Shown here piece by piece: positions 1 through 63,916 of a stretch of 63,916 nt of DNA. Each line of letters starts with the position of its first letter. Position 1 is the stretch's first letter. A model generated the notes under the pieces. The model had not been told where the DNA came from, searched no databases, and saw only the letters and a program-made list of their open reading frames with translations. Source of the DNA: a virus (taxonomy: Duplodnaviria > Caudoviricetes); IMG/VR virus record IMGVR_UViG_3300044491_001200, positions 1-63,916 of that record, one strand, 5' to 3'. The position numbers were made by a program, and so were the translations under genes.

Positions 1-37
1 TCTAATTTTATTTAATGTTATTTATCAAAAATAAAAC

Positions 38-66
38 TTGACATGTGTAAGTAGATATATTATAAT
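38..66 (+). promoter_or_regulatory. sigma70-type promoter
   Basis: TTGACA (38-43), 17 nt spacer, TATAAT (61-66); GGAG RBS before ATG 91. Confidence 0.8.
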
Positions 67-90
67 ACACACTTATAATGGAGAAATTAC

Positions 91-321
91 ATGACAACAT
101 TTAACACAAAAGCAGAATTCAAGAAGTCAGCAAGAGTCATCAGTGACTATACTAATGACATGATCTTTGAACAACCTCGCGAAGGCTTAATTGCACAAGA
201 GTTTACAACATTTGAAAACATTGATAATGGTGTGAAGAAAACTGTTATTACTAGAACATTTTCCACAAATGGCGAATATAGTGACGTTACTGCAATAAGT
301 ATTTTGCCTAACAACGTATAG
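91..321 (+). CDS. hypothetical protein
   Basis: 76 aa ORF with promoter and RBS. Confidence 0.7.
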   Translation: MTTFNTKAEFKKSARVISDYTNDMIFEQPREGLIAQEFTTFENIDNGVKKTVITRTFSTNGEYSDVTAISILPNNV

Positions 322-328
322 GAATTTT

Positions 329-1258
329 ATGAAAGAATTATGGGTAGAAAAGTACAGGCCGAATAACATCGGTGACTATGTATTCCGCGATGATAAACAA
401 CGTGGGCAAGTTAGTGGTTGGGTCCAAGAAGGAGCATTACCACATTTACTTTTCAGTGGAGCACCTGGCACAGGTAAGACTACTTTAGCAAAGGTTCTTC
501 TCTCTGAATTAGAAATTGACAGCATGGACATACTAGAAATAAATGCTAGTAATGAAAATAGTGTTGATACTATCAGGAGTAAGATCACAAACTTCAGTAG
601 CACAATGCCATTTGGAGACATGAAGTATGTATTGCTTGATGAGGCTGATTATATTACGCCTAATGGTCAAGCGGCACTTCGTGGTGTGATGGAAACATAC
701 CACACTAGTTGTAGATTCATACTAACTTGTAACTACCCGCAACGTATCATTCCTGCATTGCACAGCAGATGTCAAGGCTTTCATATTGAAAAACTAGACA
801 TCAAAGAGTTCACTGCCAGGATAGCAACTATCTGTATCGAAGAAGGTGTACAGATTGATTTAGATACATTGGATTCTTATAGCCAGGCTACATATCCAGA
901 CTTGCGTAAAAGTATCAACTTGGTACAACAAAATGTAGTAGACGGTGTTTTACAAAAGCCTCAGGTTGGTGATCAATCAAGCAGTGACTGGATGTTATCT
1001 GCTGTTGAATTGTTTAAAGCCAGCAAGTACAAAGAAGCAAGGAACATGATTGTTAGTCAAGCAAGGCCTGAAGAGTATGATGACATATACAAATTTATGT
1101 ATAGAAACTTAGAACTTTGGGGTAACACAGAACAGCAACAAGATCAAGCAATCTTAATTATTAGGGACGGTATTAGTAAAAGTGTTACTGTAGCAGATCC
1201 AGAAATCAACTTATCTGCTACTTTAGTTGCTCTTCAACTAAATAGTATTGATGCTTAA
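329..1258 (+). CDS. clamp loader AAA+ subunit (RFC small subunit / T4 gp44-like)
   Basis: WVEKYRP start, Walker A GAPGTGKT, INASNE, Walker B LLDEAD, SRC motif. Confidence 0.95.
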   Translation: MKELWVEKYRPNNIGDYVFRDDKQRGQVSGWVQEGALPHLLFSGAPGTGKTTLAKVLLSELEIDSMDILEINASNENSVDTIRSKITNFSSTMPFGDMKYVLLDEADYITPNGQAALRGVMETYHTSCRFILTCNYPQRIIPALHSRCQGFHIEKLDIKEFTARIATICIEEGVQIDLDTLDSYSQATYPDLRKSINLVQQNVVDGVLQKPQVGDQSSSDWMLSAVELFKASKYKEARNMIVSQARPEEYDDIYKFMYRNLELWGNTEQQQDQAILIIRDGISKSVTVADPEINLSATLVALQLNSIDA

Positions 1259-1502
1259 AAAAATTAAAAAATGGTGGTTCACACTAATATACGAAGAATA
1301 CGATCTAACCGTATGGTTTCATTCTGAAACAATGATTCAAGAAGATGGTGTTAAAACTATCAAACGTGTTCCTAAGCATTACAAACTTAAAGCAATTAGT
1401 AAGAAGACTCCTACACATATAGTTGGTAAAGACATGCAAAACAAGTTCTTTGAAATTAGAACTGTTGAGCCATTTGATTATAGAATAGTAAAGGTTTACT
1501 AA
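1251..1502 (+). CDS. hypothetical protein
   Basis: ORF overlapping both neighbours, ATG at 1251. Confidence 0.65.
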   Translation: MLKKIKKWWFTLIYEEYDLTVWFHSETMIQEDGVKTIKRVPKHYKLKAISKKTPTHIVGKDMQNKFFEIRTVEPFDYRIVKVY

Positions 1503-2131
1503 TGAAGCTCATTCCCGAAAGTCAACTCGACAGGGCTCTCGAAATCGATAACGAAATACCCGGTCACAGCAACAAAGATATTGCCTGTGTATTATTAAAT
1601 TATGTAAAGCAAACAAAACGTAACATGATACTCAATGAGTTCATGAAAACAACTGCTAAGACTACTGCATTGGTTAGAAGAGTAAGTGAGAACCCAATAC
1701 ACTTGCATGATATATTTGAACAGCACCCATTAGCGGCACAACAATATCAAAAAACAAAACAAGACCTAAGTGGTTATACAAACATAAACTATCATAATAC
1801 CAGTCCACTTGATGTAGACATGGATGCCCTAGACAGTAACAGAGAGTATGATTTAATTTATACACTATTGCCTTATAAACTAGAACAAGCACCTAATACT
1901 ACAGAAACAGTAATTAGTAAAACATTAGAATTGTGGGATTGGGCAAGTACTGATGGTACTATTATATGTGGACCTGACTATGACAAAGGTCCTGTAAAGA
2001 GAATGGTAGACTTGTTTGTTAAACAAAACAAATACGAACTAGAAACATATTTAAACACCAATTGGTCTAACCCAGAAGCAGAACGTGAGGACTACATGTT
2101 TGCTTTTCAAGTCAAAAGAAAAGGGACATAA
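1502..2131 (+). CDS. hypothetical protein, possibly degenerate methyltransferase fold
   Basis: YDLIY...GTIICGPDY resembles the C-terminal half of class I methyltransferases; followed by a hairpin. Confidence 0.45.
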   Translation: MKLIPESQLDRALEIDNEIPGHSNKDIACVLLNYVKQTKRNMILNEFMKTTAKTTALVRRVSENPIHLHDIFEQHPLAAQQYQKTKQDLSGYTNINYHNTSPLDVDMDALDSNREYDLIYTLLPYKLEQAPNTTETVISKTLELWDWASTDGTIICGPDYDKGPVKRMVDLFVKQNKYELETYLNTNWSNPEAEREDYMFAFQVKRKGT

Positions 2132-2157
2132 AGTCCCCCTTCCAAAGTCTTATAACT

Positions 2158-2406
2158 TTACTTGACTTTAGGCATTTGCCTATTGAACAAGTGGTATAAA
2201 ACAAAAGCACCTACGAGACCTAGCAATCCTTCTGCGGAAAGTCCCTTAAGGATACCCATAATATTATCTACTATACTTACGTCAGGCCAAAACGGAATTC
2301 CGTTACCTGAGAATAATACTTCGAGTACAACTCCTAGTGCAAGTACTGATAAACCTGTATGTGTAAGTGCTGACGCCCAGGCGCCAATTTTACTTATAAT
2401 ATCCAT
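2158..2406 (-). CDS. small membrane protein
   Basis: Two hydrophobic segments; GGAG RBS before MDIISK start at 2406. Confidence 0.7.
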   Translation of the reverse strand: MDIISKIGAWASALTHTGLSVLALGVVLEVLFSGNGIPFWPDVSIVDNIMGILKGLSAEGLLGLVGAFVLYHLFNRQMPKVK

Positions 2407-2469
2407 ACAATATTCTCCCAATGGTTTTCTATAACCAACAAATATTTAAGGCCAATACTCTCCGAGTTA

Positions 2470-2477
2470 TATAAATA
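2470..2477 (+). promoter_or_regulatory. T4-type late promoter TATAAATA
   Basis: Exact T4 late consensus upstream of the 2521 gene. Confidence 0.65.
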
Positions 2478-2520
2478 CATAACTTAAATACATATATAAC
2501 TACCAGGTAGGAATTGATAA

Positions 2521-3582
2521 ATGTCAAGATTTTACGAACAAAACATAGATGTTATACTAGAAATGGATGCTCTCAACAAGCATATCAAAGATCTACGACA
2601 GTATTATGAACTTGAACACATTTTTGTTGTAAGTACTCCTGCCGCTAGAGAACGTGGTATACAATCTATATTAGAAACTGCTGGTTATACAGTTACTATG
2701 TGGGGCGAACAATACGGAGACCTAACAGAACCAACTAACGATCAAATACTAGAAGCATACAAAGAGTTTGCTCACAGTGATGCTGATTGTGTGTTTGCTA
2801 TCGGTGGAGGCAGTATTGTTGATTTAGGTAAAGGAATTATATTTAATAGTCTAGCAGGAACAAGACCGTTCTTTATAGCAGTACCTACAACTTACAGTGG
2901 TGCTGAAATAACCAAAGGCTTAATGATTGTTAGAGGTCCAGGTAATAAGAAACCAGTGTATGATGAGAAGTGTAGACCTGATGTACTAATATTAGATGGT
3001 ACACTAACAGATACTCTACCCGATAGAACGGGTCTTATAATCGCCGTAGACGCTCTTACACATTGTTTAGAGGGTGCGGCTAGTACAATTGAACACCCTA
3101 TTGCGGAAGGTGCCGGTTTGCATGGCATTAAACTTGCAATGGAACATTTACCCACAACTGAAGTTACTCCTGAACTCAGAGAAACATTTGCTAAAGTAGG
3201 CTTCTTAGGTAGTAAAGCAATGGATTGTGCATTAGGACATATCCATAATGTAAGTTTTAGTATTGGTCCTAGGACAGGATTAAAACATGGTGAACTAAAT
3301 TGTTTGTTTGCTCCTGCTATTATAGAAGCAAGTTTGCGTAAACGTAACGATGCATACAGACACATAGACACAGAAAAACTATTACAAATTTTTGAATTCT
3401 ACATTGATGATTGGGAACTATACCAAAGGTATTTGCCTAAGCATAGTGATCTATTTGTGGAAACAGCAATAGCAAATGCAAACTATAACAGTCATCCGGT
3501 GGAACTAGACGCAGATGACTTTAGATGGATTTTTGAAACAACATTACAGAGAGCAAAAGACTATGTCGAACAATATACTTGA
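2521..3582 (+). CDS. iron-containing alcohol dehydrogenase family protein
   Basis: GGGSIVD, VPTT, DALTHCLE and downstream His ligands (HIH, KHG). Confidence 0.9.
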   Translation: MSRFYEQNIDVILEMDALNKHIKDLRQYYELEHIFVVSTPAARERGIQSILETAGYTVTMWGEQYGDLTEPTNDQILEAYKEFAHSDADCVFAIGGGSIVDLGKGIIFNSLAGTRPFFIAVPTTYSGAEITKGLMIVRGPGNKKPVYDEKCRPDVLILDGTLTDTLPDRTGLIIAVDALTHCLEGAASTIEHPIAEGAGLHGIKLAMEHLPTTEVTPELRETFAKVGFLGSKAMDCALGHIHNVSFSIGPRTGLKHGELNCLFAPAIIEASLRKRNDAYRHIDTEKLLQIFEFYIDDWELYQRYLPKHSDLFVETAIANANYNSHPVELDADDFRWIFETTLQRAKDYVEQYT

Positions 3583-4114
3583 TAACTACGAAGATATTTT
3601 ACTTGATCTAATAACCAATAACAAAGACGCAAAAATTGGTCTAGCAGAGTTTGGTAGAGGTGATGGTTCACTATATAACTACTTGAAAGATAAAGTAGCA
3701 GAAGTACATGTTATCGAAGATTGGAATCAAACTATATTCCAGGCAGATAGAAACAATTATAATGATTGTGAAAACTTAATAGAATACAATGTTTTAAGTA
3801 CATATAATTTAGAAGAACAATTTGATGTGCTGTATTGCAGTTTGCCTAACTTTGTTCCTAATATGCCTGTTGAGGTATACCAAACAAGATTAAATAAAGG
3901 TTTTGCTAATTTATATAATGCATTATATGATAAAGGTAAACTAATTACAGTTGATTATAATGTTAAAAGTATTAAAGATGCAATAATAAATTTAAGTTGC
4001 CCGGTTGCAAAATATATACAAACTAATGAAGGCATAGACCCACACTTTGCATTTGAAGATTATGATGACTTGTTACCAGAGTATTATATTTGTGTAGCAA
4101 CTAAACATGATTGA
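3563..4114 (+). CDS. putative SAM-dependent methyltransferase
   Basis: LAEFGRGDG motif I-like, FDVLY, LYDKGKLI. Confidence 0.55.
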   Translation: MSNNILDNYEDILLDLITNNKDAKIGLAEFGRGDGSLYNYLKDKVAEVHVIEDWNQTIFQADRNNYNDCENLIEYNVLSTYNLEEQFDVLYCSLPNFVPNMPVEVYQTRLNKGFANLYNALYDKGKLITVDYNVKSIKDAIINLSCPVAKYIQTNEGIDPHFAFEDYDDLLPEYYICVATKHD

Positions 4115-4325
4115 GCAACTAGCAGAAAACATTCTCAAGGAACCTGAGTTTAGAAAGAATGGGTTTGTGTGGAAACACATAGAGCAAGGTAGTGCTGATC
4201 CGTTAAGATCTGTTCAAAGTGCAGTAGACCGAATGAGGGAACTTCACGATATAGAAGATAATCAATTCGGTCCACTATGTAATTTAGTTTATGAAAAACT
4301 AATTAAGATTGTTTCCAAATCTTAA
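4107..4325 (+). CDS. hypothetical protein
   Basis: 72 aa ORF overlapping upstream gene. Confidence 0.55.
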   Translation: MIEQLAENILKEPEFRKNGFVWKHIEQGSADPLRSVQSAVDRMRELHDIEDNQFGPLCNLVYEKLIKIVSKS

Positions 4326-5049
4326 GGACTTCACTTACAGCAGGATGTCTTTCAATCTGAGTGTGATCAAATTCAACTAAATTTATCCTATTACTGTTAA
4401 AAGCCTTTAACTTATCTAAAAATACTTTTAGACCATTAGTTTCATAACCACGGTCATGCTGTGCCAAGTCTCCTGTTACTATCAATTTAGAGCCATCTCC
4501 TATTCTAGTAAGTAACATTTTCATTTGTTCTTGGGTAGCATTTTGCATTTCGTCAGCAATAATAATGCTTTCTTTAAATGTCCTTCCTCTCATGTAGGCC
4601 AAAGGTGCTACTTCAACTGTATTATTTTCTACTAGATACTCAATCTCTTTAGGATGATAGTATTGTTCAAATACATCAAAAATAGGCCTTGTCCATGGTG
4701 CCATTTTTTCTACTAATGTACCAGGTAAGAATCCATGTTGCTCGTCAACTGAAACTGCTGGTCTAGTAATTACAATTTTTGAGTATGTTTTATTTTTGAA
4801 TTCTCTAAGTGCGTACAAAGTACTAAGAAGTGTTTTACCTGTTCCTGCTGGGCCTGTTGTGAGTACTATGTTTATATTATCATTTTCTAAAGCCGCTATA
4901 AGATCGTCTTGTTTGAAGTTGCGAGGAACTATATTTACTGATTGTTGCCTAGTTATGGTCTCGACTTGACCGCCTTTTATTATTTTCAAATAGTTATTCT
5001 CCTGGAATCTGGTTTTAAATTCTCGTTCTTTACGTTTTTTTCTGGACAT
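4303..5049 (-). CDS. phoH: PhoH family ATPase
   Basis: GPAGTGKT, ITRPAV, GFLPG, YMRGRTF, DEMQN, GDLAQHD, RHP motifs. Confidence 0.95.
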   Translation of the reverse strand: MSRKKRKEREFKTRFQENNYLKIIKGGQVETITRQQSVNIVPRNFKQDDLIAALENDNINIVLTTGPAGTGKTLLSTLYALREFKNKTYSKIVITRPAVSVDEQHGFLPGTLVEKMAPWTRPIFDVFEQYYHPKEIEYLVENNTVEVAPLAYMRGRTFKESIIIADEMQNATQEQMKMLLTRIGDGSKLIVTGDLAQHDRGYETNGLKVFLDKLKAFNSNRINLVEFDHTQIERHPAVSEVLKIWKQS

Positions 5050-5225
5050 AATGTACTCCTGTCGTCAGAACTCCTACCAGTATACACACCGGCATGAAGA
5101 CTGTAATGTTGTGAGGGTTGTTGTTTGGTATAATTTGATATCATACTATATTACTTAGTTTGCCTATCAAGTAAATTAAAAGATTAGTTTATAAGATGAT
5201 AAATACTTGTAAATAGGAACTTGAT

Positions 5226-5798
5226 ATGCAAACAGTTAAAATTATAAACGATAACATTAGAAAGATATCTGAGACTAATACGTTGTTAGATATGCTTCTA
5301 GAGTTCGAAGGTGTACTAGATCAATTTGATATGTATGCTTATAAGAACTGGAATAAAGGTGAAGTAGTTGCTGGACCTAAGTTAGGCAGATACTTTATTG
5401 AAGTTACACTAATGTATCCAGGCGAAGATATGCCTGATCCAGAAGCAATACTAAGGCTTAGAAAGAATGACTGTGAAGTAAGTTTCAAAAAAGACAAGTT
5501 ACTAAAACCAAAAAAAATTAAAAGTGTAGAAGATACTGAAATTAGAGTTAGACAAAACATGCCAAGACGTGTTGCTAAAACAGAACAGCACGATATTTGG
5601 TTAGTTGAAATTAAAATGCCAAGACGTTTTGTTGACGAATTTAGTTTAGAACAAATAGAAGCCGCTGAAGATTCATATGTTGATATGGAATCTATTCAAG
5701 ACGGTATGGATCAGAGTTTAGACACTCCAGCCAACATTGACGATCCAATGGCAGTACCTGGTGGTGCCGGAGTACAAGAACCTGGAATGGGATTATAA
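5226..5798 (+). CDS. hypothetical phage protein (probably late)
   Basis: 190 aa ORF preceded by GATAAATA and AGGA. Confidence 0.7.
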   Translation: MQTVKIINDNIRKISETNTLLDMLLEFEGVLDQFDMYAYKNWNKGEVVAGPKLGRYFIEVTLMYPGEDMPDPEAILRLRKNDCEVSFKKDKLLKPKKIKSVEDTEIRVRQNMPRRVAKTEQHDIWLVEIKMPRRFVDEFSLEQIEAAEDSYVDMESIQDGMDQSLDTPANIDDPMAVPGGAGVQEPGMGL

Positions 5799-6556
5799 TG
5801 ATAAACGAAAACCTCAAACACGAAGACCTTAAAGGTGTTATATTAGACAAGATCAGCATTGATGAATTTGAACCAAAGACCGGTGAGAAAGAAGAAGTTG
5901 CGGTATTTGGTTTTTATGTAGAAGAAAAAAGTGTAGGTGATGACTTAGCAAACTTTTTAGAAAAGAGTACATTTGATTTTAGAGATGTAGAAGTTACACC
6001 AAACCCAACTCCAGAAAACAAATACATGGTGTTTATAGAAGTAGATAGAAATGAATCTATGATAGAAGACTTACAAGCAATATGTAAAGATATTAAAAAT
6101 ATTTCTGGTGAACTAAACTGGAAAGCAAAACCGTTATTAAGCGATAACGAATTTTCATTATCAGATCCTCAACTTACAGAATATGTAAGAATGTCATCTG
6201 AATCATATGAAACAAAAGAGGATTATGACATGAGATTAAAAACAGAAAAGGAACAAGCAATAGTAGAATTTATTTGTAATGATTCTAACGTAACCAAATG
6301 TTCCTTTGAAGAGAATGTGTTAAATTTAATGGACACTAAGAACAATATTAAGTTAGAGTTTGTTGGCTTTGGTGAAGGTAAACCCACACTAGAAGAAGCA
6401 GGACTTAATGACTTAGCAATTGATTATGATTTTGATAGACACTTAATTAAAACATTAGAGTCTATGAGAGGTGAATTAAACATTGTGCCTATAAACAGAA
6501 ACATTGTTTTTCATAATCCAAAAACAGACAGAATATTAGTAGCAAGACCATGTTAG
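5798..6556 (+). CDS. hypothetical acidic phage protein
   Basis: 252 aa ORF coupled to upstream gene (TAATG). Confidence 0.7.
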   Translation: MINENLKHEDLKGVILDKISIDEFEPKTGEKEEVAVFGFYVEEKSVGDDLANFLEKSTFDFRDVEVTPNPTPENKYMVFIEVDRNESMIEDLQAICKDIKNISGELNWKAKPLLSDNEFSLSDPQLTEYVRMSSESYETKEDYDMRLKTEKEQAIVEFICNDSNVTKCSFEENVLNLMDTKNNIKLEFVGFGEGKPTLEEAGLNDLAIDYDFDRHLIKTLESMRGELNIVPINRNIVFHNPKTDRILVARPC

Positions 6557-6978
6557 GAATGATAAAAGCATTACCTTATATGCTTGTGATTGGAGCATTG
6601 GCTTTTGGAAGTCACAAGTTTATAGTAGGTAATTTAAACGATACTATTGAGAAACAAGCAATGCAAATTGAACAATACGTTGCTCAAAATGTTGCACTCC
6701 AAACTGCGGCTCAGCAGAATGAAAACACTATTAGAAGTTTAGAAGCAGGAATGCAAAGACAAATAGAACTTACACAAGACTTAACCTTAAAGTTTAATGA
6801 AGCAGAACGTCAAAAGACTGAAGCATTGAGAATATTTAATAATCACGATATCACTAAACTTGCCAGAAACAAACCAGGGCTCATGGAGCCAAGAGCAAAT
6901 AAAGCCACGAAATTGGAGTTTGAAGGCATAGAAGAGTTAAGTAGAGAGACAGCAAAATTAAATGAACAAGACAATTAG
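6550..6978 (+). CDS. putative inner-membrane spanin (Rz-like)
   Basis: N-terminal transmembrane segment then long coiled coil; overlaps a lipoprotein gene. Confidence 0.7.
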   Translation: MLGMIKALPYMLVIGALAFGSHKFIVGNLNDTIEKQAMQIEQYVAQNVALQTAAQQNENTIRSLEAGMQRQIELTQDLTLKFNEAERQKTEALRIFNNHDITKLARNKPGLMEPRANKATKLEFEGIEELSRETAKLNEQDN

Positions 6979-7675
6979 AAACATAGCAGTAGTAAGTATG
7001 GCACTAGTATTAGGTGCATGTTCAACTACTGGCGGTTATCAACCACTACCACCAGTTAAAGTAATAACTGAAACAGTAGAGGTTGAAATCTATGCCCCAC
7101 CCTTACCACCAGAAATTGATTTACAAGATGTAGAATGGAAAGTAATATCTAATACACCATGCAGACCTGCAACGGGTATTGATAAGAAAACTAAACTATA
7201 CACTTATGAAAGATTCCAATACGAAAAGTATACTGATGAAAAAGGTAAAGAAAGACGTAAGGTTGTAAAGGATGCTGAGGGTAATAGAATTGAACTTGAA
7301 CAACTTAAAGATGCTAATGGTGAAGTTATACAAGTATGTGGTAACTTAGAGGAAAAGATCTATGAAGTAGAAAAACTACTTGATGGAGACTTTGCCGTGT
7401 TTGCAGTTACTCCAGGAGGTTATCAAGCATTAAGCACTAACCTACAAGAGATTAAAAGATATATTGCACAACAACAAGAAATTATCATGTACTATAGAGA
7501 AGCAACTAAACCAAAAGGTAAAGACGGTTGGTTAAATGAAAACAAAGAAAGACAACAAAACGATTTAGATGCCGCGGCGGCAGATAATGATAATCCAAAA
7601 CCAGAAGGCAAACAGGAAACAAGTGGATTTAATTTAAATAAACTAATACCAGGTTTGACAGGAAGTAAAGACTAA
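6962..7675 (+). CDS. putative outer-membrane spanin lipoprotein (Rz1-like)
   Basis: Signal peptide with lipobox LGA-C, Pro-rich PLPP segments, C-terminal helix. Confidence 0.7.
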   Translation: MNKTIRNIAVVSMALVLGACSTTGGYQPLPPVKVITETVEVEIYAPPLPPEIDLQDVEWKVISNTPCRPATGIDKKTKLYTYERFQYEKYTDEKGKERRKVVKDAEGNRIELEQLKDANGEVIQVCGNLEEKIYEVEKLLDGDFAVFAVTPGGYQALSTNLQEIKRYIAQQQEIIMYYREATKPKGKDGWLNENKERQQNDLDAAAADNDNPKPEGKQETSGFNLNKLIPGLTGSKD

Positions 7676-7908
7676 TGAATGTAGAAGAAGCAGTAATTAA
7701 AATTATTAAAGAAAATCTAGACATAGATAGTAAAACAGATATTGAGTTAGATGCTCACATTATACACGACCTAGGTGGTGATAGCCTAAGTGCAGTGGAA
7801 ATTGTAATGGAAATTGAAGAAGAGTTTGATATTGAGATTGATGATGGTGAGGTAGAAGACCTTGAATCTATCAATGCTTTAGTTGATCTAATCAAAGATA
7901 GAATATAA
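7675..7908 (+). CDS. acpP: acyl carrier protein
   Basis: 77 aa, acidic, DLGGDSLSAVEIVMEIEEEFDIEI phosphopantetheine site. Confidence 0.93.
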   Translation: MNVEEAVIKIIKENLDIDSKTDIELDAHIIHDLGGDSLSAVEIVMEIEEEFDIEIDDGEVEDLESINALVDLIKDRI

Positions 7909-7928
7909 TTTTAAACAAACAAATTTAT

Positions 7929-7950
7929 AGGGCATTTCGGTGCCCTTTTT
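7929..7950 (+). terminator. intrinsic terminator
   Basis: AGGGCA-tttcgg-TGCCCT followed by T run. Confidence 0.8.
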
Positions 7951-7951
7951 C

Positions 7952-7980
7952 TTGACTTTAACAAATAAAACCTTTATAAT
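7952..7980 (+). promoter_or_regulatory. sigma70-type promoter of dnaJ
   Basis: TTGACT-17-TATAAT, ATG (7987) 6 nt downstream. Confidence 0.75.
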
Positions 7981-7986
7981 ATGACT

Positions 7987-8781
7987 ATGGATTACTATGA
8001 AACATTAGGTGTGAATCACACAACCACACCGGATGAAGTTAAAAAAGCATATCGCAAACTTGCAAGTAAGCATCACCCTGACAAGGGAGGTGACCCAGAA
8101 CAGTTTAAAAAGATACAAGAAGCATATGAAACACTAAGTGATCCTCAAAAGAAACATCAATACGATAATCCAGATCCATTTGCTAACATGGGTGGTAATC
8201 CGTTTCAACAAGGTGGTAATCCGTTTGGTGATATATTTGGAGACATATTTGGACATAGGCGACAAGCAAGAAACCCAGATGCAGTTGTAGATATACATAT
8301 TGAATTAGAGCAAGCCTATACAGGCACAGAACAAATTATAAGAACAGAACTAGGACAGTTCAAACTTATTATACCAGCCGGTACTGAGTCAGGTACTAAA
8401 TTTGTTATGCATGGTAAAGGCCCTATGAACTATGATAACTTGCCAGCAGGAGATTTAATTTGTAGAGTACATGTGCATAATAGAGATAATAATTGGAATG
8501 TCGTAGGTCAAGATTTAATAGTTAGAATACAAGTAGATTATTTTGAAGCAATGCTTGGAAGTAGTATAAGGTTTTTGCATGTTGATGGTAAACAACTTGA
8601 AGTTAAAGTACCTAAACATACATCACCTGGTAGTAGGTTAAGACTCAGTGGCAAGGGTATGCCTAATCCAAAACGTGCTGGTACATATGGTAATTTATTT
8701 GTACTAGTAGAAGTAACAGCACCTAATTTAACTGATGAACAGTTACGAAAATTAGAGCAATTTAAAGACAAGGAATTGTAA
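7987..8781 (+). CDS. dnaJ: DnaJ/CbpA-type co-chaperone
   Basis: [11 protein letters not shown] motif, G/F-rich linker, C-terminal domain without zinc finger. Confidence 0.93.
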
Positions 8782-8789
8782 ATAGTAGT

Positions 8790-10970
8790 ATGGCAAACGA
8801 AATAGATAATATTATAACTGGTGCTATAAACTTAGCATCAGAACAGAAACACGAGTACGTTACACTAGAGCATTTAATGTATTGCTTATTAGAAGATGAG
8901 GATGTAGTAGATGTTTTAGAAACAATTGAATGTGATTGGCCAACAGCCAAAGAAGATTTAAAAAATTATTTGCAAGATCCAGAGCAAAACAATCTCATAG
9001 GAGAGAATCCATATGAGGGTAGACCAAAGAAAACTACAAGTGTAGAACGTGTAATGCAACGTGCATTTGCACAGGTTATCTTTAGTGCTAGAGATCAAAT
9101 AAACACACCAGACTTATTTGTCAGTATACTATCTGAAGATGATGCTATGGCAAAATATATTTGTGAATTAAATGGTATCGATAGACTGTCAGTAGTAGAA
9201 GGCTTAACTAAACGTGTATCACAAACTGGTATGCAAGAAGCAGAAGAATTTTTAATTGACTTAAACAAGAAAGCCGCTGAAAGTGAAATAGATCCACTTA
9301 TAGGTAGAGCAGAAGAAGTAAATGATATTGTACATATTCTAGCAAGGCGTAAGAAGAACAATCCAATACTAATTGGTGAACCTGGTACAGGTAAAACTGC
9401 CATTGCAGAAGGACTTGCATTGAAAATAGTGGAGGGTCAAGTACCCAATGCTCTTAAAGATAAAACAGTTTACAGTCTAGATATTGGTGCCTTACTTGCT
9501 GGAACTAGGTATAGAGGAGACTTTGAAGAACGTATTAAAATAGTATTAGAAAGCCTAGAAGAAAGAAACGATGTTATTATGTTCATTGATGAAATACACA
9601 TGATAATGGGTGCCGGAAGTGCTGGAGGTAGTAGTGTAGACGTTGCTAACTTGTTAAAGCCTATACTTGGCAGAGGTAAACTACTTACTATGGGTGCTAC
9701 AACTAACGACGAATATAGCACACACTTTGAAAAAGATAGAGCTCTAATGCGTAGATTCCAACGTGTAGATATTGAACCTACTAACGTTGAGGACACTACA
9801 AAAATTATTATAGGATTAAAACCGTACTTTGAAAAGTTTCATAATGTAAAGTATACAGATGATCTGCTAGAAAAAAGTGTTGACTTAGCAGACAGGTATA
9901 TTAAAAATAAATACTTCCCCGACAAAGCAGTTGATATTATAGACGCCAGTGGTGCAACTGTTAAACTAGCAGGTAGAGAAGAAGTAGTAATCGACGACGT
10001 GTTGAATGTTATTAGTAAGATGAGTAATATAGGCAAAGATGTTATTGATATTGATAGTACTGAAGGATACAGAAGTTTAGACAAGCGAATTAAAACAAAA
10101 GTATTTGGACAGGACGAGGCTGTTGATCAAATAGTAGAAGCAATCTTTGTTGCAAAAGCAGGACTTAGAGAACCTAGTAAGCCAATTGGTAGTTTCTTAT
10201 TAGTAGGCCCAACTGGTACAGGTAAAACAGAAACAGCAAAACAATTAGCACAAGAACTAGAAAGTAAACTAATACGTTTTGATATGAGTGAATATCAAGA
10301 GCGTCATAGTGTAAGTAAACTAATTGGTGCTCCTCCAGGATATGTTGGACATGCTGAAGGTAAACTAGGGCAAGGACAATTACTTGCTGAAGTAGAGCAA
10401 TATCCTAATTGTGTATTGCTACTAGATGAGGTAGAGAAAGCCGCACCAGAAGTATTACAATTATTGCTACAAGTAATGGATGATGGTAGGCTTACAGGTA
10501 GCACAGGCAAGACTGTAGACTTTACAAATGTTGTATTGCTTATGACCAGTAACTTAGGTGCCGCTGATGCTGAAAAACTTAAAATTGGTTTTGGTGATCA
10601 AAAGAAAAAGAACACAGATATCAAAGCAGTGAATACTTTCTTTACTCCAGAGTTTAGAAATAGAATAGATGCTACAATTAAATTTAATAAGTTAGGCACA
10701 GATGTTATTAAGAAAATTGTTAAACGTCTAGAGGATGAACTAAATGTGCAAACTAAATCTAAAGGCATCAAAGTTAAAGTAATGGCTAGTGCTGTAAAAT
10801 ATTTTGTCGAAAAAGGATACAATCCTACAATGGGTGCAAGGCCTCTTAAAAGATTATTTGAGAGTGAACTCAAGAAACCATTAAGTAAGAAAATGTTATT
10901 TGAAGATTTAAAAGATACTAAACTAAGGATAGAGTATAATGACGGCATACAAATTACAACTGCTGAATAA
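8790..10970 (+). CDS. clpA: ClpA-type ATP-dependent Clp protease ATPase
   Basis: Clp N domain (HEYVTLEHL), two AAA modules (GEPGTGKT, GPTGTGKT), no ClpB middle domain, IGF loop. Confidence 0.92.
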   Translation: MANEIDNIITGAINLASEQKHEYVTLEHLMYCLLEDEDVVDVLETIECDWPTAKEDLKNYLQDPEQNNLIGENPYEGRPKKTTSVERVMQRAFAQVIFSARDQINTPDLFVSILSEDDAMAKYICELNGIDRLSVVEGLTKRVSQTGMQEAEEFLIDLNKKAAESEIDPLIGRAEEVNDIVHILARRKKNNPILIGEPGTGKTAIAEGLALKIVEGQVPNALKDKTVYSLDIGALLAGTRYRGDFEERIKIVLESLEERNDVIMFIDEIHMIMGAGSAGGSSVDVANLLKPILGRGKLLTMGATTNDEYSTHFEKDRALMRRFQRVDIEPTNVEDTTKIIIGLKPYFEKFHNVKYTDDLLEKSVDLADRYIKNKYFPDKAVDIIDASGATVKLAGREEVVIDDVLNVISKMSNIGKDVIDIDSTEGYRSLDKRIKTKVFGQDEAVDQIVEAIFVAKAGLREPSKPIGSFLLVGPTGTGKTETAKQLAQELESKLIRFDMSEYQERHSVSKLIGAPPGYVGHAEGKLGQGQLLAEVEQYPNCVLLLDEVEKAAPEVLQLLLQVMDDGRLTGSTGKTVDFTNVVLLMTSNLGAADAEKLKIGFGDQKKKNTDIKAVNTFFTPEFRNRIDATIKFNKLGTDVIKKIVKRLEDELNVQTKSKGIKVKVMASAVKYFVEKGYNPTMGARPLKRLFESELKKPLSKKMLFEDLKDTKLRIEYNDGIQITTAE

Positions 10971-11598
10971 AAAAGATTATCCGCAACTAACTCCGTCTGA
11001 TAAAGTATATTATTCTAAATATCCATATAAAGTAAAACTCAAAGATAATATTGTATTTTACGATAGTCAACGTTGGTCTGAGATACTTGATTGGTTTTAT
11101 CCTAATAACACACAACATGCTAGTATTAGATCAGCATTCAGCAGAATAGTATACTTAGATTCTAAAGAATTACTAGATGAGTTTATACATTTCTTTGCAG
11201 ATCAAATTATTACTATTAGTGGTCCTGTTTCAAAAGCACATATTAAAATGCTACAAACAAAAGTAAATAAAACTGCTAGATATCAAGAGTACGAAATCAG
11301 ACAACAAAAATGGTTTAGAGAATACGACACTAAAGTACATTTCTTTCTGCCTTTTTATCAAAACACTAATTATAGTGTTGGAAGTGGATTCAGTAATTAT
11401 CAAACAAGAGCAGAAGAAGTATATAAAGCATTAGAAACAGCAACAAATGTACTAGAAGATTTTAAAGTATATGGTTCTGTGCGTAGAACTAGATTTATAT
11501 ACATGCAAAAAGAAGAATTAGAAGATTTAGAATTGTTTATAAAACTAAAACACCCTGGTATTACATTGCTTAAAACATCTTGTCTGGTAATTAGATGA
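10939..11598 (+). CDS. hypothetical protein
   Basis: 219 aa ORF. Confidence 0.7.
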   Translation: MTAYKLQLLNKKDYPQLTPSDKVYYSKYPYKVKLKDNIVFYDSQRWSEILDWFYPNNTQHASIRSAFSRIVYLDSKELLDEFIHFFADQIITISGPVSKAHIKMLQTKVNKTARYQEYEIRQQKWFREYDTKVHFFLPFYQNTNYSVGSGFSNYQTRAEEVYKALETATNVLEDFKVYGSVRRTRFIYMQKEELEDLELFIKLKHPGITLLKTSCLVIR

Positions 11599-11615
11599 AA
11601 TAGATAAATAGTAGT

Positions 11616-12029
11616 ATGCCTATAAACAGAAAAAGTATATTAGTACAAAGCGGAACAGGAAGTAATATGAACCTTACTACAGATAAAGTAGAGGGCGACA
11701 GTTACTACGGTTACAGTGATGGATTACATACAATATCAATATCTTATAATGCTTTCAAAGGTAGAATTTATTTTGAAGGCACATTATCTTTAGATCCAAC
11801 AGAATCAGATTGGTTTAAGATACAAGTATTTGGTGGTGTAAGTGCCGCAAGTGGTGGTTACAAACAATTTCCTGCAACAGGTACAGCCGGTAAAGACGGT
11901 GTAGAAGCATACAATGTAACAGGTAACTTTACTTACTTAAGAGTAAAGATGGATCGTAGTTATTTAGGTGATGGAACTACATATGATGCCGATTACGGTG
12001 CTCTCAACTACATTAGACTTTCCGCTTAA
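11616..12029 (+). CDS. putative virion structural protein
   Basis: Late promoter motif, Gly/Ser/Tyr-rich beta protein preceding fibre genes. Confidence 0.6.
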   Translation: MPINRKSILVQSGTGSNMNLTTDKVEGDSYYGYSDGLHTISISYNAFKGRIYFEGTLSLDPTESDWFKIQVFGGVSAASGGYKQFPATGTAGKDGVEAYNVTGNFTYLRVKMDRSYLGDGTTYDADYGALNYIRLSA

Positions 12030-12086
12030 CGCCTAAAATTGAGAAAAGTGATAAATACTGCTATATAGAAGGCAGGATTTAATCAT

Positions 12087-15000
12087 ATGGCAATTAGCTC
12101 AAACGACAACGTAATTTTTGATCTCAGTAATATTCAAGACAATCAGGTCTTGGTTTACGATTCTGCAACTGGAACATTTAAAAACGAAACATCTGCCATT
12201 AGTGCAAACGCATCTGTAACAGGATTAGGTAGAAACATTGGTAGTACAGGTGTTGGACTTTACAAACAAAATGATAGTCAATATTTAGAGTTTTACAAAC
12301 TAGACTCAGGTAGTAACGTAACATTAAGTTTAAATGATAACGTTTTAACAATTGACGCAGTTGTAGGAGTAGGCAACACATCTATTGCGGACGGCAACTC
12401 AAATACAGTAGTTGTTGTAAACGACGGCGGCAACGTCATATCTGGTAGTAATAACTTACAATTCGATGGTACTACACTTTCAGTATTAGGTGCCAACAAT
12501 AATGTATCTATTGCAGATGGAGTTATCACAGCAAGTAATCTTGTAACAACAAATTTCTCAATAGCAGGTGGATTAGCATTTCCTACAGTAGATGGTAATG
12601 CAAATCAAATACTAGCAACAGATGGCAACGGACAACTAACTTTTATAAACAACACAGACATTACTGGTAAACTAGATAGTTTAACATTTAATGCTCACGT
12701 GGCGTCAGCAATAACTTCCGTATCAGACCATGCTCCTGCTATAACAAACCTATACAATTTAGGTAACAGTTCAAACAAATATAGTCAAGTGTTTGCTACA
12801 TACTTTAGAGGTGAAGCAGACGTGGCCACTAATGCAACTAACTTAGGCTCACACCCAGCGGCAAACTATATGTTGGCGGCGAATAGTTATAGTTCAACAG
12901 AAATAGATGCCTTAATAGCCAACGTAGATGTTGCAAATACATCAGGACTAATAAGCAATATTACTGTAACAAATGGTTCAACACCATATAACAGTACTAA
13001 AGTAGACCTCAGAGCAGGTGCTAACATTGTACTTACTACAGATGTAAACGCAGAAACAATTACTATTGATTCAGTTGTGCCACAAGCATTTGCTTTTGGT
13101 AGACTCACAGACGGTAGTAATAGTGTAGTAGCAGACGGAACTTTAGACACTATCACATTCGAAGGTGGTGCTGGTATTGATGTTACTGTAGGCGAATTAG
13201 ACAAGGTTGTTATTACAGCAACAGGTGATGCCGCGGCAAACATCAGTGGTAGTAGTGTTGCAGATCTAAGCGACATAGGCAATATTAGTGGCATAGCAGA
13301 CGGACAAGCATTGATATGGAGTGCGGCTAATAGCAAATTTGAATACGGAAACGTATCAGCAAGTGGTACCACACAAAGTTTAACTTGGGATAGTGCGAAC
13401 AGCAACCTAAGTATAAGTGGTGGAAATACAGTAGACCTAAGTACACTATTAGATGGCAGTGATCAAGCACTAAGTTTATCAGGTAATATAATTACTATTA
13501 GTGGTAGTAACAGCAATGTAGACTTAACAACAGCATTAGGAAACGTAGCAGGTAATTATAGCGACAGTAATGTTGCTAGTTATTTGAGTGCAAATGGTTA
13601 CAGTAATGTAGATGTAGATGCACAAGATTTAAGCATTACTGGAAATGTTATTAGTTTAACAAAACAAAGTGGTAATGTTGATTTAACAGAATTAGTTTAT
13701 GCTAATACAAAAGTACAAGCATATTTAGATGCACAAAGTTATGCCAATACAGCATACGTAGATGCATTAGAAACAAGAATTTTAGGTGGTGCTAATGTAA
13801 ACTTAGACAGTTTAGCCGAAGTGGCAAATGCATTAGCAAACAGCAATACCGAATTAAGTACAGTAGCATTTACAGGTACTTACAGTGATTTAACAGGTAA
13901 GCCTAGTCTAGCATTAAGTGGTAACACTTACTTAACACTAGATAGTGCTAACATTGACCTTAGTAGTGTAGTAGGACAAACAGGAGCTCAGGGACCACAA
14001 GGTGATACTGGTGCTACAGGACCTCAAGGTGCTACAGGACCACAGGGTAATGTAGGACTTCAAGGTGATGGTAATGCCGGTGTAAGTTCAGCAACAGTAA
14101 ACGGTTCAGGTAACTTAGTAATAACATTAAATGACAGCACAACTTTAGATGCTGGTAATGTTAAAGGAGCGGACGGCTTACAGGGCATACAAGGTAATGC
14201 TGGTGTTGGTATAACAAGTACAAGTTTAGTAGGTGGTAATTTAGTTCTTAACTATTCAAATACTTCTACACAAGACGTTGGTAACATACAAGGCCCAACA
14301 GGTGCTCAAGGACCTGCAGGTAGCGACGGAGCAGATGGTGTACAACTTACAGACTTTAGTGTAAGTACAGGAAGTGCAAGTGGAAGTGGCTCATTATCAT
14401 ACGCAAGTGGTACTGGTGTATTTACATTTATACCACCAGATTTAAGTTCATACTTAACAAGTGAAAGCGACAACCAAGACTTAACACTAAGCGGTAATGT
14501 AATTAGCCTAAGTGGACAGTCAGGCAATGTTGACTTAACAACATTATTAGCAAGTAGTGGAGGTGCTGGAGACATCACAGCCGTTACAGCAGGAACAGGT
14601 TTATCAGGTGGTGCCACAACTGGTGATGCTACATTAAACTTAGCAGATACAACAGTTACTCCAGGTACTTATGGTAGCAGTACACAATCAGCAAGAATAA
14701 CAGTCGACCAACAAGGTCGTATTACAGATGTTACAACCCAGGCTATCTCCGGAGGCGGAGGCGGTGGTGGTGGTGCCAGTGTAGAGTATTTCAAATTAAA
14801 CTATACCAGTGGTGGAGCAATTGATACAAGTGTAGGTACAGGTGGTATTTCCAATATTAGTACAAGCATAGGTAACGTTACAGTAAATAATAGTGCGTCA
14901 AACAGTTGTGAAATAGTTGTTGACTTTGGTGGAAATTATAATTTCCCTCCAACAGCAATTATGGCATATGGTTATAGTCAGTCAACAAGTGAATACAACA

Positions 15001-15179
15001 TTAAGCATATGACTCAAAATACAGTGAACACAACATTGAAACTAGATGGTTCAAGTGATCCTCACGGTAATTTTGGGACTGCTAATGTTACAATGAGTTT
15101 GACTAGATCAGAAGTAGGTGCAAGTAGTTCCTTTGGACAATCTTCACATGCTTGGATATACTTTACAATGGGATCGTAA
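12087..15179 (+). CDS. tail fibre / virion fibre protein with collagen-like repeats
   Basis: 1030 aa Gly/Ser/Asn/Thr-rich; Gly-X-Y runs; repeated QxLSLSGNxISIS..GNVDLT units. Confidence 0.8.
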   Translation: MAISSNDNVIFDLSNIQDNQVLVYDSATGTFKNETSAISANASVTGLGRNIGSTGVGLYKQNDSQYLEFYKLDSGSNVTLSLNDNVLTIDAVVGVGNTSIADGNSNTVVVVNDGGNVISGSNNLQFDGTTLSVLGANNNVSIADGVITASNLVTTNFSIAGGLAFPTVDGNANQILATDGNGQLTFINNTDITGKLDSLTFNAHVASAITSVSDHAPAITNLYNLGNSSNKYSQVFATYFRGEADVATNATNLGSHPAANYMLAANSYSSTEIDALIANVDVANTSGLISNITVTNGSTPYNSTKVDLRAGANIVLTTDVNAETITIDSVVPQAFAFGRLTDGSNSVVADGTLDTITFEGGAGIDVTVGELDKVVITATGDAAANISGSSVADLSDIGNISGIADGQALIWSAANSKFEYGNVSASGTTQSLTWDSANSNLSISGGNTVDLSTLLDGSDQALSLSGNIITISGSNSNVDLTTALGNVAGNYSDSNVASYLSANGYSNVDVDAQDLSITGNVISLTKQSGNVDLTELVYANTKVQAYLDAQSYANTAYVDALETRILGGANVNLDSLAEVANALANSNTELSTVAFTGTYSDLTGKPSLALSGNTYLTLDSANIDLSSVVGQTGAQGPQGDTGATGPQGATGPQGNVGLQGDGNAGVSSATVNGSGNLVITLNDSTTLDAGNVKGADGLQGIQGNAGVGITSTSLVGGNLVLNYSNTSTQDVGNIQGPTGAQGPAGSDGADGVQLTDFSVSTGSASGSGSLSYASGTGVFTFIPPDLSSYLTSESDNQDLTLSGNVISLSGQSGNVDLTTLLASSGGAGDITAVTAGTGLSGGATTGDATLNLADTTVTPGTYGSSTQSARITVDQQGRITDVTTQAISGGGGGGGGASVEYFKLNYTSGGAIDTSVGTGGISNISTSIGNVTVNNSASNSCEIVVDFGGNYNFPPTAIMAYGYSQSTSEYNIKHMTQNTVNTTLKLDGSSDPHGNFGTANVTMSLTRSEVGASSSFGQSSHAWIYFTMGS
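13974..14345 (+). repeat. collagen-like Gly-X-Y segments
   Basis: GQTGAQGPQGDTGATGPQGATGPQGNVGLQG, GADGLQGIQG, GPTGAQGPAGSDGADG. Confidence 0.85.
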
Positions 15180-15182
15180 TAG

Positions 15183-17219
15183 ATGGCTGAGTCAATATAT
15201 AATAAAAGTGCAACAAGTACATTAGACATTTACAAACCAGCAAAGGTTTTACAATGTTCGGTGACTAGTGCTACAGGTGAATCATATTGGCCACACAACG
15301 ATGGAGAGGGTGACCCATGGTGGCAGTCCTCAAGTAGTCCTAAGTTTTATCAATACTCAGTAACGTTTACAGTTACAGCACAAAATCACGGTTCACATAA
15401 ATCCAGAGACTCTAGAGAATACAATGGACTAGATGTATCAGTAGGCGATTGGCTTGCTGGTTCTCAGGATGGTAGATGTATGCAGATAGTAAGTGTTAGT
15501 TCAAAGTCTACTACAAGTGTAACATGTATTATAGAAGATGTATTAAGATACAATACATTTAGAAGTGCAACTGGTTCACCAATTTTTAGTACACCAGGTA
15601 CAGCAATCTTATTTACATTAAACGAATCAGGTAAGCCTTTACTAGATCCACTTCCAGCAAGTGTTGTTAGTTCAGACTTCTTCCCTAACGTTACAAGTAG
15701 ATTTGAATACATGAATCCTGCTGAGAACTTTAGATTAGAAAAGACAGCACATGGTTTTGCTCGTGGTGATGTTATTGTAGTAACAGAAAGCGGATCATAT
15801 GAGAAAGCAAATGCAAGTACAATGGCAAGAACAATTGGTGTTGTAAGTGTATCAGGTCCAGGACCAAACCAATTTATGGTCATGCCTCAAAATAGAATAA
15901 TAGATTTCAATCCTAGTCTACCTGGTAACATAGGTGACTACATATACGCCGATACAGATGGTGATTTAACTGCAACTGAGACGGGTAAAGTTGTATTCTT
16001 AAAGATTAAAGATGCAATATCAAGTGACGTAGTAAGTGGTAATGCAAGTGCTGTGGCTAATGCTAACAGCATATTAGAAGTAAATGGTTCTAATGTAACA
16101 TTTACTGGAGGTAATACTACTGTTACAGCACAAGATTTTAATAACCATACAGCAAATACATTTGTAAGTGCAAGTTTAGTTGCAGAACCAGGCACACTTA
16201 CAAGTGTAACTGATACATATAACTACGGTTTATTAGGTGGTTACATACCATTTAGTGGTAATATTGATACAGGTGATGGTAATGTTCTTATAACTGTAAA
16301 CAGCGATGCTAGTGGTAGTGGTTCATATGGTTCTGGTATTGCTGATGCAACTGATATTAAGAATGCCATTGAAGCAGGTAATATTGCTAACTTATCAGTG
16401 AGTGTTTTAGGTAGTGGTGAGATTAGACTAACTGAAGCAAACGGAAATGCAATGACACTATACAATGTATCAGGTGATGCTCAAGGTAATGTCAACATGT
16501 TTGGTCCAAGTAGTGTTACAGGATTACCTTTATCATCTAGTGCAACTACTGGTAACTTCTTAAAACTAATTAGAACAGATGGTGGACCAATTGACTTAGA
16601 AGATCGATACGGTACACCCACAGCAGATTTAGATATCTATAGTGTACACAATGGTCAATTCCCATTAGGACTTTACATTGAACACGGTGTTAGAAGTGGT
16701 GGTGTAACAGTTGTAAATGATATCAGTGCAAGAAACAGTTTAACAGCACAAGGTGGCGACATGGCTTATGTTGTGAACGCAGGTGACAGTGAATGGGGAC
16801 TATTTATATTCGACGGTAGTAACTGGATAGAAGTAGGTAACCAAGATAGTGCGGCCACAGATGCTCAAACAATGAGTTACACATATACTGCTCCAGGCAG
16901 TGGCTTTGGTGGAATAGAAACTATCAATTTAGATAATATATCACCAGGCTGTAGAATTATAGAAGTTGCTGTTGAAGTAACAACAGCCTTAACTAACTAT
17001 TCAGGTGGTACTGCTCCTACTATAGAAGTTGGTACAGCAAGTGACTTAAATGCGTATATGGATGAAGATGCAAGTGACTTAGAATCGATAGGTGTGTACT
17101 CAGCACAACCTAACTATCTTTATCCTTCAACACAAACTACCGACTTGGCTTTGAGGGCTCGTATTAGCCATAGAAGTGCTACTATAGGTGCGTTTACTTT
17201 AACAGTAACTTACGTTTAA
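15183..17219 (+). CDS. putative virion structural protein
   Basis: 678 aa beta-rich protein between fibre genes; RNSLTAQGGDMAYV...FDGSNW module. Confidence 0.7.
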   Translation: MAESIYNKSATSTLDIYKPAKVLQCSVTSATGESYWPHNDGEGDPWWQSSSSPKFYQYSVTFTVTAQNHGSHKSRDSREYNGLDVSVGDWLAGSQDGRCMQIVSVSSKSTTSVTCIIEDVLRYNTFRSATGSPIFSTPGTAILFTLNESGKPLLDPLPASVVSSDFFPNVTSRFEYMNPAENFRLEKTAHGFARGDVIVVTESGSYEKANASTMARTIGVVSVSGPGPNQFMVMPQNRIIDFNPSLPGNIGDYIYADTDGDLTATETGKVVFLKIKDAISSDVVSGNASAVANANSILEVNGSNVTFTGGNTTVTAQDFNNHTANTFVSASLVAEPGTLTSVTDTYNYGLLGGYIPFSGNIDTGDGNVLITVNSDASGSGSYGSGIADATDIKNAIEAGNIANLSVSVLGSGEIRLTEANGNAMTLYNVSGDAQGNVNMFGPSSVTGLPLSSSATTGNFLKLIRTDGGPIDLEDRYGTPTADLDIYSVHNGQFPLGLYIEHGVRSGGVTVVNDISARNSLTAQGGDMAYVVNAGDSEWGLFIFDGSNWIEVGNQDSAATDAQTMSYTYTAPGSGFGGIETINLDNISPGCRIIEVAVEVTTALTNYSGGTAPTIEVGTASDLNAYMDEDASDLESIGVYSAQPNYLYPSTQTTDLALRARISHRSATIGAFTLTVTYV

Positions 17220-17302
17220 TACTCATATCTGATAAATATACTTAGAATTGGACTGTCATTAGTCCAATTTCATGCATGAAAATAATCCTATAGGAGTAAC
17301 AA

Positions 17303-20300
17303 ATGGCGAACATTAAAAACTTTGGTATTAAAGGTGTAGCCTCCGACATTCAATTAGGTAAAGGTGGTGGATTTTTCGTTTACGATAAAAGTAACGGAAA
17401 ATTCCAAGTTAAAGATTCAGGGTCTTCATTAGAAAACATTGAATTTGCAACTGTTGAAGCGGGTACATGGAACGGTACAGCAATAGGCGTAGCCTATGGT
17501 GGTACTGGTTTAACAAGTGTAGCCCAGGACAAGATCATTTACTCGAACGGAGCAAATCAATTTACTACCGCAGATATTACAGCATTTGGTTTAGGCCTAC
17601 TTGCAGACGCAGACGCATCAGCAGGTAGAACATCTCTTGGTTTAGGTAATATAGCAACTCAGGCAAGTAATGCTGTAGACATTGATGGCGGTGCCATTGA
17701 TGGTGCAGTTATTGGTGCCAACTCAGCGGCGGCTGGTAGTTTCACAACTATCAATGCCTCTAGTACTATCACTGGTAACGTAACAGGTAACTTAACAGGT
17801 ACGGCGGATGACGCTGATGCTTTGTCAAGTGCAGTTACAGTTGCAATTTCAGGTGATGCTACTGGTTCCGCAACATTTACAAATGCTGGAGACACAGCAA
17901 CTATCTCAACTACACTAGCCGCTTCAGGCGTTAGTGCTGGTTCATATGGTAGTTCAAGTGCAATTCCAGTTATTACTGTAGATGCAAAAGGTAGAGTTAC
18001 TGCTGTATCAACTGCAACAACAAGCTCAACACTTACTATCGGCGACGGTAGTAGTACTGATACTGTTACAGTTGGAACAGACACTCTAGCATTTGTTGGT
18101 ACAGCCAACGAAATTGAGACTGCTGTTACTAATAACCAAGTACAAATTGGTCTTCCAAGCAATGTAACAATCGGAAATGATTTAACAGTTACTGGAACAT
18201 TGAACTCAGACGATATTACGTCTAGTGCAATTAGTATTGCGGGTGATGCCACAATCACAGGTAACTTAACAGTACAAGGAACACAGACAACTGTAAATTC
18301 AACTACAGTAGAAACTGCTGATGCAATCTTCAGAGTAAACAGCAACGGTGCAGACACCGATGTTGGTTTTGAAGCAAATGCAAACGGCACAATCAAGCAA
18401 ATTCTTTACACATCAGTTGGTGATGAGTGGGACTTTGGTTCAGAAAATGTAAAAGCAAGTACGTTCACAGGTGATTTAACTGGTGACGTAACTGGTACAA
18501 CAAGTAGTATTGCTAACCATAGCACATCTGACTTGTCTGAAGGTACTAACTTATACTTTACAGCCGCTAGAGCAAGAGGTAACATCAGTGTTACTGATGC
18601 AGGTGGTGATGGAAGTTTAGCATATGACTCAGGTACAGGTGTTATCACTTATACTGGTCCTAGTGCGGCAGAAGTACAAGCACATATTACTGGTGGAACA
18701 GGCGTAACTATTACATCTGGTTCAGTAGCAATTGGACAAGCAGTTGGTACATCTGATAACGTATCTTTTGGTACGGTAACAGCAGACTTAACTGGTGATG
18801 TAACCGGTGATGTAACTGGTGATGTTACAGGTAATGCCGATACGGCAACCGCTTTAGCAACAGGTAGAACTATTGCAATCACTGGTGATGCAACTTATAC
18901 ATCAGGTGCTTTTGACGGTACAGGTAATGTAACTGGTAACTTAACATTAGCAAACAGTGGTGCTTCAGCAGGAAGTTATGGTGGCTCAACAGCAGTACCT
19001 GTACTTACAGTTGATGCTAAAGGTAGAATAACAGCGGTTAGTACTGCGGCTATCTCTACTTCATTCACATTATCAGATGGTAGTAACACTCAAACAGTTG
19101 CTGGTGGAGACACTTTAACAGTTGCTGGTGGTACTAACATTACTTCAGTTGTTGGTGCAACTGATACAGTTACAATAAACCTAGATGCTAACCCAAGTGT
19201 TACATCTATGACTGCAACTGGCGCCGTAACAGGTGGTAGTTTAACTGACGGAACTGCAACATTTAGCAGTGGTGCTTTAAGTGGTGCTACTACTGGTGGA
19301 TTCAGTGGTACAGTTACAGCAGGTGGTTTTACAGGTGACTTAACTGGTGATGTAACAGGTGATGTAACAGGTAATATTGCAGGTGCAACTGCTACTATGA
19401 CTGGTGCAGTAACTGGTGGTAGTTTAACAGATGGTACTGCTACAATTACTGGTGGTGCTATGAGTGGTGCAACAACAATTACAGCAAGTGGAAACGTAAC
19501 TGCAGGTAACTTTGTTACAGCAGGTGACGTTGGTACAGCAACTTTAACAACATCAAGCGATGCTGTTATTGGTGGTAACTTAACTGTAAATGGTACTACA
19601 ACTACACTAAGTTCAACTAACACAACAGTTGAAGATACATTGTTTGAATTGAACTCAGGCTTATCAGGTGCTAATGCTAATGACATTGGTATATTGATGG
19701 AAAGAGGCTCAACAGGCGACAACGCATTTATGGGTTGGGACGAAGCATCCGACTCATTTAGATTTGCAACTACAGTTGAAACAGCAGACGCAACAGGTGA
19801 TTTAAACTTATCTGATGCAGATGTACACGCAAAAGATATCACTTCAAGTGGTACAGTACAGTTTGTTGATTTAAGTGATGGTTCAATTACTATTGCAAAC
19901 TTTATTGATGACGACACAATGGCTACAGCAAGTGCAACAACAGTTGCAACTTCTGAATCCGTTAAGGCGTATGTTGATACTAAGGTTGCGGCAGTTGATG
20001 ATACTGTATTAAGAGCAACATTCACAGCGAATAGCAGTGATAGTTCTTTTGTAATTGGTACAATGCCAAACACATCAGGTAGAACTTACATTGGTTCTAA
20101 ACTAACATTAAAAGTCACAACTGGCTTTAGTGGTGATTCTGTAGATGGCATAGTTGTAAACGACGGTACAAACGACTTGATGGCAGTGGCTCAAAACGAT
20201 CCAACTATCACAGGTGTTTATATTGTTGATTTAGGTGCAGAGGCTATAACAAGTGGTGCTACAGTAAGTGCATCATTTAAACAGTCAGATGGTAGTACAG

Positions 20301-20359
20301 CAAGTACTCCAACTGCTGGAGCCGTAACAGCAACAGTTGAATATCAGTTCTTAACTTAA
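17303..20359 (+). CDS. tail fibre-like protein
   Basis: 1018 aa Thr/Gly/Ala-rich; TGDVTG repeats, duplicated SAGSYG..VDAKGR and GNLTVxGT modules. Confidence 0.8.
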   Translation: MANIKNFGIKGVASDIQLGKGGGFFVYDKSNGKFQVKDSGSSLENIEFATVEAGTWNGTAIGVAYGGTGLTSVAQDKIIYSNGANQFTTADITAFGLGLLADADASAGRTSLGLGNIATQASNAVDIDGGAIDGAVIGANSAAAGSFTTINASSTITGNVTGNLTGTADDADALSSAVTVAISGDATGSATFTNAGDTATISTTLAASGVSAGSYGSSSAIPVITVDAKGRVTAVSTATTSSTLTIGDGSSTDTVTVGTDTLAFVGTANEIETAVTNNQVQIGLPSNVTIGNDLTVTGTLNSDDITSSAISIAGDATITGNLTVQGTQTTVNSTTVETADAIFRVNSNGADTDVGFEANANGTIKQILYTSVGDEWDFGSENVKASTFTGDLTGDVTGTTSSIANHSTSDLSEGTNLYFTAARARGNISVTDAGGDGSLAYDSGTGVITYTGPSAAEVQAHITGGTGVTITSGSVAIGQAVGTSDNVSFGTVTADLTGDVTGDVTGDVTGNADTATALATGRTIAITGDATYTSGAFDGTGNVTGNLTLANSGASAGSYGGSTAVPVLTVDAKGRITAVSTAAISTSFTLSDGSNTQTVAGGDTLTVAGGTNITSVVGATDTVTINLDANPSVTSMTATGAVTGGSLTDGTATFSSGALSGATTGGFSGTVTAGGFTGDLTGDVTGDVTGNIAGATATMTGAVTGGSLTDGTATITGGAMSGATTITASGNVTAGNFVTAGDVGTATLTTSSDAVIGGNLTVNGTTTTLSSTNTTVEDTLFELNSGLSGANANDIGILMERGSTGDNAFMGWDEASDSFRFATTVETADATGDLNLSDADVHAKDITSSGTVQFVDLSDGSITIANFIDDDTMATASATTVATSESVKAYVDTKVAAVDDTVLRATFTANSSDSSFVIGTMPNTSGRTYIGSKLTLKVTTGFSGDSVDGIVVNDGTNDLMAVAQNDPTITGVYIVDLGAEAITSGATVSASFKQSDGSTASTPTAGAVTATVEYQFLT

Positions 20360-20375
20360 TCTTAGAATGGTAACG

Positions 20376-20404
20376 AAAAAGCAGGCTACGGCCTGCTTTT
20401 TTTT
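20376..20404 (+). terminator. intrinsic terminator (possibly bidirectional)
   Basis: AAAAAGCAGGC-tacg-GCCTGCTTTTTTTT. Confidence 0.9.
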
Positions 20405-20418
20405 GGCTAAATATTGCT

Positions 20419-21468
20419 ATGGATTACTTACACATAAACGTTGACATGACATTTATCAATGCTCAACGTGTAAACGACATAATAATGTTTACAAAAACAA
20501 ATCAATATAAAGGCCAAACACTAGTATTTCAAAGTTGGCAAGAGCCTATTGATAGAAGTAAGATACCATTGTATAAAAAATTGTTTAAAGAAACAGAACA
20601 CATAAACAAAATTTGGTTTGTGCAATATGATTATGCACAAGAAGATTGGATACAAGACTATGACTTTGTAACCTATTTTGATTTCCTTGCATACCAAATG
20701 TACCGATACAACTCAGATCATAATACAAGTTGGAACTACAACGCAACAAAATTTTTATGTCACACAGGAGTACCGCATAAGTTTAATCGCACAGTTTTAA
20801 TTTATAATCTATACAAAGAAGGCTTACTAGATAAATGTGAATACAGTTACCCTGCTTTATCAAAAGAAGTGCAAGACTCGTGTAGACCACTACTACCTAA
20901 CCTAGAACACAATGAATTCTACACATGGGTAAATGAAGTCTGTAAAGAGGCTACAGTTGATAACTACTCTAACGGTAATCCTCATGATGATTGGTTATGG
21001 GGTATATCTCTAGAAAAAGAACTTGCTGAAAATATGCTGTTTAATGTCACAGTAGAGACTTGGTTTTGTGAAATACAAAACACAATGCCTTTCTTAACAG
21101 AAAAAACTTGGAAACCTGTGATGAATAATTTACCTTTTATTCATGTAGGAGAGCCAGGCTCATTACAAAAACTAAAAAACTTAGGCTATAAAACATTTGA
21201 CAATTACTTTGTAGAGCAGTATGATGATATCACCGATCCAATAATGAGAATGAATGCTATTGTAAATAACATAAAACATTGGCATACAAACATACTAGAT
21301 TACAAAGATAGCATCAAACAGGATGTTGAGCATAATTATAATCATTTTAATAACAACATACAGAACATGATTGAAAATGTAAATGCTATAGATGATATAG
21401 ATTTACTTGTAGACTATACTTTAGAAACTCTTCTAAAAAATAAACCGGATTTAAGGTTGACATCCTAG
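20419..21468 (+). CDS. hypothetical protein, glycosyltransferase-like C-terminal region
   Basis: FNVTVET...FLTEKTWKP...PFI..G...LKNLGYKTF...YD pattern. Confidence 0.5.
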   Translation: MDYLHINVDMTFINAQRVNDIIMFTKTNQYKGQTLVFQSWQEPIDRSKIPLYKKLFKETEHINKIWFVQYDYAQEDWIQDYDFVTYFDFLAYQMYRYNSDHNTSWNYNATKFLCHTGVPHKFNRTVLIYNLYKEGLLDKCEYSYPALSKEVQDSCRPLLPNLEHNEFYTWVNEVCKEATVDNYSNGNPHDDWLWGISLEKELAENMLFNVTVETWFCEIQNTMPFLTEKTWKPVMNNLPFIHVGEPGSLQKLKNLGYKTFDNYFVEQYDDITDPIMRMNAIVNNIKHWHTNILDYKDSIKQDVEHNYNHFNNNIQNMIENVNAIDDIDLLVDYTLETLLKNKPDLRLTS

Positions 21469-21491
21469 ATTAAATTTGCTATCATACTTGT

Positions 21492-21818
21492 ATGGTAGAT
21501 AAAAAGACCCCAAAAAATAATGTAGTTGATATATTTTCCGGAAGGCTAAAGTCACCTAAGCCTACAGATATGCAATGGCAATTATATGTACCGCCAGACT
21601 TTACTGAAGATGATATGAATCAAATAGATTTAGAGGATCTTGCTACCAAAGTATCATATTGTGATACACAATGGGAAAAAATATATGAGTACACTAAATT
21701 CATTGAAAAAGTGTCACATCACATGAATATGAGCATGGATATAGACAATCTTAAGTGGTTAGAGGCTGATTTATTGCAAATTTTTGTAAAATTAGTGGAT
21801 AAAAAGGTTGACCTTTGA
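21492..21818 (+). CDS. hypothetical protein
   Basis: TTGACA(21457)-17-TATCAT immediately upstream. Confidence 0.65.
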   Translation: MVDKKTPKNNVVDIFSGRLKSPKPTDMQWQLYVPPDFTEDDMNQIDLEDLATKVSYCDTQWEKIYEYTKFIEKVSHHMNMSMDIDNLKWLEADLLQIFVKLVDKKVDL

Positions 21819-21836
21819 CCCCAAATTTAGTATTAT
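21808..21836 (+). promoter_or_regulatory. early promoter (AAAAAGG-TTGACC class)
   Basis: TTGACC-17-TATTAT; GTAGGAG RBS downstream. Confidence 0.8.
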
Positions 21837-21879
21837 ATATGCATAGTTTGAGAATAACACATTACGTAGGAGTAATTAT

Positions 21880-22974
21880 ATGGAAACTTTACAAGTAAGA
21901 CCGTCCGAGACAAAGCCAATTGTACTTCGTGCAATGAAGGCAAAACGTCCTATATTTTTATGGGGTTCACCGGGCATTGGTAAATCAGATCTTATTCAGC
22001 AGATTGTTGACTCAGGTGAGTTAGGTAACGCATACATGATTGATATGCGTCTTGCTCTTATGGAGCCAACTGATTTGCGAGGATATCCTTTTAGGAATCC
22101 AGAAACAAACACTATGGAGTGGGCACCAGCGGCAGACTTGCCAACTGAGCACCTTGCTTCACAATACGATACTATTGTATTGTTTATGGACGAACTTAAC
22201 TCAGCACCTCCTTCAGTACAGGCGGCGGCTTATCAGTTAGTTCTCAACAACAAAATTGGTCAGTATTCATTGCCTAGCAATGTAGTAATTGTTGCCGCAG
22301 GTAACAAAGAAACTGACAGAGGTGTTACATTCCGTATGCCTTCCCCCCTTGCAAACAGGTTCCGTCATATCAATATGGATGTGAACTTTGAAGATTGGAG
22401 CATTTGGGCAACGGATCACAAAGTACACCATGATGTAATTGGTTACTTGACTTATGCAAAGGCAGATTTGTTTGACTTTGATCCTAAGACAAGTTCACAG
22501 GCATTTGCTACTCCTCGTTCTTGGAGTTTTGTAAGTGAAATCCTTAACACTGAAGGCTTTGATACTGCTTCAGACTATGAGCAGAAGGCAGAGATTGCCG
22601 GTGCTATTGGTGAGGGTATGGCTATTAAGTTTTGTGAGCATAGGAAGTATGCTTCTAAACTACCAAACCCAGAAGATGTACTCAATGGTCAAGTAAAGAA
22701 ACTTGATATCAAAGAGAAGTCTGCTCAGTATTCATTTGCTATTGGACTATGCTATGAACTAGCAGAGTTGTATAACAAAGGTGATGAGAAACTTTTTGAT
22801 AAAGGTGTTGATATGTTCTTCGACTTTATCATGGCAAACTTTGAGCCTGAGTTAGTAATCTTTAGTGCTAAAACAGTACTAAGCGATCATGACATTGACA
22901 TCAAGCCTCGTAAACTACAAGGTAAGAAAGAGTTTAAAGATCGTTACTGGAAGTACTTATTCCCAGGGAAATAA
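21880..22974 (+). CDS. MoxR-like AAA+ ATPase
   Basis: WGSPGIGKS, DMRL, DLRG, LFMDELN, AAGN, PLANRF, TPRSW. Confidence 0.9.
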   Translation: METLQVRPSETKPIVLRAMKAKRPIFLWGSPGIGKSDLIQQIVDSGELGNAYMIDMRLALMEPTDLRGYPFRNPETNTMEWAPAADLPTEHLASQYDTIVLFMDELNSAPPSVQAAAYQLVLNNKIGQYSLPSNVVIVAAGNKETDRGVTFRMPSPLANRFRHINMDVNFEDWSIWATDHKVHHDVIGYLTYAKADLFDFDPKTSSQAFATPRSWSFVSEILNTEGFDTASDYEQKAEIAGAIGEGMAIKFCEHRKYASKLPNPEDVLNGQVKKLDIKEKSAQYSFAIGLCYELAELYNKGDEKLFDKGVDMFFDFIMANFEPELVIFSAKTVLSDHDIDIKPRKLQGKKEFKDRYWKYLFPGK

Positions 22975-22984
22975 TTATAAGTTT

Positions 22985-23037
22985 AAATCTGTTACTGTCC
23001 TACATCGTTACTCCTACAACCTATCAGTAACAGGTTT
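22985..23037 (+). ncRNA. candidate structured 3'-UTR RNA with anti-SD loop
   Basis: 13-bp stem AAATCTGTTACTG/CAGTAACAGGTTT around a 27-nt loop with TCCTAC and CTCCTAC. Confidence 0.5.
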
Positions 23038-23038
23038 C

Positions 23039-23066
23039 CCCCTCTCTTCGGAGAGGGGTTTTTTTT
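23039..23066 (+). terminator. intrinsic terminator
   Basis: CCCCTCTC-ttcg-GAGAGGGG followed by T run. Confidence 0.92.
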
Positions 23067-23071
23067 GGATT

Positions 23072-23758
23072 TTATTTGTATAGGTTGGCTAGGTATTCAC
23101 CTAGAGGACGATGACACCTTAGGTCAATATGGTTAGGACTATGGTCTTTACATTCACCAAGATCTACATCTATTGAGTATAACGGTTGAACATATTCATT
23201 TGATATTTCTAACCAATCAGTAGATTGCCAATGATCAAAATTTGATAGATTTATTAAAGTTTTTACTTTATGGTAGTCACACATTCTTGCTATGTCACCT
23301 ATTATTATTTCACTGCGGTTTAAATCTAATTGCTCGTCTGTTAGATATAATAAAAAATTGTTGTATGCATTTTCATGGCGTTCTGATCTCATGCTTATGT
23401 GATGGCCTTCTGCATGATGACTGAGATATCTTGGATGGTAAGGCTCATACACATAGTTTGATTCATCTGGGTTGAAGTGAGATTCAATAGTGTTTGCCGC
23501 AAAGTCTGTTTCTTCTACTGTGGTATCTGGAAACATGTATCTATTAGGACTAGTAGGCCAAACCATGATGTGTGTAGCATGTAACACCTCTATAGCATAC
23601 TTTACTTGGGCATGAATGTACATGTTGCACCCAGCACCTCTGCCTAATGTTATAGCCTCACAACCTAATACTTCACCCATTATCAAAGGCCATTGAGATT
23701 CTGCAGGCCAATGTGCATTTATACTAGCAAAACTATCCCCACAAACCACTAATTTCAT
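23072..23758 (-). CDS. SGNH/GDSL-like hypothetical protein
   Basis: VCGDSF start, LGRGAGCN, C-terminal NH. Confidence 0.6.
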   Translation of the reverse strand: MKLVVCGDSFASINAHWPAESQWPLIMGEVLGCEAITLGRGAGCNMYIHAQVKYAIEVLHATHIMVWPTSPNRYMFPDTTVEETDFAANTIESHFNPDESNYVYEPYHPRYLSHHAEGHHISMRSERHENAYNNFLLYLTDEQLDLNRSEIIIGDIARMCDYHKVKTLINLSNFDHWQSTDWLEISNEYVQPLYSIDVDLGECKDHSPNHIDLRCHRPLGEYLANLYK

Positions 23759-23809
23759 GCAAATATTTATAAAAATACCAACTTTTTGCCAGAAAAAGTG
23801 GAAAAAAGG

Positions 23810-23838
23810 TTGACCTAACCCACCAAATTTAGTATACT
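23810..23838 (+). promoter_or_regulatory. early promoter
   Basis: TTGACC-17-TATACT. Confidence 0.8.
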
Positions 23839-23872
23839 ATGTACATAGTTTAATAAAAAGGTAGGAGATTTT

Positions 23873-24400
23873 ATGCAAACATTAGTAATACACACCCAAT
23901 ACAGAGAGAACTATGCCGCTCACAATGATGATTATGAGCATGGTGTAAGTGAGGCTCACTGGAAGTTCAAGGGTGGTAGCACTTATTTTGTAACGGACTT
24001 AACTCCCGGGCAAATCAACAAGATTGCTCAAGACGGTATCCCTACCTTAACCAAATTGATTGAATACTCAAATGAGGCTTCAGAAGAATATATCCTGGAT
24101 TGGGAGATACGTGACCTTGGTAAAAATGGCGACGGCAAAGGTCCTATTTGCGAACCATGGGAAACTCCAATAGAGTTTTATTGGAAGATGGACCGTTGGT
24201 TATGTCGTACCCATCACACTCCCAATCCTGAATATAGCCATTGGAACCGTGCCATTATTGGCAAGGCAGAGCAATGGATTCCTTTAGAGGAGCAAGGTAG
24301 GTCAGACTACAAATGTCAGTACAAGACTGCCAATGGTTGGTTTGATATGCACTCTACTCAACTTAAAGCAGAAGTTGAAGAAGCCAATCAAGCCGCTTAA
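23873..24400 (+). CDS. hypothetical early protein
   Basis: Strong promoter and RBS; TQYRENY...WKFKGG pattern. Confidence 0.75.
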   Translation: MQTLVIHTQYRENYAAHNDDYEHGVSEAHWKFKGGSTYFVTDLTPGQINKIAQDGIPTLTKLIEYSNEASEEYILDWEIRDLGKNGDGKGPICEPWETPIEFYWKMDRWLCRTHHTPNPEYSHWNRAIIGKAEQWIPLEEQGRSDYKCQYKTANGWFDMHSTQLKAEVEEANQAA

Positions 24401-24459
24401 CTTTTGGTTGACATTATCATTATAATAAGTATAATATATACATTAGGTAGGAGAAGTTT

Positions 24460-25785
24460 ATGGACACATTAGAAGTAAAACAACCAAAGATTAGTAGCGA
24501 TCCTAAAGCCACATCTCATAAGGCGTTGGAAAGTATTCCACCTACAACTCTTAGCAAGAAAGAAATTGAAGATCGTTTAATTTCTGCTAGGATTTCCATG
24601 CTACTTAATTGTCCGTTCTATGGTAACTTGGCTTGTCGTCTTGAGATGAAAGACGCAACTGATTGGTGTCCAACTGCCGCAACTGATGGCAAATACTTTT
24701 ATTACAATAGAGACTTTGTGTCTGCATTGTCAATGGGTAACCTTGTATTCCTTTGGGGTCATGAGGTAGAGCATTGTGTATATGATCACTTTGGTAGACG
24801 AGGTGAGCGTGATCCTATGCTTTGGAACATTGCAAACGACTACATTGTAAACGGAGACCTTATTGAAGGTAACGTTGGTGAGAAAATTACACTTGTTGAA
24901 ATATGTCATGATTACAAGTATCGTGGTTATACTTCTGAGGAAGTATATGCAGAGTTATTCCAACAGGCTGAAGAAGAAGGCCGTGTAATAAATGTATCTA
25001 CACTTGATGTACACTTGGATATGGAAGACGGTGATGACGAGGGTGCTGGTACTAATGCTAATGCACAAGAAGGCAATGCAGAAAGTAAAGGCAAAGGTCC
25101 TGCAAAATATACTGCTGATGAAAAACGTGCTATCAAAGAACAATTTAAGAACGCAACTATCCAAGCGGCAAAGAGTGCCGGTGCTGGTAACTTGCCAAGT
25201 GGTGTTAAACGACTTGTAAGTGATCTAGTAAATCCTCAACTTAGTTGGAGAGAACTATTACCACAACAAATTCAAAGTGTAATTAGAAGTGATTACAACT
25301 TTAATACTCCTTCACGTAAAGGTATTGGTGAGGGTATTTGGATGCCAGGCTTAGACCGTGAGCAAACAATTGATGTTGCTATTGGTATGGACACATCGGG
25401 TTCTATGACAGATGATATGAGCCGTGATATCCTTAGTGAAGTAAAAGGTGTTATGGATCAGTACACAGATTTTAAAATACACTTGTTCTGCTTTGACACT
25501 GAAGTACACAATCCACAAGAGTTTACTGCTAATAACATGGACGAGTTTATGGACTACGAAGTTATGGGCGGTGGTGGAACCGAGTTTGATGTATGTTGGG
25601 AATACATGAAAGAAAATGGTATCCAACCTAAAAAGTTTATTATGTTTACAGATGGTTATCCTTGGTCCAGTTGGGGCGACGAGTCATACTGTGACACATT
25701 GTTTATTGTACACGGCGGAGGGTATGGTGGTGAGAAACCAGTAGCACCTTTCGGCATAACCGTACCATATGAAAGAGAGAAGTAA
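24460..25785 (+). CDS. metallopeptidase-like/VWA domain protein (DUF2201-type), MoxR partner
   Basis: TAATDG, HEVEH, WNIAND, MIDAS DTSGSM, GGGGTEF, FTDGY. Confidence 0.88.
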   Translation: MDTLEVKQPKISSDPKATSHKALESIPPTTLSKKEIEDRLISARISMLLNCPFYGNLACRLEMKDATDWCPTAATDGKYFYYNRDFVSALSMGNLVFLWGHEVEHCVYDHFGRRGERDPMLWNIANDYIVNGDLIEGNVGEKITLVEICHDYKYRGYTSEEVYAELFQQAEEEGRVINVSTLDVHLDMEDGDDEGAGTNANAQEGNAESKGKGPAKYTADEKRAIKEQFKNATIQAAKSAGAGNLPSGVKRLVSDLVNPQLSWRELLPQQIQSVIRSDYNFNTPSRKGIGEGIWMPGLDREQTIDVAIGMDTSGSMTDDMSRDILSEVKGVMDQYTDFKIHLFCFDTEVHNPQEFTANNMDEFMDYEVMGGGGTEFDVCWEYMKENGIQPKKFIMFTDGYPWSSWGDESYCDTLFIVHGGGYGGEKPVAPFGITVPYEREK

Positions 25786-25934
25786 TGCTAGAAATAATTG
25801 GTTTCATTGCATTGGCGTATTTATTTTTTAAATTTATGCCTACAATTTTAGAATACATATTTAAGTTTGCAGTTATCTGTATAGGCTTTGTTGCATTCTT
25901 AATTGTTTGCAATTGGATTTTATATCACATATGA
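25785..25934 (+). CDS. small membrane protein (49 aa, not in ORF track)
   Basis: MLEIIGFIALAYLFF...; overlaps both neighbours (TAATG, ATGA). Confidence 0.6.
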   Translation: MLEIIGFIALAYLFFKFMPTILEYIFKFAVICIGFVAFLIVCNWILYHI

Positions 25935-26725
25935 ACATAAATGAATTGTTTAGTGTAGAAGGAAAGGTTGCAGTTGTTACTGGTAGCTCTAAAGGCATTG
26001 GTAAAATGATTGCAACCGGTTTAGCAATGAATGGTGCTAAAGTATACATTACTGCTAGACATGGTTCAACTCTACAAAAAACACAGGCCGAACTGTTAGA
26101 AAAATACAACGCAGATGTTTATGTTATTTCTTGTGATTTAAGCACACAGGATGGCATTGACACTTTGTATAATGAAGTATGTGCTAGAGAAGATAGCATA
26201 GACATTCTAGTAAACAATGCCGGTGTGGCTGGTGGTGAGGACTTTGATTTGTTCTCTGAATCTAGTTGGGATAAGGTAATGGACCTTAATGTCAAAAGCA
26301 TGTTCTTTTTAACGCAAAAGTTTAAGAAATTACTTAAAACAAATGCAACATCAAGTGACCCATCTAGAGTTGTAAACATTGGATCAGTTGCTGGAATAGT
26401 AAACCCAGGAATCGATACATACGCATACAGCACATCTAAAGCCGCAGTACATCATTTAACAAGAAGTCTTGCAGGTAGACTTGTTAAAGAAAATATTTTG
26501 GTAAATGCTATTGCTCCAGGACCATACCCAAGTGACTTACTTGGACCAGCAATAGGCTTCAATTATAGCATGGTCGAAGAAGCCAACCCAAGAGGTAGGA
26601 TTGGTACACTAGAAGACATATCTGGTCTTGTAATATTTCTATGTTCGAGAGCAGGAGCATTCACAGTTGGTGAAACTATTACCTCTGACGGTGGTGTAAC
26701 TAAAACAACAGGACATTGGAAATGA
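25931..26725 (+). CDS. short-chain dehydrogenase/reductase
   Basis: TGSSKGIG, LVNNAG, YSTSK catalytic motif. Confidence 0.93.
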   Translation: MNINELFSVEGKVAVVTGSSKGIGKMIATGLAMNGAKVYITARHGSTLQKTQAELLEKYNADVYVISCDLSTQDGIDTLYNEVCAREDSIDILVNNAGVAGGEDFDLFSESSWDKVMDLNVKSMFFLTQKFKKLLKTNATSSDPSRVVNIGSVAGIVNPGIDTYAYSTSKAAVHHLTRSLAGRLVKENILVNAIAPGPYPSDLLGPAIGFNYSMVEEANPRGRIGTLEDISGLVIFLCSRAGAFTVGETITSDGGVTKTTGHWK

Positions 26726-27012
26726 TTAAAAAATTTAATAGACTTACTGAAGATGAATTTGTACTGCTGAAAGGCACAGACAAAATGGTCAATATGATTA
26801 GCAACAAATATTATACTGAGACACATGAACTAATCGAATGGTTAGATGATAATGCTATAGGTAATTTTTGTGTAGTAAAACATCTTAAAGGATGGATTCT
26901 ATATTTAGAGATGCTAGAAGATATGTTGAATGCTAGGCAACTTTGCGAACCAGTTTCGGAACCAGCACCTGCCATCCATTCGGTAAATATCGTTGATGAA
27001 ACCAAATACTAA
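26722..27012 (+). CDS. hypothetical protein
   Basis: ORF coupled to SDR (ATGA). Confidence 0.6.
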   Translation: MIKKFNRLTEDEFVLLKGTDKMVNMISNKYYTETHELIEWLDDNAIGNFCVVKHLKGWILYLEMLEDMLNARQLCEPVSEPAPAIHSVNIVDETKY

Positions 27013-28063
27013 TCTATGGTCCTGTAATGAATGGGATCCCCTCAAAGAAGTAATAATAGGAACGGCCGTAGACGCCAACATTCCACATGGTGATCTCAGT
27101 CATCACGCAACAAACTATGCTAATCTAAGTGCTGAACAGTATGCACAAATGCCTAAGGGTAGATACCCAGAGCATGTATATACCGAAGCAGAAGAGGACT
27201 TAGACGCATTGTGTAACGTTCTAAGCAACGATTTCGGTGTAAAGGTACATAGGCCTAACCTGAATGCTGTGGACTTTACAGCGAACGTTAGCAACGGCTT
27301 ATGGGACACAGACCAATACGAAGCATACTGTCCACGTGATAGTGTTACTGTGATAGGTGACAAAATCATAGAAGGTGCTATGAGTTTGAGAGCAAGGTAT
27401 CATGAAACCTTTCTATTTCGAGACCTCTTTAAAGAGAAGATGATGGGTGGTGCTAATTGGTTACAGATGCCTAAGCCACGTTTACAAGATAACTTGTTTA
27501 AAATACAGCCAGGTAGAGACCCAAGTGTAAACAACAATGAACCTATACTAGACCCTGCTAACCTCATACGCATGGGTTATGATATACTGTACCTTATATC
27601 CAATACAGGCAATGAGATGGGTGCTAGGTGGTTACAGAACGCACTAGGACCCGACTTTAGAATACATACTATGCATGACTTATACAGTTGGGCACATGTC
27701 GACAGTACAATTATGCCACTGAGACCTGGACTGGTAATACTAAATGCCAGTAGGGTAGATGCTGATAAGGTTCCTGAGATATATAAAAATTGGGATAAGA
27801 TTTGGTACACAGAAGAGATGTGTGTAGGACAACCATGCTTGGAAGACTATGCTCCAGCAAGTAGTTGGATTGGCATGAACGTACTCAGCATAGATCCACA
27901 GCATGTACTTGTACCAGATGACGAAGTACATTTAATGAAAGCAATGGAACAGAATGGAATAACACCTGTACCTGTCCAAATGCGTCATATGAGAACACTA
28001 GCAGGTGGTCCACATTGTGTGAGCCAAGACTTAGTTAGAGAAGGTAAACTTGAACAGTACTAA
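26996..28063 (+). CDS. amidinotransferase (glycine / inosamine-phosphate amidinotransferase family)
   Basis: NEWDPLKEVIIG, CPRD, HVDST, MNVLS, GGPHC. Confidence 0.9.
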   Translation: MKPNTNLWSCNEWDPLKEVIIGTAVDANIPHGDLSHHATNYANLSAEQYAQMPKGRYPEHVYTEAEEDLDALCNVLSNDFGVKVHRPNLNAVDFTANVSNGLWDTDQYEAYCPRDSVTVIGDKIIEGAMSLRARYHETFLFRDLFKEKMMGGANWLQMPKPRLQDNLFKIQPGRDPSVNNNEPILDPANLIRMGYDILYLISNTGNEMGARWLQNALGPDFRIHTMHDLYSWAHVDSTIMPLRPGLVILNASRVDADKVPEIYKNWDKIWYTEEMCVGQPCLEDYAPASSWIGMNVLSIDPQHVLVPDDEVHLMKAMEQNGITPVPVQMRHMRTLAGGPHCVSQDLVREGKLEQY

Positions 28064-28065
28064 AA

Positions 28066-28233
28066 ATGTTTAAATGTATATGTCATGCTGTTAGAGAACA
28101 TGAAACGGATCGCTATCATCTCATAGGTACCAAGTGCGGTAAGTGTCTTTTACACCCTTTACCTAAAAAAAAGCATAAAAAGTTTAACAAAAAACACACT
28201 AAGTTATTGAAAAAACAGCGGAAAATAGCATAA
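28066..28233 (+). CDS. BFD-like Cys4 mini-protein with basic tail (55 aa, not in ORF track)
   Basis: MFKCICHAV...GTKCGKC then Lys-rich tail. Confidence 0.5.
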   Translation: MFKCICHAVREHETDRYHLIGTKCGKCLLHPLPKKKHKKFNKKHTKLLKKQRKIA

Positions 28234-28276
28234 ATATTAGGTTGACTTAGCAACACATTTTGCTATAATATACAGT

Positions 28277-29017
28277 ATGAGTAACGGATTTCTAGTAGTA
28301 GGTGACGTTCATAACGAAGTCACAATGATGCAACAGGCAGTAGATTTTGCTACGGCGGCAGACCTACGTTTGGTGTTTGTGGGCGACTTGGTAGACTATG
28401 GACCAGAGCCATTAGCAACTATTGAACTTGCAAACAAGTTAGCAGACACTACTGATACCGTTTTCATAGAAGGTAACCATGATAACAAAGTTGCTAGATT
28501 CTTAAAAGGTAACGACATAACTATATCACATGGTATGCACATTACTGTAAATTTACTTAAAGAAAACAAACAAGCAGGTGAGATGTTTAACAATGTCTAC
28601 AGCAAAATGGTTTCATTCTTTAAAGTAAACAATACTGTAATGGCACACGGTGGTGTACATGGTGACTTTTGGACTGGTGATACAGAAAGTAAAAATGTTA
28701 AGTCTACATTCTTGTATGGACAAGTAGATAGAGAAGCAGGGTTTATAGAACGCAATGGCATGAACTATCCTCACAGAGTATACGGATGGACTGATCTTAT
28801 TCCAAAAGACCACAGGGTTATAGTTGGACATGACCGAAGTCCGTTTGAGCCAATACCTCAATTTGATTCTAATATAAACAAAATTGTGTTTAGAACCAAT
28901 GAACTAGGTGGCGAAGTAGTGTTTACAGACACTGGTGCTGGTAAGGGTGGATTTGTATCAGGTGTTATTTTAGACCCTTTAGGAGCAGTACTTGACACCA
29001 CAACGTTCAAAAACTAG
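28277..29017 (+). CDS. calcineurin-like metallophosphoesterase
   Basis: GDVH, GDLVDYG, GNHD, HGG, GH, DTG motifs. Confidence 0.92.
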   Translation: MSNGFLVVGDVHNEVTMMQQAVDFATAADLRLVFVGDLVDYGPEPLATIELANKLADTTDTVFIEGNHDNKVARFLKGNDITISHGMHITVNLLKENKQAGEMFNNVYSKMVSFFKVNNTVMAHGGVHGDFWTGDTESKNVKSTFLYGQVDREAGFIERNGMNYPHRVYGWTDLIPKDHRVIVGHDRSPFEPIPQFDSNINKIVFRTNELGGEVVFTDTGAGKGGFVSGVILDPLGAVLDTTTFKN

Positions 29018-29090
29018 CCTTTTTTCAGGCGTGAGCAAATTAAAACCCAATAAATATATCAGTAACATTTTAAATAAATGGAGAAATAAA

Positions 29091-29402
29091 ATGGCAAAGA
29101 AAGATAAAGTTAAAGCAACTACAGAAGAAGTTGTTGATAACGCAGTTGATACCGGTGCTGGCGAAACTGAATTCACTGGTGAACAAGGTGCACCAGAAAG
29201 TATTTCATTAGTAGATTTAGACCGAATTGCACAAATTATCGATTTAGCATCTAGCAGAGGTGCATTCAGAGGTAACGAACTAGCATTTGTTGGTAACCTA
29301 TATAACAAATTGTTTAACTTTTTGAGTACTGTAAAGGCTCAACAAGAAGCAAACGCAGAAACAGAAGGTGAAGAATCACCTCAGGAAACTGCAGGAGAAT
29401 AG
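29091..29402 (+). CDS. hypothetical acidic protein
   Basis: GGAG RBS before 29091; IIDLASSRGAFRGNEL core. Confidence 0.75.
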   Translation: MAKKDKVKATTEEVVDNAVDTGAGETEFTGEQGAPESISLVDLDRIAQIIDLASSRGAFRGNELAFVGNLYNKLFNFLSTVKAQQEANAETEGEESPQETAGE

Positions 29403-29403
29403 T

Positions 29404-30021
29404 ATGGCACAATTATTAAAACACGTGGGCTTATATGGTGAAAAACCATGCGTAATAGTTTTTAGAGAACTACCAGAAGAGCCAGAAAATGCATTGATTT
29501 GCATTAGCAATAGTCTTGAAGGACAATTACATGATGACGTTATGTCAGTAGTTGACAGTCAAGAAGGACAAGAGTCTAACAGCATCAGCGACGTTCTATT
29601 TAGACGTAGACTTAGCGACGGTGAGAACATGTTAGAAGCATTACATAGTAGAAAGAAACTTACAAAGGTTCCGACTAATATGGTGACTCTAACTCCTTTA
29701 CCAAACCAATCTGTACCTTTAGACGAAGTAAACAAAGAACTAAAACAGATTCAAAATGGTAGCAACCCTGCACTTAAAACTGAAACAGATCCGCAAGTAT
29801 TAGAATCAACAACTACTACTGCTGATATGTTAGGTGAGTCTGTACCAGAAGGTGAAGACAAAGACGCAGTTGCTAAAAATCTTTTAACTCAAGCAGAATT
29901 GTTAGAAGAAGATGCAAAAGCCATTATGGCTGATGCAGAAGCCAAGAAAGCAGAAGCATATAACATTGCTCCTGACTTGGCACCAAAAAAAGGTCCTGGC
30001 AGACCAAAGAAAGTAGGTTAA
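29404..30021 (+). CDS. hypothetical protein with basic C-terminal KKGPGRPKK
   Basis: GGAG RBS; AT-hook-like GRP tail. Confidence 0.75.
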   Translation: MAQLLKHVGLYGEKPCVIVFRELPEEPENALICISNSLEGQLHDDVMSVVDSQEGQESNSISDVLFRRRLSDGENMLEALHSRKKLTKVPTNMVTLTPLPNQSVPLDEVNKELKQIQNGSNPALKTETDPQVLESTTTTADMLGESVPEGEDKDAVAKNLLTQAELLEEDAKAIMADAEAKKAEAYNIAPDLAPKKGPGRPKKVG

Positions 30022-30057
30022 ATACTACAACAAACATTTAACTCGGTAGGAGAAAGG

Positions 30058-30384
30058 GTGTCGAAACACGACGTTAAGATTTTGTTGGTTGCAAAACACA
30101 GCAAAAATAAAAAGTTTGAGTCATTACTTAAGGAGGTCTTCCCCAGTGAAGTTCCAGTTGAAATGATAGATAACATACTGATAGATTTCGTAGACGGCAC
30201 ACAGGCTAAGATGGATCATAGCGAACTCAAACATCCTTTGCCAACAGCACCCAATAAGACATGGGCCGCTTTGATCCAAGCCTTTACTAACGTAAAGCAA
30301 ATAACTATCGTAGTTGATGTAAACAAAGTAGAATCCACAGTAGGTGGAGAAGTATCTAATATATTAGATAAACATTTCAAATGA
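30058..30384 (+). CDS. hypothetical protein
   Basis: GTAGGAG RBS, GTG start. Confidence 0.7.
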   Translation: MSKHDVKILLVAKHSKNKKFESLLKEVFPSEVPVEMIDNILIDFVDGTQAKMDHSELKHPLPTAPNKTWAALIQAFTNVKQITIVVDVNKVESTVGGEVSNILDKHFK

Positions 30385-31037
30385 AAATAGCAATTACCGG
30401 ACACTCTAGTGGACTAGGTCAAGAAATAGATGCTATTGTTGACTTAACCATGGACTGTACCGTAAGAGGTTACAGTAAGAGGAATGGTTGGAACATTGCA
30501 GAAGACGATGGCGAAAAAGTAATTGCTGATATATTAGAATTTGATCCAGACATTGTATTCAACAATGCATATTACCCAGGTATACAAAATAGAATACTAG
30601 ATAGATTGTATAACGAATGGTCAGACACCGACAAAGTAATAATGAACACTGGTAGCATCAGTGGGTACTTAGGTCCGATCATTGGTGATGAACCTGACTA
30701 TGTTAAAGATAAAAGAGCATTAGCAGAGTATTGTATACTTAACAGTTTTAACTATAAAGTAAATAACAGTTGCAGGATACAATGCATTAGTTTTGGATTT
30801 ATTGATACTCCATTGTTGAACCTATCAAAGGAAGATAATACACCAAATATGATATCAGTAAACGATGCCGCATTCTTAATGGTAGATACAGCATTCAAAG
30901 AACAGCCATTTTTAGTACCTGAAATGGTAATAAATCCCATCCAGCATGACGATGTTATGCTCAAATACTACAAAATAGCCACAAAGAACATGCTAAAACA
31001 CGTGGCTAGAAGTAATAGAAACTTAAAATCTAAGTAA
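30381..31037 (+). CDS. atypical short-chain dehydrogenase/reductase
   Basis: ITGHSSGLG, FNNA, YVKDK. Confidence 0.8.
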   Translation: MKIAITGHSSGLGQEIDAIVDLTMDCTVRGYSKRNGWNIAEDDGEKVIADILEFDPDIVFNNAYYPGIQNRILDRLYNEWSDTDKVIMNTGSISGYLGPIIGDEPDYVKDKRALAEYCILNSFNYKVNNSCRIQCISFGFIDTPLLNLSKEDNTPNMISVNDAAFLMVDTAFKEQPFLVPEMVINPIQHDDVMLKYYKIATKNMLKHVARSNRNLKSK

Positions 31038-31086
31038 ATCAAGCACTTACAACCAAAGTTTTTGCCACTTTTTATGGTTAAAAAGG

Positions 31087-31115
31087 TTGACCTGACCCCC
31101 GTATTTTGCTATAAT
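31087..31115 (+). promoter_or_regulatory. early promoter
   Basis: TTGACC-17-TATAAT. Confidence 0.85.
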
Positions 31116-31146
31116 ATGTACATAATTTAAATAAAAGGTAGGACTT

Positions 31147-31563
31147 ATGATATTAGATAACGAAGTAAAAATTGCAGGTGAGACAGTTCGCAAAGAGCGT
31201 TTTGGATTGGCATCTATGAACGATGACCACAAAACATTTACTGGTGATGTTCTTTACACCTCACAGAAAGGCAACAACTTCTCAAAGAGCATTGAAGAGA
31301 AGTTTGAAGATACTGCTCAGGTAGATGGATTGACTGTTTGGAAATCAAACGGAGCAATTCCTTTTGCAGACATGCTATTGGACTTTGTTCAAATCGGTGG
31401 TATTACTTTGGAGCAGGCTGAGTTCTCTATTCTTCAAAGACAGAAAGACGATTCAGCATCATTGGACACTCTTTACAGAGCAGAAGATGGTAACATTTAT
31501 TTAGGCGAAGGTGCTTTGGATTATAGAGACGAGCGTCTTACAAAAATTAAGGAGGCAGTATAA
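31147..31563 (+). CDS. hypothetical early protein
   Basis: Promoter and GTAGGA RBS. Confidence 0.75.
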   Translation: MILDNEVKIAGETVRKERFGLASMNDDHKTFTGDVLYTSQKGNNFSKSIEEKFEDTAQVDGLTVWKSNGAIPFADMLLDFVQIGGITLEQAEFSILQRQKDDSASLDTLYRAEDGNIYLGEGALDYRDERLTKIKEAV

Positions 31564-31886
31564 TGTTGACAGCAGAAATTCATCAACTAGCAACTCGCAA
31601 CGCCGAGATTGCAACCAAGAACTACATTGACACTAACGGAGAACATCCGTTCAACTGTGGGTTTGCTTGGGTATCAGCAGGTATCAAAGGCAACACTAAG
31701 ATCGGTAAAAGTTTTATCGCTCAAGGCTTTAAGAAAAGTTACACTGGAGGATACCAAATTTGGAATCCAAGTGGTAACTACACTCAAGACATGAGTGCAA
31801 AAATGGCAGGCTGTGAAGCATACGTTGAAACTGTAGAACGTTACTTGCCAGAAGTTAAACTGTATGCAAGTTCGAGGTTAGACTAA
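31563..31886 (+). CDS. hypothetical phage protein
   Basis: CGFAWV...SRLD pattern; coupled TAATG. Confidence 0.75.
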   Translation: MLTAEIHQLATRNAEIATKNYIDTNGEHPFNCGFAWVSAGIKGNTKIGKSFIAQGFKKSYTGGYQIWNPSGNYTQDMSAKMAGCEAYVETVERYLPEVKLYASSRLD

Positions 31887-32506
31887 TGCCAAAAAAGTAT
31901 ATCATTACTGACATCGATGGTGTTGTATTAGACTGGGAAGAAGGCTTCTCAGTTTGGATGGAACATCATGGTCACCAATTAGTTGAAGGTTATCAGTTCA
32001 AGTATAACATTGGTGAAAGGTATGGTATGACTTATGAGGCTGGTAGCAAATTGGTTAAGCAATTTAATGAAAGTGCCGCAATTGGCTTTCTCCCTCCACT
32101 TAGAGATGCACAATACTATGTAAAAGTATTACACGAAAAGCATCAGTATAAGTTTGTTGCTCTAACTAGTTTAAGTTTAGATCCTTATGCTAAAGAACTA
32201 AGGACCAGGAATCTTAAGAAACTAATGGGCGAAGCATTTGAAAAAGTAATTTGTCTAGACACTGGTGCAGACAAAGATGAGGATCTTGAAGCACTATCAA
32301 AAATTAAAAAGTACCAAGGTGCTTGGTGGATTGAAGACAAGCCTGAGAATTTACTTGCTGGTACTAAGCAAGGGTTCAGAGGTATACTAATGGAGCATGG
32401 ACATAACATGCACAAAAAAGTCGATGGATTTGTTGCCAAGAGTTGGGACGATATCTATCAACATGTTATTGCAGAGGATAAAGGAACTGTAAAGTATGAG
32501 CGATAA
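31886..32506 (+). CDS. HAD-family 5'(3')-deoxyribonucleotidase-like phosphatase
   Basis: TDIDGV motif I, LTS, K, WIEDK motif IV. Confidence 0.85.
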   Translation: MPKKYIITDIDGVVLDWEEGFSVWMEHHGHQLVEGYQFKYNIGERYGMTYEAGSKLVKQFNESAAIGFLPPLRDAQYYVKVLHEKHQYKFVALTSLSLDPYAKELRTRNLKKLMGEAFEKVICLDTGADKDEDLEALSKIKKYQGAWWIEDKPENLLAGTKQGFRGILMEHGHNMHKKVDGFVAKSWDDIYQHVIAEDKGTVKYER

Positions 32507-33212
32507 AATGACTTTTACCGCACGTGAATTGATTGCAATGTCAGTTGCAGTTGATCGCTATGTTGGAGGTTATGTTAAAAGGCATGAGACTGATAGGGAA
32601 CATCCTATTCGTCATATGACTAACTTTAGTTACTTAATGGGTGTTGCTAAGAAGCAACCTAATGCTAAAGATATTGAAGTCCTAGACGAAGACTACATAA
32701 CTGCTGACCAAATTATTGAATACTTTGAAGGCTTGATCTTTAAAGCAATGGAACGTAATCTTAGCGAATACGAAGAGAAGATTACTGAGATTATCCGTGC
32801 AGATGATCTAAATGTTAGAGGCGGAGATAATAGGATTCCTATTGTTCCTAGCCTGCCTAATGTGTTTCGCAACAACCAAAAGCATGATGTATGGAGCGAT
32901 GAAGAACGTTCTTTGCGTAAAGTTTCTGACTTTGTTGGTACTATTAAGACTCGTGGAGACTTTGTAGGTACTGTAAAGCACGTTAGAGAAATGCGTAGAA
33001 CCAACAGTTTATTGGTTGCAATTCTCACAGAAGATAACAATATTATCAAGTTTTTCTATGACTTATTCCGCGATAATACTATCAGAGACACTCTTAAAGT
33101 GGGTAATACCGTTACATTTAGTGGTTATGTAAAGGCACATGACGTATCTAAGTTTAGCAAGTGTAAGGAGACCTTCTTAAACAGAGTCAGTATCGACAAA
33201 GAAGATAAATAG
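32496..33212 (+). CDS. hypothetical protein with C-terminal OB-like domain
   Basis: FVGT...GYVKAH...ETFLNRV pattern. Confidence 0.6.
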   Translation: MSDKMTFTARELIAMSVAVDRYVGGYVKRHETDREHPIRHMTNFSYLMGVAKKQPNAKDIEVLDEDYITADQIIEYFEGLIFKAMERNLSEYEEKITEIIRADDLNVRGGDNRIPIVPSLPNVFRNNQKHDVWSDEERSLRKVSDFVGTIKTRGDFVGTVKHVREMRRTNSLLVAILTEDNNIIKFFYDLFRDNTIRDTLKVGNTVTFSGYVKAHDVSKFSKCKETFLNRVSIDKEDK

Positions 33213-33278
33213 TAATATAACTTAGAACTAGTCTAATAGGCTAGACAGTATTACATACTGAATCGGAGTATATTACAT

Positions 33279-34778
33279 ATGGCAGTCTTTATGAATGCCA
33301 AAGGTACATCAAATACCGAATTTATGTTTGGTAAACGTGGTGGTAAAATCTTTGGTGGAACAACGACTCCAAGCGGTGCGGCAATAGGCGACTTATGGTT
33401 TGATAAGTCTAATAGTGCTCTTAAACTTGCTGGAGGCTCAGAAGGATCAATTACATGGTCAAATTTAACCGTTCAAGGCGGTTCAATCACCACGGCTGAC
33501 TTAGAAGTCACAGGTAATTTAACTGTCAGTGGTACAACAACTACTCTTAACACTCAAACTCTTAACGTAGAAGATAACATTATTGTATTAAACAGTAACT
33601 TTAGTGGTGCTGATAATATTGTTGATGCTGGTATAGAAGTTGAAAGAGGGGATGAAACCAACGTAACATTCCTATGGGACGAGTCAGAAGGTGAATGGAC
33701 ATTAGGTGCTGAAGTACTTAATGCTGGTGCCTTTATTGGTAACTTAACAGGTGATGTAACAGGTAATGTACAACCAAACGGTGGACCTAATAGTGTAACT
33801 GCTAATACTTTAACTGCTAGTGCAACACTAAACGTTACAGGAGCAACTATAACAGGTCTTAGTACATCAAGTGTAAGCGAAGGCTCCAACAAGTATTACA
33901 CAGACGAACGTGTAGATGACAGAGTAAATGCTCTTATCCAAGGTGGTAATGGTATTACATCTACATACAATGATAGTGCTGGTACACTAACACTCAGCAG
34001 AGACGCAGACTTAGAAATAGGTGATTTTGTTGATTCAGCCTATATGGCTACTGGTGAAACTTGGGCAGATGACGATAGTACATTTGCTACAACGGCCGCT
34101 ATTGCAGATAGAATTGATGTACAAATAGCCGCAAGTGATAGTGCTGTACACATTACAGGCAACGAAACTATTACTGGTAGCAAAACAATTAGTGGTGCTA
34201 CACTAACTCTTACTGCAAACAGCACGTTAGACGTAAGCAACGCAACTGTAACAGGTGCTAACAGCGACAGCATTAGCGAAGGTTCAACTAACTTATACTT
34301 TAGTAATCCTAGAGCAAGGGCGGCTATAAGTGTTACAGACAGCTCAAATCAGTTAGCATACAATAGCAGTACTGGTGTTATATCATTTACTGATGCAGGT
34401 TCAACTGCTGGTGGTAGTAATACTCAAATACAATTCAATGACGGTGGTGCTCTTGCAGGTGACTCAGACCTAGTATTTGATAAGTCAACAAACAGACTTA
34501 CTGTAACAAATCTTACAGTAGATAGTAACTTTAATATTACATCAGACTACGGAACTGTAGCAGAAGCAGTAACAGTTACAGATAGTTTTGGTGGTATTGA
34601 TGCTGATACCAGAGAGCCTACACCACATGCTAATTATACTGTGACTGAAGCAGGATCAATTACTGGTATGGTTGCTGGTGATATGATATTTGTAAGCAAC
34701 GAAACTGGCGGTGCTACTATGGCTTTCTATGATGGTACTAACTGGCGTAGAATACAAGACAGAGCAGTAATAAGTTAA
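33279..34778 (+). CDS. tail fibre-like protein
   Basis: GNLTVSGTTTT, SEGSxxYY/F..R modules shared with 17303 gene; C-terminal AFYDGTNWRR. Confidence 0.78.
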   Translation: MAVFMNAKGTSNTEFMFGKRGGKIFGGTTTPSGAAIGDLWFDKSNSALKLAGGSEGSITWSNLTVQGGSITTADLEVTGNLTVSGTTTTLNTQTLNVEDNIIVLNSNFSGADNIVDAGIEVERGDETNVTFLWDESEGEWTLGAEVLNAGAFIGNLTGDVTGNVQPNGGPNSVTANTLTASATLNVTGATITGLSTSSVSEGSNKYYTDERVDDRVNALIQGGNGITSTYNDSAGTLTLSRDADLEIGDFVDSAYMATGETWADDDSTFATTAAIADRIDVQIAASDSAVHITGNETITGSKTISGATLTLTANSTLDVSNATVTGANSDSISEGSTNLYFSNPRARAAISVTDSSNQLAYNSSTGVISFTDAGSTAGGSNTQIQFNDGGALAGDSDLVFDKSTNRLTVTNLTVDSNFNITSDYGTVAEAVTVTDSFGGIDADTREPTPHANYTVTEAGSITGMVAGDMIFVSNETGGATMAFYDGTNWRRIQDRAVIS

Positions 34779-35473
34779 GCCTTAAACCTCATCATTAAAC
34801 TATTCCTAAAGTCTCCTTCAGCAATATTTGTAGGTGCTTGATGCCATGTGCCATCAAAGTTGGGTGCAATAAACATACAGTTTGGTCTAAATGGTAAGGT
34901 TCTAACACATTTAAAATGCTCCTCACAATCCTTTTTAACCATATGCGGTCCACTTGTACCAGGATCTTGTACTGTGTGTTCTGATAGATTGTCGCCTATG
35001 TATTCATATAGTTTGCTACCATATGCTACTTGGCTCATATCTTTAGGCAAATATATTAAACAACTAAGTGTAAAGACTGTGTCTTTAAAAGCATCTGTGT
35101 GTATATCATCTATCAGTAATTCACTAGAGTCTTTCCAAAATCTTGTAGTAGGTAATACTTCCTGTCCTTCAAACGATAAACCAAACTTATTAGCAACTAC
35201 ATGAAAGAACTTGTTTGCCATTTTATTAAAGTATCTAATATCTGCTTGGGACTCATTATCCATATCTAAAGCATACTCTATTCTATTACTAACCTCTAAC
35301 TCTATTGGATCTTGAATCAAGCCTTCAGCAGTATCAAACTCTGTAAACTTTCTATAGTCATTTGTTTTAAGTATCTCAGGTACAAACATATGGGGCCATG
35401 GGTCATTGAGAACTTCGCTGTTCTCAACTTGGTTTATCATATGATTAAATTGATTTGTAATATCCGTAAGCAT
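34775..35473 (-). CDS. 2OG-Fe(II) oxygenase-like protein
   Basis: HTD, IYLP, PFRPN, WH, R. Confidence 0.75.
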   Translation of the reverse strand: MLTDITNQFNHMINQVENSEVLNDPWPHMFVPEILKTNDYRKFTEFDTAEGLIQDPIELEVSNRIEYALDMDNESQADIRYFNKMANKFFHVVANKFGLSFEGQEVLPTTRFWKDSSELLIDDIHTDAFKDTVFTLSCLIYLPKDMSQVAYGSKLYEYIGDNLSEHTVQDPGTSGPHMVKKDCEEHFKCVRTLPFRPNCMFIAPNFDGTWHQAPTNIAEGDFRNSLMMRFKA

Positions 35474-36236
35474 GTTTTCTTTCCATTTGTGTGTCTAGTA
35501 TAGGACTGCTATGCCAAGCATGTATAGAACGTGGCATAAAATATACCAGTCCGCTTGTAAAAGGTAATTGATCTATGAGGTTGCAGTCTTGTCTTATCAA
35601 ACTCTTATCTAGGTCTGTTTCGTGTTCTTTAGGCTTCCAAAATTGTGTACCATAGTTTCTTAATGAATCGTCAGAGGGTAAGTATAATCCAAATGTTATA
35701 TCAAAGTCTTTGTGATCTATGTGTACATCATTGACACGGAACCTTTCTGTGTCTTTCCATAACCACATGCTAGTTTTGTATTCATGTTCTAAACTAAACT
35801 TGTCTGCTATAGCACAACGTACATACTCATTGTCAAACACTAACTCTAATAGCATTTGATATGCAGGATCAAAGTTCATGTCCTGTTGTAGCCTACCTTG
35901 TACTTCAATATCGTACATGTCCTCTGGCCAATTATCTATTAGGTTATCAAGTAAGTCTGGGTGTATAAAGTTTTTAATTACTAACTTATGATTACTTACT
36001 TTAGCATCTCGTATGCCTTTGAGTGCATATAAAGTGTAAGAATGAAATTGTATTTCACCTATGCTTTCTACCATACCACCTTCAAGCAGTATTGGTAGCC
36101 TTGGATACCAAGGTTCCATATCCATAGGTATATGTGTACAACTATTCATTTGTCCACATATCTTACATTTTATTCTGGGATAGTCTGGATCGTATTCCGT
36201 TGGGTGAAAGGGTATACCGTTACTGTTTCTGGCCAT
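35445..36236 (-). CDS. 2OG-Fe(II) oxygenase-like protein with N-terminal Cys/His cluster
   Basis: HID, LYLP, WHS, R; CKIC...CTH at N terminus. Confidence 0.72.
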   Translation of the reverse strand: MARNSNGIPFHPTEYDPDYPRIKCKICGQMNSCTHIPMDMEPWYPRLPILLEGGMVESIGEIQFHSYTLYALKGIRDAKVSNHKLVIKNFIHPDLLDNLIDNWPEDMYDIEVQGRLQQDMNFDPAYQMLLELVFDNEYVRCAIADKFSLEHEYKTSMWLWKDTERFRVNDVHIDHKDFDITFGLYLPSDDSLRNYGTQFWKPKEHETDLDKSLIRQDCNLIDQLPFTSGLVYFMPRSIHAWHSSPILDTQMERKHAYGYYKSI

Positions 36237-36545
36237 TTAAATTTCTACTGATGCTTCAAAACTAAATTGCATCTCATCAAATAAATCAAATAATTCTTCT
36301 GCAATTTCATCACCCTCTTCTGGGGTAATCTCTTCGTCTAAAACAATCTCGTAAATATATAAAGCACCTTGATCATCTTCATCTGTATAAGATATCACAT
36401 CGATGCCTACTTTTTCTTTACCATCGTCGTAAGCAATTAGCAGTTTGGTTGCAACTACTTCTTGTACTATATCAAAGTACTCGATTACATCATTGTCCTC
36501 GAGTTCTTCTCTAGTAACTATTCTTACGAAATGCTTTGTAAACAT
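36237..36545 (-). CDS. hypothetical acidic protein
   Basis: 102 aa ORF abutting next gene. Confidence 0.7.
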   Translation of the reverse strand: MFTKHFVRIVTREELEDNDVIEYFDIVQEVVATKLLIAYDDGKEKVGIDVISYTDEDDQGALYIYEIVLDEEITPEEGDEIAEELFDLFDEMQFSFEASVEI

Positions 36546-36603
36546 ATTTGATCCATAATGTAAGGGCTCTGGGCCCTTACTTTAACTTATACTTATCCGG
36601 TTT

Positions 36604-36996
36604 TTACTGTTTGCCGAATGCTTTTCCGGCTTCTGCAATACCGAAACTACCTAAACAAACTACAACAAATGATGTGTAAATGGTATCGGAAATCTTTAAA
36701 TCCATTCCCCAAAAACCTGTTACCAAGTCTACTGTACCAAATGCTAACATCATTATAAAAGATGCAAAACCAATGATACTTTTCTCATTGATATCGTTCT
36801 CATCTCTAAACAATGCACCAAAAGAAAACTTCTCTTTGGGCTTTGCGGCCGCTGTAGCAATCTGTAATTCTTTAGAAAGTTTTTCCATCTCTCTAATTTT
36901 GTCTTGAGCCTCATCTAGTTTCAAGACCATTTCCGTGTACTTTGCGACGTCAATTTCAACGTTACCTTGACTAATTTTTTTACCTTCTTCGCTCAT
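36604..36996 (-). CDS. membrane protein (coiled coil plus two TM segments; holin candidate)
   Basis: GTAGGAG RBS, upstream GATAAATA on minus strand, two hydrophobic helices. Confidence 0.6.
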   Translation of the reverse strand: MSEEGKKISQGNVEIDVAKYTEMVLKLDEAQDKIREMEKLSKELQIATAAAKPKEKFSFGALFRDENDINEKSIIGFASFIMMLAFGTVDLVTGFWGMDLKISDTIYTSFVVVCLGSFGIAEAGKAFGKQ

Positions 36997-37183
36997 CGTT
37001 TCTCCTACAAAACTCTGTTACTGTGTATATGTATTTATCATTATCTTTGCCTAAAAACTTGACATTACAATCTGTTTGTGTATAAGTAGTTACTGTAGAC
37101 AAAAATATATTACTCAATGGGTAATGTAGGTTTGGGACTACAAAACTATTAAAAATTATAATCTATAAGGTTATAAGTGTTAT

Positions 37184-38314
37184 ATGGAGAAAACAATGAA
37201 GACACAATTAAAAGTCTTGAACTCAGACTCTAAAGAAGTTCAATCCCTAGATAATTTTGCTAAACAATTCCGTTTTTCAAAGTTCACAACTTCAAAAGAT
37301 ATGTATGTAGGCACAATGTCTGCAGATGAATGGATGGTTTTTCCAACTATTCCTATCAATAGAGAAGTAACCCACAGAGTAAACAATGTACGTTGGGTAC
37401 AAGCAATAGACAAACAAACACCTAGTGTTATGAAGATTGCATTAGTATATGTTGATAAAGATATCAATGTTCAAAAGGCTACTAACTTTGCAGAAGTAGA
37501 AGAAGTAGTTGTACAGAAAGGATATTATATCCTAGATGGTAATACAAGAAAACATTATTATATTACATCTCCAGATAAAAAACCTACTTGTGATTTCTTA
37601 ATTGAAATGTATGTTGCTAGGTCTGAAAGAGAATTAGATGAGTTGTATTACAGTTATGATAATCAGGGAGCAGTTGAAACTAATGCTCACAAATTAAGTG
37701 GAGCATTTAGATTGTTTAACTTACAATTTAAAGCACCTAGATTACAAAAAGGTGGTATCATTACAGCACTTAATATTGCTTACCCTGACAAAGATGAAAC
37801 AGATTTATTTAAAAAAGTTGCATACTTTAAAGATGAACTTTTGTTGATGGATAAATTGAATGTATTTGATCCAGCAGTAAAAACTATTACAAACTTTCAG
37901 GCATTTTGGGCAAGTTGTTTGATGATGGCAAAGCAATATGAAGATACAATTTACATGCAACAAGTATCAGATGCTTTAACTAGATTTGGTAGAACTGATA
38001 AAGGTGTAATAGGAAAGCAAGTAACAGAAGGAACTTCAAACGGTTTTGATGGCGTCACTGCTATATGGAACCTTTGTTTAAACTATGCTGGAAATCCAGA
38101 AATACATAAAATTTGGAAACAACCAAATGGAGAAACATTCGAAGGCACATTAAAAAGTACAAAACATGCGAGTGTAGTTCCTCAAATGGATATTATACTA
38201 GACTTCTTGGATAGATATATTAAAGGTAAAAAGCCTATAAAAAATCAACCTGATTGTGAAGGAACATATAAGTTTATTCAAAAGGAATTATTTGAGGCTC
38301 TTTACGATGAGTAA
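37184..38314 (+). CDS. hypothetical protein with ParB/DGQHR-like motif
   Basis: YYILDGNTR; own promoter and terminator. Confidence 0.6.
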   Translation: MEKTMKTQLKVLNSDSKEVQSLDNFAKQFRFSKFTTSKDMYVGTMSADEWMVFPTIPINREVTHRVNNVRWVQAIDKQTPSVMKIALVYVDKDINVQKATNFAEVEEVVVQKGYYILDGNTRKHYYITSPDKKPTCDFLIEMYVARSERELDELYYSYDNQGAVETNAHKLSGAFRLFNLQFKAPRLQKGGIITALNIAYPDKDETDLFKKVAYFKDELLLMDKLNVFDPAVKTITNFQAFWASCLMMAKQYEDTIYMQQVSDALTRFGRTDKGVIGKQVTEGTSNGFDGVTAIWNLCLNYAGNPEIHKIWKQPNGETFEGTLKSTKHASVVPQMDIILDFLDRYIKGKKPIKNQPDCEGTYKFIQKELFEALYDE

Positions 38315-38326
38315 AAAAGAAACAAC

Positions 38327-38350
38327 AAAGCACTCTTAGGAGTGCTTTTT
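38327..38350 (+). terminator. intrinsic terminator
   Basis: AAAGCACTC-ttag-GAGTGCTTTTT. Confidence 0.85.
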
Positions 38351-38351
38351 A

Positions 38352-38380
38352 TTGACATTGCCTAAATAATCATGTATAAT
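38352..38380 (+). promoter_or_regulatory. sigma70-type promoter
   Basis: TTGACA-17-TATAAT with TG extension. Confidence 0.8.
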
Positions 38381-38420
38381 TGCTTACAACGGTTAAATAT
38401 ATACACTTAAGGAATAACAC

Positions 38421-38684
38421 ATGGCATTTAATAAAGTTTTTAACGAAGAAGAAAAAGCAAGGCTAAAGAAATTAGTACAAGAAGGCGATCAAGTATTATA
38501 CGAACTTGATGCACTTAACGAAGGACTCAGAGATACTGTGAAAGCAATCGCAGAAGAAATGGACCTCAAACCTAGCATTTTAATGAAAGCAATTAAGATT
38601 GCTCACAAGGCTAAGTTTACAGACGAAAGAGATAACTTTGACGAACTAGAAACAATTCTAGAAACAGTTGGCAAGACTCTTTAA
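38421..38684 (+). CDS. small helical dsDNA-binding protein (T4 DsbA / GapR-like)
   Basis: 87 aa helical pattern RLKKLV...LRDTVKAIAEEMDLKPSILMKAIK. Confidence 0.6.
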   Translation: MAFNKVFNEEEKARLKKLVQEGDQVLYELDALNEGLRDTVKAIAEEMDLKPSILMKAIKIAHKAKFTDERDNFDELETILETVGKTL

Positions 38685-38742
38685 TTTTATAAGTATAATT
38701 GGTATTGCGTCAGCCTAAAGTGATGCTTGGAGATAGATATAC

Positions 38743-41430
38743 ATGAGTTACGTTGATGCGTTTCATGACACAGCAAAGGACAAGATCCTCGTATCTGAAA
38801 GAGTAGATGGTAAGAGACATATTGTTACTCTACAACCTGAATATAATTTTTATTATGCTGACCCACGTGGTAAAGCAAGAAGTGTCTATGGCGATCCTGT
38901 AACTGAAGTACGTTGCAAATCTCTAAAGGACTTTAGAAAGAACGTAGCAATCAATAAGAAAAGCGGAAAGATGTTTGAAACTGACGTCCGTCCTATCAAT
39001 AAAACACTAGAAAAGAATTATCTCAATGCAGAGATACCTAAACTACATACAGCATTCTTTGACATCGAGGTAGACTTTGATCCTGTAAAAGGATTTAGTT
39101 CACCTGAAGATGCCTTTATGCCTATTACTGCAATAGGTGTATACTTAGACTGGATGGATGCTATGGTATGTTTAGCAGTACCACCTAAAACATTAGACTG
39201 GCAACAAGCACAAAGCATTGCAAGTAAGATGCCAGAAGTAATGTTGTTCAAAGACGAAGCAGAAATGCTTAACACATTCCTCACACTAATAGATGATGCA
39301 GACATACTAAGTGGCTGGAACAGTGAAGGTTATGATATACCTTATACTACTAATAGAATTATCAAGATACTAGGTAAAAGCGAAACAAGACGTTTGTGTT
39401 TGTTTGGACAGTTTCCTAAAGAACGTAAGTTTGAAATGTTCGGTAGCGAAAGACAGAGCTATGACCTCATTGGTAGAGTTCACTTAGACTATTTGCAACT
39501 GTATAGAAAATACAACTATGAGGAACGACATAGTTACAGACTAGACTTTATTGGTGAGATGGAACTAGGTGAGAAGAAGGTTGTGTACGAAGGTAGTTTA
39601 GATAGACTATACAATCATGACTTTGAACGTTTCTTAGAATACAACATTCAAGACGTGTTGTTGATTGCTAAGATGGATAAAAAATTACAGTTCATTGACT
39701 TAGCGAATACTATTGCACATGACAATACTGTATTACTTCCAACCACAATGGGTGCTGTAGCAACTACAGAACAAGCAATTATAAACGAAGCACACTTACG
39801 TGGCTTCTGTGTTCCAGACAGAGATAGACGTGAGAAACATAATACACAGGCCGCTGGTGCTTATGTGGCTTTCCCTAAGAAAGGTAAGCATGAATGGATA
39901 GGCAGTATGGACATAAACAGTCTATATCCTAGTGTGTTTAGGGCATTGAATATGGCTCCTGAAACTATTGTTGGACAACTTAGACCAGAGTTCACAGACG
40001 AAGAAATAGAAAACAAACAGAAGTTAGATAAACTATCGTTTGCTGATTCATGGCTTGGTAAGTTTGGTAGCAATGAATATGAAATGGTAATGGCTAAAGA
40101 TGTTGATACCGTTATGAAACTAGATATGGAGGACGGTACTAGTGTAGATGTTACTGGTGCTGATGTATATAATTTAGTATTTCACAGTGGTCAACCTTGG
40201 AATATTAGTGCTAATGGTACTATCTTTAAAACAGACGTACAAGGTATTGTGCCAGGACTATTAGAGAGATGGTATGCAGAAAGACAAGAGTTACAGGCTA
40301 AAAAGAAAAAAGCAACCTCAGATGCTGAGAAGGCTTTCTATGATAAGCGACAGTTAGTTAAAAAGATCAACCTTAACAGTTTGTATGGTGCGATACTTAA
40401 TCCAGGCTGTAGGTTCTTTGACAAACGTATAGGACAGAGTACTACACTAACAGGTCGTGCTATTACAAAACACATGGGGGCAGAAACAAATAGAATGTTT
40501 ACAGGAGAATATGATCATACCGGAGACACTATTGTCTATGGAGATACAGACTCTGTTTACTTTTCCGCTGTTCCGTCATTGCCGAATGATGTTACCCTAG
40601 ATATGCAAAGTGCTATCACATTGTATGATCACATATCAGATACAGTTAGTGATACATTCCCACAGTTTATGAAAGATAGTTTTAATGTTCCACTTAAGAT
40701 TGGTGGTGTTATTAAAGCAGGTAGAGAAGTAGTTGGTAAGAGTGGACTGTTTATTACTAAGAAGAGATATGCTATCAAGTGTTTAGACATAGAAGGATAT
40801 CAACCTGAAGGTGGTAAACTAAAGATTATGGGTATGGACATCAAGCGAAGTGATACTCCTGAATTTGTACAGGACTTCCTTGAAGAGATACTAGACTCTG
40901 CACTAGAAGGCATGCCAGAGAAAGATGTTATACAAATGATAAAAGACTTCAAAGCAGGATTTAAAGAACTAGAACCATGGAAGAAAGGTATGCCTAAAAG
41001 GGTAAACAACTTAACCATGTACACCAAAAAGTATAGAAAGCAAACAAACATGCAGACTAATACAAACATATACAAATTGGAAAAACTAAAAAGCGAAAAA
41101 GAGAACAAAATGATTCCTGGGCATGTTAAGGCAAGTATAGTATGGAATGACCTTAAGTATGTAAACGGTGATCAATACAGTTTAAGCATTATGGATGGTG
41201 CAAAAGTTGTAGTATGCAGACTAAGAAATAATCCTATGGGTTATACAAGTGTTGCATATCCAACAGACGAACTAAAGATTCCACAATGGTTTAAAGAATT
41301 ACCTTTTGATGAAGAAGGTATGGAACAAGCAGTTCTAGATAAGAAGATACAAAACGTGTTAGGCGTACTTGGATGGGACTTGTCTAGAGCAAATGATAGT
41401 GAGGTTATGGATAATTTCTTTGAATTTTAA
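38743..41430 (+). CDS. family B DNA polymerase
   Basis: Exo DIEV, GWNSEGYD, YNIQD; Pol DINSLYPS, KINLNSLYG, YGDTDS, KKRY. Confidence 0.97.
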   Translation: MSYVDAFHDTAKDKILVSERVDGKRHIVTLQPEYNFYYADPRGKARSVYGDPVTEVRCKSLKDFRKNVAINKKSGKMFETDVRPINKTLEKNYLNAEIPKLHTAFFDIEVDFDPVKGFSSPEDAFMPITAIGVYLDWMDAMVCLAVPPKTLDWQQAQSIASKMPEVMLFKDEAEMLNTFLTLIDDADILSGWNSEGYDIPYTTNRIIKILGKSETRRLCLFGQFPKERKFEMFGSERQSYDLIGRVHLDYLQLYRKYNYEERHSYRLDFIGEMELGEKKVVYEGSLDRLYNHDFERFLEYNIQDVLLIAKMDKKLQFIDLANTIAHDNTVLLPTTMGAVATTEQAIINEAHLRGFCVPDRDRREKHNTQAAGAYVAFPKKGKHEWIGSMDINSLYPSVFRALNMAPETIVGQLRPEFTDEEIENKQKLDKLSFADSWLGKFGSNEYEMVMAKDVDTVMKLDMEDGTSVDVTGADVYNLVFHSGQPWNISANGTIFKTDVQGIVPGLLERWYAERQELQAKKKKATSDAEKAFYDKRQLVKKINLNSLYGAILNPGCRFFDKRIGQSTTLTGRAITKHMGAETNRMFTGEYDHTGDTIVYGDTDSVYFSAVPSLPNDVTLDMQSAITLYDHISDTVSDTFPQFMKDSFNVPLKIGGVIKAGREVVGKSGLFITKKRYAIKCLDIEGYQPEGGKLKIMGMDIKRSDTPEFVQDFLEEILDSALEGMPEKDVIQMIKDFKAGFKELEPWKKGMPKRVNNLTMYTKKYRKQTNMQTNTNIYKLEKLKSEKENKMIPGHVKASIVWNDLKYVNGDQYSLSIMDGAKVVVCRLRNNPMGYTSVAYPTDELKIPQWFKELPFDEEGMEQAVLDKKIQNVLGVLGWDLSRANDSEVMDNFFEF

Positions 41431-41512
41431 TCGAAAAAAAACATGAGAATTTACTTGACTTTTCTAAATAAGTGTACTACAATATACAGAATAATATTCT
41501 ACGGAGAAATAA

Positions 41513-42268
41513 ATGGCGAACAATTATATTAAAGATTACTTCAAAGATGTACTAAGACATACCCATAGTCTTGGTGTATTTGAAATGGTAAAGATCAAAG
41601 GCACTACTGAACTTACAGAGTTAGAGACTGTTGACGCAGATAAAACTGTAATTCTTAAAGGTGAGAGTGTAAACCCTGTACCCGACTTTGCAGAAGCAAC
41701 TGTTGGACTAAGCAGAATGAGTGTGTTAGATGGATACTTAAAGTTTCCTGGCTTTGACAGTGAAGATGCAACTGTTGAAATACAAACACAAAATAGAAAC
41801 GAAGAGGATGTACCTGTAGAGGTTGCATTCAAAAGCACAGAAGGTACTGATGCTAATTATAGATTCATGTTAGCGGATGTAATCAACCAGCAACTTAAAG
41901 ACATTAAGTTTAAAGGTGCTGAGTTTGATGTAAACATTGTGCCTTCGCAAAAGAATCTAAAAGACTTAGGATACTTTAACAGCATATTAGGAACATTTGA
42001 GGGTAACTTCAGTCCTAAGACAGAAGGCGGAGCATTGTATTTCCACATTGGAGATGGCGGTAGCGACAGAACTAAAGTACTAATCAACAACAATGTTGAT
42101 GGTGAGATTACTAATGACTGGAGTTGGCCTTTAGACATTGTGTTAAAGATTCTTAGACTAGGAGATAACAGTAACTTAGTGATGAGTATCAACAACCAAG
42201 GACTGCTACAAATTAAAGTAGACAGTGGCTTAGGTATTTACACATACTTACTTCCAGCAAGGAGATAG
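41513..42268 (+). CDS. probable DNA sliding clamp
   Basis: 251 aa acidic protein directly after polB, clamp loader in the genome, C-terminal YTYLLPA as in clamp families. Confidence 0.6.
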   Translation: MANNYIKDYFKDVLRHTHSLGVFEMVKIKGTTELTELETVDADKTVILKGESVNPVPDFAEATVGLSRMSVLDGYLKFPGFDSEDATVEIQTQNRNEEDVPVEVAFKSTEGTDANYRFMLADVINQQLKDIKFKGAEFDVNIVPSQKNLKDLGYFNSILGTFEGNFSPKTEGGALYFHIGDGGSDRTKVLINNNVDGEITNDWSWPLDIVLKILRLGDNSNLVMSINNQGLLQIKVDSGLGIYTYLLPARR

Positions 42269-42269
42269 C

Positions 42270-42428
42270 ATGAACGAATTAGCAGAAATTTTATGTAGAA
42301 TGTCGCAAGAGCAATTACACGAGTTCGCCAGAGCATGTATGGACAAAGGCATTGCTATACCATTAGAGTTTGCACTACACACAGAACAGTTAGATGCTGA
42401 CTTTGATTTTATTAAAGAGAGTGCATAA
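42270..42428 (+). CDS. small hypothetical protein (52 aa, not in ORF track)
   Basis: AGGAG RBS; MNELAEILCR...; coupled to next gene by TAATG. Confidence 0.65.
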   Translation: MNELAEILCRMSQEQLHEFARACMDKGIAIPLEFALHTEQLDADFDFIKESA

Positions 42429-43990
42429 TGGATTTAGGTAAAAGACAGTTAGACTATGCTGTATATTTGCCAGCCATTAGTAGTTTCTATGTAAAGCAAT
42501 TAGATAAGATTCTAAACAAAGACCCTGCTAATAGTAGAACGCCTGCAGGATTTGAATATGGCAACGAAGGCTTAGACTTTTTAAAAGCAAAAGACACATA
42601 CTTCCATTATCCATATGGACTATACTCAGCCGGTCATGCTCACTTAGACATTGCTAAAAGTCACAAAGATGAGCCAATGATACAGGACAGAGATAGAAAC
42701 GAATGTAAAGTAATACTAGGAGACTCAGGTGGTTTCCAGATTGCTACAGGCGTAATGAAAATGGATTGGGACAACGCAAAAGATCCTAACGATCCTGCTC
42801 GTACAAAGATGTGTGAGAAAATATTACGTTGGTTAGAACACACAGCAGACTGGAGTATGACATTAGACATTCCGGCCTTTGCCGCAGTTGAGCCACTAAG
42901 CAGTAAAACAGGACTAACAGAATTTAAAGACACATTAGATATTAGTTTGCTTAACTTACATTACTTCACAAGCAATCGTGTACCTGGAGCAACTAAGTTC
43001 TTAAATGTATTAAGTGGTACTGACGAAGCAACAAGTAAAGAATGGTACGAAGCAGTTAAAAATTTTAGTGATAAAAACTTTGTTGCACAGGCTTATGGTG
43101 ATGAGAATAGAACACTAGAAGGATATGCATTCGCTGGTATCAACATGAAAGACATGAGTTGTGTACTAAACAGGATGCTAGACTTACGTGAAGATGGTTT
43201 ACTTGAAGGCAAGGATTGGATACACTTCCTTGGTACAGGTAAACTACAATGGGCATGTTTCTTAACAGCAATACAAAGACAGTTAAGAATACATGATAAC
43301 CCTAACATCACATTAAGTTTTGATGCCGCTAGTCCATTTGTGAATACAGCATACGGACAAACTTATGCACACAATTTCTTTGAGCCAGGCAAGTTTGGTT
43401 ACTTCATGGACAGAGCATTTGATCAACAAGAACTTGTTGGTAGTGATTTGCCTGCTCCGTTTGGACACAGTCCTGTAATGAGTAGACTTACAATGGGTGA
43501 CCTATGTACTATGGGTCCAGGTGCACAAGACAAGAATGGTAACTTCAAGTTTAGTGAAGGACAACCACTTACAGACAAGCATGGTGAGCCTAAACTAGAT
43601 GAACAAGGCAATCAACTATATGCAGAACGTGATAGCACTACATGGGACACACAAACATATCTTTACTATATGGGTCATAGTGTATTCAATCACATTGATG
43701 CAGTACAAGAAGCAAATAGACTTGCTGATGTAGAAGCATTTAGAGAAACATTAGATTATAAGAACTGGAGAAAGCCTACTAAGAAAAGCAGTAAGGCACA
43801 AGAAGTATCTCCATATGTTCCTGCTAATATTTTATACTTCCAAAAGTTTGCAGAGGATTTATTTGATCCTAGCAATCCAAATCCAAGAGGTATGATAGCA
43901 GACCATAGAGAGTTCTTAACACATATAGGTTTCGCTGGAGAAGATGATGGCGATAACGAAGAAGTAATGGATACATTTTTTGAGTTTTAA
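42428..43990 (+). CDS. TGT-fold guanine transglycosylase (DpdA-like)
   Basis: LGDSGGFQ, MTLDIP, IHFLG, SFDAASP; clustered with folE/queD/queE. Confidence 0.8.
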   Translation: MDLGKRQLDYAVYLPAISSFYVKQLDKILNKDPANSRTPAGFEYGNEGLDFLKAKDTYFHYPYGLYSAGHAHLDIAKSHKDEPMIQDRDRNECKVILGDSGGFQIATGVMKMDWDNAKDPNDPARTKMCEKILRWLEHTADWSMTLDIPAFAAVEPLSSKTGLTEFKDTLDISLLNLHYFTSNRVPGATKFLNVLSGTDEATSKEWYEAVKNFSDKNFVAQAYGDENRTLEGYAFAGINMKDMSCVLNRMLDLREDGLLEGKDWIHFLGTGKLQWACFLTAIQRQLRIHDNPNITLSFDAASPFVNTAYGQTYAHNFFEPGKFGYFMDRAFDQQELVGSDLPAPFGHSPVMSRLTMGDLCTMGPGAQDKNGNFKFSEGQPLTDKHGEPKLDEQGNQLYAERDSTTWDTQTYLYYMGHSVFNHIDAVQEANRLADVEAFRETLDYKNWRKPTKKSSKAQEVSPYVPANILYFQKFAEDLFDPSNPNPRGMIADHREFLTHIGFAGEDDGDNEEVMDTFFEF

Positions 43991-43992
43991 TT

Positions 43993-44181
43993 ATGAGTAT
44001 ATTAGATAATATAAAATATTATGCAAACAAAAGTTGGTTGCTAACACTAGACTTTATAGATTGGCACAAAGACTTTACAAATGATATTGCACACAAATAC
44101 AATTTATGTCCTTGGGCAATAGGCCTTATAGGTTTTGCTAAAGGTGTGTTAGTAGTATTATTATTGCAGTGGTTATTTTAA
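43993..44181 (+). CDS. small membrane protein
   Basis: Hydrophobic C terminus. Confidence 0.6.
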   Translation: MSILDNIKYYANKSWLLTLDFIDWHKDFTNDIAHKYNLCPWAIGLIGFAKGVLVVLLLQWLF

Positions 44182-44182
44182 A

Positions 44183-44692
44183 ATGGAAAGAGAAGGTTAC
44201 ACAGACGACACTAAGTTCTTCATAGGCACAGAAGTAGAGCATACTCCTGCTTATGGACAACGCACATTGTTTGTTATTGGCTTACAGAATCCTAAAGAGA
44301 TATTAGCAAGGGCATTGAATAACAACTGTCCTCACATCTACTTAGGTGCTAACATGAGTTTTGCACCCGAGACTGCACAGGATTGGAAAGACTGGGAATA
44401 CTTAGCCACAACTCTACTAAAGGATGATATATGGGTAACATTAGATTATCCTGTAGAATTACATGCAGATGTGTTAGAGTGTGGTATGACAGAGTATAAC
44501 ACTTTTATTCCAATGATTAGTGTTAGATTGCCTTACATTGGTCAGTTAGGATACAACGCATGTATCAAGTTAGATGACAAAGACTTTAAGGCAACTAACC
44601 CAGGTGTGTGGACACACTCAGTACATGACTTAATGGATAGAAAAGTATTTACTGATTGGTCCAAGTACACCAAAGATGAGATCATAGATTGA
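44183..44692 (+). CDS. hypothetical protein in deazaguanine cluster
   Basis: 169 aa; FIGTEVEHT, HIYLGAN, KLDDKDF..TNPGVW. Confidence 0.75.
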   Translation: MEREGYTDDTKFFIGTEVEHTPAYGQRTLFVIGLQNPKEILARALNNNCPHIYLGANMSFAPETAQDWKDWEYLATTLLKDDIWVTLDYPVELHADVLECGMTEYNTFIPMISVRLPYIGQLGYNACIKLDDKDFKATNPGVWTHSVHDLMDRKVFTDWSKYTKDEIID

Positions 44693-44943
44693 ACGAAGTA
44701 GGCATATCCGATGTAATAGGACTTATAGGTGTAGCATTATTGATTACTACCTATGCATTATTACAGTTTGATAGGATAGATCCTAAAGGTTTTTGGTATA
44801 GTTTTAACAATATGATTGTTGCTATACTGGTTACTGTAAGTTTAGTTTATAGTTTTAATTTAGCAAGTATGGTAATAGAAATATTTTGGTTCAGTTTAAG
44901 TTTATATGGGGTATGGAAATACTATACCAGAAAAAAAGGTTGA
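44689..44943 (+). CDS. small three-TM membrane protein (CBU_0592-like)
   Basis: IGLIGV..LITTY.LLQ...YSFNN...EIFW pattern. Confidence 0.65.
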   Translation: MNEVGISDVIGLIGVALLITTYALLQFDRIDPKGFWYSFNNMIVAILVTVSLVYSFNLASMVIEIFWFSLSLYGVWKYYTRKKG

Positions 44944-44981
44944 CAAATGGTGCTATTTTATATAAAATAGTATATTAGATT

Positions 44982-45113
44982 ATGAAAATTAAATTAGAAA
45001 TAGATATCGATACAAAAGAAGATATGGACGAGATCAACTCTTTAGTAGAGCTCGTAACCGAATTTAGAGACAGATTGATTGCTCTACAAGACGGAGATTG
45101 GGATGATGATTGA
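44982..45113 (+). CDS. small acidic protein (43 aa, not in ORF track)
   Basis: MKIKLEIDIDT...; TTGACA(44940)-17-TAAAAT upstream. Confidence 0.55.
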   Translation: MKIKLEIDIDTKEDMDEINSLVELVTEFRDRLIALQDGDWDDD

Positions 45114-45267
45114 GGACATACTTAATTTTATTGTAGGTATTGTTTTTCTTATTGGTGCAGGCTATTTTGCTTACATGAGTAACGTGTTAGTTAGCGAAAA
45201 GAAAGCAAGATACAAAGCAGGAACACATGACTATTATGATAATCCTATTGAGAAGGACCATGAATGA
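45103..45267 (+). CDS. small membrane protein
   Basis: Single TM segment. Confidence 0.55.
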   Translation: MMIEDILNFIVGIVFLIGAGYFAYMSNVLVSEKKARYKAGTHDYYDNPIEKDHE

Positions 45268-45428
45268 TAAACTTGTAGTCAATAGACTTAAAACAAAAAA
45301 TTTAACGTTATGGGATCCGAGCAAGGAAGCATAATGAAAGAACATAGTCCAAATGGACATGTAGTTTTGAAGGAAGTACCTTTAGAATTTAACAAAGAAG
45401 GTAAGACTTCAAAAAAAGGAAAGAAAGA

Positions 45429-45626
45429 ATGGTAACAGGAAAAGTAAAATGGTTTAATGCAGAAAAAGGATTTGGATTTATTACCCCAGATGACGGTAGT
45501 AAAGACGTATTTGCACATCATACAGCAATAGTAGGTGATGGGTATAAAACTTTAAATGAAAACCAAGAAGTGACATTTGATGTCACCGAAGGTGCAAAAG
45601 GACCACAAGCAAGTAATATTGTTTAA
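45429..45626 (+). CDS. cspA: cold-shock protein
   Basis: [27 protein letters not shown]. Confidence 0.95.
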
Positions 45627-45635
45627 GGAGATTGT

Positions 45636-46070
45636 ATGAGAAGTATTTGGGTAACATTTAGTAAAGAAGGTATACATAAGTATCCTGCGGCATTAGAAGA
45701 TCCTAATCTAGCAACTGGCGACGAGTATGACGTTAGTTTCCTAGGTTATCCTCATAGACACACATTCCACTTTAAAGTGTGGATTGAAGTGTTCCATGAT
45801 GACCGAGACATCGAATTCATACAGTTTAAAAGATGGTTGGAGAATCAGTATCGAGATGCTATTCTTCAACTTGATTTTAAGTCATGCGAAATGATAGCAG
45901 ATGACTTATACGAAGCGATCAACGATGAATATCCTGGTCGTTACATAAAGATTTCAGTAGCCGAAGATAATGAAAACGGTTGCGAAATGGAGTATCCAGT
46001 AGAAGACTTGGATGGTCCTGATTTTTCGGACACAGATGCAATAGCAGATGTATTCGACAGTTTAAAATAG
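45636..46070 (+). CDS. queD: QueD-like 6-carboxytetrahydropterin synthase (T-fold)
   Basis: EGIH, HRH metal ligands, SCEMIA, VAED; context. Confidence 0.7.
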   Translation: MRSIWVTFSKEGIHKYPAALEDPNLATGDEYDVSFLGYPHRHTFHFKVWIEVFHDDRDIEFIQFKRWLENQYRDAILQLDFKSCEMIADDLYEAINDEYPGRYIKISVAEDNENGCEMEYPVEDLDGPDFSDTDAIADVFDSLK

Positions 46071-46079
46071 GAGAATATT

Positions 46080-46259
46080 ATGACTGAGACACATTTAAAA
46101 ATGAAAGCACTCTTCGAAGAGTATCAAGCAGAACAAGATAAGTTTGAAAACGGTGGTGTTAAAGCCGCGGCAACTAGAGCAAGAAAGGCTCTAATGGAAA
46201 TCTCTAAACTTTGCAAAACAAGAAGAAATGAGATTCAAGAAACTAAAAACGGAATGTAA
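46080..46259 (+). CDS. histone H1-like Hc1 family protein (59 aa, not in ORF track)
   Basis: AGGAG RBS; KFENGGVKAAATRARKALMEISKLCKTRR. Confidence 0.75.
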   Translation: MTETHLKMKALFEEYQAEQDKFENGGVKAAATRARKALMEISKLCKTRRNEIQETKNGM

Positions 46260-46270
46260 GGAATATTAGC

Positions 46271-47485
46271 ATGAGAAAACTATTTTATATGGGTCTAGAA
46301 AGTTACGAAGCACGTTATACGTTGCAACTGCAAGACTGGAATGAACGAGTATTCAACTTCAGAGGAGTTGACTATGAGGTTATTACTGGTGATGAGTTAG
46401 ACAATAGCAAGGCTATTGTAACTGGTAGTGTGTTAGATGCACACGGTAGAACATATTATAGTTTATCTCAGACTATGTCCCTTATCCAAATGATGAAGAA
46501 CGGTGAACTAACAAGTGATGACGTTATCTTTTATGAAGATATGTTTACGCCAGGACTTGAATGTTTGCCTTACATCATGGACCAAAGTCCACCAGAGTTT
46601 AGACCTAAAGTTTATCTACGTTTCTTAGCACAAACAACTGACCCAGATGACTTCTTGATTAGAGAAGGTATGTTTGGTTGGATGCGTAAGTATGAGGAAA
46701 TGGTAGATGAATTTGTGGATGGTATCTGCGTGGCAAGTGAAGAGTTTGTAGCACATCTGCGTATTGCAGGACTTAAAGCACCTATCTATGTAACAGGTTT
46801 ACCATATGGTAAAGAAGAAGTTAGAGGTAGGATTGATACAAACATTCCACTAGACGAAAGGACTAAACGTGTAGGCTTTGCGGCACGTTGGGACGATGAG
46901 AAGCAACCACATTTTTATATGGACTTAGCAGAAGCCTACTACAAAATAGATCCTGAAGTCGAGTTTGCAATCTTTTGTGGACATCCAGAACTTAAAAGTT
47001 CAGATCCAGAATATGTAAAACGTGCAATTGATTTGCAAGAAGCATATGAATTAGGCAAAGTAAGAACTGCAAACTTTAAAATCTACACAGGCTTAAAGAA
47101 AAACGATTACTATAATTTGTTAGCAGACAGTAGAGTATTATTCAATTGTGCATTACAAGATTGGGTAAGCAATACTGTCAGCGAAGCCGATACATTTGGT
47201 ACACTCACACTATATCCAGCATATAGAAGTTTTCCAGAAGTATTTGCTAACAATGGTAATCACATGTATGTTCCATGGAGCATGGACGACGCAGTAGAAA
47301 AACTGTCCAGGATGTTTACTGATATCGAAAACAAAGATCTAAATAGATACAACATTGGAAAGATCAGTGACTACCAAGATGGAACCATAAACAGAACCCT
47401 CGATGTATTAGAGGGCAACGGAGAACAATATGCAAGGAATGGTTGGGATTTCCGTAAGCATGTTGCACAAAAGAAATATGAATGA
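46271..47485 (+). CDS. GT-B fold glycosyltransferase
   Basis: FAARWDDEKQP, YYNLLADSRV, SNTVSEA, YPAYRSFPE. Confidence 0.8.
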   Translation: MRKLFYMGLESYEARYTLQLQDWNERVFNFRGVDYEVITGDELDNSKAIVTGSVLDAHGRTYYSLSQTMSLIQMMKNGELTSDDVIFYEDMFTPGLECLPYIMDQSPPEFRPKVYLRFLAQTTDPDDFLIREGMFGWMRKYEEMVDEFVDGICVASEEFVAHLRIAGLKAPIYVTGLPYGKEEVRGRIDTNIPLDERTKRVGFAARWDDEKQPHFYMDLAEAYYKIDPEVEFAIFCGHPELKSSDPEYVKRAIDLQEAYELGKVRTANFKIYTGLKKNDYYNLLADSRVLFNCALQDWVSNTVSEADTFGTLTLYPAYRSFPEVFANNGNHMYVPWSMDDAVEKLSRMFTDIENKDLNRYNIGKISDYQDGTINRTLDVLEGNGEQYARNGWDFRKHVAQKKYE

Positions 47486-48455
47486 AGAAGCAAAAACAGT
47501 CTTAGTTACAGGCGGTAGTGGATACATTGGCGGAGTAGTTTGCAGACTACTTGTTGATGCAGGACACAATGTTGTAAACTTAGACAGAGCAAAGAAACAA
47601 ATACCAGGTGTAAATCAGTATCCTTTTGATATTGACAACCACCAAGTAAAAGGTATTATCAAATTGATCAAGCCAGATACTATTATACATTTAGCGGCTG
47701 ACCATGAAGTAGGTAGAAGTGTAACAGAGCCTAACGTGTTTTATAAAAACAATGTTGCTAACACAATTGACTTACTAGATCATGCTGTAGAAAGTGGAGT
47801 TAAGAACTTTATATTCAGCAGTTCAAGTTCAGTATATGGTGATATCAATACATTCCCAACAACAGAAGACACACCAAAAGCACCAGTAAGCCCATATGGT
47901 TTAAGTAAAAGTATTATAGAAGATATACTTCCTGACTATGAAAAGGCTTACGGACTTAAATTTATAGCATTAAGATATTTCAATGCCGCAGGTGCAATGC
48001 CTGATTTAAGTCATGGTTACACACAAGACCCAGCAAGTCACATTGTTCCTATTATTGCTAGAAAAGTAATAGCAGGAGAAGATGTTGAAGTGTTTGGCAC
48101 AGACTACAATACCACAGACGGTACATGTGAAAGAGATTATACACATGTATTTGATATTGGTACAGCACATTTATCAAGTATGAACTATCTAAACGATGGT
48201 GGAGACAGTGGCATATTTAATATTGGTGCAGGTAATAGTCAAAGTGTTAAGCAAGTGATTGCAGAGTTTGAAACAGTTACAGGTGAAACTATAAACACTA
48301 TTGAAACAGATAGAAGAGCAGGAGATCCGCCTAAGACATTTGCTGATAACACATTAGCAAAAGAAACGTTTGGTTGGACTCCTCTATATGGTTTAAATGA
48401 AATAGTTGACCATTCTTACCAATGGGAACTAAAGAAAAATAAAAGCAGAAAATAG
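47478..48455 (+). CDS. galE: UDP-glucose 4-epimerase
   Basis: TGGSGYIG, HLAA, FSSS, YGLSK, LRYFNAAG, DGTCERDY. Confidence 0.93.
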   Translation: MNEEAKTVLVTGGSGYIGGVVCRLLVDAGHNVVNLDRAKKQIPGVNQYPFDIDNHQVKGIIKLIKPDTIIHLAADHEVGRSVTEPNVFYKNNVANTIDLLDHAVESGVKNFIFSSSSSVYGDINTFPTTEDTPKAPVSPYGLSKSIIEDILPDYEKAYGLKFIALRYFNAAGAMPDLSHGYTQDPASHIVPIIARKVIAGEDVEVFGTDYNTTDGTCERDYTHVFDIGTAHLSSMNYLNDGGDSGIFNIGAGNSQSVKQVIAEFETVTGETINTIETDRRAGDPPKTFADNTLAKETFGWTPLYGLNEIVDHSYQWELKKNKSRK

Positions 48456-48490
48456 TTGACTTTTGCCAATAAAAATGGTATAATAGTATT

Positions 48491-48955
48491 ATGAGTATAG
48501 AACGATTGGTAGTAACAGAAGCAGATCTTAAGAACATGCTACATAGCATTGTTAGAGATATGCACACAGAAAACTACAAACCAGAAATAATAATAGGTCC
48601 TAACAGAGGCGGATTACAAATAGGTGTAATGTTAAGTCATTATTTTGATGTACCATTTGTACCATTACAGTGGCAAACACGTGATGGTGACAAAACAGAT
48701 CATGCAAATCTTATTGCATTTGTAAACGATTACAGAGAGAAGAACATATTGCTCATCGATGATATCAATGACACTGGTAAAACATTAAACAGCATAACTG
48801 AAACTATATATCAAGACTTTGTTTTTGATCTTAAGGTTGCTGTATTGTTTAATAAAACTACATCAACATTTGAGACTGTTGACTATTCAGCAGAAGAACT
48901 AACTCCGGACTACAATCCTTGGATAGTATTCCCTTACGAGGAGTGGTGGAAATGA
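48491..48955 (+). CDS. purine phosphoribosyltransferase (Gpt-like)
   Basis: RGG, LLIDDINDTGKT PRPP loop, WIVFPYE. Confidence 0.9.
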   Translation: MSIERLVVTEADLKNMLHSIVRDMHTENYKPEIIIGPNRGGLQIGVMLSHYFDVPFVPLQWQTRDGDKTDHANLIAFVNDYREKNILLIDDINDTGKTLNSITETIYQDFVFDLKVAVLFNKTTSTFETVDYSAEELTPDYNPWIVFPYEEWWK

Positions 48956-49182
48956 AAGAAGCACATATTAGATCAGTAAGTAGAAGTAACCCTTCTAAAG
49001 GACAGTTTACATCAATGTTTGTTGTTGACTTGTTTAAGAATAAAGATAAGATAGGTGTTATTGAACTTCCTGGCAAGAGTAAATACTATGCTGAAGACGT
49101 TGTTGAGAATTGGCAGACCGGAATATTAGGAGAAGACAATGAGCACATCAAAAAGTTTGAGGAATCACCTCAAGGTTCTTGA
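48952..49182 (+). CDS. hypothetical protein
   Basis: Coupled ATGA start. Confidence 0.6.
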   Translation: MKEAHIRSVSRSNPSKGQFTSMFVVDLFKNKDKIGVIELPGKSKYYAEDVVENWQTGILGEDNEHIKKFEESPQGS

Positions 49183-49342
49183 GGAAAGACATAGAGAACT
49201 CGACAAGAAAGTTGCCGAGGACTACGAGCATTATCTAAATGATGATCAGTTAAATGCTGAAAAGTTAGAAAAACTCAAATTAAAGCATGAGATAGCAGAT
49301 TTAATAGAACAAATAAAAGATAAGGAACAAGACGAGAAATGA
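49139..49342 (+). CDS. DUF465-like coiled-coil protein
   Basis: LEERHRELD...KLEKLKLKHEI. Confidence 0.65.
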   Translation: MSTSKSLRNHLKVLEERHRELDKKVAEDYEHYLNDDQLNAEKLEKLKLKHEIADLIEQIKDKEQDEK

Positions 49343-50028
49343 GTACAAGTAATAAGATCAAGGATAGATTAGTTGCCGCTGGTAAAAGATTTTGGGCAGG
49401 AGATAATATCTCTGACTACATAGAAGAAGGTGAGAAGCAACAACTAATAGACGAACTTTCAATTAAGTTTGAAGATGTCTTGCAAGGTCTTGTTATTGAT
49501 ACTGAGAACGATCCTAACAGTAACGGCACAGGCAAACGTCTTGCTAAGATGTATATCAATGAACTAATGGCAGGTAGGTATGAATCTATACCAGTTGCAA
49601 CTGCTTTCCCTAATGACAGTGAAGATAGATATGAAGGCATGTTGGTTGTGCGTAGCGAACTAACAAGTATGTGTTCACACCATCATCAGATAGTTAGAGG
49701 TGTAGCATACATTGGTATTATTGCTAGTGACAAACTAATTGGCCTAAGCAAGTACACAAGGATTGCACAATGGTGTGCAATGAGAGGTACACTACAAGAA
49801 GAACTTGCTAACGATATAGTTAGAGAAATACAGAAAGCCACAGGTGCAGAGCATTTGGGTGTGTATGTACAAGCAACACACGGTTGCGTAGAGAATAGAG
49901 GTGTTAAGGCACATAGTAGTCTTACACAAACAACTGTATTAAAGGGTGCATTTAAAGATGACCCAGGTACAAAGAAAGAGTTTATGGATAACATAAAGTT
50001 ACAACAATCATATGCGGGTGACAAGTAA
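49339..50028 (+). CDS. folE: GTP cyclohydrolase I
   Basis: SMCSHH, GLSKYTR, LQEEL, HGCVENRG. Confidence 0.95.
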   Translation: MSTSNKIKDRLVAAGKRFWAGDNISDYIEEGEKQQLIDELSIKFEDVLQGLVIDTENDPNSNGTGKRLAKMYINELMAGRYESIPVATAFPNDSEDRYEGMLVVRSELTSMCSHHHQIVRGVAYIGIIASDKLIGLSKYTRIAQWCAMRGTLQEELANDIVREIQKATGAEHLGVYVQATHGCVENRGVKAHSSLTQTTVLKGAFKDDPGTKKEFMDNIKLQQSYAGDK

Positions 50029-50556
50029 GTGATATTAAAAAGAAACAAAGCATGGGTATTACAAAAAGGATTAGTTCCTATTGATGCTGTATGCGATATG
50101 GTTGCAATGGGTAAGGATCTGCAAGATATCTTGCGTAGATTTTCTGTACTTAACAACAACGATATATTCGAATGTATAGAATTTTATGCACAAAATACTA
50201 TCGTTCCTGACCATGATCCAGAGTCTTTAATATCATTGGTAAATACTGATCCAGAAGAAATTATTATTGAGGTAACAAATATAAATCAAACTGTATACTT
50301 GAAGTTAGTTGAACTGGGTAAAAGATATCACCCTGAGCAACAAGACTTCCATGTGTGTATGAATTTAGGTTTAAAGGTTGTATGTTTACATAACGTACAA
50401 AAGATTGAAAGTAACGCAAGTGAAATGCAAGATAGGCTACATAAAGCAGTACATCAAGCAATTCATAGATCAGTCCCAGAAGTATATGAGGACTTAGATA
50501 GAACAAAAGAAGATCTCGATTACGACGACTTCATTAAAAGAGAAAAGAATATATGA
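50029..50556 (+). CDS. hypothetical protein with DUF433-like N terminus
   Basis: VPIDAV...G...DILRRF..L...DIFECIEFY. Confidence 0.5.
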   Translation: MILKRNKAWVLQKGLVPIDAVCDMVAMGKDLQDILRRFSVLNNNDIFECIEFYAQNTIVPDHDPESLISLVNTDPEEIIIEVTNINQTVYLKLVELGKRYHPEQQDFHVCMNLGLKVVCLHNVQKIESNASEMQDRLHKAVHQAIHRSVPEVYEDLDRTKEDLDYDDFIKREKNI

Positions 50557-51437
50557 AACTAAGGTATAGTGAAGCATTTTATTCAGTGCAAGGAGAAGGT
50601 AGGTTTGTTGGCGTACCAAGTATTTTCCTTAGAACTTTCGGATGTAATTTCGAATGTGCAGGTTTTGGTCAGCCCAAAGGCAACTTGATTCCTGTAACTG
50701 AAATGCCATATAATACCGATCCTTTAGCGGATAAAGAACATCCTAATGCTTATAAGAGAATTGAAGAACTTCCAGTCACTCCAGTAGGATGTGATTCTAG
50801 TGCTAGTTGGAGCAAGAAGTATAAACACTTACAGATGACTAAATCTGTTGATGAGGTGATTGATCACATCACTAGTTTACTTCCCAACAGCACATTCACC
50901 GGCCAACACGGTGAAGACATACACCTGGTGATCACAGGTGGTGAACCGCTACTAGGGTGGCAACGTGTTTGGCCGACTCTTTTAGACGAGTGTGTGAAAC
51001 GTGGGTTAAAGAATGTAACATTCGAAACTAACGGAACACAACTTGTTAAGAGCGATCTTATATCGTACTTTAACCTAACACAACCTAATCTACATGTAAC
51101 TTGGAGTACAAGTCCTAAGTTATCTATCAGTGGTGAGACTACTGAAGATGCATGTAAGCCAGACGCATTGGCTACTATGAACCATGTAGATAATAGTTTC
51201 TTATACACAAAGTTTGTTGTACGTGATGCAGAAGACTTTAATGAAGTTGATATGTTTGTACAAAATTATAAAGATAACGACATAGAACTTGACAGCATAT
51301 TCTGTATGCCCGAAGGTGCTACATTAGAACAACAATCACTAACAGAAAAAGAAGTTGCAGAAACTTGTTTGCAAACAGGATATAAGTTTAGTCCTAGATT
51401 GCATATTAGTTTGTTTGGTAACGCATGGGGTACATAA
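50553..51437 (+). CDS. queE: 7-carboxy-7-deazaguanine synthase (radical SAM)
   Basis: EAFYSVQGEG, FLRTFGCNFEC...CDS, ITGGEP, FETNG, SPKL, PRLH. Confidence 0.92.
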   Translation: MKLRYSEAFYSVQGEGRFVGVPSIFLRTFGCNFECAGFGQPKGNLIPVTEMPYNTDPLADKEHPNAYKRIEELPVTPVGCDSSASWSKKYKHLQMTKSVDEVIDHITSLLPNSTFTGQHGEDIHLVITGGEPLLGWQRVWPTLLDECVKRGLKNVTFETNGTQLVKSDLISYFNLTQPNLHVTWSTSPKLSISGETTEDACKPDALATMNHVDNSFLYTKFVVRDAEDFNEVDMFVQNYKDNDIELDSIFCMPEGATLEQQSLTEKEVAETCLQTGYKFSPRLHISLFGNAWGT

Positions 51438-51892
51438 TGCAAGAGCTTTGGCATAAACATATTTGGAAGATTACATTTATTATTTGTTTGCCATTGTTAT
51501 CTGCATGGGCATTTGCAGATGAGATTGTAGGCTACACTGAACATGGTACGCCTGTTTATGAAAGCGAACTGCAAACAAAACCTACCGAAGTAACCAAACG
51601 TATAAAGATACCTGCACACCGCATTAGAAGTTATGAGAGTGTAGACTTTAGCACAATTATTGTACATGCTAGAACAAAGGGCATAGATAAAAGTTATGAA
51701 CTAAAAACAGCAGGATGTTTTGATATAGACTGGGCACATCAAATATCATTTGATTCATTTAGTTCAATGTATATTAGAGTTGGAGATAAAATTAGATATC
51801 AAACACTAACTCCTAGTTGGAGATACTCTGGAAACTATTGTGTAATAACAAAGATTACAGAAGTCAACATTGAGGACGATGATGTTCGTTAA
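51437..51892 (+). CDS. hypothetical exported protein
   Basis: Signal-like N terminus ending AWAFA; two mature Cys. Confidence 0.6.
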   Translation: MQELWHKHIWKITFIICLPLLSAWAFADEIVGYTEHGTPVYESELQTKPTEVTKRIKIPAHRIRSYESVDFSTIIVHARTKGIDKSYELKTAGCFDIDWAHQISFDSFSSMYIRVGDKIRYQTLTPSWRYSGNYCVITKITEVNIEDDDVR

Positions 51893-52055
51893 GGCTTGTA
51901 GTGAATGTGAAAAGTTTGTAACAGGTAATCCTGTTTATCACACACCAAACTATGAGCATGTATTTTGCGATGCATATTGTAGTAACGCATGGTATAGCAA
52001 AACATTTGTAAAGATGGATGCTAAGAAAGACCAAACGGAGAATAATAATGATTGA
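51879..52055 (+). CDS. small zinc-finger protein
   Basis: CSEC...FCDAYC. Confidence 0.6.
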   Translation: MMFVKACSECEKFVTGNPVYHTPNYEHVFCDAYCSNAWYSKTFVKMDAKKDQTENNND

Positions 52056-52224
52056 TGGAGTAGTATTGATGGCAATAATAGTGCCAGTAATAATAACTTT
52101 ATTTGTGTTTATGGTGCAACTTATAAATGGTAATGTTGGATCGAAAGGTATAACACAACCTTATAAAACAAAGAGCGGTAAGACACATACTGCTAAAAAA
52201 GAAAGAAGTGAGTATATAGTATGA
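52048..52224 (+). CDS. small membrane protein
   Basis: GGAG RBS, one TM segment, basic tail. Confidence 0.6.
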   Translation: MIDGVVLMAIIVPVIITLFVFMVQLINGNVGSKGITQPYKTKSGKTHTAKKERSEYIV

Positions 52225-52736
52225 GTAAGAAAACAAAATTACCTTTTAGTATGATGCCTGCTAGTTGGGGTCTGAAAGGAAAGGCACGAGCAAGAGCAGA
52301 AGCAGAATACTATTACGAAGGTGTAGAACTAGAAAAACAATTAGCATTTATTGATTGTGATACTGATCACGATAAAAGTATTGCTGAACTTGATGTTGAA
52401 CTTAAAGAAGGTGTAATAGATGAGCAACAATATGATAAGAAAGTTGCAACTATTAGGAAAGAACCTTGGGTTGAAGTTAAAAAGTTAGAAGTAAATCCAG
52501 AAAATGCTAAAGCAGGATACATGGAACTAGATTGGAACGACGAGTTTGTTGCAATGCTACAAGGGAATGGATACACTGGTGAGAGTGATGAGAGTGTAGT
52601 AAACAAATGGTTCAATGATGTATGTAGAACTGTTTTATTGCAGGAAATAGAAGACCAAGACTATGGATTACAACCACAAGGTGATGTAATTAAAGTTACA
52701 AACCCTAATGTAACAATAGAGGGACCAAATGACTGA
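52221..52736 (+). CDS. hypothetical phage protein
   Basis: EPWV...ELDWNDEFV..L...GY pattern. Confidence 0.75.
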   Translation: MSKKTKLPFSMMPASWGLKGKARARAEAEYYYEGVELEKQLAFIDCDTDHDKSIAELDVELKEGVIDEQQYDKKVATIRKEPWVEVKKLEVNPENAKAGYMELDWNDEFVAMLQGNGYTGESDESVVNKWFNDVCRTVLLQEIEDQDYGLQPQGDVIKVTNPNVTIEGPND

Positions 52737-52995
52737 AGATAATAACCCAAATAAACTTGCTAAACAGAAGTTAGCAACATTAGTAAACACTTATATTGCT
52801 CCTCAAATAGCAAGTTTTGTTAAAAAACTAAGTGATGTTGAGCTTGTAGAACTACTTAAAAGTTTTAAGACCATGAATATTGATCTAATAAATGACTTGA
52901 CAAAAGAGGCAAAAGAGCGTAAAATAATGAGTGATAGTTGGGAAGAAGAAAGTCCCTTTGATAAACTTATAGAAGGTGGAATAGCAGACAAATGA
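52729..52995 (+). CDS. hypothetical protein
   Basis: 88 aa coupled ORF. Confidence 0.65.
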   Translation: MTEDNNPNKLAKQKLATLVNTYIAPQIASFVKKLSDVELVELLKSFKTMNIDLINDLTKEAKERKIMSDSWEEESPFDKLIEGGIADK

Positions 52996-53984
52996 ATTAT
53001 TTACTTGTAGATGGATTAAACATGTTCATGAGAGCCAAGCACGTTGGTGGCAGAGGCAATGACATAGATACTAAGATTGGTATGGCAATGCATATCATGT
53101 TTAACAGCATCAACAAGTGTTGGAGAGAGTTTGACGGCGACCATGTTGTATTGTGTTTAGAAGGACGTTCATGGCGTAAAGACTTTTACGAGCCTTACAA
53201 GAAGAATAGAAAAGTAATTGCTGATCAACGTAGTGTCAGAGAACAAGAAGATGATGAACTATACTTTGAAGCATATGATGATATGGTACAGTTCTTTTCT
53301 AACAAAACTAATTGTACTGTATTGAGATGTGAACAAGCAGAAGCAGATGATATGATTGCTATTTGGACACAACAACATCCTAACGATAACCATTATATTA
53401 TTAGTACAGATAGTGACTTCTATCAGTTACTAGCACCTAATGTAACGCAGTATAACGGCACAACGGATCAAGTAGTTACATTAGAAGGTTGGAAAGATTT
53501 AAAGACTGGAGATACTGTTATAGATAAGAAGACAGGCGAACCTAAGAAGCCAATCGATCCCAAGTTTATATTGTTTGAAAAGTGTGTTAGAGGCGATAGT
53601 TCAGACAATGTGTTTAGTTCCTACCCAGGTGCTAGACTTAAAGGCACTAAAAACAAAACAGGTATCACAGAAGCATTTGAAGATCAAGATGCTGGTGGAT
53701 ACAATTATAATAACTTTATGTTACAACGTTGGGTTGATCATGAAGAAGTAGAGCACAGAGTTAGAGATGACTTTGAGCGTAATAAGATTCTAATTGATCT
53801 CACAGAACAACCAGATGAGATTAAAGAGCTCTGCATAGAGCGAATGAATGAACAGAAGAAGAGTGAAGTTGTACCACAAGTAGGTATACACTTTATGAAG
53901 TTCTGTGCTAAATGGAACCTACAACGTATGAGCGAGGCGGCTCAAACATACGCACCTATGTTAAATGGGAAGTGGGATGAGTAA
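52992..53984 (+). CDS. rnh: 5'-3' exonuclease / T4 RNase H-like flap nuclease
   Basis: LVDGLN, SWRK, YKKNR, EADD, STDSDF, GDSSDN. Confidence 0.92.
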   Translation: MNYLLVDGLNMFMRAKHVGGRGNDIDTKIGMAMHIMFNSINKCWREFDGDHVVLCLEGRSWRKDFYEPYKKNRKVIADQRSVREQEDDELYFEAYDDMVQFFSNKTNCTVLRCEQAEADDMIAIWTQQHPNDNHYIISTDSDFYQLLAPNVTQYNGTTDQVVTLEGWKDLKTGDTVIDKKTGEPKKPIDPKFILFEKCVRGDSSDNVFSSYPGARLKGTKNKTGITEAFEDQDAGGYNYNNFMLQRWVDHEEVEHRVRDDFERNKILIDLTEQPDEIKELCIERMNEQKKSEVVPQVGIHFMKFCAKWNLQRMSEAAQTYAPMLNGKWDE

Positions 53985-54141
53985 ACTAAACGAGGACATA
54001 GACACTATGATTGAGGAAATCAAACAACCAAAGGCTACTAAAAAGTATATTTACGAGTCGCCTGATAAAGGTAAAACTGTCTACAGACGAGAGTTTGGGT
54101 CAGATGTCCGTGAACTTGTTGAGGAGAAAACAAATGATTAA
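53977..54141 (+). CDS. small hypothetical protein (54 aa, not in ORF track)
   Basis: YIYESPDKGKTVYRR; overlaps both neighbours. Confidence 0.6.
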   Translation: MSKLNEDIDTMIEEIKQPKATKKYIYESPDKGKTVYRREFGSDVRELVEEKTND

Positions 54142-54661
54142 ATTCAAAGAGCAGGTTAAACTGCAAAAGATAAGCGAAGATGCTTGGATAGTAAACGATG
54201 ATACAAAACGTGTAGGTATTCTACATAAGACTGTGCAGGATAAATTTACATACTTGGATAAAACTGAGACAGTAATTTTTGAAAACGACACAGAAGTAAA
54301 AGAATTCTTTAAGAACGAGTTTGTATTTGATGAAGGTACAGAGTTAGATGTAACTCAGCCAGCAACATTTTATATTAAAGGCTATCCAGTTGATTATCTA
54401 AATCCAATACCAGTAGATCCAAGTGATCCAGACTACCTAGAGCATATACCGTTGTTCTCTAAAACAGAAAACAGTAAGATTTATTATGCGGCAGGTTGGT
54501 ATGCTGTAAACTTCGAGAAGGGTTGGAAACATGCAAACTGTCCTAAACTTAACACGTTAGTTATGTATGGTTATGAAGGACCATTTAAGACTAATATGGA
54601 ACTTAAACAAAGACTAAAAGTTCTTAATAAGTTAAAGAGACAGGCTCAAAAACATGTCTAA
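54134..54661 (+). CDS. hypothetical phage protein
   Basis: GAGGAG RBS before 54134; YYAAGWY...CPKL...Y.YEGPFKT. Confidence 0.75.
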   Translation: MIKFKEQVKLQKISEDAWIVNDDTKRVGILHKTVQDKFTYLDKTETVIFENDTEVKEFFKNEFVFDEGTELDVTQPATFYIKGYPVDYLNPIPVDPSDPDYLEHIPLFSKTENSKIYYAAGWYAVNFEKGWKHANCPKLNTLVMYGYEGPFKTNMELKQRLKVLNKLKRQAQKHV

Positions 54662-54845
54662 TGACCTTAGTAATTTAGATAAATTTATACATAGGGTCAA
54701 TGCTTTGAGAGAAGCAAAGGTATCCGAAACATCATTTGATGTTGCATTCTTAGGCAAAGTTATTGATGAACTGCAACCTAGTAAGCAAGTTAAAGTTAAA
54801 GAAGATGTAAACATCACAATACGTGATGGAGGCAAATTTAAATAA
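54654..54845 (+). CDS. hypothetical protein
   Basis: 63 aa coupled ORF ending DGGKFK. Confidence 0.6.
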   Translation: MSNDLSNLDKFIHRVNALREAKVSETSFDVAFLGKVIDELQPSKQVKVKEDVNITIRDGGKFK

Positions 54846-55195
54846 TGGTTGAAATAGTTCCTAGGAAAATACGAGAAATGCTATCACGAGTAACAGGAAC
54901 TACACCACAAACATCTGGTATACATTTACATGAAGACAAAGACTGGAGAGACGGTTGCGGTTACAATGTAAGATGTAAATACGATGTTATATATGATAGC
55001 GGAAGATTTACAGGTAAAGATGAAGAGTGGGCTGATGTAGGCATTCCACATGGTATTCTTCACATGATAAATAATAAGTGCCCAGGTAACTTCGGATGGA
55101 GATTTGAAGTAGAAGGCACTACCAAATATGCAATTATATCGTTTGACGACAAGGAATATGCATTTTGGTTTAGACTTAAACACAGTAAACAATAA
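54845..55195 (+). CDS. hypothetical protein
   Basis: 116 aa coupled ORF. Confidence 0.65.
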   Translation: MVEIVPRKIREMLSRVTGTTPQTSGIHLHEDKDWRDGCGYNVRCKYDVIYDSGRFTGKDEEWADVGIPHGILHMINNKCPGNFGWRFEVEGTTKYAIISFDDKEYAFWFRLKHSKQ

Positions 55196-55203
55196 GGAGA
55201 CAC

Positions 55204-55434
55204 ATGAAAGTAGAAATATATAGCAAACCGGCATGTCCGTTTTGCGTTCAAGCAAAAAACTTAGCAGAACAAAAAGGTTATGATTTAACGTACAAGATGT
55301 TAGATGAGGACTTCAGTAGAGAACAATTATTCGAAGTGTTCCCAACAGCAAGAACATTCCCACAAATTATAGTAGACGGCGAGAAAATCGGCGGCTTTAC
55401 TGAATTTAAAGCACTAGTAGACAAAAGTATGTAA
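55204..55434 (+). CDS. glutaredoxin
   Basis: CPFC, TFPQI, IGGF. Confidence 0.95.
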   Translation: MKVEIYSKPACPFCVQAKNLAEQKGYDLTYKMLDEDFSREQLFEVFPTARTFPQIIVDGEKIGGFTEFKALVDKSM

Positions 55435-55438
55435 TGCC

Positions 55439-55867
55439 TTGAAAACAGACTACAAAATATTAAATCAGATGGAAACAGAAAAAATAGAAGAAAAACTCAG
55501 TTCTGAAGTTAGAGAAGAGTTTGCCAACAGTACAATGACTAAAACTGGCCGACTTGCTATGGAACTTGCCGCTGAACGATCTCGTCTTAGACAAGAGATG
55601 GAAGAATTACAGGTTCAGGTTGAAGACTTAAAGCCAGCAACTCCAACAGGAACTGTTGACAGTTATGTTAAATGGGTTGCAACTATACTCGGTGTAGTTG
55701 GCGTGTTTATAATGAGTGCAGGATTTAGTACACTAGGACAAGTATGCTATGCACTAGCGGCATGTTGTTGGATCTATGTAGGGCATTGTTGGAATGACAA
55801 AGCAATTATGATAGGTAGTGCTATCTCAGGAACAGCAGTTTTAATGAACTTAGTAGAGATACTATAG
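55439..55867 (+). CDS. membrane protein with N-terminal coiled coil
   Basis: Three C-terminal hydrophobic helices; start may be 55469. Confidence 0.65.
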   Translation: MKTDYKILNQMETEKIEEKLSSEVREEFANSTMTKTGRLAMELAAERSRLRQEMEELQVQVEDLKPATPTGTVDSYVKWVATILGVVGVFIMSAGFSTLGQVCYALAACCWIYVGHCWNDKAIMIGSAISGTAVLMNLVEIL

Positions 55868-55869
55868 AA

Positions 55870-56487
55870 ATGCCTAGACTAGAATTTGATTTCGATCAAA
55901 GATTTATACAAGAATACTTTGCAGATTTACCTATAGGCAGAGCACTCATAATTGGTGCTAACGAAGGATTCAATAATCCATCTTACAGTTTAATAGAAAA
56001 GGGTTGGAGAGCAGTATGTTGTGAGCCTAACCCTTTTGCCCTAAGCAGATTCTTAACTAATCAAAACAAATATCTAGAGCAAATTACATTTGTAAATTGT
56101 GCAATCACACCTACACCAGGTAAACTAACACCTTTTTATCTAGCAGAAAGACATGCAATGTCAAGCCTACATAATAATTGGTTGGACTTACAAGTAGAAA
56201 GAGGTGTATGTCCAGAAGATCAAGCAATTCAACAAGAGATACTGACACACACGTTAAGTTTCCAAGAACTACTTGATAAGGTAGGTGTTGACTTTGATTT
56301 AGTAGTAATTGATGCAGAGGGTGTTGATCCTGAGTTATTAGGTGCTATAGATTGGAGTCAATTATCTAAATGCAGTATGATATGTGTAGAAGATATTGGG
56401 TCAGGTGCTAAGTGGATAGAAGATGTAGGGTTTAAACTCTACCATAAATCACCAAGTAATTACTTCTACAACAGAGTTTTAGACTAA
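55870..56487 (+). CDS. FkbM-family methyltransferase
   Basis: IGANEG, CEPNP, NCAI, IDAEG. Confidence 0.85.
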   Translation: MPRLEFDFDQRFIQEYFADLPIGRALIIGANEGFNNPSYSLIEKGWRAVCCEPNPFALSRFLTNQNKYLEQITFVNCAITPTPGKLTPFYLAERHAMSSLHNNWLDLQVERGVCPEDQAIQQEILTHTLSFQELLDKVGVDFDLVVIDAEGVDPELLGAIDWSQLSKCSMICVEDIGSGAKWIEDVGFKLYHKSPSNYFYNRVLD

Positions 56488-56543
56488 TTAAAACATGTTT
56501 TTATCAGTTTTTTTGATAAATAAATGTATAGGAGACTATACAC

Positions 56544-56855
56544 ATGAGCAGACCAAAACCGACAATATTGCTAGAAGCAGTACATAAGGACACATACAAG
56601 GCAGAGCAGATCCTTAAGGCTGAAGCAATTTATAGTGTCTTTTATAAAAGCAATCCTATAAACTTTAGAACTTTAAACAAACTTATCAGTTACCCAGGTC
56701 CTAAGTATAAGAAAGTATCTTTTAGTAATAGCGGACATGCATTTAACCTAGCAGATAAACTTAATAAAACTTTCCAAACAGATGAGTTTACAGTGGTAAA
56801 ACTTACTCAAGGAGAAGTAATAAATGAGGAAGATCTCACTTCACCGAACGAGTAA
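56544..56855 (+). CDS. hypothetical phage protein
   Basis: MSRPKP..., PGPKYKKVSFSNSGHA; AGGAG RBS. Confidence 0.75.
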   Translation: MSRPKPTILLEAVHKDTYKAEQILKAEAIYSVFYKSNPINFRTLNKLISYPGPKYKKVSFSNSGHAFNLADKLNKTFQTDEFTVVKLTQGEVINEEDLTSPNE

Positions 56856-57423
56856 ACAGTTACTTAACTCTACTCCATATTCCATTGACGACGAAACACT
56901 TTATGTTTTTAAAGACATCTTTGACAACGAAATATTGAGAGCCTTACATAGTTTTAAAGTAAATAATCAATCTAAACTCGTTCCACAACAAGAAGACAAA
57001 CAAAGAATAGGATGGAACTGTAGTGAAGATATGCCCGGCTGTCCTTTTGATGAAGGAGACTTTGCAGTAATATTAGAAACCATAAACGATCTATGCAATG
57101 CTAATTTTACACATACAAGTTTAGCATTATGGGAAGACACAGACGGTTATAAGATAGATAAACATGTAGATAACAAAAGTTTTACAGCGGCTATGCAAAT
57201 ATTTCTACCTACATATGGTGAAGCAATGGCAATACAAGACAGCGAACCTTTGCGTAATACAGGCACACAATTTTATAACAACAATCCGGAAGGCATGATT
57301 CAAGTACCTTTCATACCTAATACAGGATACTTCATAACAAACTCTCAAAAAGTATTTCATAGTAGTGGAGAACCAGTACCACAAGGATTTATTAGATCCA
57401 GTGCGTATTTTATATTCAAATGA
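56824..57423 (+). CDS. 2OG-Fe(II) oxygenase-like protein
   Basis: HVD, QIFL, GTQF, PFIPNTGY, FHS, R. Confidence 0.75.
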   Translation: MRKISLHRTSKQLLNSTPYSIDDETLYVFKDIFDNEILRALHSFKVNNQSKLVPQQEDKQRIGWNCSEDMPGCPFDEGDFAVILETINDLCNANFTHTSLALWEDTDGYKIDKHVDNKSFTAAMQIFLPTYGEAMAIQDSEPLRNTGTQFYNNNPEGMIQVPFIPNTGYFITNSQKVFHSSGEPVPQGFIRSSAYFIFK

Positions 57424-57782
57424 TAGAGCAAACACTACAATGGCAATTAGCAAACAAACTCCAAAAACTATATGATACTCTAGAGAAGTACGAAGTAGCA
57501 GAAGTTTGCTATATGATATTTAAAAACTTTGCATACAATCAGAACAAAGTAAGTGGTTTACGTTTAACCAAACTAGGCTACAATTTATTAAAGCCACATT
57601 ACGACTCACATGATTTCACAGCAGATGAGGGAATACACAAGAAACTATTACTGGTTTTACACAAACAAATGAAATGGCCTTACTATTTAGATAAAAAGAA
57701 ATTAGTACTGTTTAACGACGATGATGCCATGTGGTTAAAGATGACTGGCTCTGTCGAAAAATTTGCAAAAGGCTTAGAATAG
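57420..57782 (+). CDS. hypothetical phage protein
   Basis: GLRLT..G...PYY pattern. Confidence 0.7.
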   Translation: MIEQTLQWQLANKLQKLYDTLEKYEVAEVCYMIFKNFAYNQNKVSGLRLTKLGYNLLKPHYDSHDFTADEGIHKKLLLVLHKQMKWPYYLDKKKLVLFNDDDAMWLKMTGSVEKFAKGLE

Positions 57783-57797
57783 GGTATAAATATAACA

Positions 57798-58853
57798 ATG
57801 GCGTCAAGTATAAATCTCAATAGATTATTTCCTTTAACAAACAAACTGACTTTACCTGAAGTCTGTCATCCTAAATGGGTAAACTTAGGTGAGAATGGCA
57901 AGGTAGAAAGAACAGCGGACGGTTTTGTTGTTCAATGGATACCAACTGACAGTTACGAAAGATATCAAACACATGGCAACAAAGACTACGACGAAAGGTC
58001 TATGTACAAATTAAACAAACATTGTTTTAGAGCAGACAACTTTAAGTCAACAAGACATAGTAAGAAAAAGAAAATAATGTTTGCTGGTTGCAGTCATACA
58101 TTTGGTATTGGTGTAGATCAACACGAAACTTATGCTGATATTATATGCAAAGAATATGATGCTGTCAACTGGAATATAGGTGCAGGTGGTATTGGTAATG
58201 AAACAATAGTACTAAACATTACACAAATGATTGATAACGGTTACATACCAGATATATTATATGTGCAATGGAGTTACCTACACAGACAATTGATGCTAAC
58301 GGATAACGATATACATAGCACACTATCAACAAAAGCATTTGCTGGTAAGCCTGACGGTAGATATCATAGTCCGTATTTTGATTCTTATTGTGACTACATG
58401 AAAAACAAGATAAATAATGCAACATGGGATGACTCTGTAACATCTTTGAACAATCAACTTGACGAACTAGAAGATTATAGATTAGAGGATGATTTAAAAG
58501 AGTTATACCATTGGCATGGTAAAGATGATAGTAAAAGCGAATCTCTTAAAGCAGGAGAATACTTTGCAACATTTGGTTCTAAAGCATTACTAAATCAATA
58601 CTATCTATTAAGAGAGAACGTTATAAACTTATGTAAATTGCATAACATAGTTCTTAAAGAGATACATGCAGATATGCAGATAGTAGAGTTTTTAGCAGAA
58701 ACTGTTATACCTAACAAAGGTTATACAACTGGTGATGTGCCGGTAACATTAGACAGTTTAAGCACAGACTTTGGCAGAGATAATCTACACTATGGTAAAG
58801 AATCTAATAAAGCATGGGCAAAATATTTAATGGATTATACAAATGAAAAATAA
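57798..58853 (+). CDS. SGNH-like hypothetical protein
   Basis: FAGCSHTFGIG, NIGAGG, RDNLHYG. Confidence 0.65.
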   Translation: MASSINLNRLFPLTNKLTLPEVCHPKWVNLGENGKVERTADGFVVQWIPTDSYERYQTHGNKDYDERSMYKLNKHCFRADNFKSTRHSKKKKIMFAGCSHTFGIGVDQHETYADIICKEYDAVNWNIGAGGIGNETIVLNITQMIDNGYIPDILYVQWSYLHRQLMLTDNDIHSTLSTKAFAGKPDGRYHSPYFDSYCDYMKNKINNATWDDSVTSLNNQLDELEDYRLEDDLKELYHWHGKDDSKSESLKAGEYFATFGSKALLNQYYLLRENVINLCKLHNIVLKEIHADMQIVEFLAETVIPNKGYTTGDVPVTLDSLSTDFGRDNLHYGKESNKAWAKYLMDYTNEK

Positions 58854-60720
58854 TGTATACCTATTTCAAGTACAATATGCTATTGAAATAAGCGATAAGA
58901 CAAACTATTATTTGCCTTATTCTATTGGGTGTATTGTTGCCTACGCAAAACAGTTTGAAGACATCAGAGATAATTGGGATTTTGGTGAACTATTTTTTAA
59001 ACGTGAAGATCCTATAGAGGTTGTTAAACGATTAGACAATCCTAAAGTATGTGCATTCAGTAGTTATGTGTGGAATGAAGTAATAAGCCAAGAGATTGCA
59101 AAAGAAGTTAGAAAACAATACCCAGACTGTATTATTGTTTGGGGTGGTCCGCAAGTAGGACCTGAGGATTATGATCTAGACTGGTGCGATATTGTTATCA
59201 AAGCAGAAGGTGAACGCAACTTTGTAAACATTCTCAGAGATATAGATGCTGGCAAAGAGTTGCCACAAACATATACCAGTGATAGAATAGATAAACTAGA
59301 CGAGTGTCCTAGTCCTTATTTGGAAGGTGTGTTTGATGATATCATTGCTTCACACCCAGAAGCCGTATTTGCAATGACCTTAGAAACAAACAGAGGATGT
59401 CCATTCCAATGTACATTTTGTGATTGGGGTAGTTTAACCTATGCTAAAATTAAAAAGTTTGATCTAGATAAAGTTGTAGGTGAATTAGACTGGGCAACAC
59501 AAAATCCAATTGGTTACCTTTGGGTAGCAGATGCTAACTTTGGTGTGTTTAAAGCCAGAGATATTGCTATTGCTAACTTAATAAAGTATGCATGTGATCA
59601 TCCTGACAGTGGCATAGATGCTGTAAACATTCAATACTATAAGAACAGCACAGAAATATCATTTGAAATAGCAAGGATACTAGGCAAATATAACAGAGGT
59701 ATGACGTTAAGTGTGCAAAGTATGACAGAAGAAGTATTAGTTGCTATTAAACGTGACAACTTAGAAATAAACGACTTAACAAAACTACTTAAACAGGCTA
59801 GAGAATATAATGTGTTAGCATACAGTGAAGTTATATTACCTTTACCAGAAGAATCATTAGACAGTTTTAAAACAAGCATAACACAATTATTAGAGTGTGG
59901 TCAACATAATGCTATTGAAATGTGGATGGGACAACTACTTAAGAACAGTGAACTAGGTTCCAAAGAGCATATAGAAAAATATGGCATAGGTTGGGTAGAA
60001 GCATACGATTATAATTATTATCATAACCCATTAGATTGGAATGAAAAACGTGAGAAAATAAACCTCATAAACAAAACAAACACCATGTCTACACCTGAAG
60101 TAACAAAAGCATACATGTATGGCTGGATGATATTACAGTTGCACACACAGGGTTATACGCAACTTGTAAGCAGGTATTTAAGAGGTGTACACAATATACC
60201 ATATAGACAATTCTACGATAGACTGTATGAACTATTACAAATAGATGATAAATTAAAAGTTATATTTAACTTTGTTGAACAGTTTGAAAAAGCATACATC
60301 ACTACAGGTGAGTTACCAGATCCAAAAGATATAGATCCAACTATCGAAGTGCCTAAACTAGGCGGACATTTTACAGCACAAATGAGTATGGACATGATAT
60401 ACAAAAATAGACAAAGTATATATGCTCTAGCAGAACAAATTGTAAACGAATTAGGTTTTACTAACGAGAGCATAATCAAAATGAATAGAGACCATTTGTA
60501 TGAAGATAACAAAGAGTATCAATCAACTTATCATAGTGATTACGATATAGAAGAATGGACTCCCGGACAATTTGAGTATGAATTAGAGCCATGTATTTCT
60601 AAAAAATGGGTTACACAATCTATTGTGTCTGCTAAAGTCAACTCTGCAAATAAACAGATCGAAGCAATACAACAAAGACGCAGAGGTCTAAAAAATTACT
60701 ATAAAAAACTTGACAACTGA
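58843..60720 (+). CDS. cobalamin-binding radical SAM protein
   Basis: N-terminal B12-type domain (FSSYVWN, WGGP, EGE), ETNRGCPFQCTFCDW, DANFG. Confidence 0.88.
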   Translation: MKNNVYLFQVQYAIEISDKTNYYLPYSIGCIVAYAKQFEDIRDNWDFGELFFKREDPIEVVKRLDNPKVCAFSSYVWNEVISQEIAKEVRKQYPDCIIVWGGPQVGPEDYDLDWCDIVIKAEGERNFVNILRDIDAGKELPQTYTSDRIDKLDECPSPYLEGVFDDIIASHPEAVFAMTLETNRGCPFQCTFCDWGSLTYAKIKKFDLDKVVGELDWATQNPIGYLWVADANFGVFKARDIAIANLIKYACDHPDSGIDAVNIQYYKNSTEISFEIARILGKYNRGMTLSVQSMTEEVLVAIKRDNLEINDLTKLLKQAREYNVLAYSEVILPLPEESLDSFKTSITQLLECGQHNAIEMWMGQLLKNSELGSKEHIEKYGIGWVEAYDYNYYHNPLDWNEKREKINLINKTNTMSTPEVTKAYMYGWMILQLHTQGYTQLVSRYLRGVHNIPYRQFYDRLYELLQIDDKLKVIFNFVEQFEKAYITTGELPDPKDIDPTIEVPKLGGHFTAQMSMDMIYKNRQSIYALAEQIVNELGFTNESIIKMNRDHLYEDNKEYQSTYHSDYDIEEWTPGQFEYELEPCISKKWVTQSIVSAKVNSANKQIEAIQQRRRGLKNYYKKLDN

Positions 60721-60744
60721 AGCAAAATCAGTATAATAAGCAGT

Positions 60745-60860
60745 ATGTTATCGCAATATAATGACAGCAGATTATGATAACATCTATACAATGAATGATA
60801 TATGATATCGAGTCGATACGGAAAAAACCCTCAAAATGTGCTGATTTTGGGGGTTTTTTT
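60745..60860 (+). ncRNA. candidate stand-alone small RNA
   Basis: Own promoter TTGACA(60710)-16-TATAAT(60732), 5' hairpin, terminal terminator, no ORF above 10 codons. Confidence 0.45.
60822..60860 (+). terminator. intrinsic terminator
   Basis: AAAAAACCCTCAAAAT-gtgctg-ATTTTGGGGGTTTTTTT. Confidence 0.85.
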
Positions 60861-60892
60861 GTGGAAAAACGTAAATTTGCCACATTTTTTGG

Positions 60893-60921
60893 TTGACCTT
60901 ACCACTAAATAATTGTATAAT
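60893..60921 (+). promoter_or_regulatory. early promoter
   Basis: TTGACC-17-TATAAT. Confidence 0.85.
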
Positions 60922-60953
60922 AGTTGTATAAATTAAGCAAGTAGGAGTACTTT

Positions 60954-61487
60954 ATGAAGAAGAAAATTGGAATATTAGCAATGGTTGTAGCAAGTTTAGT
61001 TGTTGCTACAGAAATTGAAGCAAGTCAAACAACATTGCATGTGACTGATGTTAAAGCAATCAGCAAAAACGTAACAAAATATGATTACGTTCCTTACACA
61101 GAAGAAGTGTGTTATGTATACAGACGTAACTCCAGGGGAGTTCTTGAAAAAATCGTAGATAACGGTTTTGGTTCTACTGGTGGAATGGTTGGTACTGGTG
61201 TTGGTGTTGCTATTGTAGATGAGCTAGGTGGCAATGATGCCGCTAAAATTATAGGTGGTCTACTTGGTAACAAAATTGGTAACGATATATCTGAAAAGAA
61301 AAGCAAAAACAAGAACAACTGTGAGTTGGTTACCAAGCACAAAAGACAAGCATATACTGAAACAATAGTTGATCACTACAGAGTAACAGGTACTTTAGGT
61401 GATGTAATTGGTCCAGTAGCAACGGTTAGACGTAACTTTGAGCCTATGGAAGGTGATGAGATTAGGGTAAATGTTAAAGTTTGGTAA
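60954..61487 (+). CDS. exported glycine-zipper protein
   Basis: Signal peptide, GGMVGTGVG...GGLLGNKIG. Confidence 0.7.
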   Translation: MKKKIGILAMVVASLVVATEIEASQTTLHVTDVKAISKNVTKYDYVPYTEEVCYVYRRNSRGVLEKIVDNGFGSTGGMVGTGVGVAIVDELGGNDAAKIIGGLLGNKIGNDISEKKSKNKNNCELVTKHKRQAYTETIVDHYRVTGTLGDVIGPVATVRRNFEPMEGDEIRVNVKVW

Positions 61488-61514
61488 AAAAACCAAAAAA
61501 AGTGATAAAAAAGG

Positions 61515-61543
61515 TTGACCTAGTCAGCCTTTTTTTGTATAAT
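61515..61543 (+). promoter_or_regulatory. early promoter
   Basis: TTGACC-17-TATAAT. Confidence 0.85.
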
Positions 61544-61576
61544 ATATGTATATTAAATAAAAAGGTAGGAGATTTT

Positions 61577-61993
61577 ATGTATATAATAGTAGACAAACAC
61601 AACGATTCGATCCACAGTGAACCAACTCGTAGATCATATCGTTCAAGTCAGTATAAAACTGAAGCGGCGGCTAAGGCTGGTATTACTAGGACTGTTAAGT
61701 TCTATGATAAGGCTAAGGCACAGGTTGCCGAAGTTGTTGCTGAAGGCAAAGAAGAGTTTTATGCTCCAATGTATAATGCATTCAGAGATGCAACTGACAA
61801 GGACTTAGGCAGAACTCATTGTGCAGACAAAAATAACTACAGAGTTATGCATGTCGAAGAGTATGCTCTAATCGAGCCAATGATTACTAAGACTGGTATT
61901 GCACCAGGAACTGGTAAAGAAATTACTGTAACGTATTCAATCAATCAACCTCACTATTTGAATCCACTTAGTGAATCATACTGGAGTGCATAA
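61577..61993 (+). CDS. hypothetical early protein
   Basis: Start after GTAGGAG; YKTEAAAKAGITR and P.SESYWS patterns. Confidence 0.75.
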   Translation: MYIIVDKHNDSIHSEPTRRSYRSSQYKTEAAAKAGITRTVKFYDKAKAQVAEVVAEGKEEFYAPMYNAFRDATDKDLGRTHCADKNNYRVMHVEEYALIEPMITKTGIAPGTGKEITVTYSINQPHYLNPLSESYWSA

Positions 61994-62359
61994 ATGTTAA
62001 GCAACTTTAAAATCATCGATGTCAATGAAAGAGAGACATCCGGTACCTCTTATGTAGGGTACATCACTGAGGACTACTCAACTCTTGTTGAAGTGTTTGG
62101 TCCTCCTCACTTTGATCAACCAAGTGGTGACAACAAAGTTCACACTGAATGGAACTTGGAATTCACTGTTCAAGAAGATGGCGAAGAGGATACTGAAACA
62201 GTTATCGCTACCATTTACGATTGGAAAGAAGAGTCAGCCAATGTGGCAAGGACTACTCCTAAGTACCAATGGCATGTTGGTGGTTTCAACAAGTTTGATG
62301 CCCTCGAGTGTATTTCACAAAGAATCCTTGATCACTATAGGCAATTTGGTAACAAATAA
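61994..62359 (+). CDS. hypothetical phage protein
   Basis: LVEVFG.P...EW...ATIYDWK...WHVGG. Confidence 0.75.
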   Translation: MLSNFKIIDVNERETSGTSYVGYITEDYSTLVEVFGPPHFDQPSGDNKVHTEWNLEFTVQEDGEEDTETVIATIYDWKEESANVARTTPKYQWHVGGFNKFDALECISQRILDHYRQFGNK

Positions 62360-62529
62360 TGAATGTGTTACAAGAACTAAACGCACTAAGCATTCGTAAG
62401 CCTCTATCAGAAGCAGAGGTTAGAAGCATTGTTGGTGCCCCTACTCTGGAAGAGGAGCAAACTTGTTCATGTGGTGAGGATGTAGATACATGTCCTGATG
62501 CATATGAACACATGACACACGGAGCATAA
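62359..62529 (+). CDS. small Cys/His protein (56 aa, not in ORF track)
   Basis: CSCG...C..AYEHMTHG; coupled TAATG. Confidence 0.6.
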   Translation: MNVLQELNALSIRKPLSEAEVRSIVGAPTLEEEQTCSCGEDVDTCPDAYEHMTHGA

Positions 62530-62530
62530 A

Positions 62531-63802
62531 ATGGACCCATGGCATATAATTCAAGAACTAGAAAGCAATAACAGTTCTTTATTCAAGCAAGACGTTATCA
62601 AACAAAACATTGATAACGCAGAATTTGTTAAAGGTGCAAAGTATTGTCTTGATCCTCTTGTGACATTTGGTGTTAAAGATATACCAGTAAGCGACACAGT
62701 AGGTGACGGTATTGGTTCTGCTATGTTCTATGAACTTGCAGACAAGTTAGTAAGCAGAGAACTAACTGGACATGCGGCTCGTGATGCTATTCAAGAACTA
62801 TGTGATACAGCATGTATTGATGAGTGGAACGATTGGTACAGACGTATCCTTATTAAAGATTTGAGATGTGGCACTGGTGCTAAACTAATAAACAAAGTAG
62901 CAAAGGATACTATTCCTTTGTTCGGGTGTATGTTAGCACACGATGGTGCCAAGCACCCTAAAAAGATAGCAGGCAAATGCTTTATTGAATACAAGTACGA
63001 TGGCGTAAGAGTTATTGCTATTGTGAGAAACGGCTCTGCTACATTGTATTCACGTAATGGTAAACTGTTAGAAAACTTCCCACACATCAACGAAGCACTC
63101 AGTAAGCCTGAGTTTGAAGGCTTAGTGTTCGATGGTGAGGTAATGAGTGAGGACTTCCAAACACTTATGAGACAAGTGCATAGGAAAGAAGGTGCTCAAA
63201 CAGAAGATTCGTACCTAGCAGTATTTGATATGCTTACCTTAGATGAATTCAATGCAGGTTATACAGACATGACAGCATTCGAAAGACGTGAGCGACTAAT
63301 TGAGTTCCAACCATTGTTTAGTTACAGGCTACAACTTGTAGATGCTGTGATGTTAGACTTAGATACTGATGATGGTCAAGCAAGTTTCAAAGCAATGAAC
63401 AAACAAGCCTTAGAAGAAGGCTATGAGGGTTTAATGATTAAACCTATACACGAAGGCTATAAGTGTAAACGTAGTCATGCTTGGTTAAAGATCAAACCTT
63501 TCATTGAAGTAACCTTAAGTGTTGTTGCACTAGAAGAAGGCACAGGCAAGAACGAAGGCTTACTTGGTGCCCTTGTTGTAGAAGGTGAGGATGACGGTAA
63601 GTTCTTCCACCTTAATGTTGGTAGTGGACTAACAGATGAAAACAGAGAGCAAATTTGGGCAAACCAAGATGCTGTTATTGGTCAGTTAGTTGAGATAAGA
63701 GCAGATGCGGCAACTCAAAGCCAAGACGCAGATGACACATGGAGCCTAAGGTTCCCAAGGTTTAAAACATTTAGAGGTTTTGAACTAGGAGAGAAACTGT
63801 AA
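62531..63802 (+). CDS. ATP-dependent DNA ligase
   Basis: KYDGVR, SRNG, FDGE, EGLMIK, WLKIK, SLRFPRF. Confidence 0.96.
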   Translation: MDPWHIIQELESNNSSLFKQDVIKQNIDNAEFVKGAKYCLDPLVTFGVKDIPVSDTVGDGIGSAMFYELADKLVSRELTGHAARDAIQELCDTACIDEWNDWYRRILIKDLRCGTGAKLINKVAKDTIPLFGCMLAHDGAKHPKKIAGKCFIEYKYDGVRVIAIVRNGSATLYSRNGKLLENFPHINEALSKPEFEGLVFDGEVMSEDFQTLMRQVHRKEGAQTEDSYLAVFDMLTLDEFNAGYTDMTAFERRERLIEFQPLFSYRLQLVDAVMLDLDTDDGQASFKAMNKQALEEGYEGLMIKPIHEGYKCKRSHAWLKIKPFIEVTLSVVALEEGTGKNEGLLGALVVEGEDDGKFFHLNVGSGLTDENREQIWANQDAVIGQLVEIRADAATQSQDADDTWSLRFPRFKTFRGFELGEKL

Positions 63803-63916
63803 TGAATTGGAAATGTAAACATACGTGGAGACAAAGTGCAAACAATACCAAATGGTGTTTGCTCGGTTGTAGCATAGGTGACTTCGGTACTATCTTTGCT
63901 TTCCAGATGTTTGCAC
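63802..63916 (+). CDS. DUF4396-like membrane protein, truncated by window end
   Basis: HTW..SA.NT.WCLLGCSIGDFG. Confidence 0.55.
   Translation, partial: MNWKCKHTWRQSANNTKWCLLGCSIGDFGTIFAFQMFA

What the first reader, a model, noticed from the sequence alone, without database searches (positions are those of the whole stretch)
22985..23066. 3'-UTR hairpin displaying anti-Shine-Dalgarno seeds complementary to the phage's own early RBS
Seen: after the MoxR stop there is a 13-bp stem (22985-22997/23025-23037) with a 27-nt loop TCCTACATCGTTACTCCTACAACCTAT, followed by a strong terminator. TTACTCCTAC (23008-23017) is the exact complement of GTAGGAGTAA, the RBS of the same MoxR gene (21866-21875). 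The seeds also match GTAGGA(G) at the early-promoter genes 23873, 24460, 31147, 60954, 61577 and TAGGAGTAAC before the 17303 fibre gene. Established: C-rich loops that pair with SD sequences are a known sRNA repression mechanism. Inference: a phage 3'-UTR sRNA or long-range cis element that shuts off early-gene translation.
Basis: partly seen in the sequence, partly recalled or inferred. Interest (0 to 1): 0.8.

Follow-up and report, generated by a model that had tools for sequence, protein, structure and literature searches.

The report
Phage mRNA tail masks its start
A hairpin kept behind one ATPase gene in a group of uncultured giant phages shows a loop that matches, and has changed in step with, the ribosome landing site at the front of the same message, so it most likely pairs with that site to switch translation off.

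Summary
The 13-bp stem, 27-nt loop, terminator and exact decamer complementarity to the ATPase gene's ribosome-binding site are all at the stated coordinates.

The element is a conserved RNA motif. It follows the stop codon of the MoxR-like ATPase gene in 38 of 38 related viral contigs that carry sequence there. A pattern scan found it in 13 further contigs, and never elsewhere. The stems covary and the loop is almost invariant. No Rfam family matches.

The loop usually pairs on paper with two places in the gene's own 5' leader: its first bases and the Shine-Dalgarno site. Across eight loop classes, the natural loop/leader assignment is the best of 40,320 permutations.

My best reading (0.55) is an icaR-like 5'UTR-3'UTR anti-Shine-Dalgarno clamp on the ATPase mRNA. 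A trans-acting 3'UTR small RNA on sibling leaders remains possible (0.22). General early-gene shut-off is not shown, because other leaders do not track the loop. I rate it a new variant of a known kind, interest about 0.6.

The parts
21808..21836 (+). Sigma-70-type promoter of the ATPase gene (10 of 12 consensus positions, 17-nt spacer, two G before the -35 hexamer)
   Evidence: The same promoter type precedes the gene in relatives, and it was found by pattern in 32 of 40 distinct leaders.
21843..21850 (+). Leader site 1: the first bases of the predicted mRNA (about 7 nt after the -10 box), complementary to loop 23017-23024 with one mismatch in this window and perfectly in L003 and L006-L009
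   Evidence: The transcription start is inferred from promoter geometry, not mapped.
21866..21875 (+). Leader site 2: the Shine-Dalgarno decamer of the ATPase gene, exact complement of 23008-23017
   Evidence: The best duplex is 11 bp at -16.7 kcal/mol, covering -15 to -3 relative to the start codon.
21880..22974 (+). MoxR-like AAA+ ATPase gene (364 aa)
   Evidence: The closest cultured relatives are PA5oct-like Pseudomonas jumbo phages at 48.9% identity.
22985..22997 (+). 5' arm of the conserved hairpin
   Evidence: Covariation is shown.
22998..23024 (+). 27-nt loop with a single G. It carries two copies of a pyrimidine-rich hexamer (22998-23003 and 23012-23017), the anti-Shine-Dalgarno decamer (23008-23017) and the anti-site-1 octamer (23017-23024).
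   Evidence: The cost of keeping 23007-23018 unpaired is 0.38 kcal/mol.
23025..23037 (+). 3' arm of the conserved hairpin
23039..23066 (+). Intrinsic terminator: an 8-bp stem (6 GC pairs), a 4-nt loop and a run of eight T
36994..37010 (-). Candidate trans target (a lead only): the ribosome-binding site and start codon of the minus-strand gene 36604-36996, complementary to the loop over 17 nt with one mismatch
   Evidence: -25.3 kcal/mol, the best non-self site among 12,776 sliding windows. No ortholog was found in five relatives' contigs.

Best explanation
The element is a structured RNA in the 3' untranslated region of the ATPase mRNA. A covarying stem holds open a G-poor loop, and an intrinsic terminator follows directly.

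The loop base-pairs with the 5' leader of the same mRNA species. It always pairs at or next to the Shine-Dalgarno site, and in most classes also with the first bases of the transcript, looping out the leader between the two sites. Pairing would hide the ribosome-binding site and the 5' end. Once the 3' end has been transcribed, further initiation is repressed, and decay may be altered as well.

Whether the pairing happens within one molecule or between two copies of the mRNA (or a 3' fragment of it) is open. Leaders of a few sibling genes with the same leader type may be secondary targets.

- Shown: structure, conservation, strand, complementarity, and co-variation of loop and leader.
- Inferred: pairing in the cell, repression, and timing.
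For: 1. Strict linkage. The element follows the ATPase stop in 38 of 38 relatives that carry downstream sequence. In an independent pattern scan, all 24 hits with hairpin and terminator had the ATPase gene upstream, and the other 56 of 80 listed hits had neither.
2. A real RNA structure.
   - In class B, 19 distinct sequences give 96.6% standard pairs, 7 of 8 pairs show changes on both sides, 0 of 500 shuffles reach this, and slid registers give 26-50%.
   - Across all classes there are 24 distinct 7-bp helices, 98.2% paired against 48.6% when the arms are shuffled, with 0 of 1000 shuffles as high.
3. Loop sequence under selection. A 17-nt block is invariant in 19 of 19 distinct class-B rows, while nine of their ATPase proteins fall to 69% identity.
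4. Complementarity to the gene's own leader. The best duplex overlaps the Shine-Dalgarno core in 38 of 40 distinct loop/leader pairs, at -14.5 to -24.6 kcal/mol, and most are two-part.
5. Co-variation. The own loop has mean rank 5.5 of 24 loop types (12.5 expected) and ranks first in 13 of 40. Over eight classes the natural assignment is the single best of 40,320 permutations. It stays the best with leaders cut to the predicted transcript and unedited loop stretches.
6. Window energetics. The duplex is -16.7 kcal/mol, against -8.3 +/- 2.4 for shuffled loops, with 1 of 500 as low. Opening costs are 0.38 kcal/mol for the loop and 2.89 for the leader.
7. Among leaders behind the same promoter type, the ATPase leader is the best partner of its own loop in 5 of 7 genomes.
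8. Precedent. icaR 5'-3' UTR pairing (PMC3868564, abstract read). In B. subtilis, anti-Shine-Dalgarno-like 8-mers placed hundreds of nt downstream pair with the ribosome-binding site and repress it (PMC12697547, abstract read).
Against: - No RNA evidence of any kind. The transcription start is inferred from promoter geometry.
- The loop is far more conserved than the leaders it is proposed to pair with. It is invariant in class B while the leaders differ widely. That pattern is more typical of a seed with several partners, or of an additional protein partner, than of a simple two-party cis pairing.
- Site 1 is imperfect in the window (one mismatch), and the best duplex in L034 and L145 uses the Shine-Dalgarno site alone.
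- Some own-loop ranks are poor: L004 14, L005 16 and L022 14, each of 24.
- Predicted energy alone is not specific. In the window the ATPase leader is only about the tenth-best non-self site, and several coding windows score -19 to -22 kcal/mol.
- In class C two other leaders pair better (-23.4, -20.2) than the ATPase leader (-17.4).
- Loop pairing with a distant strand is a pseudoknot-type contact that the folding tools used cannot evaluate as a whole.
- Only eight independent classes underlie the permutation result.
Confidence: 0.55

Rival explanations
1. The hairpin plus terminator (about 80 nt) accumulates as a 3'UTR-derived small RNA. It acts in trans on a set of phage mRNAs that share the same leader type, with the ATPase gene serving mainly as its carrier. 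This would make it an RNA-based shut-off of one promoter class.
For: - The loop is invariant while individual leaders vary, as for a multi-target seed.
- Each phage has several genes behind the same promoter type whose leaders begin and end with motifs complementary to the loop.
- Strong non-ATPase partners exist in class C (-23.4, -20.2), class D (-22.6, and -19.4 for the DUF2201 partner gene) and class G (-18.5).
- In the window, the best non-self site is the ribosome-binding site plus start codon of another gene (36994-37010, -25.3).
- The hairpin-plus-terminator layout with an A/U-rich stretch before it is what 3'UTR small RNAs look like (recalled).
Against: - Across seven genomes the non-ATPase leaders show no clear preference for their own phage's loop. 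In the window, for example, the class C loop fits them better (-16.1) than the window's own loop (-11.8).
- In the window the five other leaders of that promoter class pair at only -8.8 to -14.5 kcal/mol.
- The best trans candidate has no ortholog in five relatives' contigs.
- No internal promoter or mapped processing site is known.
- Linkage to one gene is absolute in 52 contigs.
Confidence: 0.22
2. The loop is a binding site for a protein or for the ribosome, for example a pyrimidine-motif binder that recognises the pentamer repeated two or three times. On this view its complementarity to ribosome-binding sites is a by-product of being pyrimidine-rich.
For: - A short pyrimidine-rich pentamer is repeated 2-3 times in every loop class.
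- Within a class the loop sequence is more conserved than pairing with a variable leader would require.
- An extra hairpin can be inserted between the two halves of the loop without loss of either half (L004-L009, L033).
Against: - A by-product does not explain why class-specific loop changes match class-specific changes in the leader outside the Shine-Dalgarno core (best of 40,320 permutations).
- No candidate protein is known.
- The neighbouring proteins have no RNA-binding family hits.
Confidence: 0.1
3. The hairpin is only an accessory of the terminator or a 3' end stabiliser that blocks exonucleases or helps termination. On this view the loop sequence has no pairing role.
For: - It abuts the terminator, 0-5 nt away, in all relatives.
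- In 10 of 38 relatives (classes C, E, F) the run of T is displaced from the GC hairpin, so a second hairpin might help there.
Against: - A stabiliser needs a stem, not an invariant 17-24 nt loop.
- It does not predict co-variation with the leader.
- Cultured relatives manage with a plain terminator.
Confidence: 0.05
4. A DNA-level or minus-strand reading. Either the inverted repeats flanking the gene are recombination or mobility sites, or the minus strand is transcribed and shows purine-rich motifs as a CsrA-type sponge.
For: - The loop and the leader are inverted repeats that flank a 1.2-kb gene.
- The minus strand folds as well as the plus strand (-32.2 kcal/mol, z -4.89).
- In the window a convergent ORF (23072-23758) could read into the element.
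Against: - The two leader sites are contiguous in the loop but lie 0-25 nt apart in the leaders, with spacing that differs between classes. That suits RNA pairing, not a protein site on DNA.
- Gene order and orientation are constant.
- Where the accepted helix was recovered, isolated non-Watson-Crick stem positions are G-U on the + strand (18, against 0 A-C), which would be mismatches on the minus strand.
- There is no terminator-like site on the minus strand.
- The convergent ORF exists only in the window and its 99% twin.
Confidence: 0.03

Closest known systems
icaR mRNA 5'UTR-3'UTR interaction of Staphylococcus aureus (PMC3868564; abstract and outline read)
   Same: An anti-Shine-Dalgarno pyrimidine motif in the 3'UTR of a monocistronic mRNA is complementary to the Shine-Dalgarno region of the same mRNA. 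In icaR this blocks the initiation complex and creates an RNase III substrate.
   Different: - There is no sequence relation.
- Here the motif sits in the large loop of a covarying hairpin directly before the terminator, in a 3'UTR of about 90 nt (icaR's is long).
- Pairing is usually two-part and includes the 5' end.
- The carrier is a virulent-type jumbo phage.
- The support here is comparative (52 contigs, co-variation) and not experimental.
hbs mRNA 5'/3'-UTR interaction of Bacillus subtilis (PMC5737220; abstract read)
   Same: [quoted passage not shown]
   Different: In hbs the pairing overlaps an RNase Y site rather than the ribosome-binding site. No loop display and no family-wide conservation are reported in what I read.
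Distal anti-Shine-Dalgarno-like sequences acting by long-range folding (PMC12697547, preprint; abstract read)
   Same: Pyrimidine-rich 8-mers hundreds of nt downstream pair with the ribosome-binding site, promote decay and inhibit initiation. This shows that the proposed cis mechanism works in bacteria.
   Different: Those are synthetic substitutions, and such sequences are depleted from natural genes. Here one is conserved and displayed on purpose.
Small RNAs with C-rich loops that pair with Shine-Dalgarno sites (RNAIII, RsaE; recalled), and Rfam anti-hemB RF02837 and Betaproteobacteria toxic sRNA RF02278
   Same: A hairpin loop shows a pyrimidine seed against ribosome-binding sites, and a terminator lies at the 3' end.
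   Different: - The Rfam scores are far below the gathering thresholds (25.8 against 49.5, and 15.4 against 50), so it is not a member.
- Those RNAs are independent genes, whereas this element is fixed in one gene's 3'UTR.
Long-distance RNA pairings that gate translation in RNA phages, and 3' translation elements of plant viruses that kiss the 5'UTR (both recalled)
   Same: Viral messages use distant complementary segments, sometimes a 3' loop and a 5' leader, to control initiation.
   Different: - Those are RNA genomes, and in plant viruses the contact activates translation.
- The sub-threshold Rfam hit to a plant-virus element (21.8 against 41) is not evidence of relation.

Membership tests
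icaR-type 5'UTR-3'UTR anti-Shine-Dalgarno pairing (a mechanism class, not a sequence family) | A 3'UTR motif complementary to the Shine-Dalgarno region of the same mRNA | tested here: met
   The exact decamer is in the window. The best duplex overlaps the Shine-Dalgarno core in 38 of 40 distinct loop/leader pairs.
icaR-type 5'UTR-3'UTR anti-Shine-Dalgarno pairing (a mechanism class, not a sequence family) | The pairing is maintained in evolution (co-variation of the two partners) | tested here: met
   The natural class assignment is the best of 40,320 permutations in two versions of the test. The mean own-loop rank is 5.5 of 24. Only eight independent classes are available.
icaR-type 5'UTR-3'UTR anti-Shine-Dalgarno pairing (a mechanism class, not a sequence family) | The pairing blocks 30S binding and/or creates an RNase III substrate, and removing the motif raises protein output | not testable with these tools
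   This needs toeprinting, RNase III assays and reporters.
3'UTR-derived trans-acting small RNA | A stable short RNA species made by processing or from an internal promoter | not testable with these tools
I saw no internal promoter shared by the relatives in the region before the hairpin, by eye; this was not formally tested.
3'UTR-derived trans-acting small RNA | A conserved seed with complementarity to several targets that is kept in relatives | tested here: inconclusive
   The seed is conserved. Several strong non-ATPase leaders exist in classes C, D and G, but there is no overall own-phage preference among 31 non-ATPase leaders of seven genomes.
Any Rfam 15 family | A score at or above the family's gathering threshold | tested here: not met
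   There are 0 matches in the whole window at gathering thresholds. In E-value mode the best hits at the element are RF02837 at 25.8 (threshold 49.5), RF02579 at 26.4 (141), RF02461 at 21.8 (41) and RF02278 at 15.4 (50).
Intrinsic (Rho-independent) terminator | A GC-rich hairpin directly followed by a run of T on the coding strand | tested here: met
   The hairpin at 23039-23058 is followed by eight T. A GC hairpin follows the element in 38 of 38 relatives, with the T run directly adjacent in 28 and displaced in 10 (read).
   The gene, the terminator and the G-U pairs are on the + strand, and no minus-strand terminator-like site exists. The minus-strand reading is purine-rich, but transcription of that strand is supported only by a non-conserved convergent ORF.

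The most novel reading that the evidence does not exclude
A family-wide, covariation-supported 'closed-loop' switch in a DNA phage. As soon as the polymerase finishes the gene, the 3'UTR loop clamps both the 5' end and the ribosome-binding site of the message. Each transcript would then be translated only during its own synthesis. The same loop, released as a fragment, would silence the sibling leaders of one promoter class. That would be an RNA-only counterpart of the protein-based early-message shut-off known from T4-type phages (recalled).
Probability: 0.2. Interest if true: 0.8.

Novelty: new variant of a known kind. Interest (0 to 1): 0.62.

Why it matters
Regulation by 3'UTRs that fold back on the 5'UTR is known in bacteria from only a few single-gene cases, and those rest on experiments in one species. 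Here comparative data alone (52 contigs, 24 different stems, eight loop classes) point to such a contact. It occurs in a clade of uncultured jumbo phages and in a motif that no RNA family library contains.

If confirmed, three things follow:
- It would give the first phage example of this mechanism.
- It would provide a compact, portable module (about 80 nt plus a matching leader) for limiting translation per transcript.
- It would give a concrete handle on how large phages set the dose of a MoxR-type ATPase relative to its VWA-like partner, which in this clade is transcribed separately.

It also shows that the leaders of one promoter class in these phages share motifs beyond the Shine-Dalgarno core.

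Tried and rejected
- **Cross-class MAFFT alignment.** It put the stems out of register and RNAalifold found 0 pairs. A local trial with trimmed hairpins failed in the same way. I therefore used a covariance-model alignment for class B only and my own count anchored at the loop-closing pair for all classes. In that count the stems were chosen by a pairing-maximising rule, so only the shuffled-arm control carries weight.
- **First collection pattern.** It was mis-specified and returned 23 unrelated hits, mostly reverse complements of ordinary ribosome-binding sites. The scan was wasted.
- **Local 'anti-anti' site.** The idea was that a purine-rich stretch just after the stop codon pairs with the loop, as in the minimum-energy fold of L010-L012 and L023. 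It is not general: 10 of 40 distinct sequences reach -10 kcal/mol, and only 1 of 40 beats all but 5 of 200 shuffles.
- **Element in cultured phages.** PA5oct, Phosso and Atu_ph07 have only a plain terminator hairpin after the gene. The single relative in 185,579 species genomes is a contig of a Nitratifractor MAG at 46% identity. There the gene abuts its partner and no element is present. No host clue was gained.
- **Further copies.** The class-B model finds one copy per locus and nothing else of note in the window. Hairpins with large G-poor loops are common by chance in this AT-rich DNA, but among those listed for the window only this one is followed by a terminator. The output for the other genomes was cut.
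- **Ortholog of the best trans candidate (36604-36996).** None was found in five relatives' contigs, all of which are fragments.
- **Mimicry of a ribosomal RNA segment.** I considered this but did not test it, because the host is unknown.
- **Strand test.** My first version was circular. The neutral version recovered the accepted helix in most but not all of 34 hairpins. Its 8 A-C and 10 'other' positions come from L007 and L009 (a bulge), from one position where the L034 helix ran a step into the loop, and from cases where it ran into the loop or slipped register (L011, L013, L014, L018, L083, L138, L145).
- **Literature.** Four searches listed no description of this motif or of a phage 5'-3' UTR pairing.
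Full report
**The observation.**
- One search shows a 13-pair stem (22985-22997 with 23025-23037, one G-U pair), a 27-nt loop with a single G, and, two bases later, a GC hairpin with a run of eight T. The scan tool lists that hairpin as the only terminator-like site in 21400-24500 on either strand.
- As RNA the stretch folds into just these two hairpins at -30.0 kcal/mol, z -3.99, with 0 of 200 shuffles as good. The minus strand folds equally well, so folding does not tell the strand.
- The decamer 23008-23017 is the exact reverse complement of the ribosome-binding site at 21866-21875, and these are the only two exact copies in the window.
- The hexamer that heads this site is not enriched overall (26 copies against 26.5 expected).

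**Context.**
- The window is a viral contig estimated at 18% of a genome, so it is a fragment of a very large phage.
- It encodes a DNA polymerase and a Lon-like protease.
- The gene before the element is an AAA+ ATPase: PHROG 1297 at E 6.6e-95, with Pfam MoxR-type domains below threshold. A DUF2201 VWA-like partner gene lies at 24460-25785.
- The nearest cultured relatives are PA5oct-like Pseudomonas jumbo phages at 48.9% identity. All 847 matching phage records are below 60%.
- The gene has its own sigma-70-type promoter at 21808-21836, a predicted leader of about 37 nt, and its own terminator. It can therefore be made as a one-gene message. The upstream ORF ends inside the promoter, so read-through transcripts are not excluded.

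**Conservation.**
- A protein-guided scan of viral contigs gave 40 loci at 54-99% identity. Two end before the stop codon. All other 38 carry, right after the stop, a hairpin with a large loop followed by a GC hairpin.
- A second scan that ignored the gene and searched for a loop pattern listed 80 of at least 117 hits. Of these, 24 had the hairpin and terminator, and all 24 had the ATPase gene upstream (one only in part, because the locus begins there). The other 56 lay in coding sequence and had neither.
- Eleven of the 24 were contigs already seen, so the element is now known from the window plus 51 contigs, always in the same place.
- PA5oct, Phosso, Atu_ph07 and a Nitratifractor MAG contig have the gene but no element.
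- No Rfam family reaches its threshold.

**Structure and strand.**
- The stem sequences differ between lineages while pairing is kept.
- In a covariance-model alignment of class B (19 distinct sequences), 96.6% of cells are standard pairs and 7 of 8 pairs show changes on both sides. No shuffle of 500 reaches any of the five measures, and slid registers give 26-50% pairing. That alignment leans towards the model's structure.
- Across all classes there are 24 distinct loop-proximal 7-bp helices, 98.2% paired against 48.6 +/- 5.1% when 3' arms are dealt to other sequences, with 0 of 1000 as high. Six entries whose ungapped stem arms were shorter than 7 bp were left out.
- Where a strand-neutral procedure recovered the accepted helix, isolated non-Watson-Crick positions are G-U on the + strand (18) and never A-C (with the caveats given under Tried and rejected).
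- Taken with the gene and the terminator, this makes the + strand RNA the functional form.

**The loop.**
- Within class B a 17-nt block is identical in 19 of 19 distinct rows, while nine of the ATPase proteins are only 69-97% identical to one another (median 76%).
- All classes are G-poor and repeat a pyrimidine-rich pentamer two or three times.
- In L004-L009 and L033 an extra small hairpin is inserted between the two halves of the loop, and both halves are kept.

**Loop and leader.**
- One search showed that the leader of the ATPase gene is also patterned: a motif in its first bases and an extended Shine-Dalgarno site.
- The 3' half of the loop is complementary to both motifs. They are contiguous in the loop and 0-25 nt apart in the leader.
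- The best predicted duplex overlaps the Shine-Dalgarno core in 38 of 40 distinct loop/leader pairs (12-20 bp, -14.5 to -24.6 kcal/mol). The two exceptions, L004 and L005, used promoter sequence.
- Class-specific differences match on both sides.
  - Against 24 loop types, the own loop has mean rank 5.5 (12.5 expected). It ranks first in 13 of 40, with ties among near-identical class-B loops.
  - With eight classes, the natural assignment gives -153.3 kcal/mol summed. The mean over all 40,320 permutations is -127.3 +/- 7.2, and no other permutation is as low.
  - Repeating the test with leaders cut to the predicted transcript, and with only unedited loop stretches, gives the same result: -150.3 against -123.0 +/- 7.1, 1 of 40,320.
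- In the window the duplex is -16.7 kcal/mol, against -8.3 +/- 2.4 for 500 shuffled loops (1 as low), and 1.7% of random 53-mers score as low.
- The loop costs 0.38 kcal/mol to keep open and the leader site 2.89, leaving about -13.4 net.

**Own message or many messages?**
- For the own message:
  - Linkage to the gene is absolute.
  - The co-variation test above holds.
  - The ATPase leader is the best partner of its own loop among leaders behind the same promoter type in 5 of 7 genomes (window, G004, G008, G009, G010). It is second in G006 and third in G007.
- For additional targets:
  - The loop is more conserved than any one leader.
  - Each phage has several leaders of the same type, and some pair strongly. 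In class D these include the leader of the DUF2201 partner gene.
  - In the window the best non-self site of 12,776 sliding windows is the ribosome-binding site and start codon of the minus-strand gene 36604-36996: 17 nt with one mismatch, -25.3 kcal/mol.
- Against a general regulon:
  - The 31 non-ATPase leaders of seven genomes show no clear own-loop preference.
  - The window's five sibling leaders pair at only -8.8 to -14.5 kcal/mol.
  - The 36996 gene has no ortholog in five relatives' contigs.
- Energy alone is a weak guide. The ATPase leader is about the tenth-best non-self site in the window, and several coding windows score as well.

**Most likely mechanism.** After transcription of the 3'UTR, the open loop pairs with the leader of the ATPase message. 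This covers the Shine-Dalgarno site and, in most classes, the very 5' end. Initiation is blocked and access of 5'-end-dependent nucleases may change.
- Shown here: the motif, its strand, stem covariation, loop conservation, loop accessibility, and complementarity and co-variation with the leader.
- Inferred: that the contact forms in cells, that it represses, and whether it is intramolecular.
- I put 0.55 on this reading and 0.22 on a mainly trans-acting small RNA. The rest goes to protein binding, a terminator accessory, or DNA-level and minus-strand readings.

**Comparison with what is known.**
- The closest case is icaR of S. aureus. There a 3'UTR pyrimidine motif pairs with the Shine-Dalgarno region of the same mRNA, blocks the initiation complex and creates an RNase III site (PMC3868564, abstract read).
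- hbs of B. subtilis has a 14-bp 5'/3' UTR pairing that modulates RNase Y cleavage (PMC5737220, abstract read).
- A 2025 preprint shows that anti-Shine-Dalgarno-like 8-mers far downstream repress through long-range pairing, and that natural genes avoid them (PMC12697547, abstract read).
- Phage transcriptome papers report many candidate UTR-derived RNAs but, in the passages I read, not this mechanism (PMC10914365).
- The present element shares the principle but not the sequence, the architecture (loop display next to the terminator, two-part contact) or the host. It matches no curated RNA family.
- Four literature searches listed nothing on it.

**Limits.**
- The host is unknown.
- All relatives are contig fragments.
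- Only eight independent loop classes exist so far.

Noticed in passing
window 36994-37010 (- strand), gene 36604-36996: The ribosome-binding site and start codon of this 130-aa gene (no family hit) are complementary to the loop over 17 nt with one mismatch (-25.3 kcal/mol). That is better than any other non-self site in the window. It is the first gene of a four-gene leftward block.
   Followed up: partly
window 23072-23758 (- strand): A 228-aa ORF with no Pfam or PHROG hit lies between the terminator and the next promoter (23810). It is present only in the window and its 99% twin L002; in the other relatives the next promoter follows the terminator within a few tens of bases. It looks like an insertion.
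   Followed up: partly
L004-L009 and L033, about 4125-4165: An extra small hairpin of variable sequence and length is inserted inside the loop, between its two conserved halves.
   Followed up: partly
L010-L012, L023, L024, bases 4105-4125: A purine-rich stretch that overlaps the stop codon can pair with the loop and wins the minimum-energy fold in these loci. It is not general: 1 of 40 is significant against shuffles.
   Followed up: yes
window promoters at 21457, 21808, 23810, 24408, 28242, 31087, 44940, 60893, 61515: A class of near-consensus sigma-70-type promoters has one or two G before the -35 hexamer. Several of their leaders share both a start motif and an extended Shine-Dalgarno site. 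Others (7952, 28242, 48456, 21457) have the start codon only 3-9 nt after the -10 box and look leaderless.
   Followed up: partly
window 22974-23001 (- strand) and the loop read on the - strand: On the minus strand the loop reads as a perfect ribosome-binding site, a start codon and an immediate stop, and the scan tool lists a promoter-like site (10 of 12) there. Neither feature is kept in class B relatives.
   Followed up: partly
L213 2490-2510; L042 2583-2653: In a Nitratifractor MAG contig the ATPase gene and its DUF2201 partner abut with no terminator. In PA5oct a plain terminator follows the ATPase gene, and the next annotated gene, 69 nt on, is a 151-aa hypothetical protein whose family I did not check. 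In the clade studied here the two genes are separate transcription units, each with its own promoter.
   Followed up: partly
G007 (contig of L028): IMG/VR classes this 97-kb relative as a provirus, while the other relatives whose end class was shown are classed as linear fragments.
   Followed up: no
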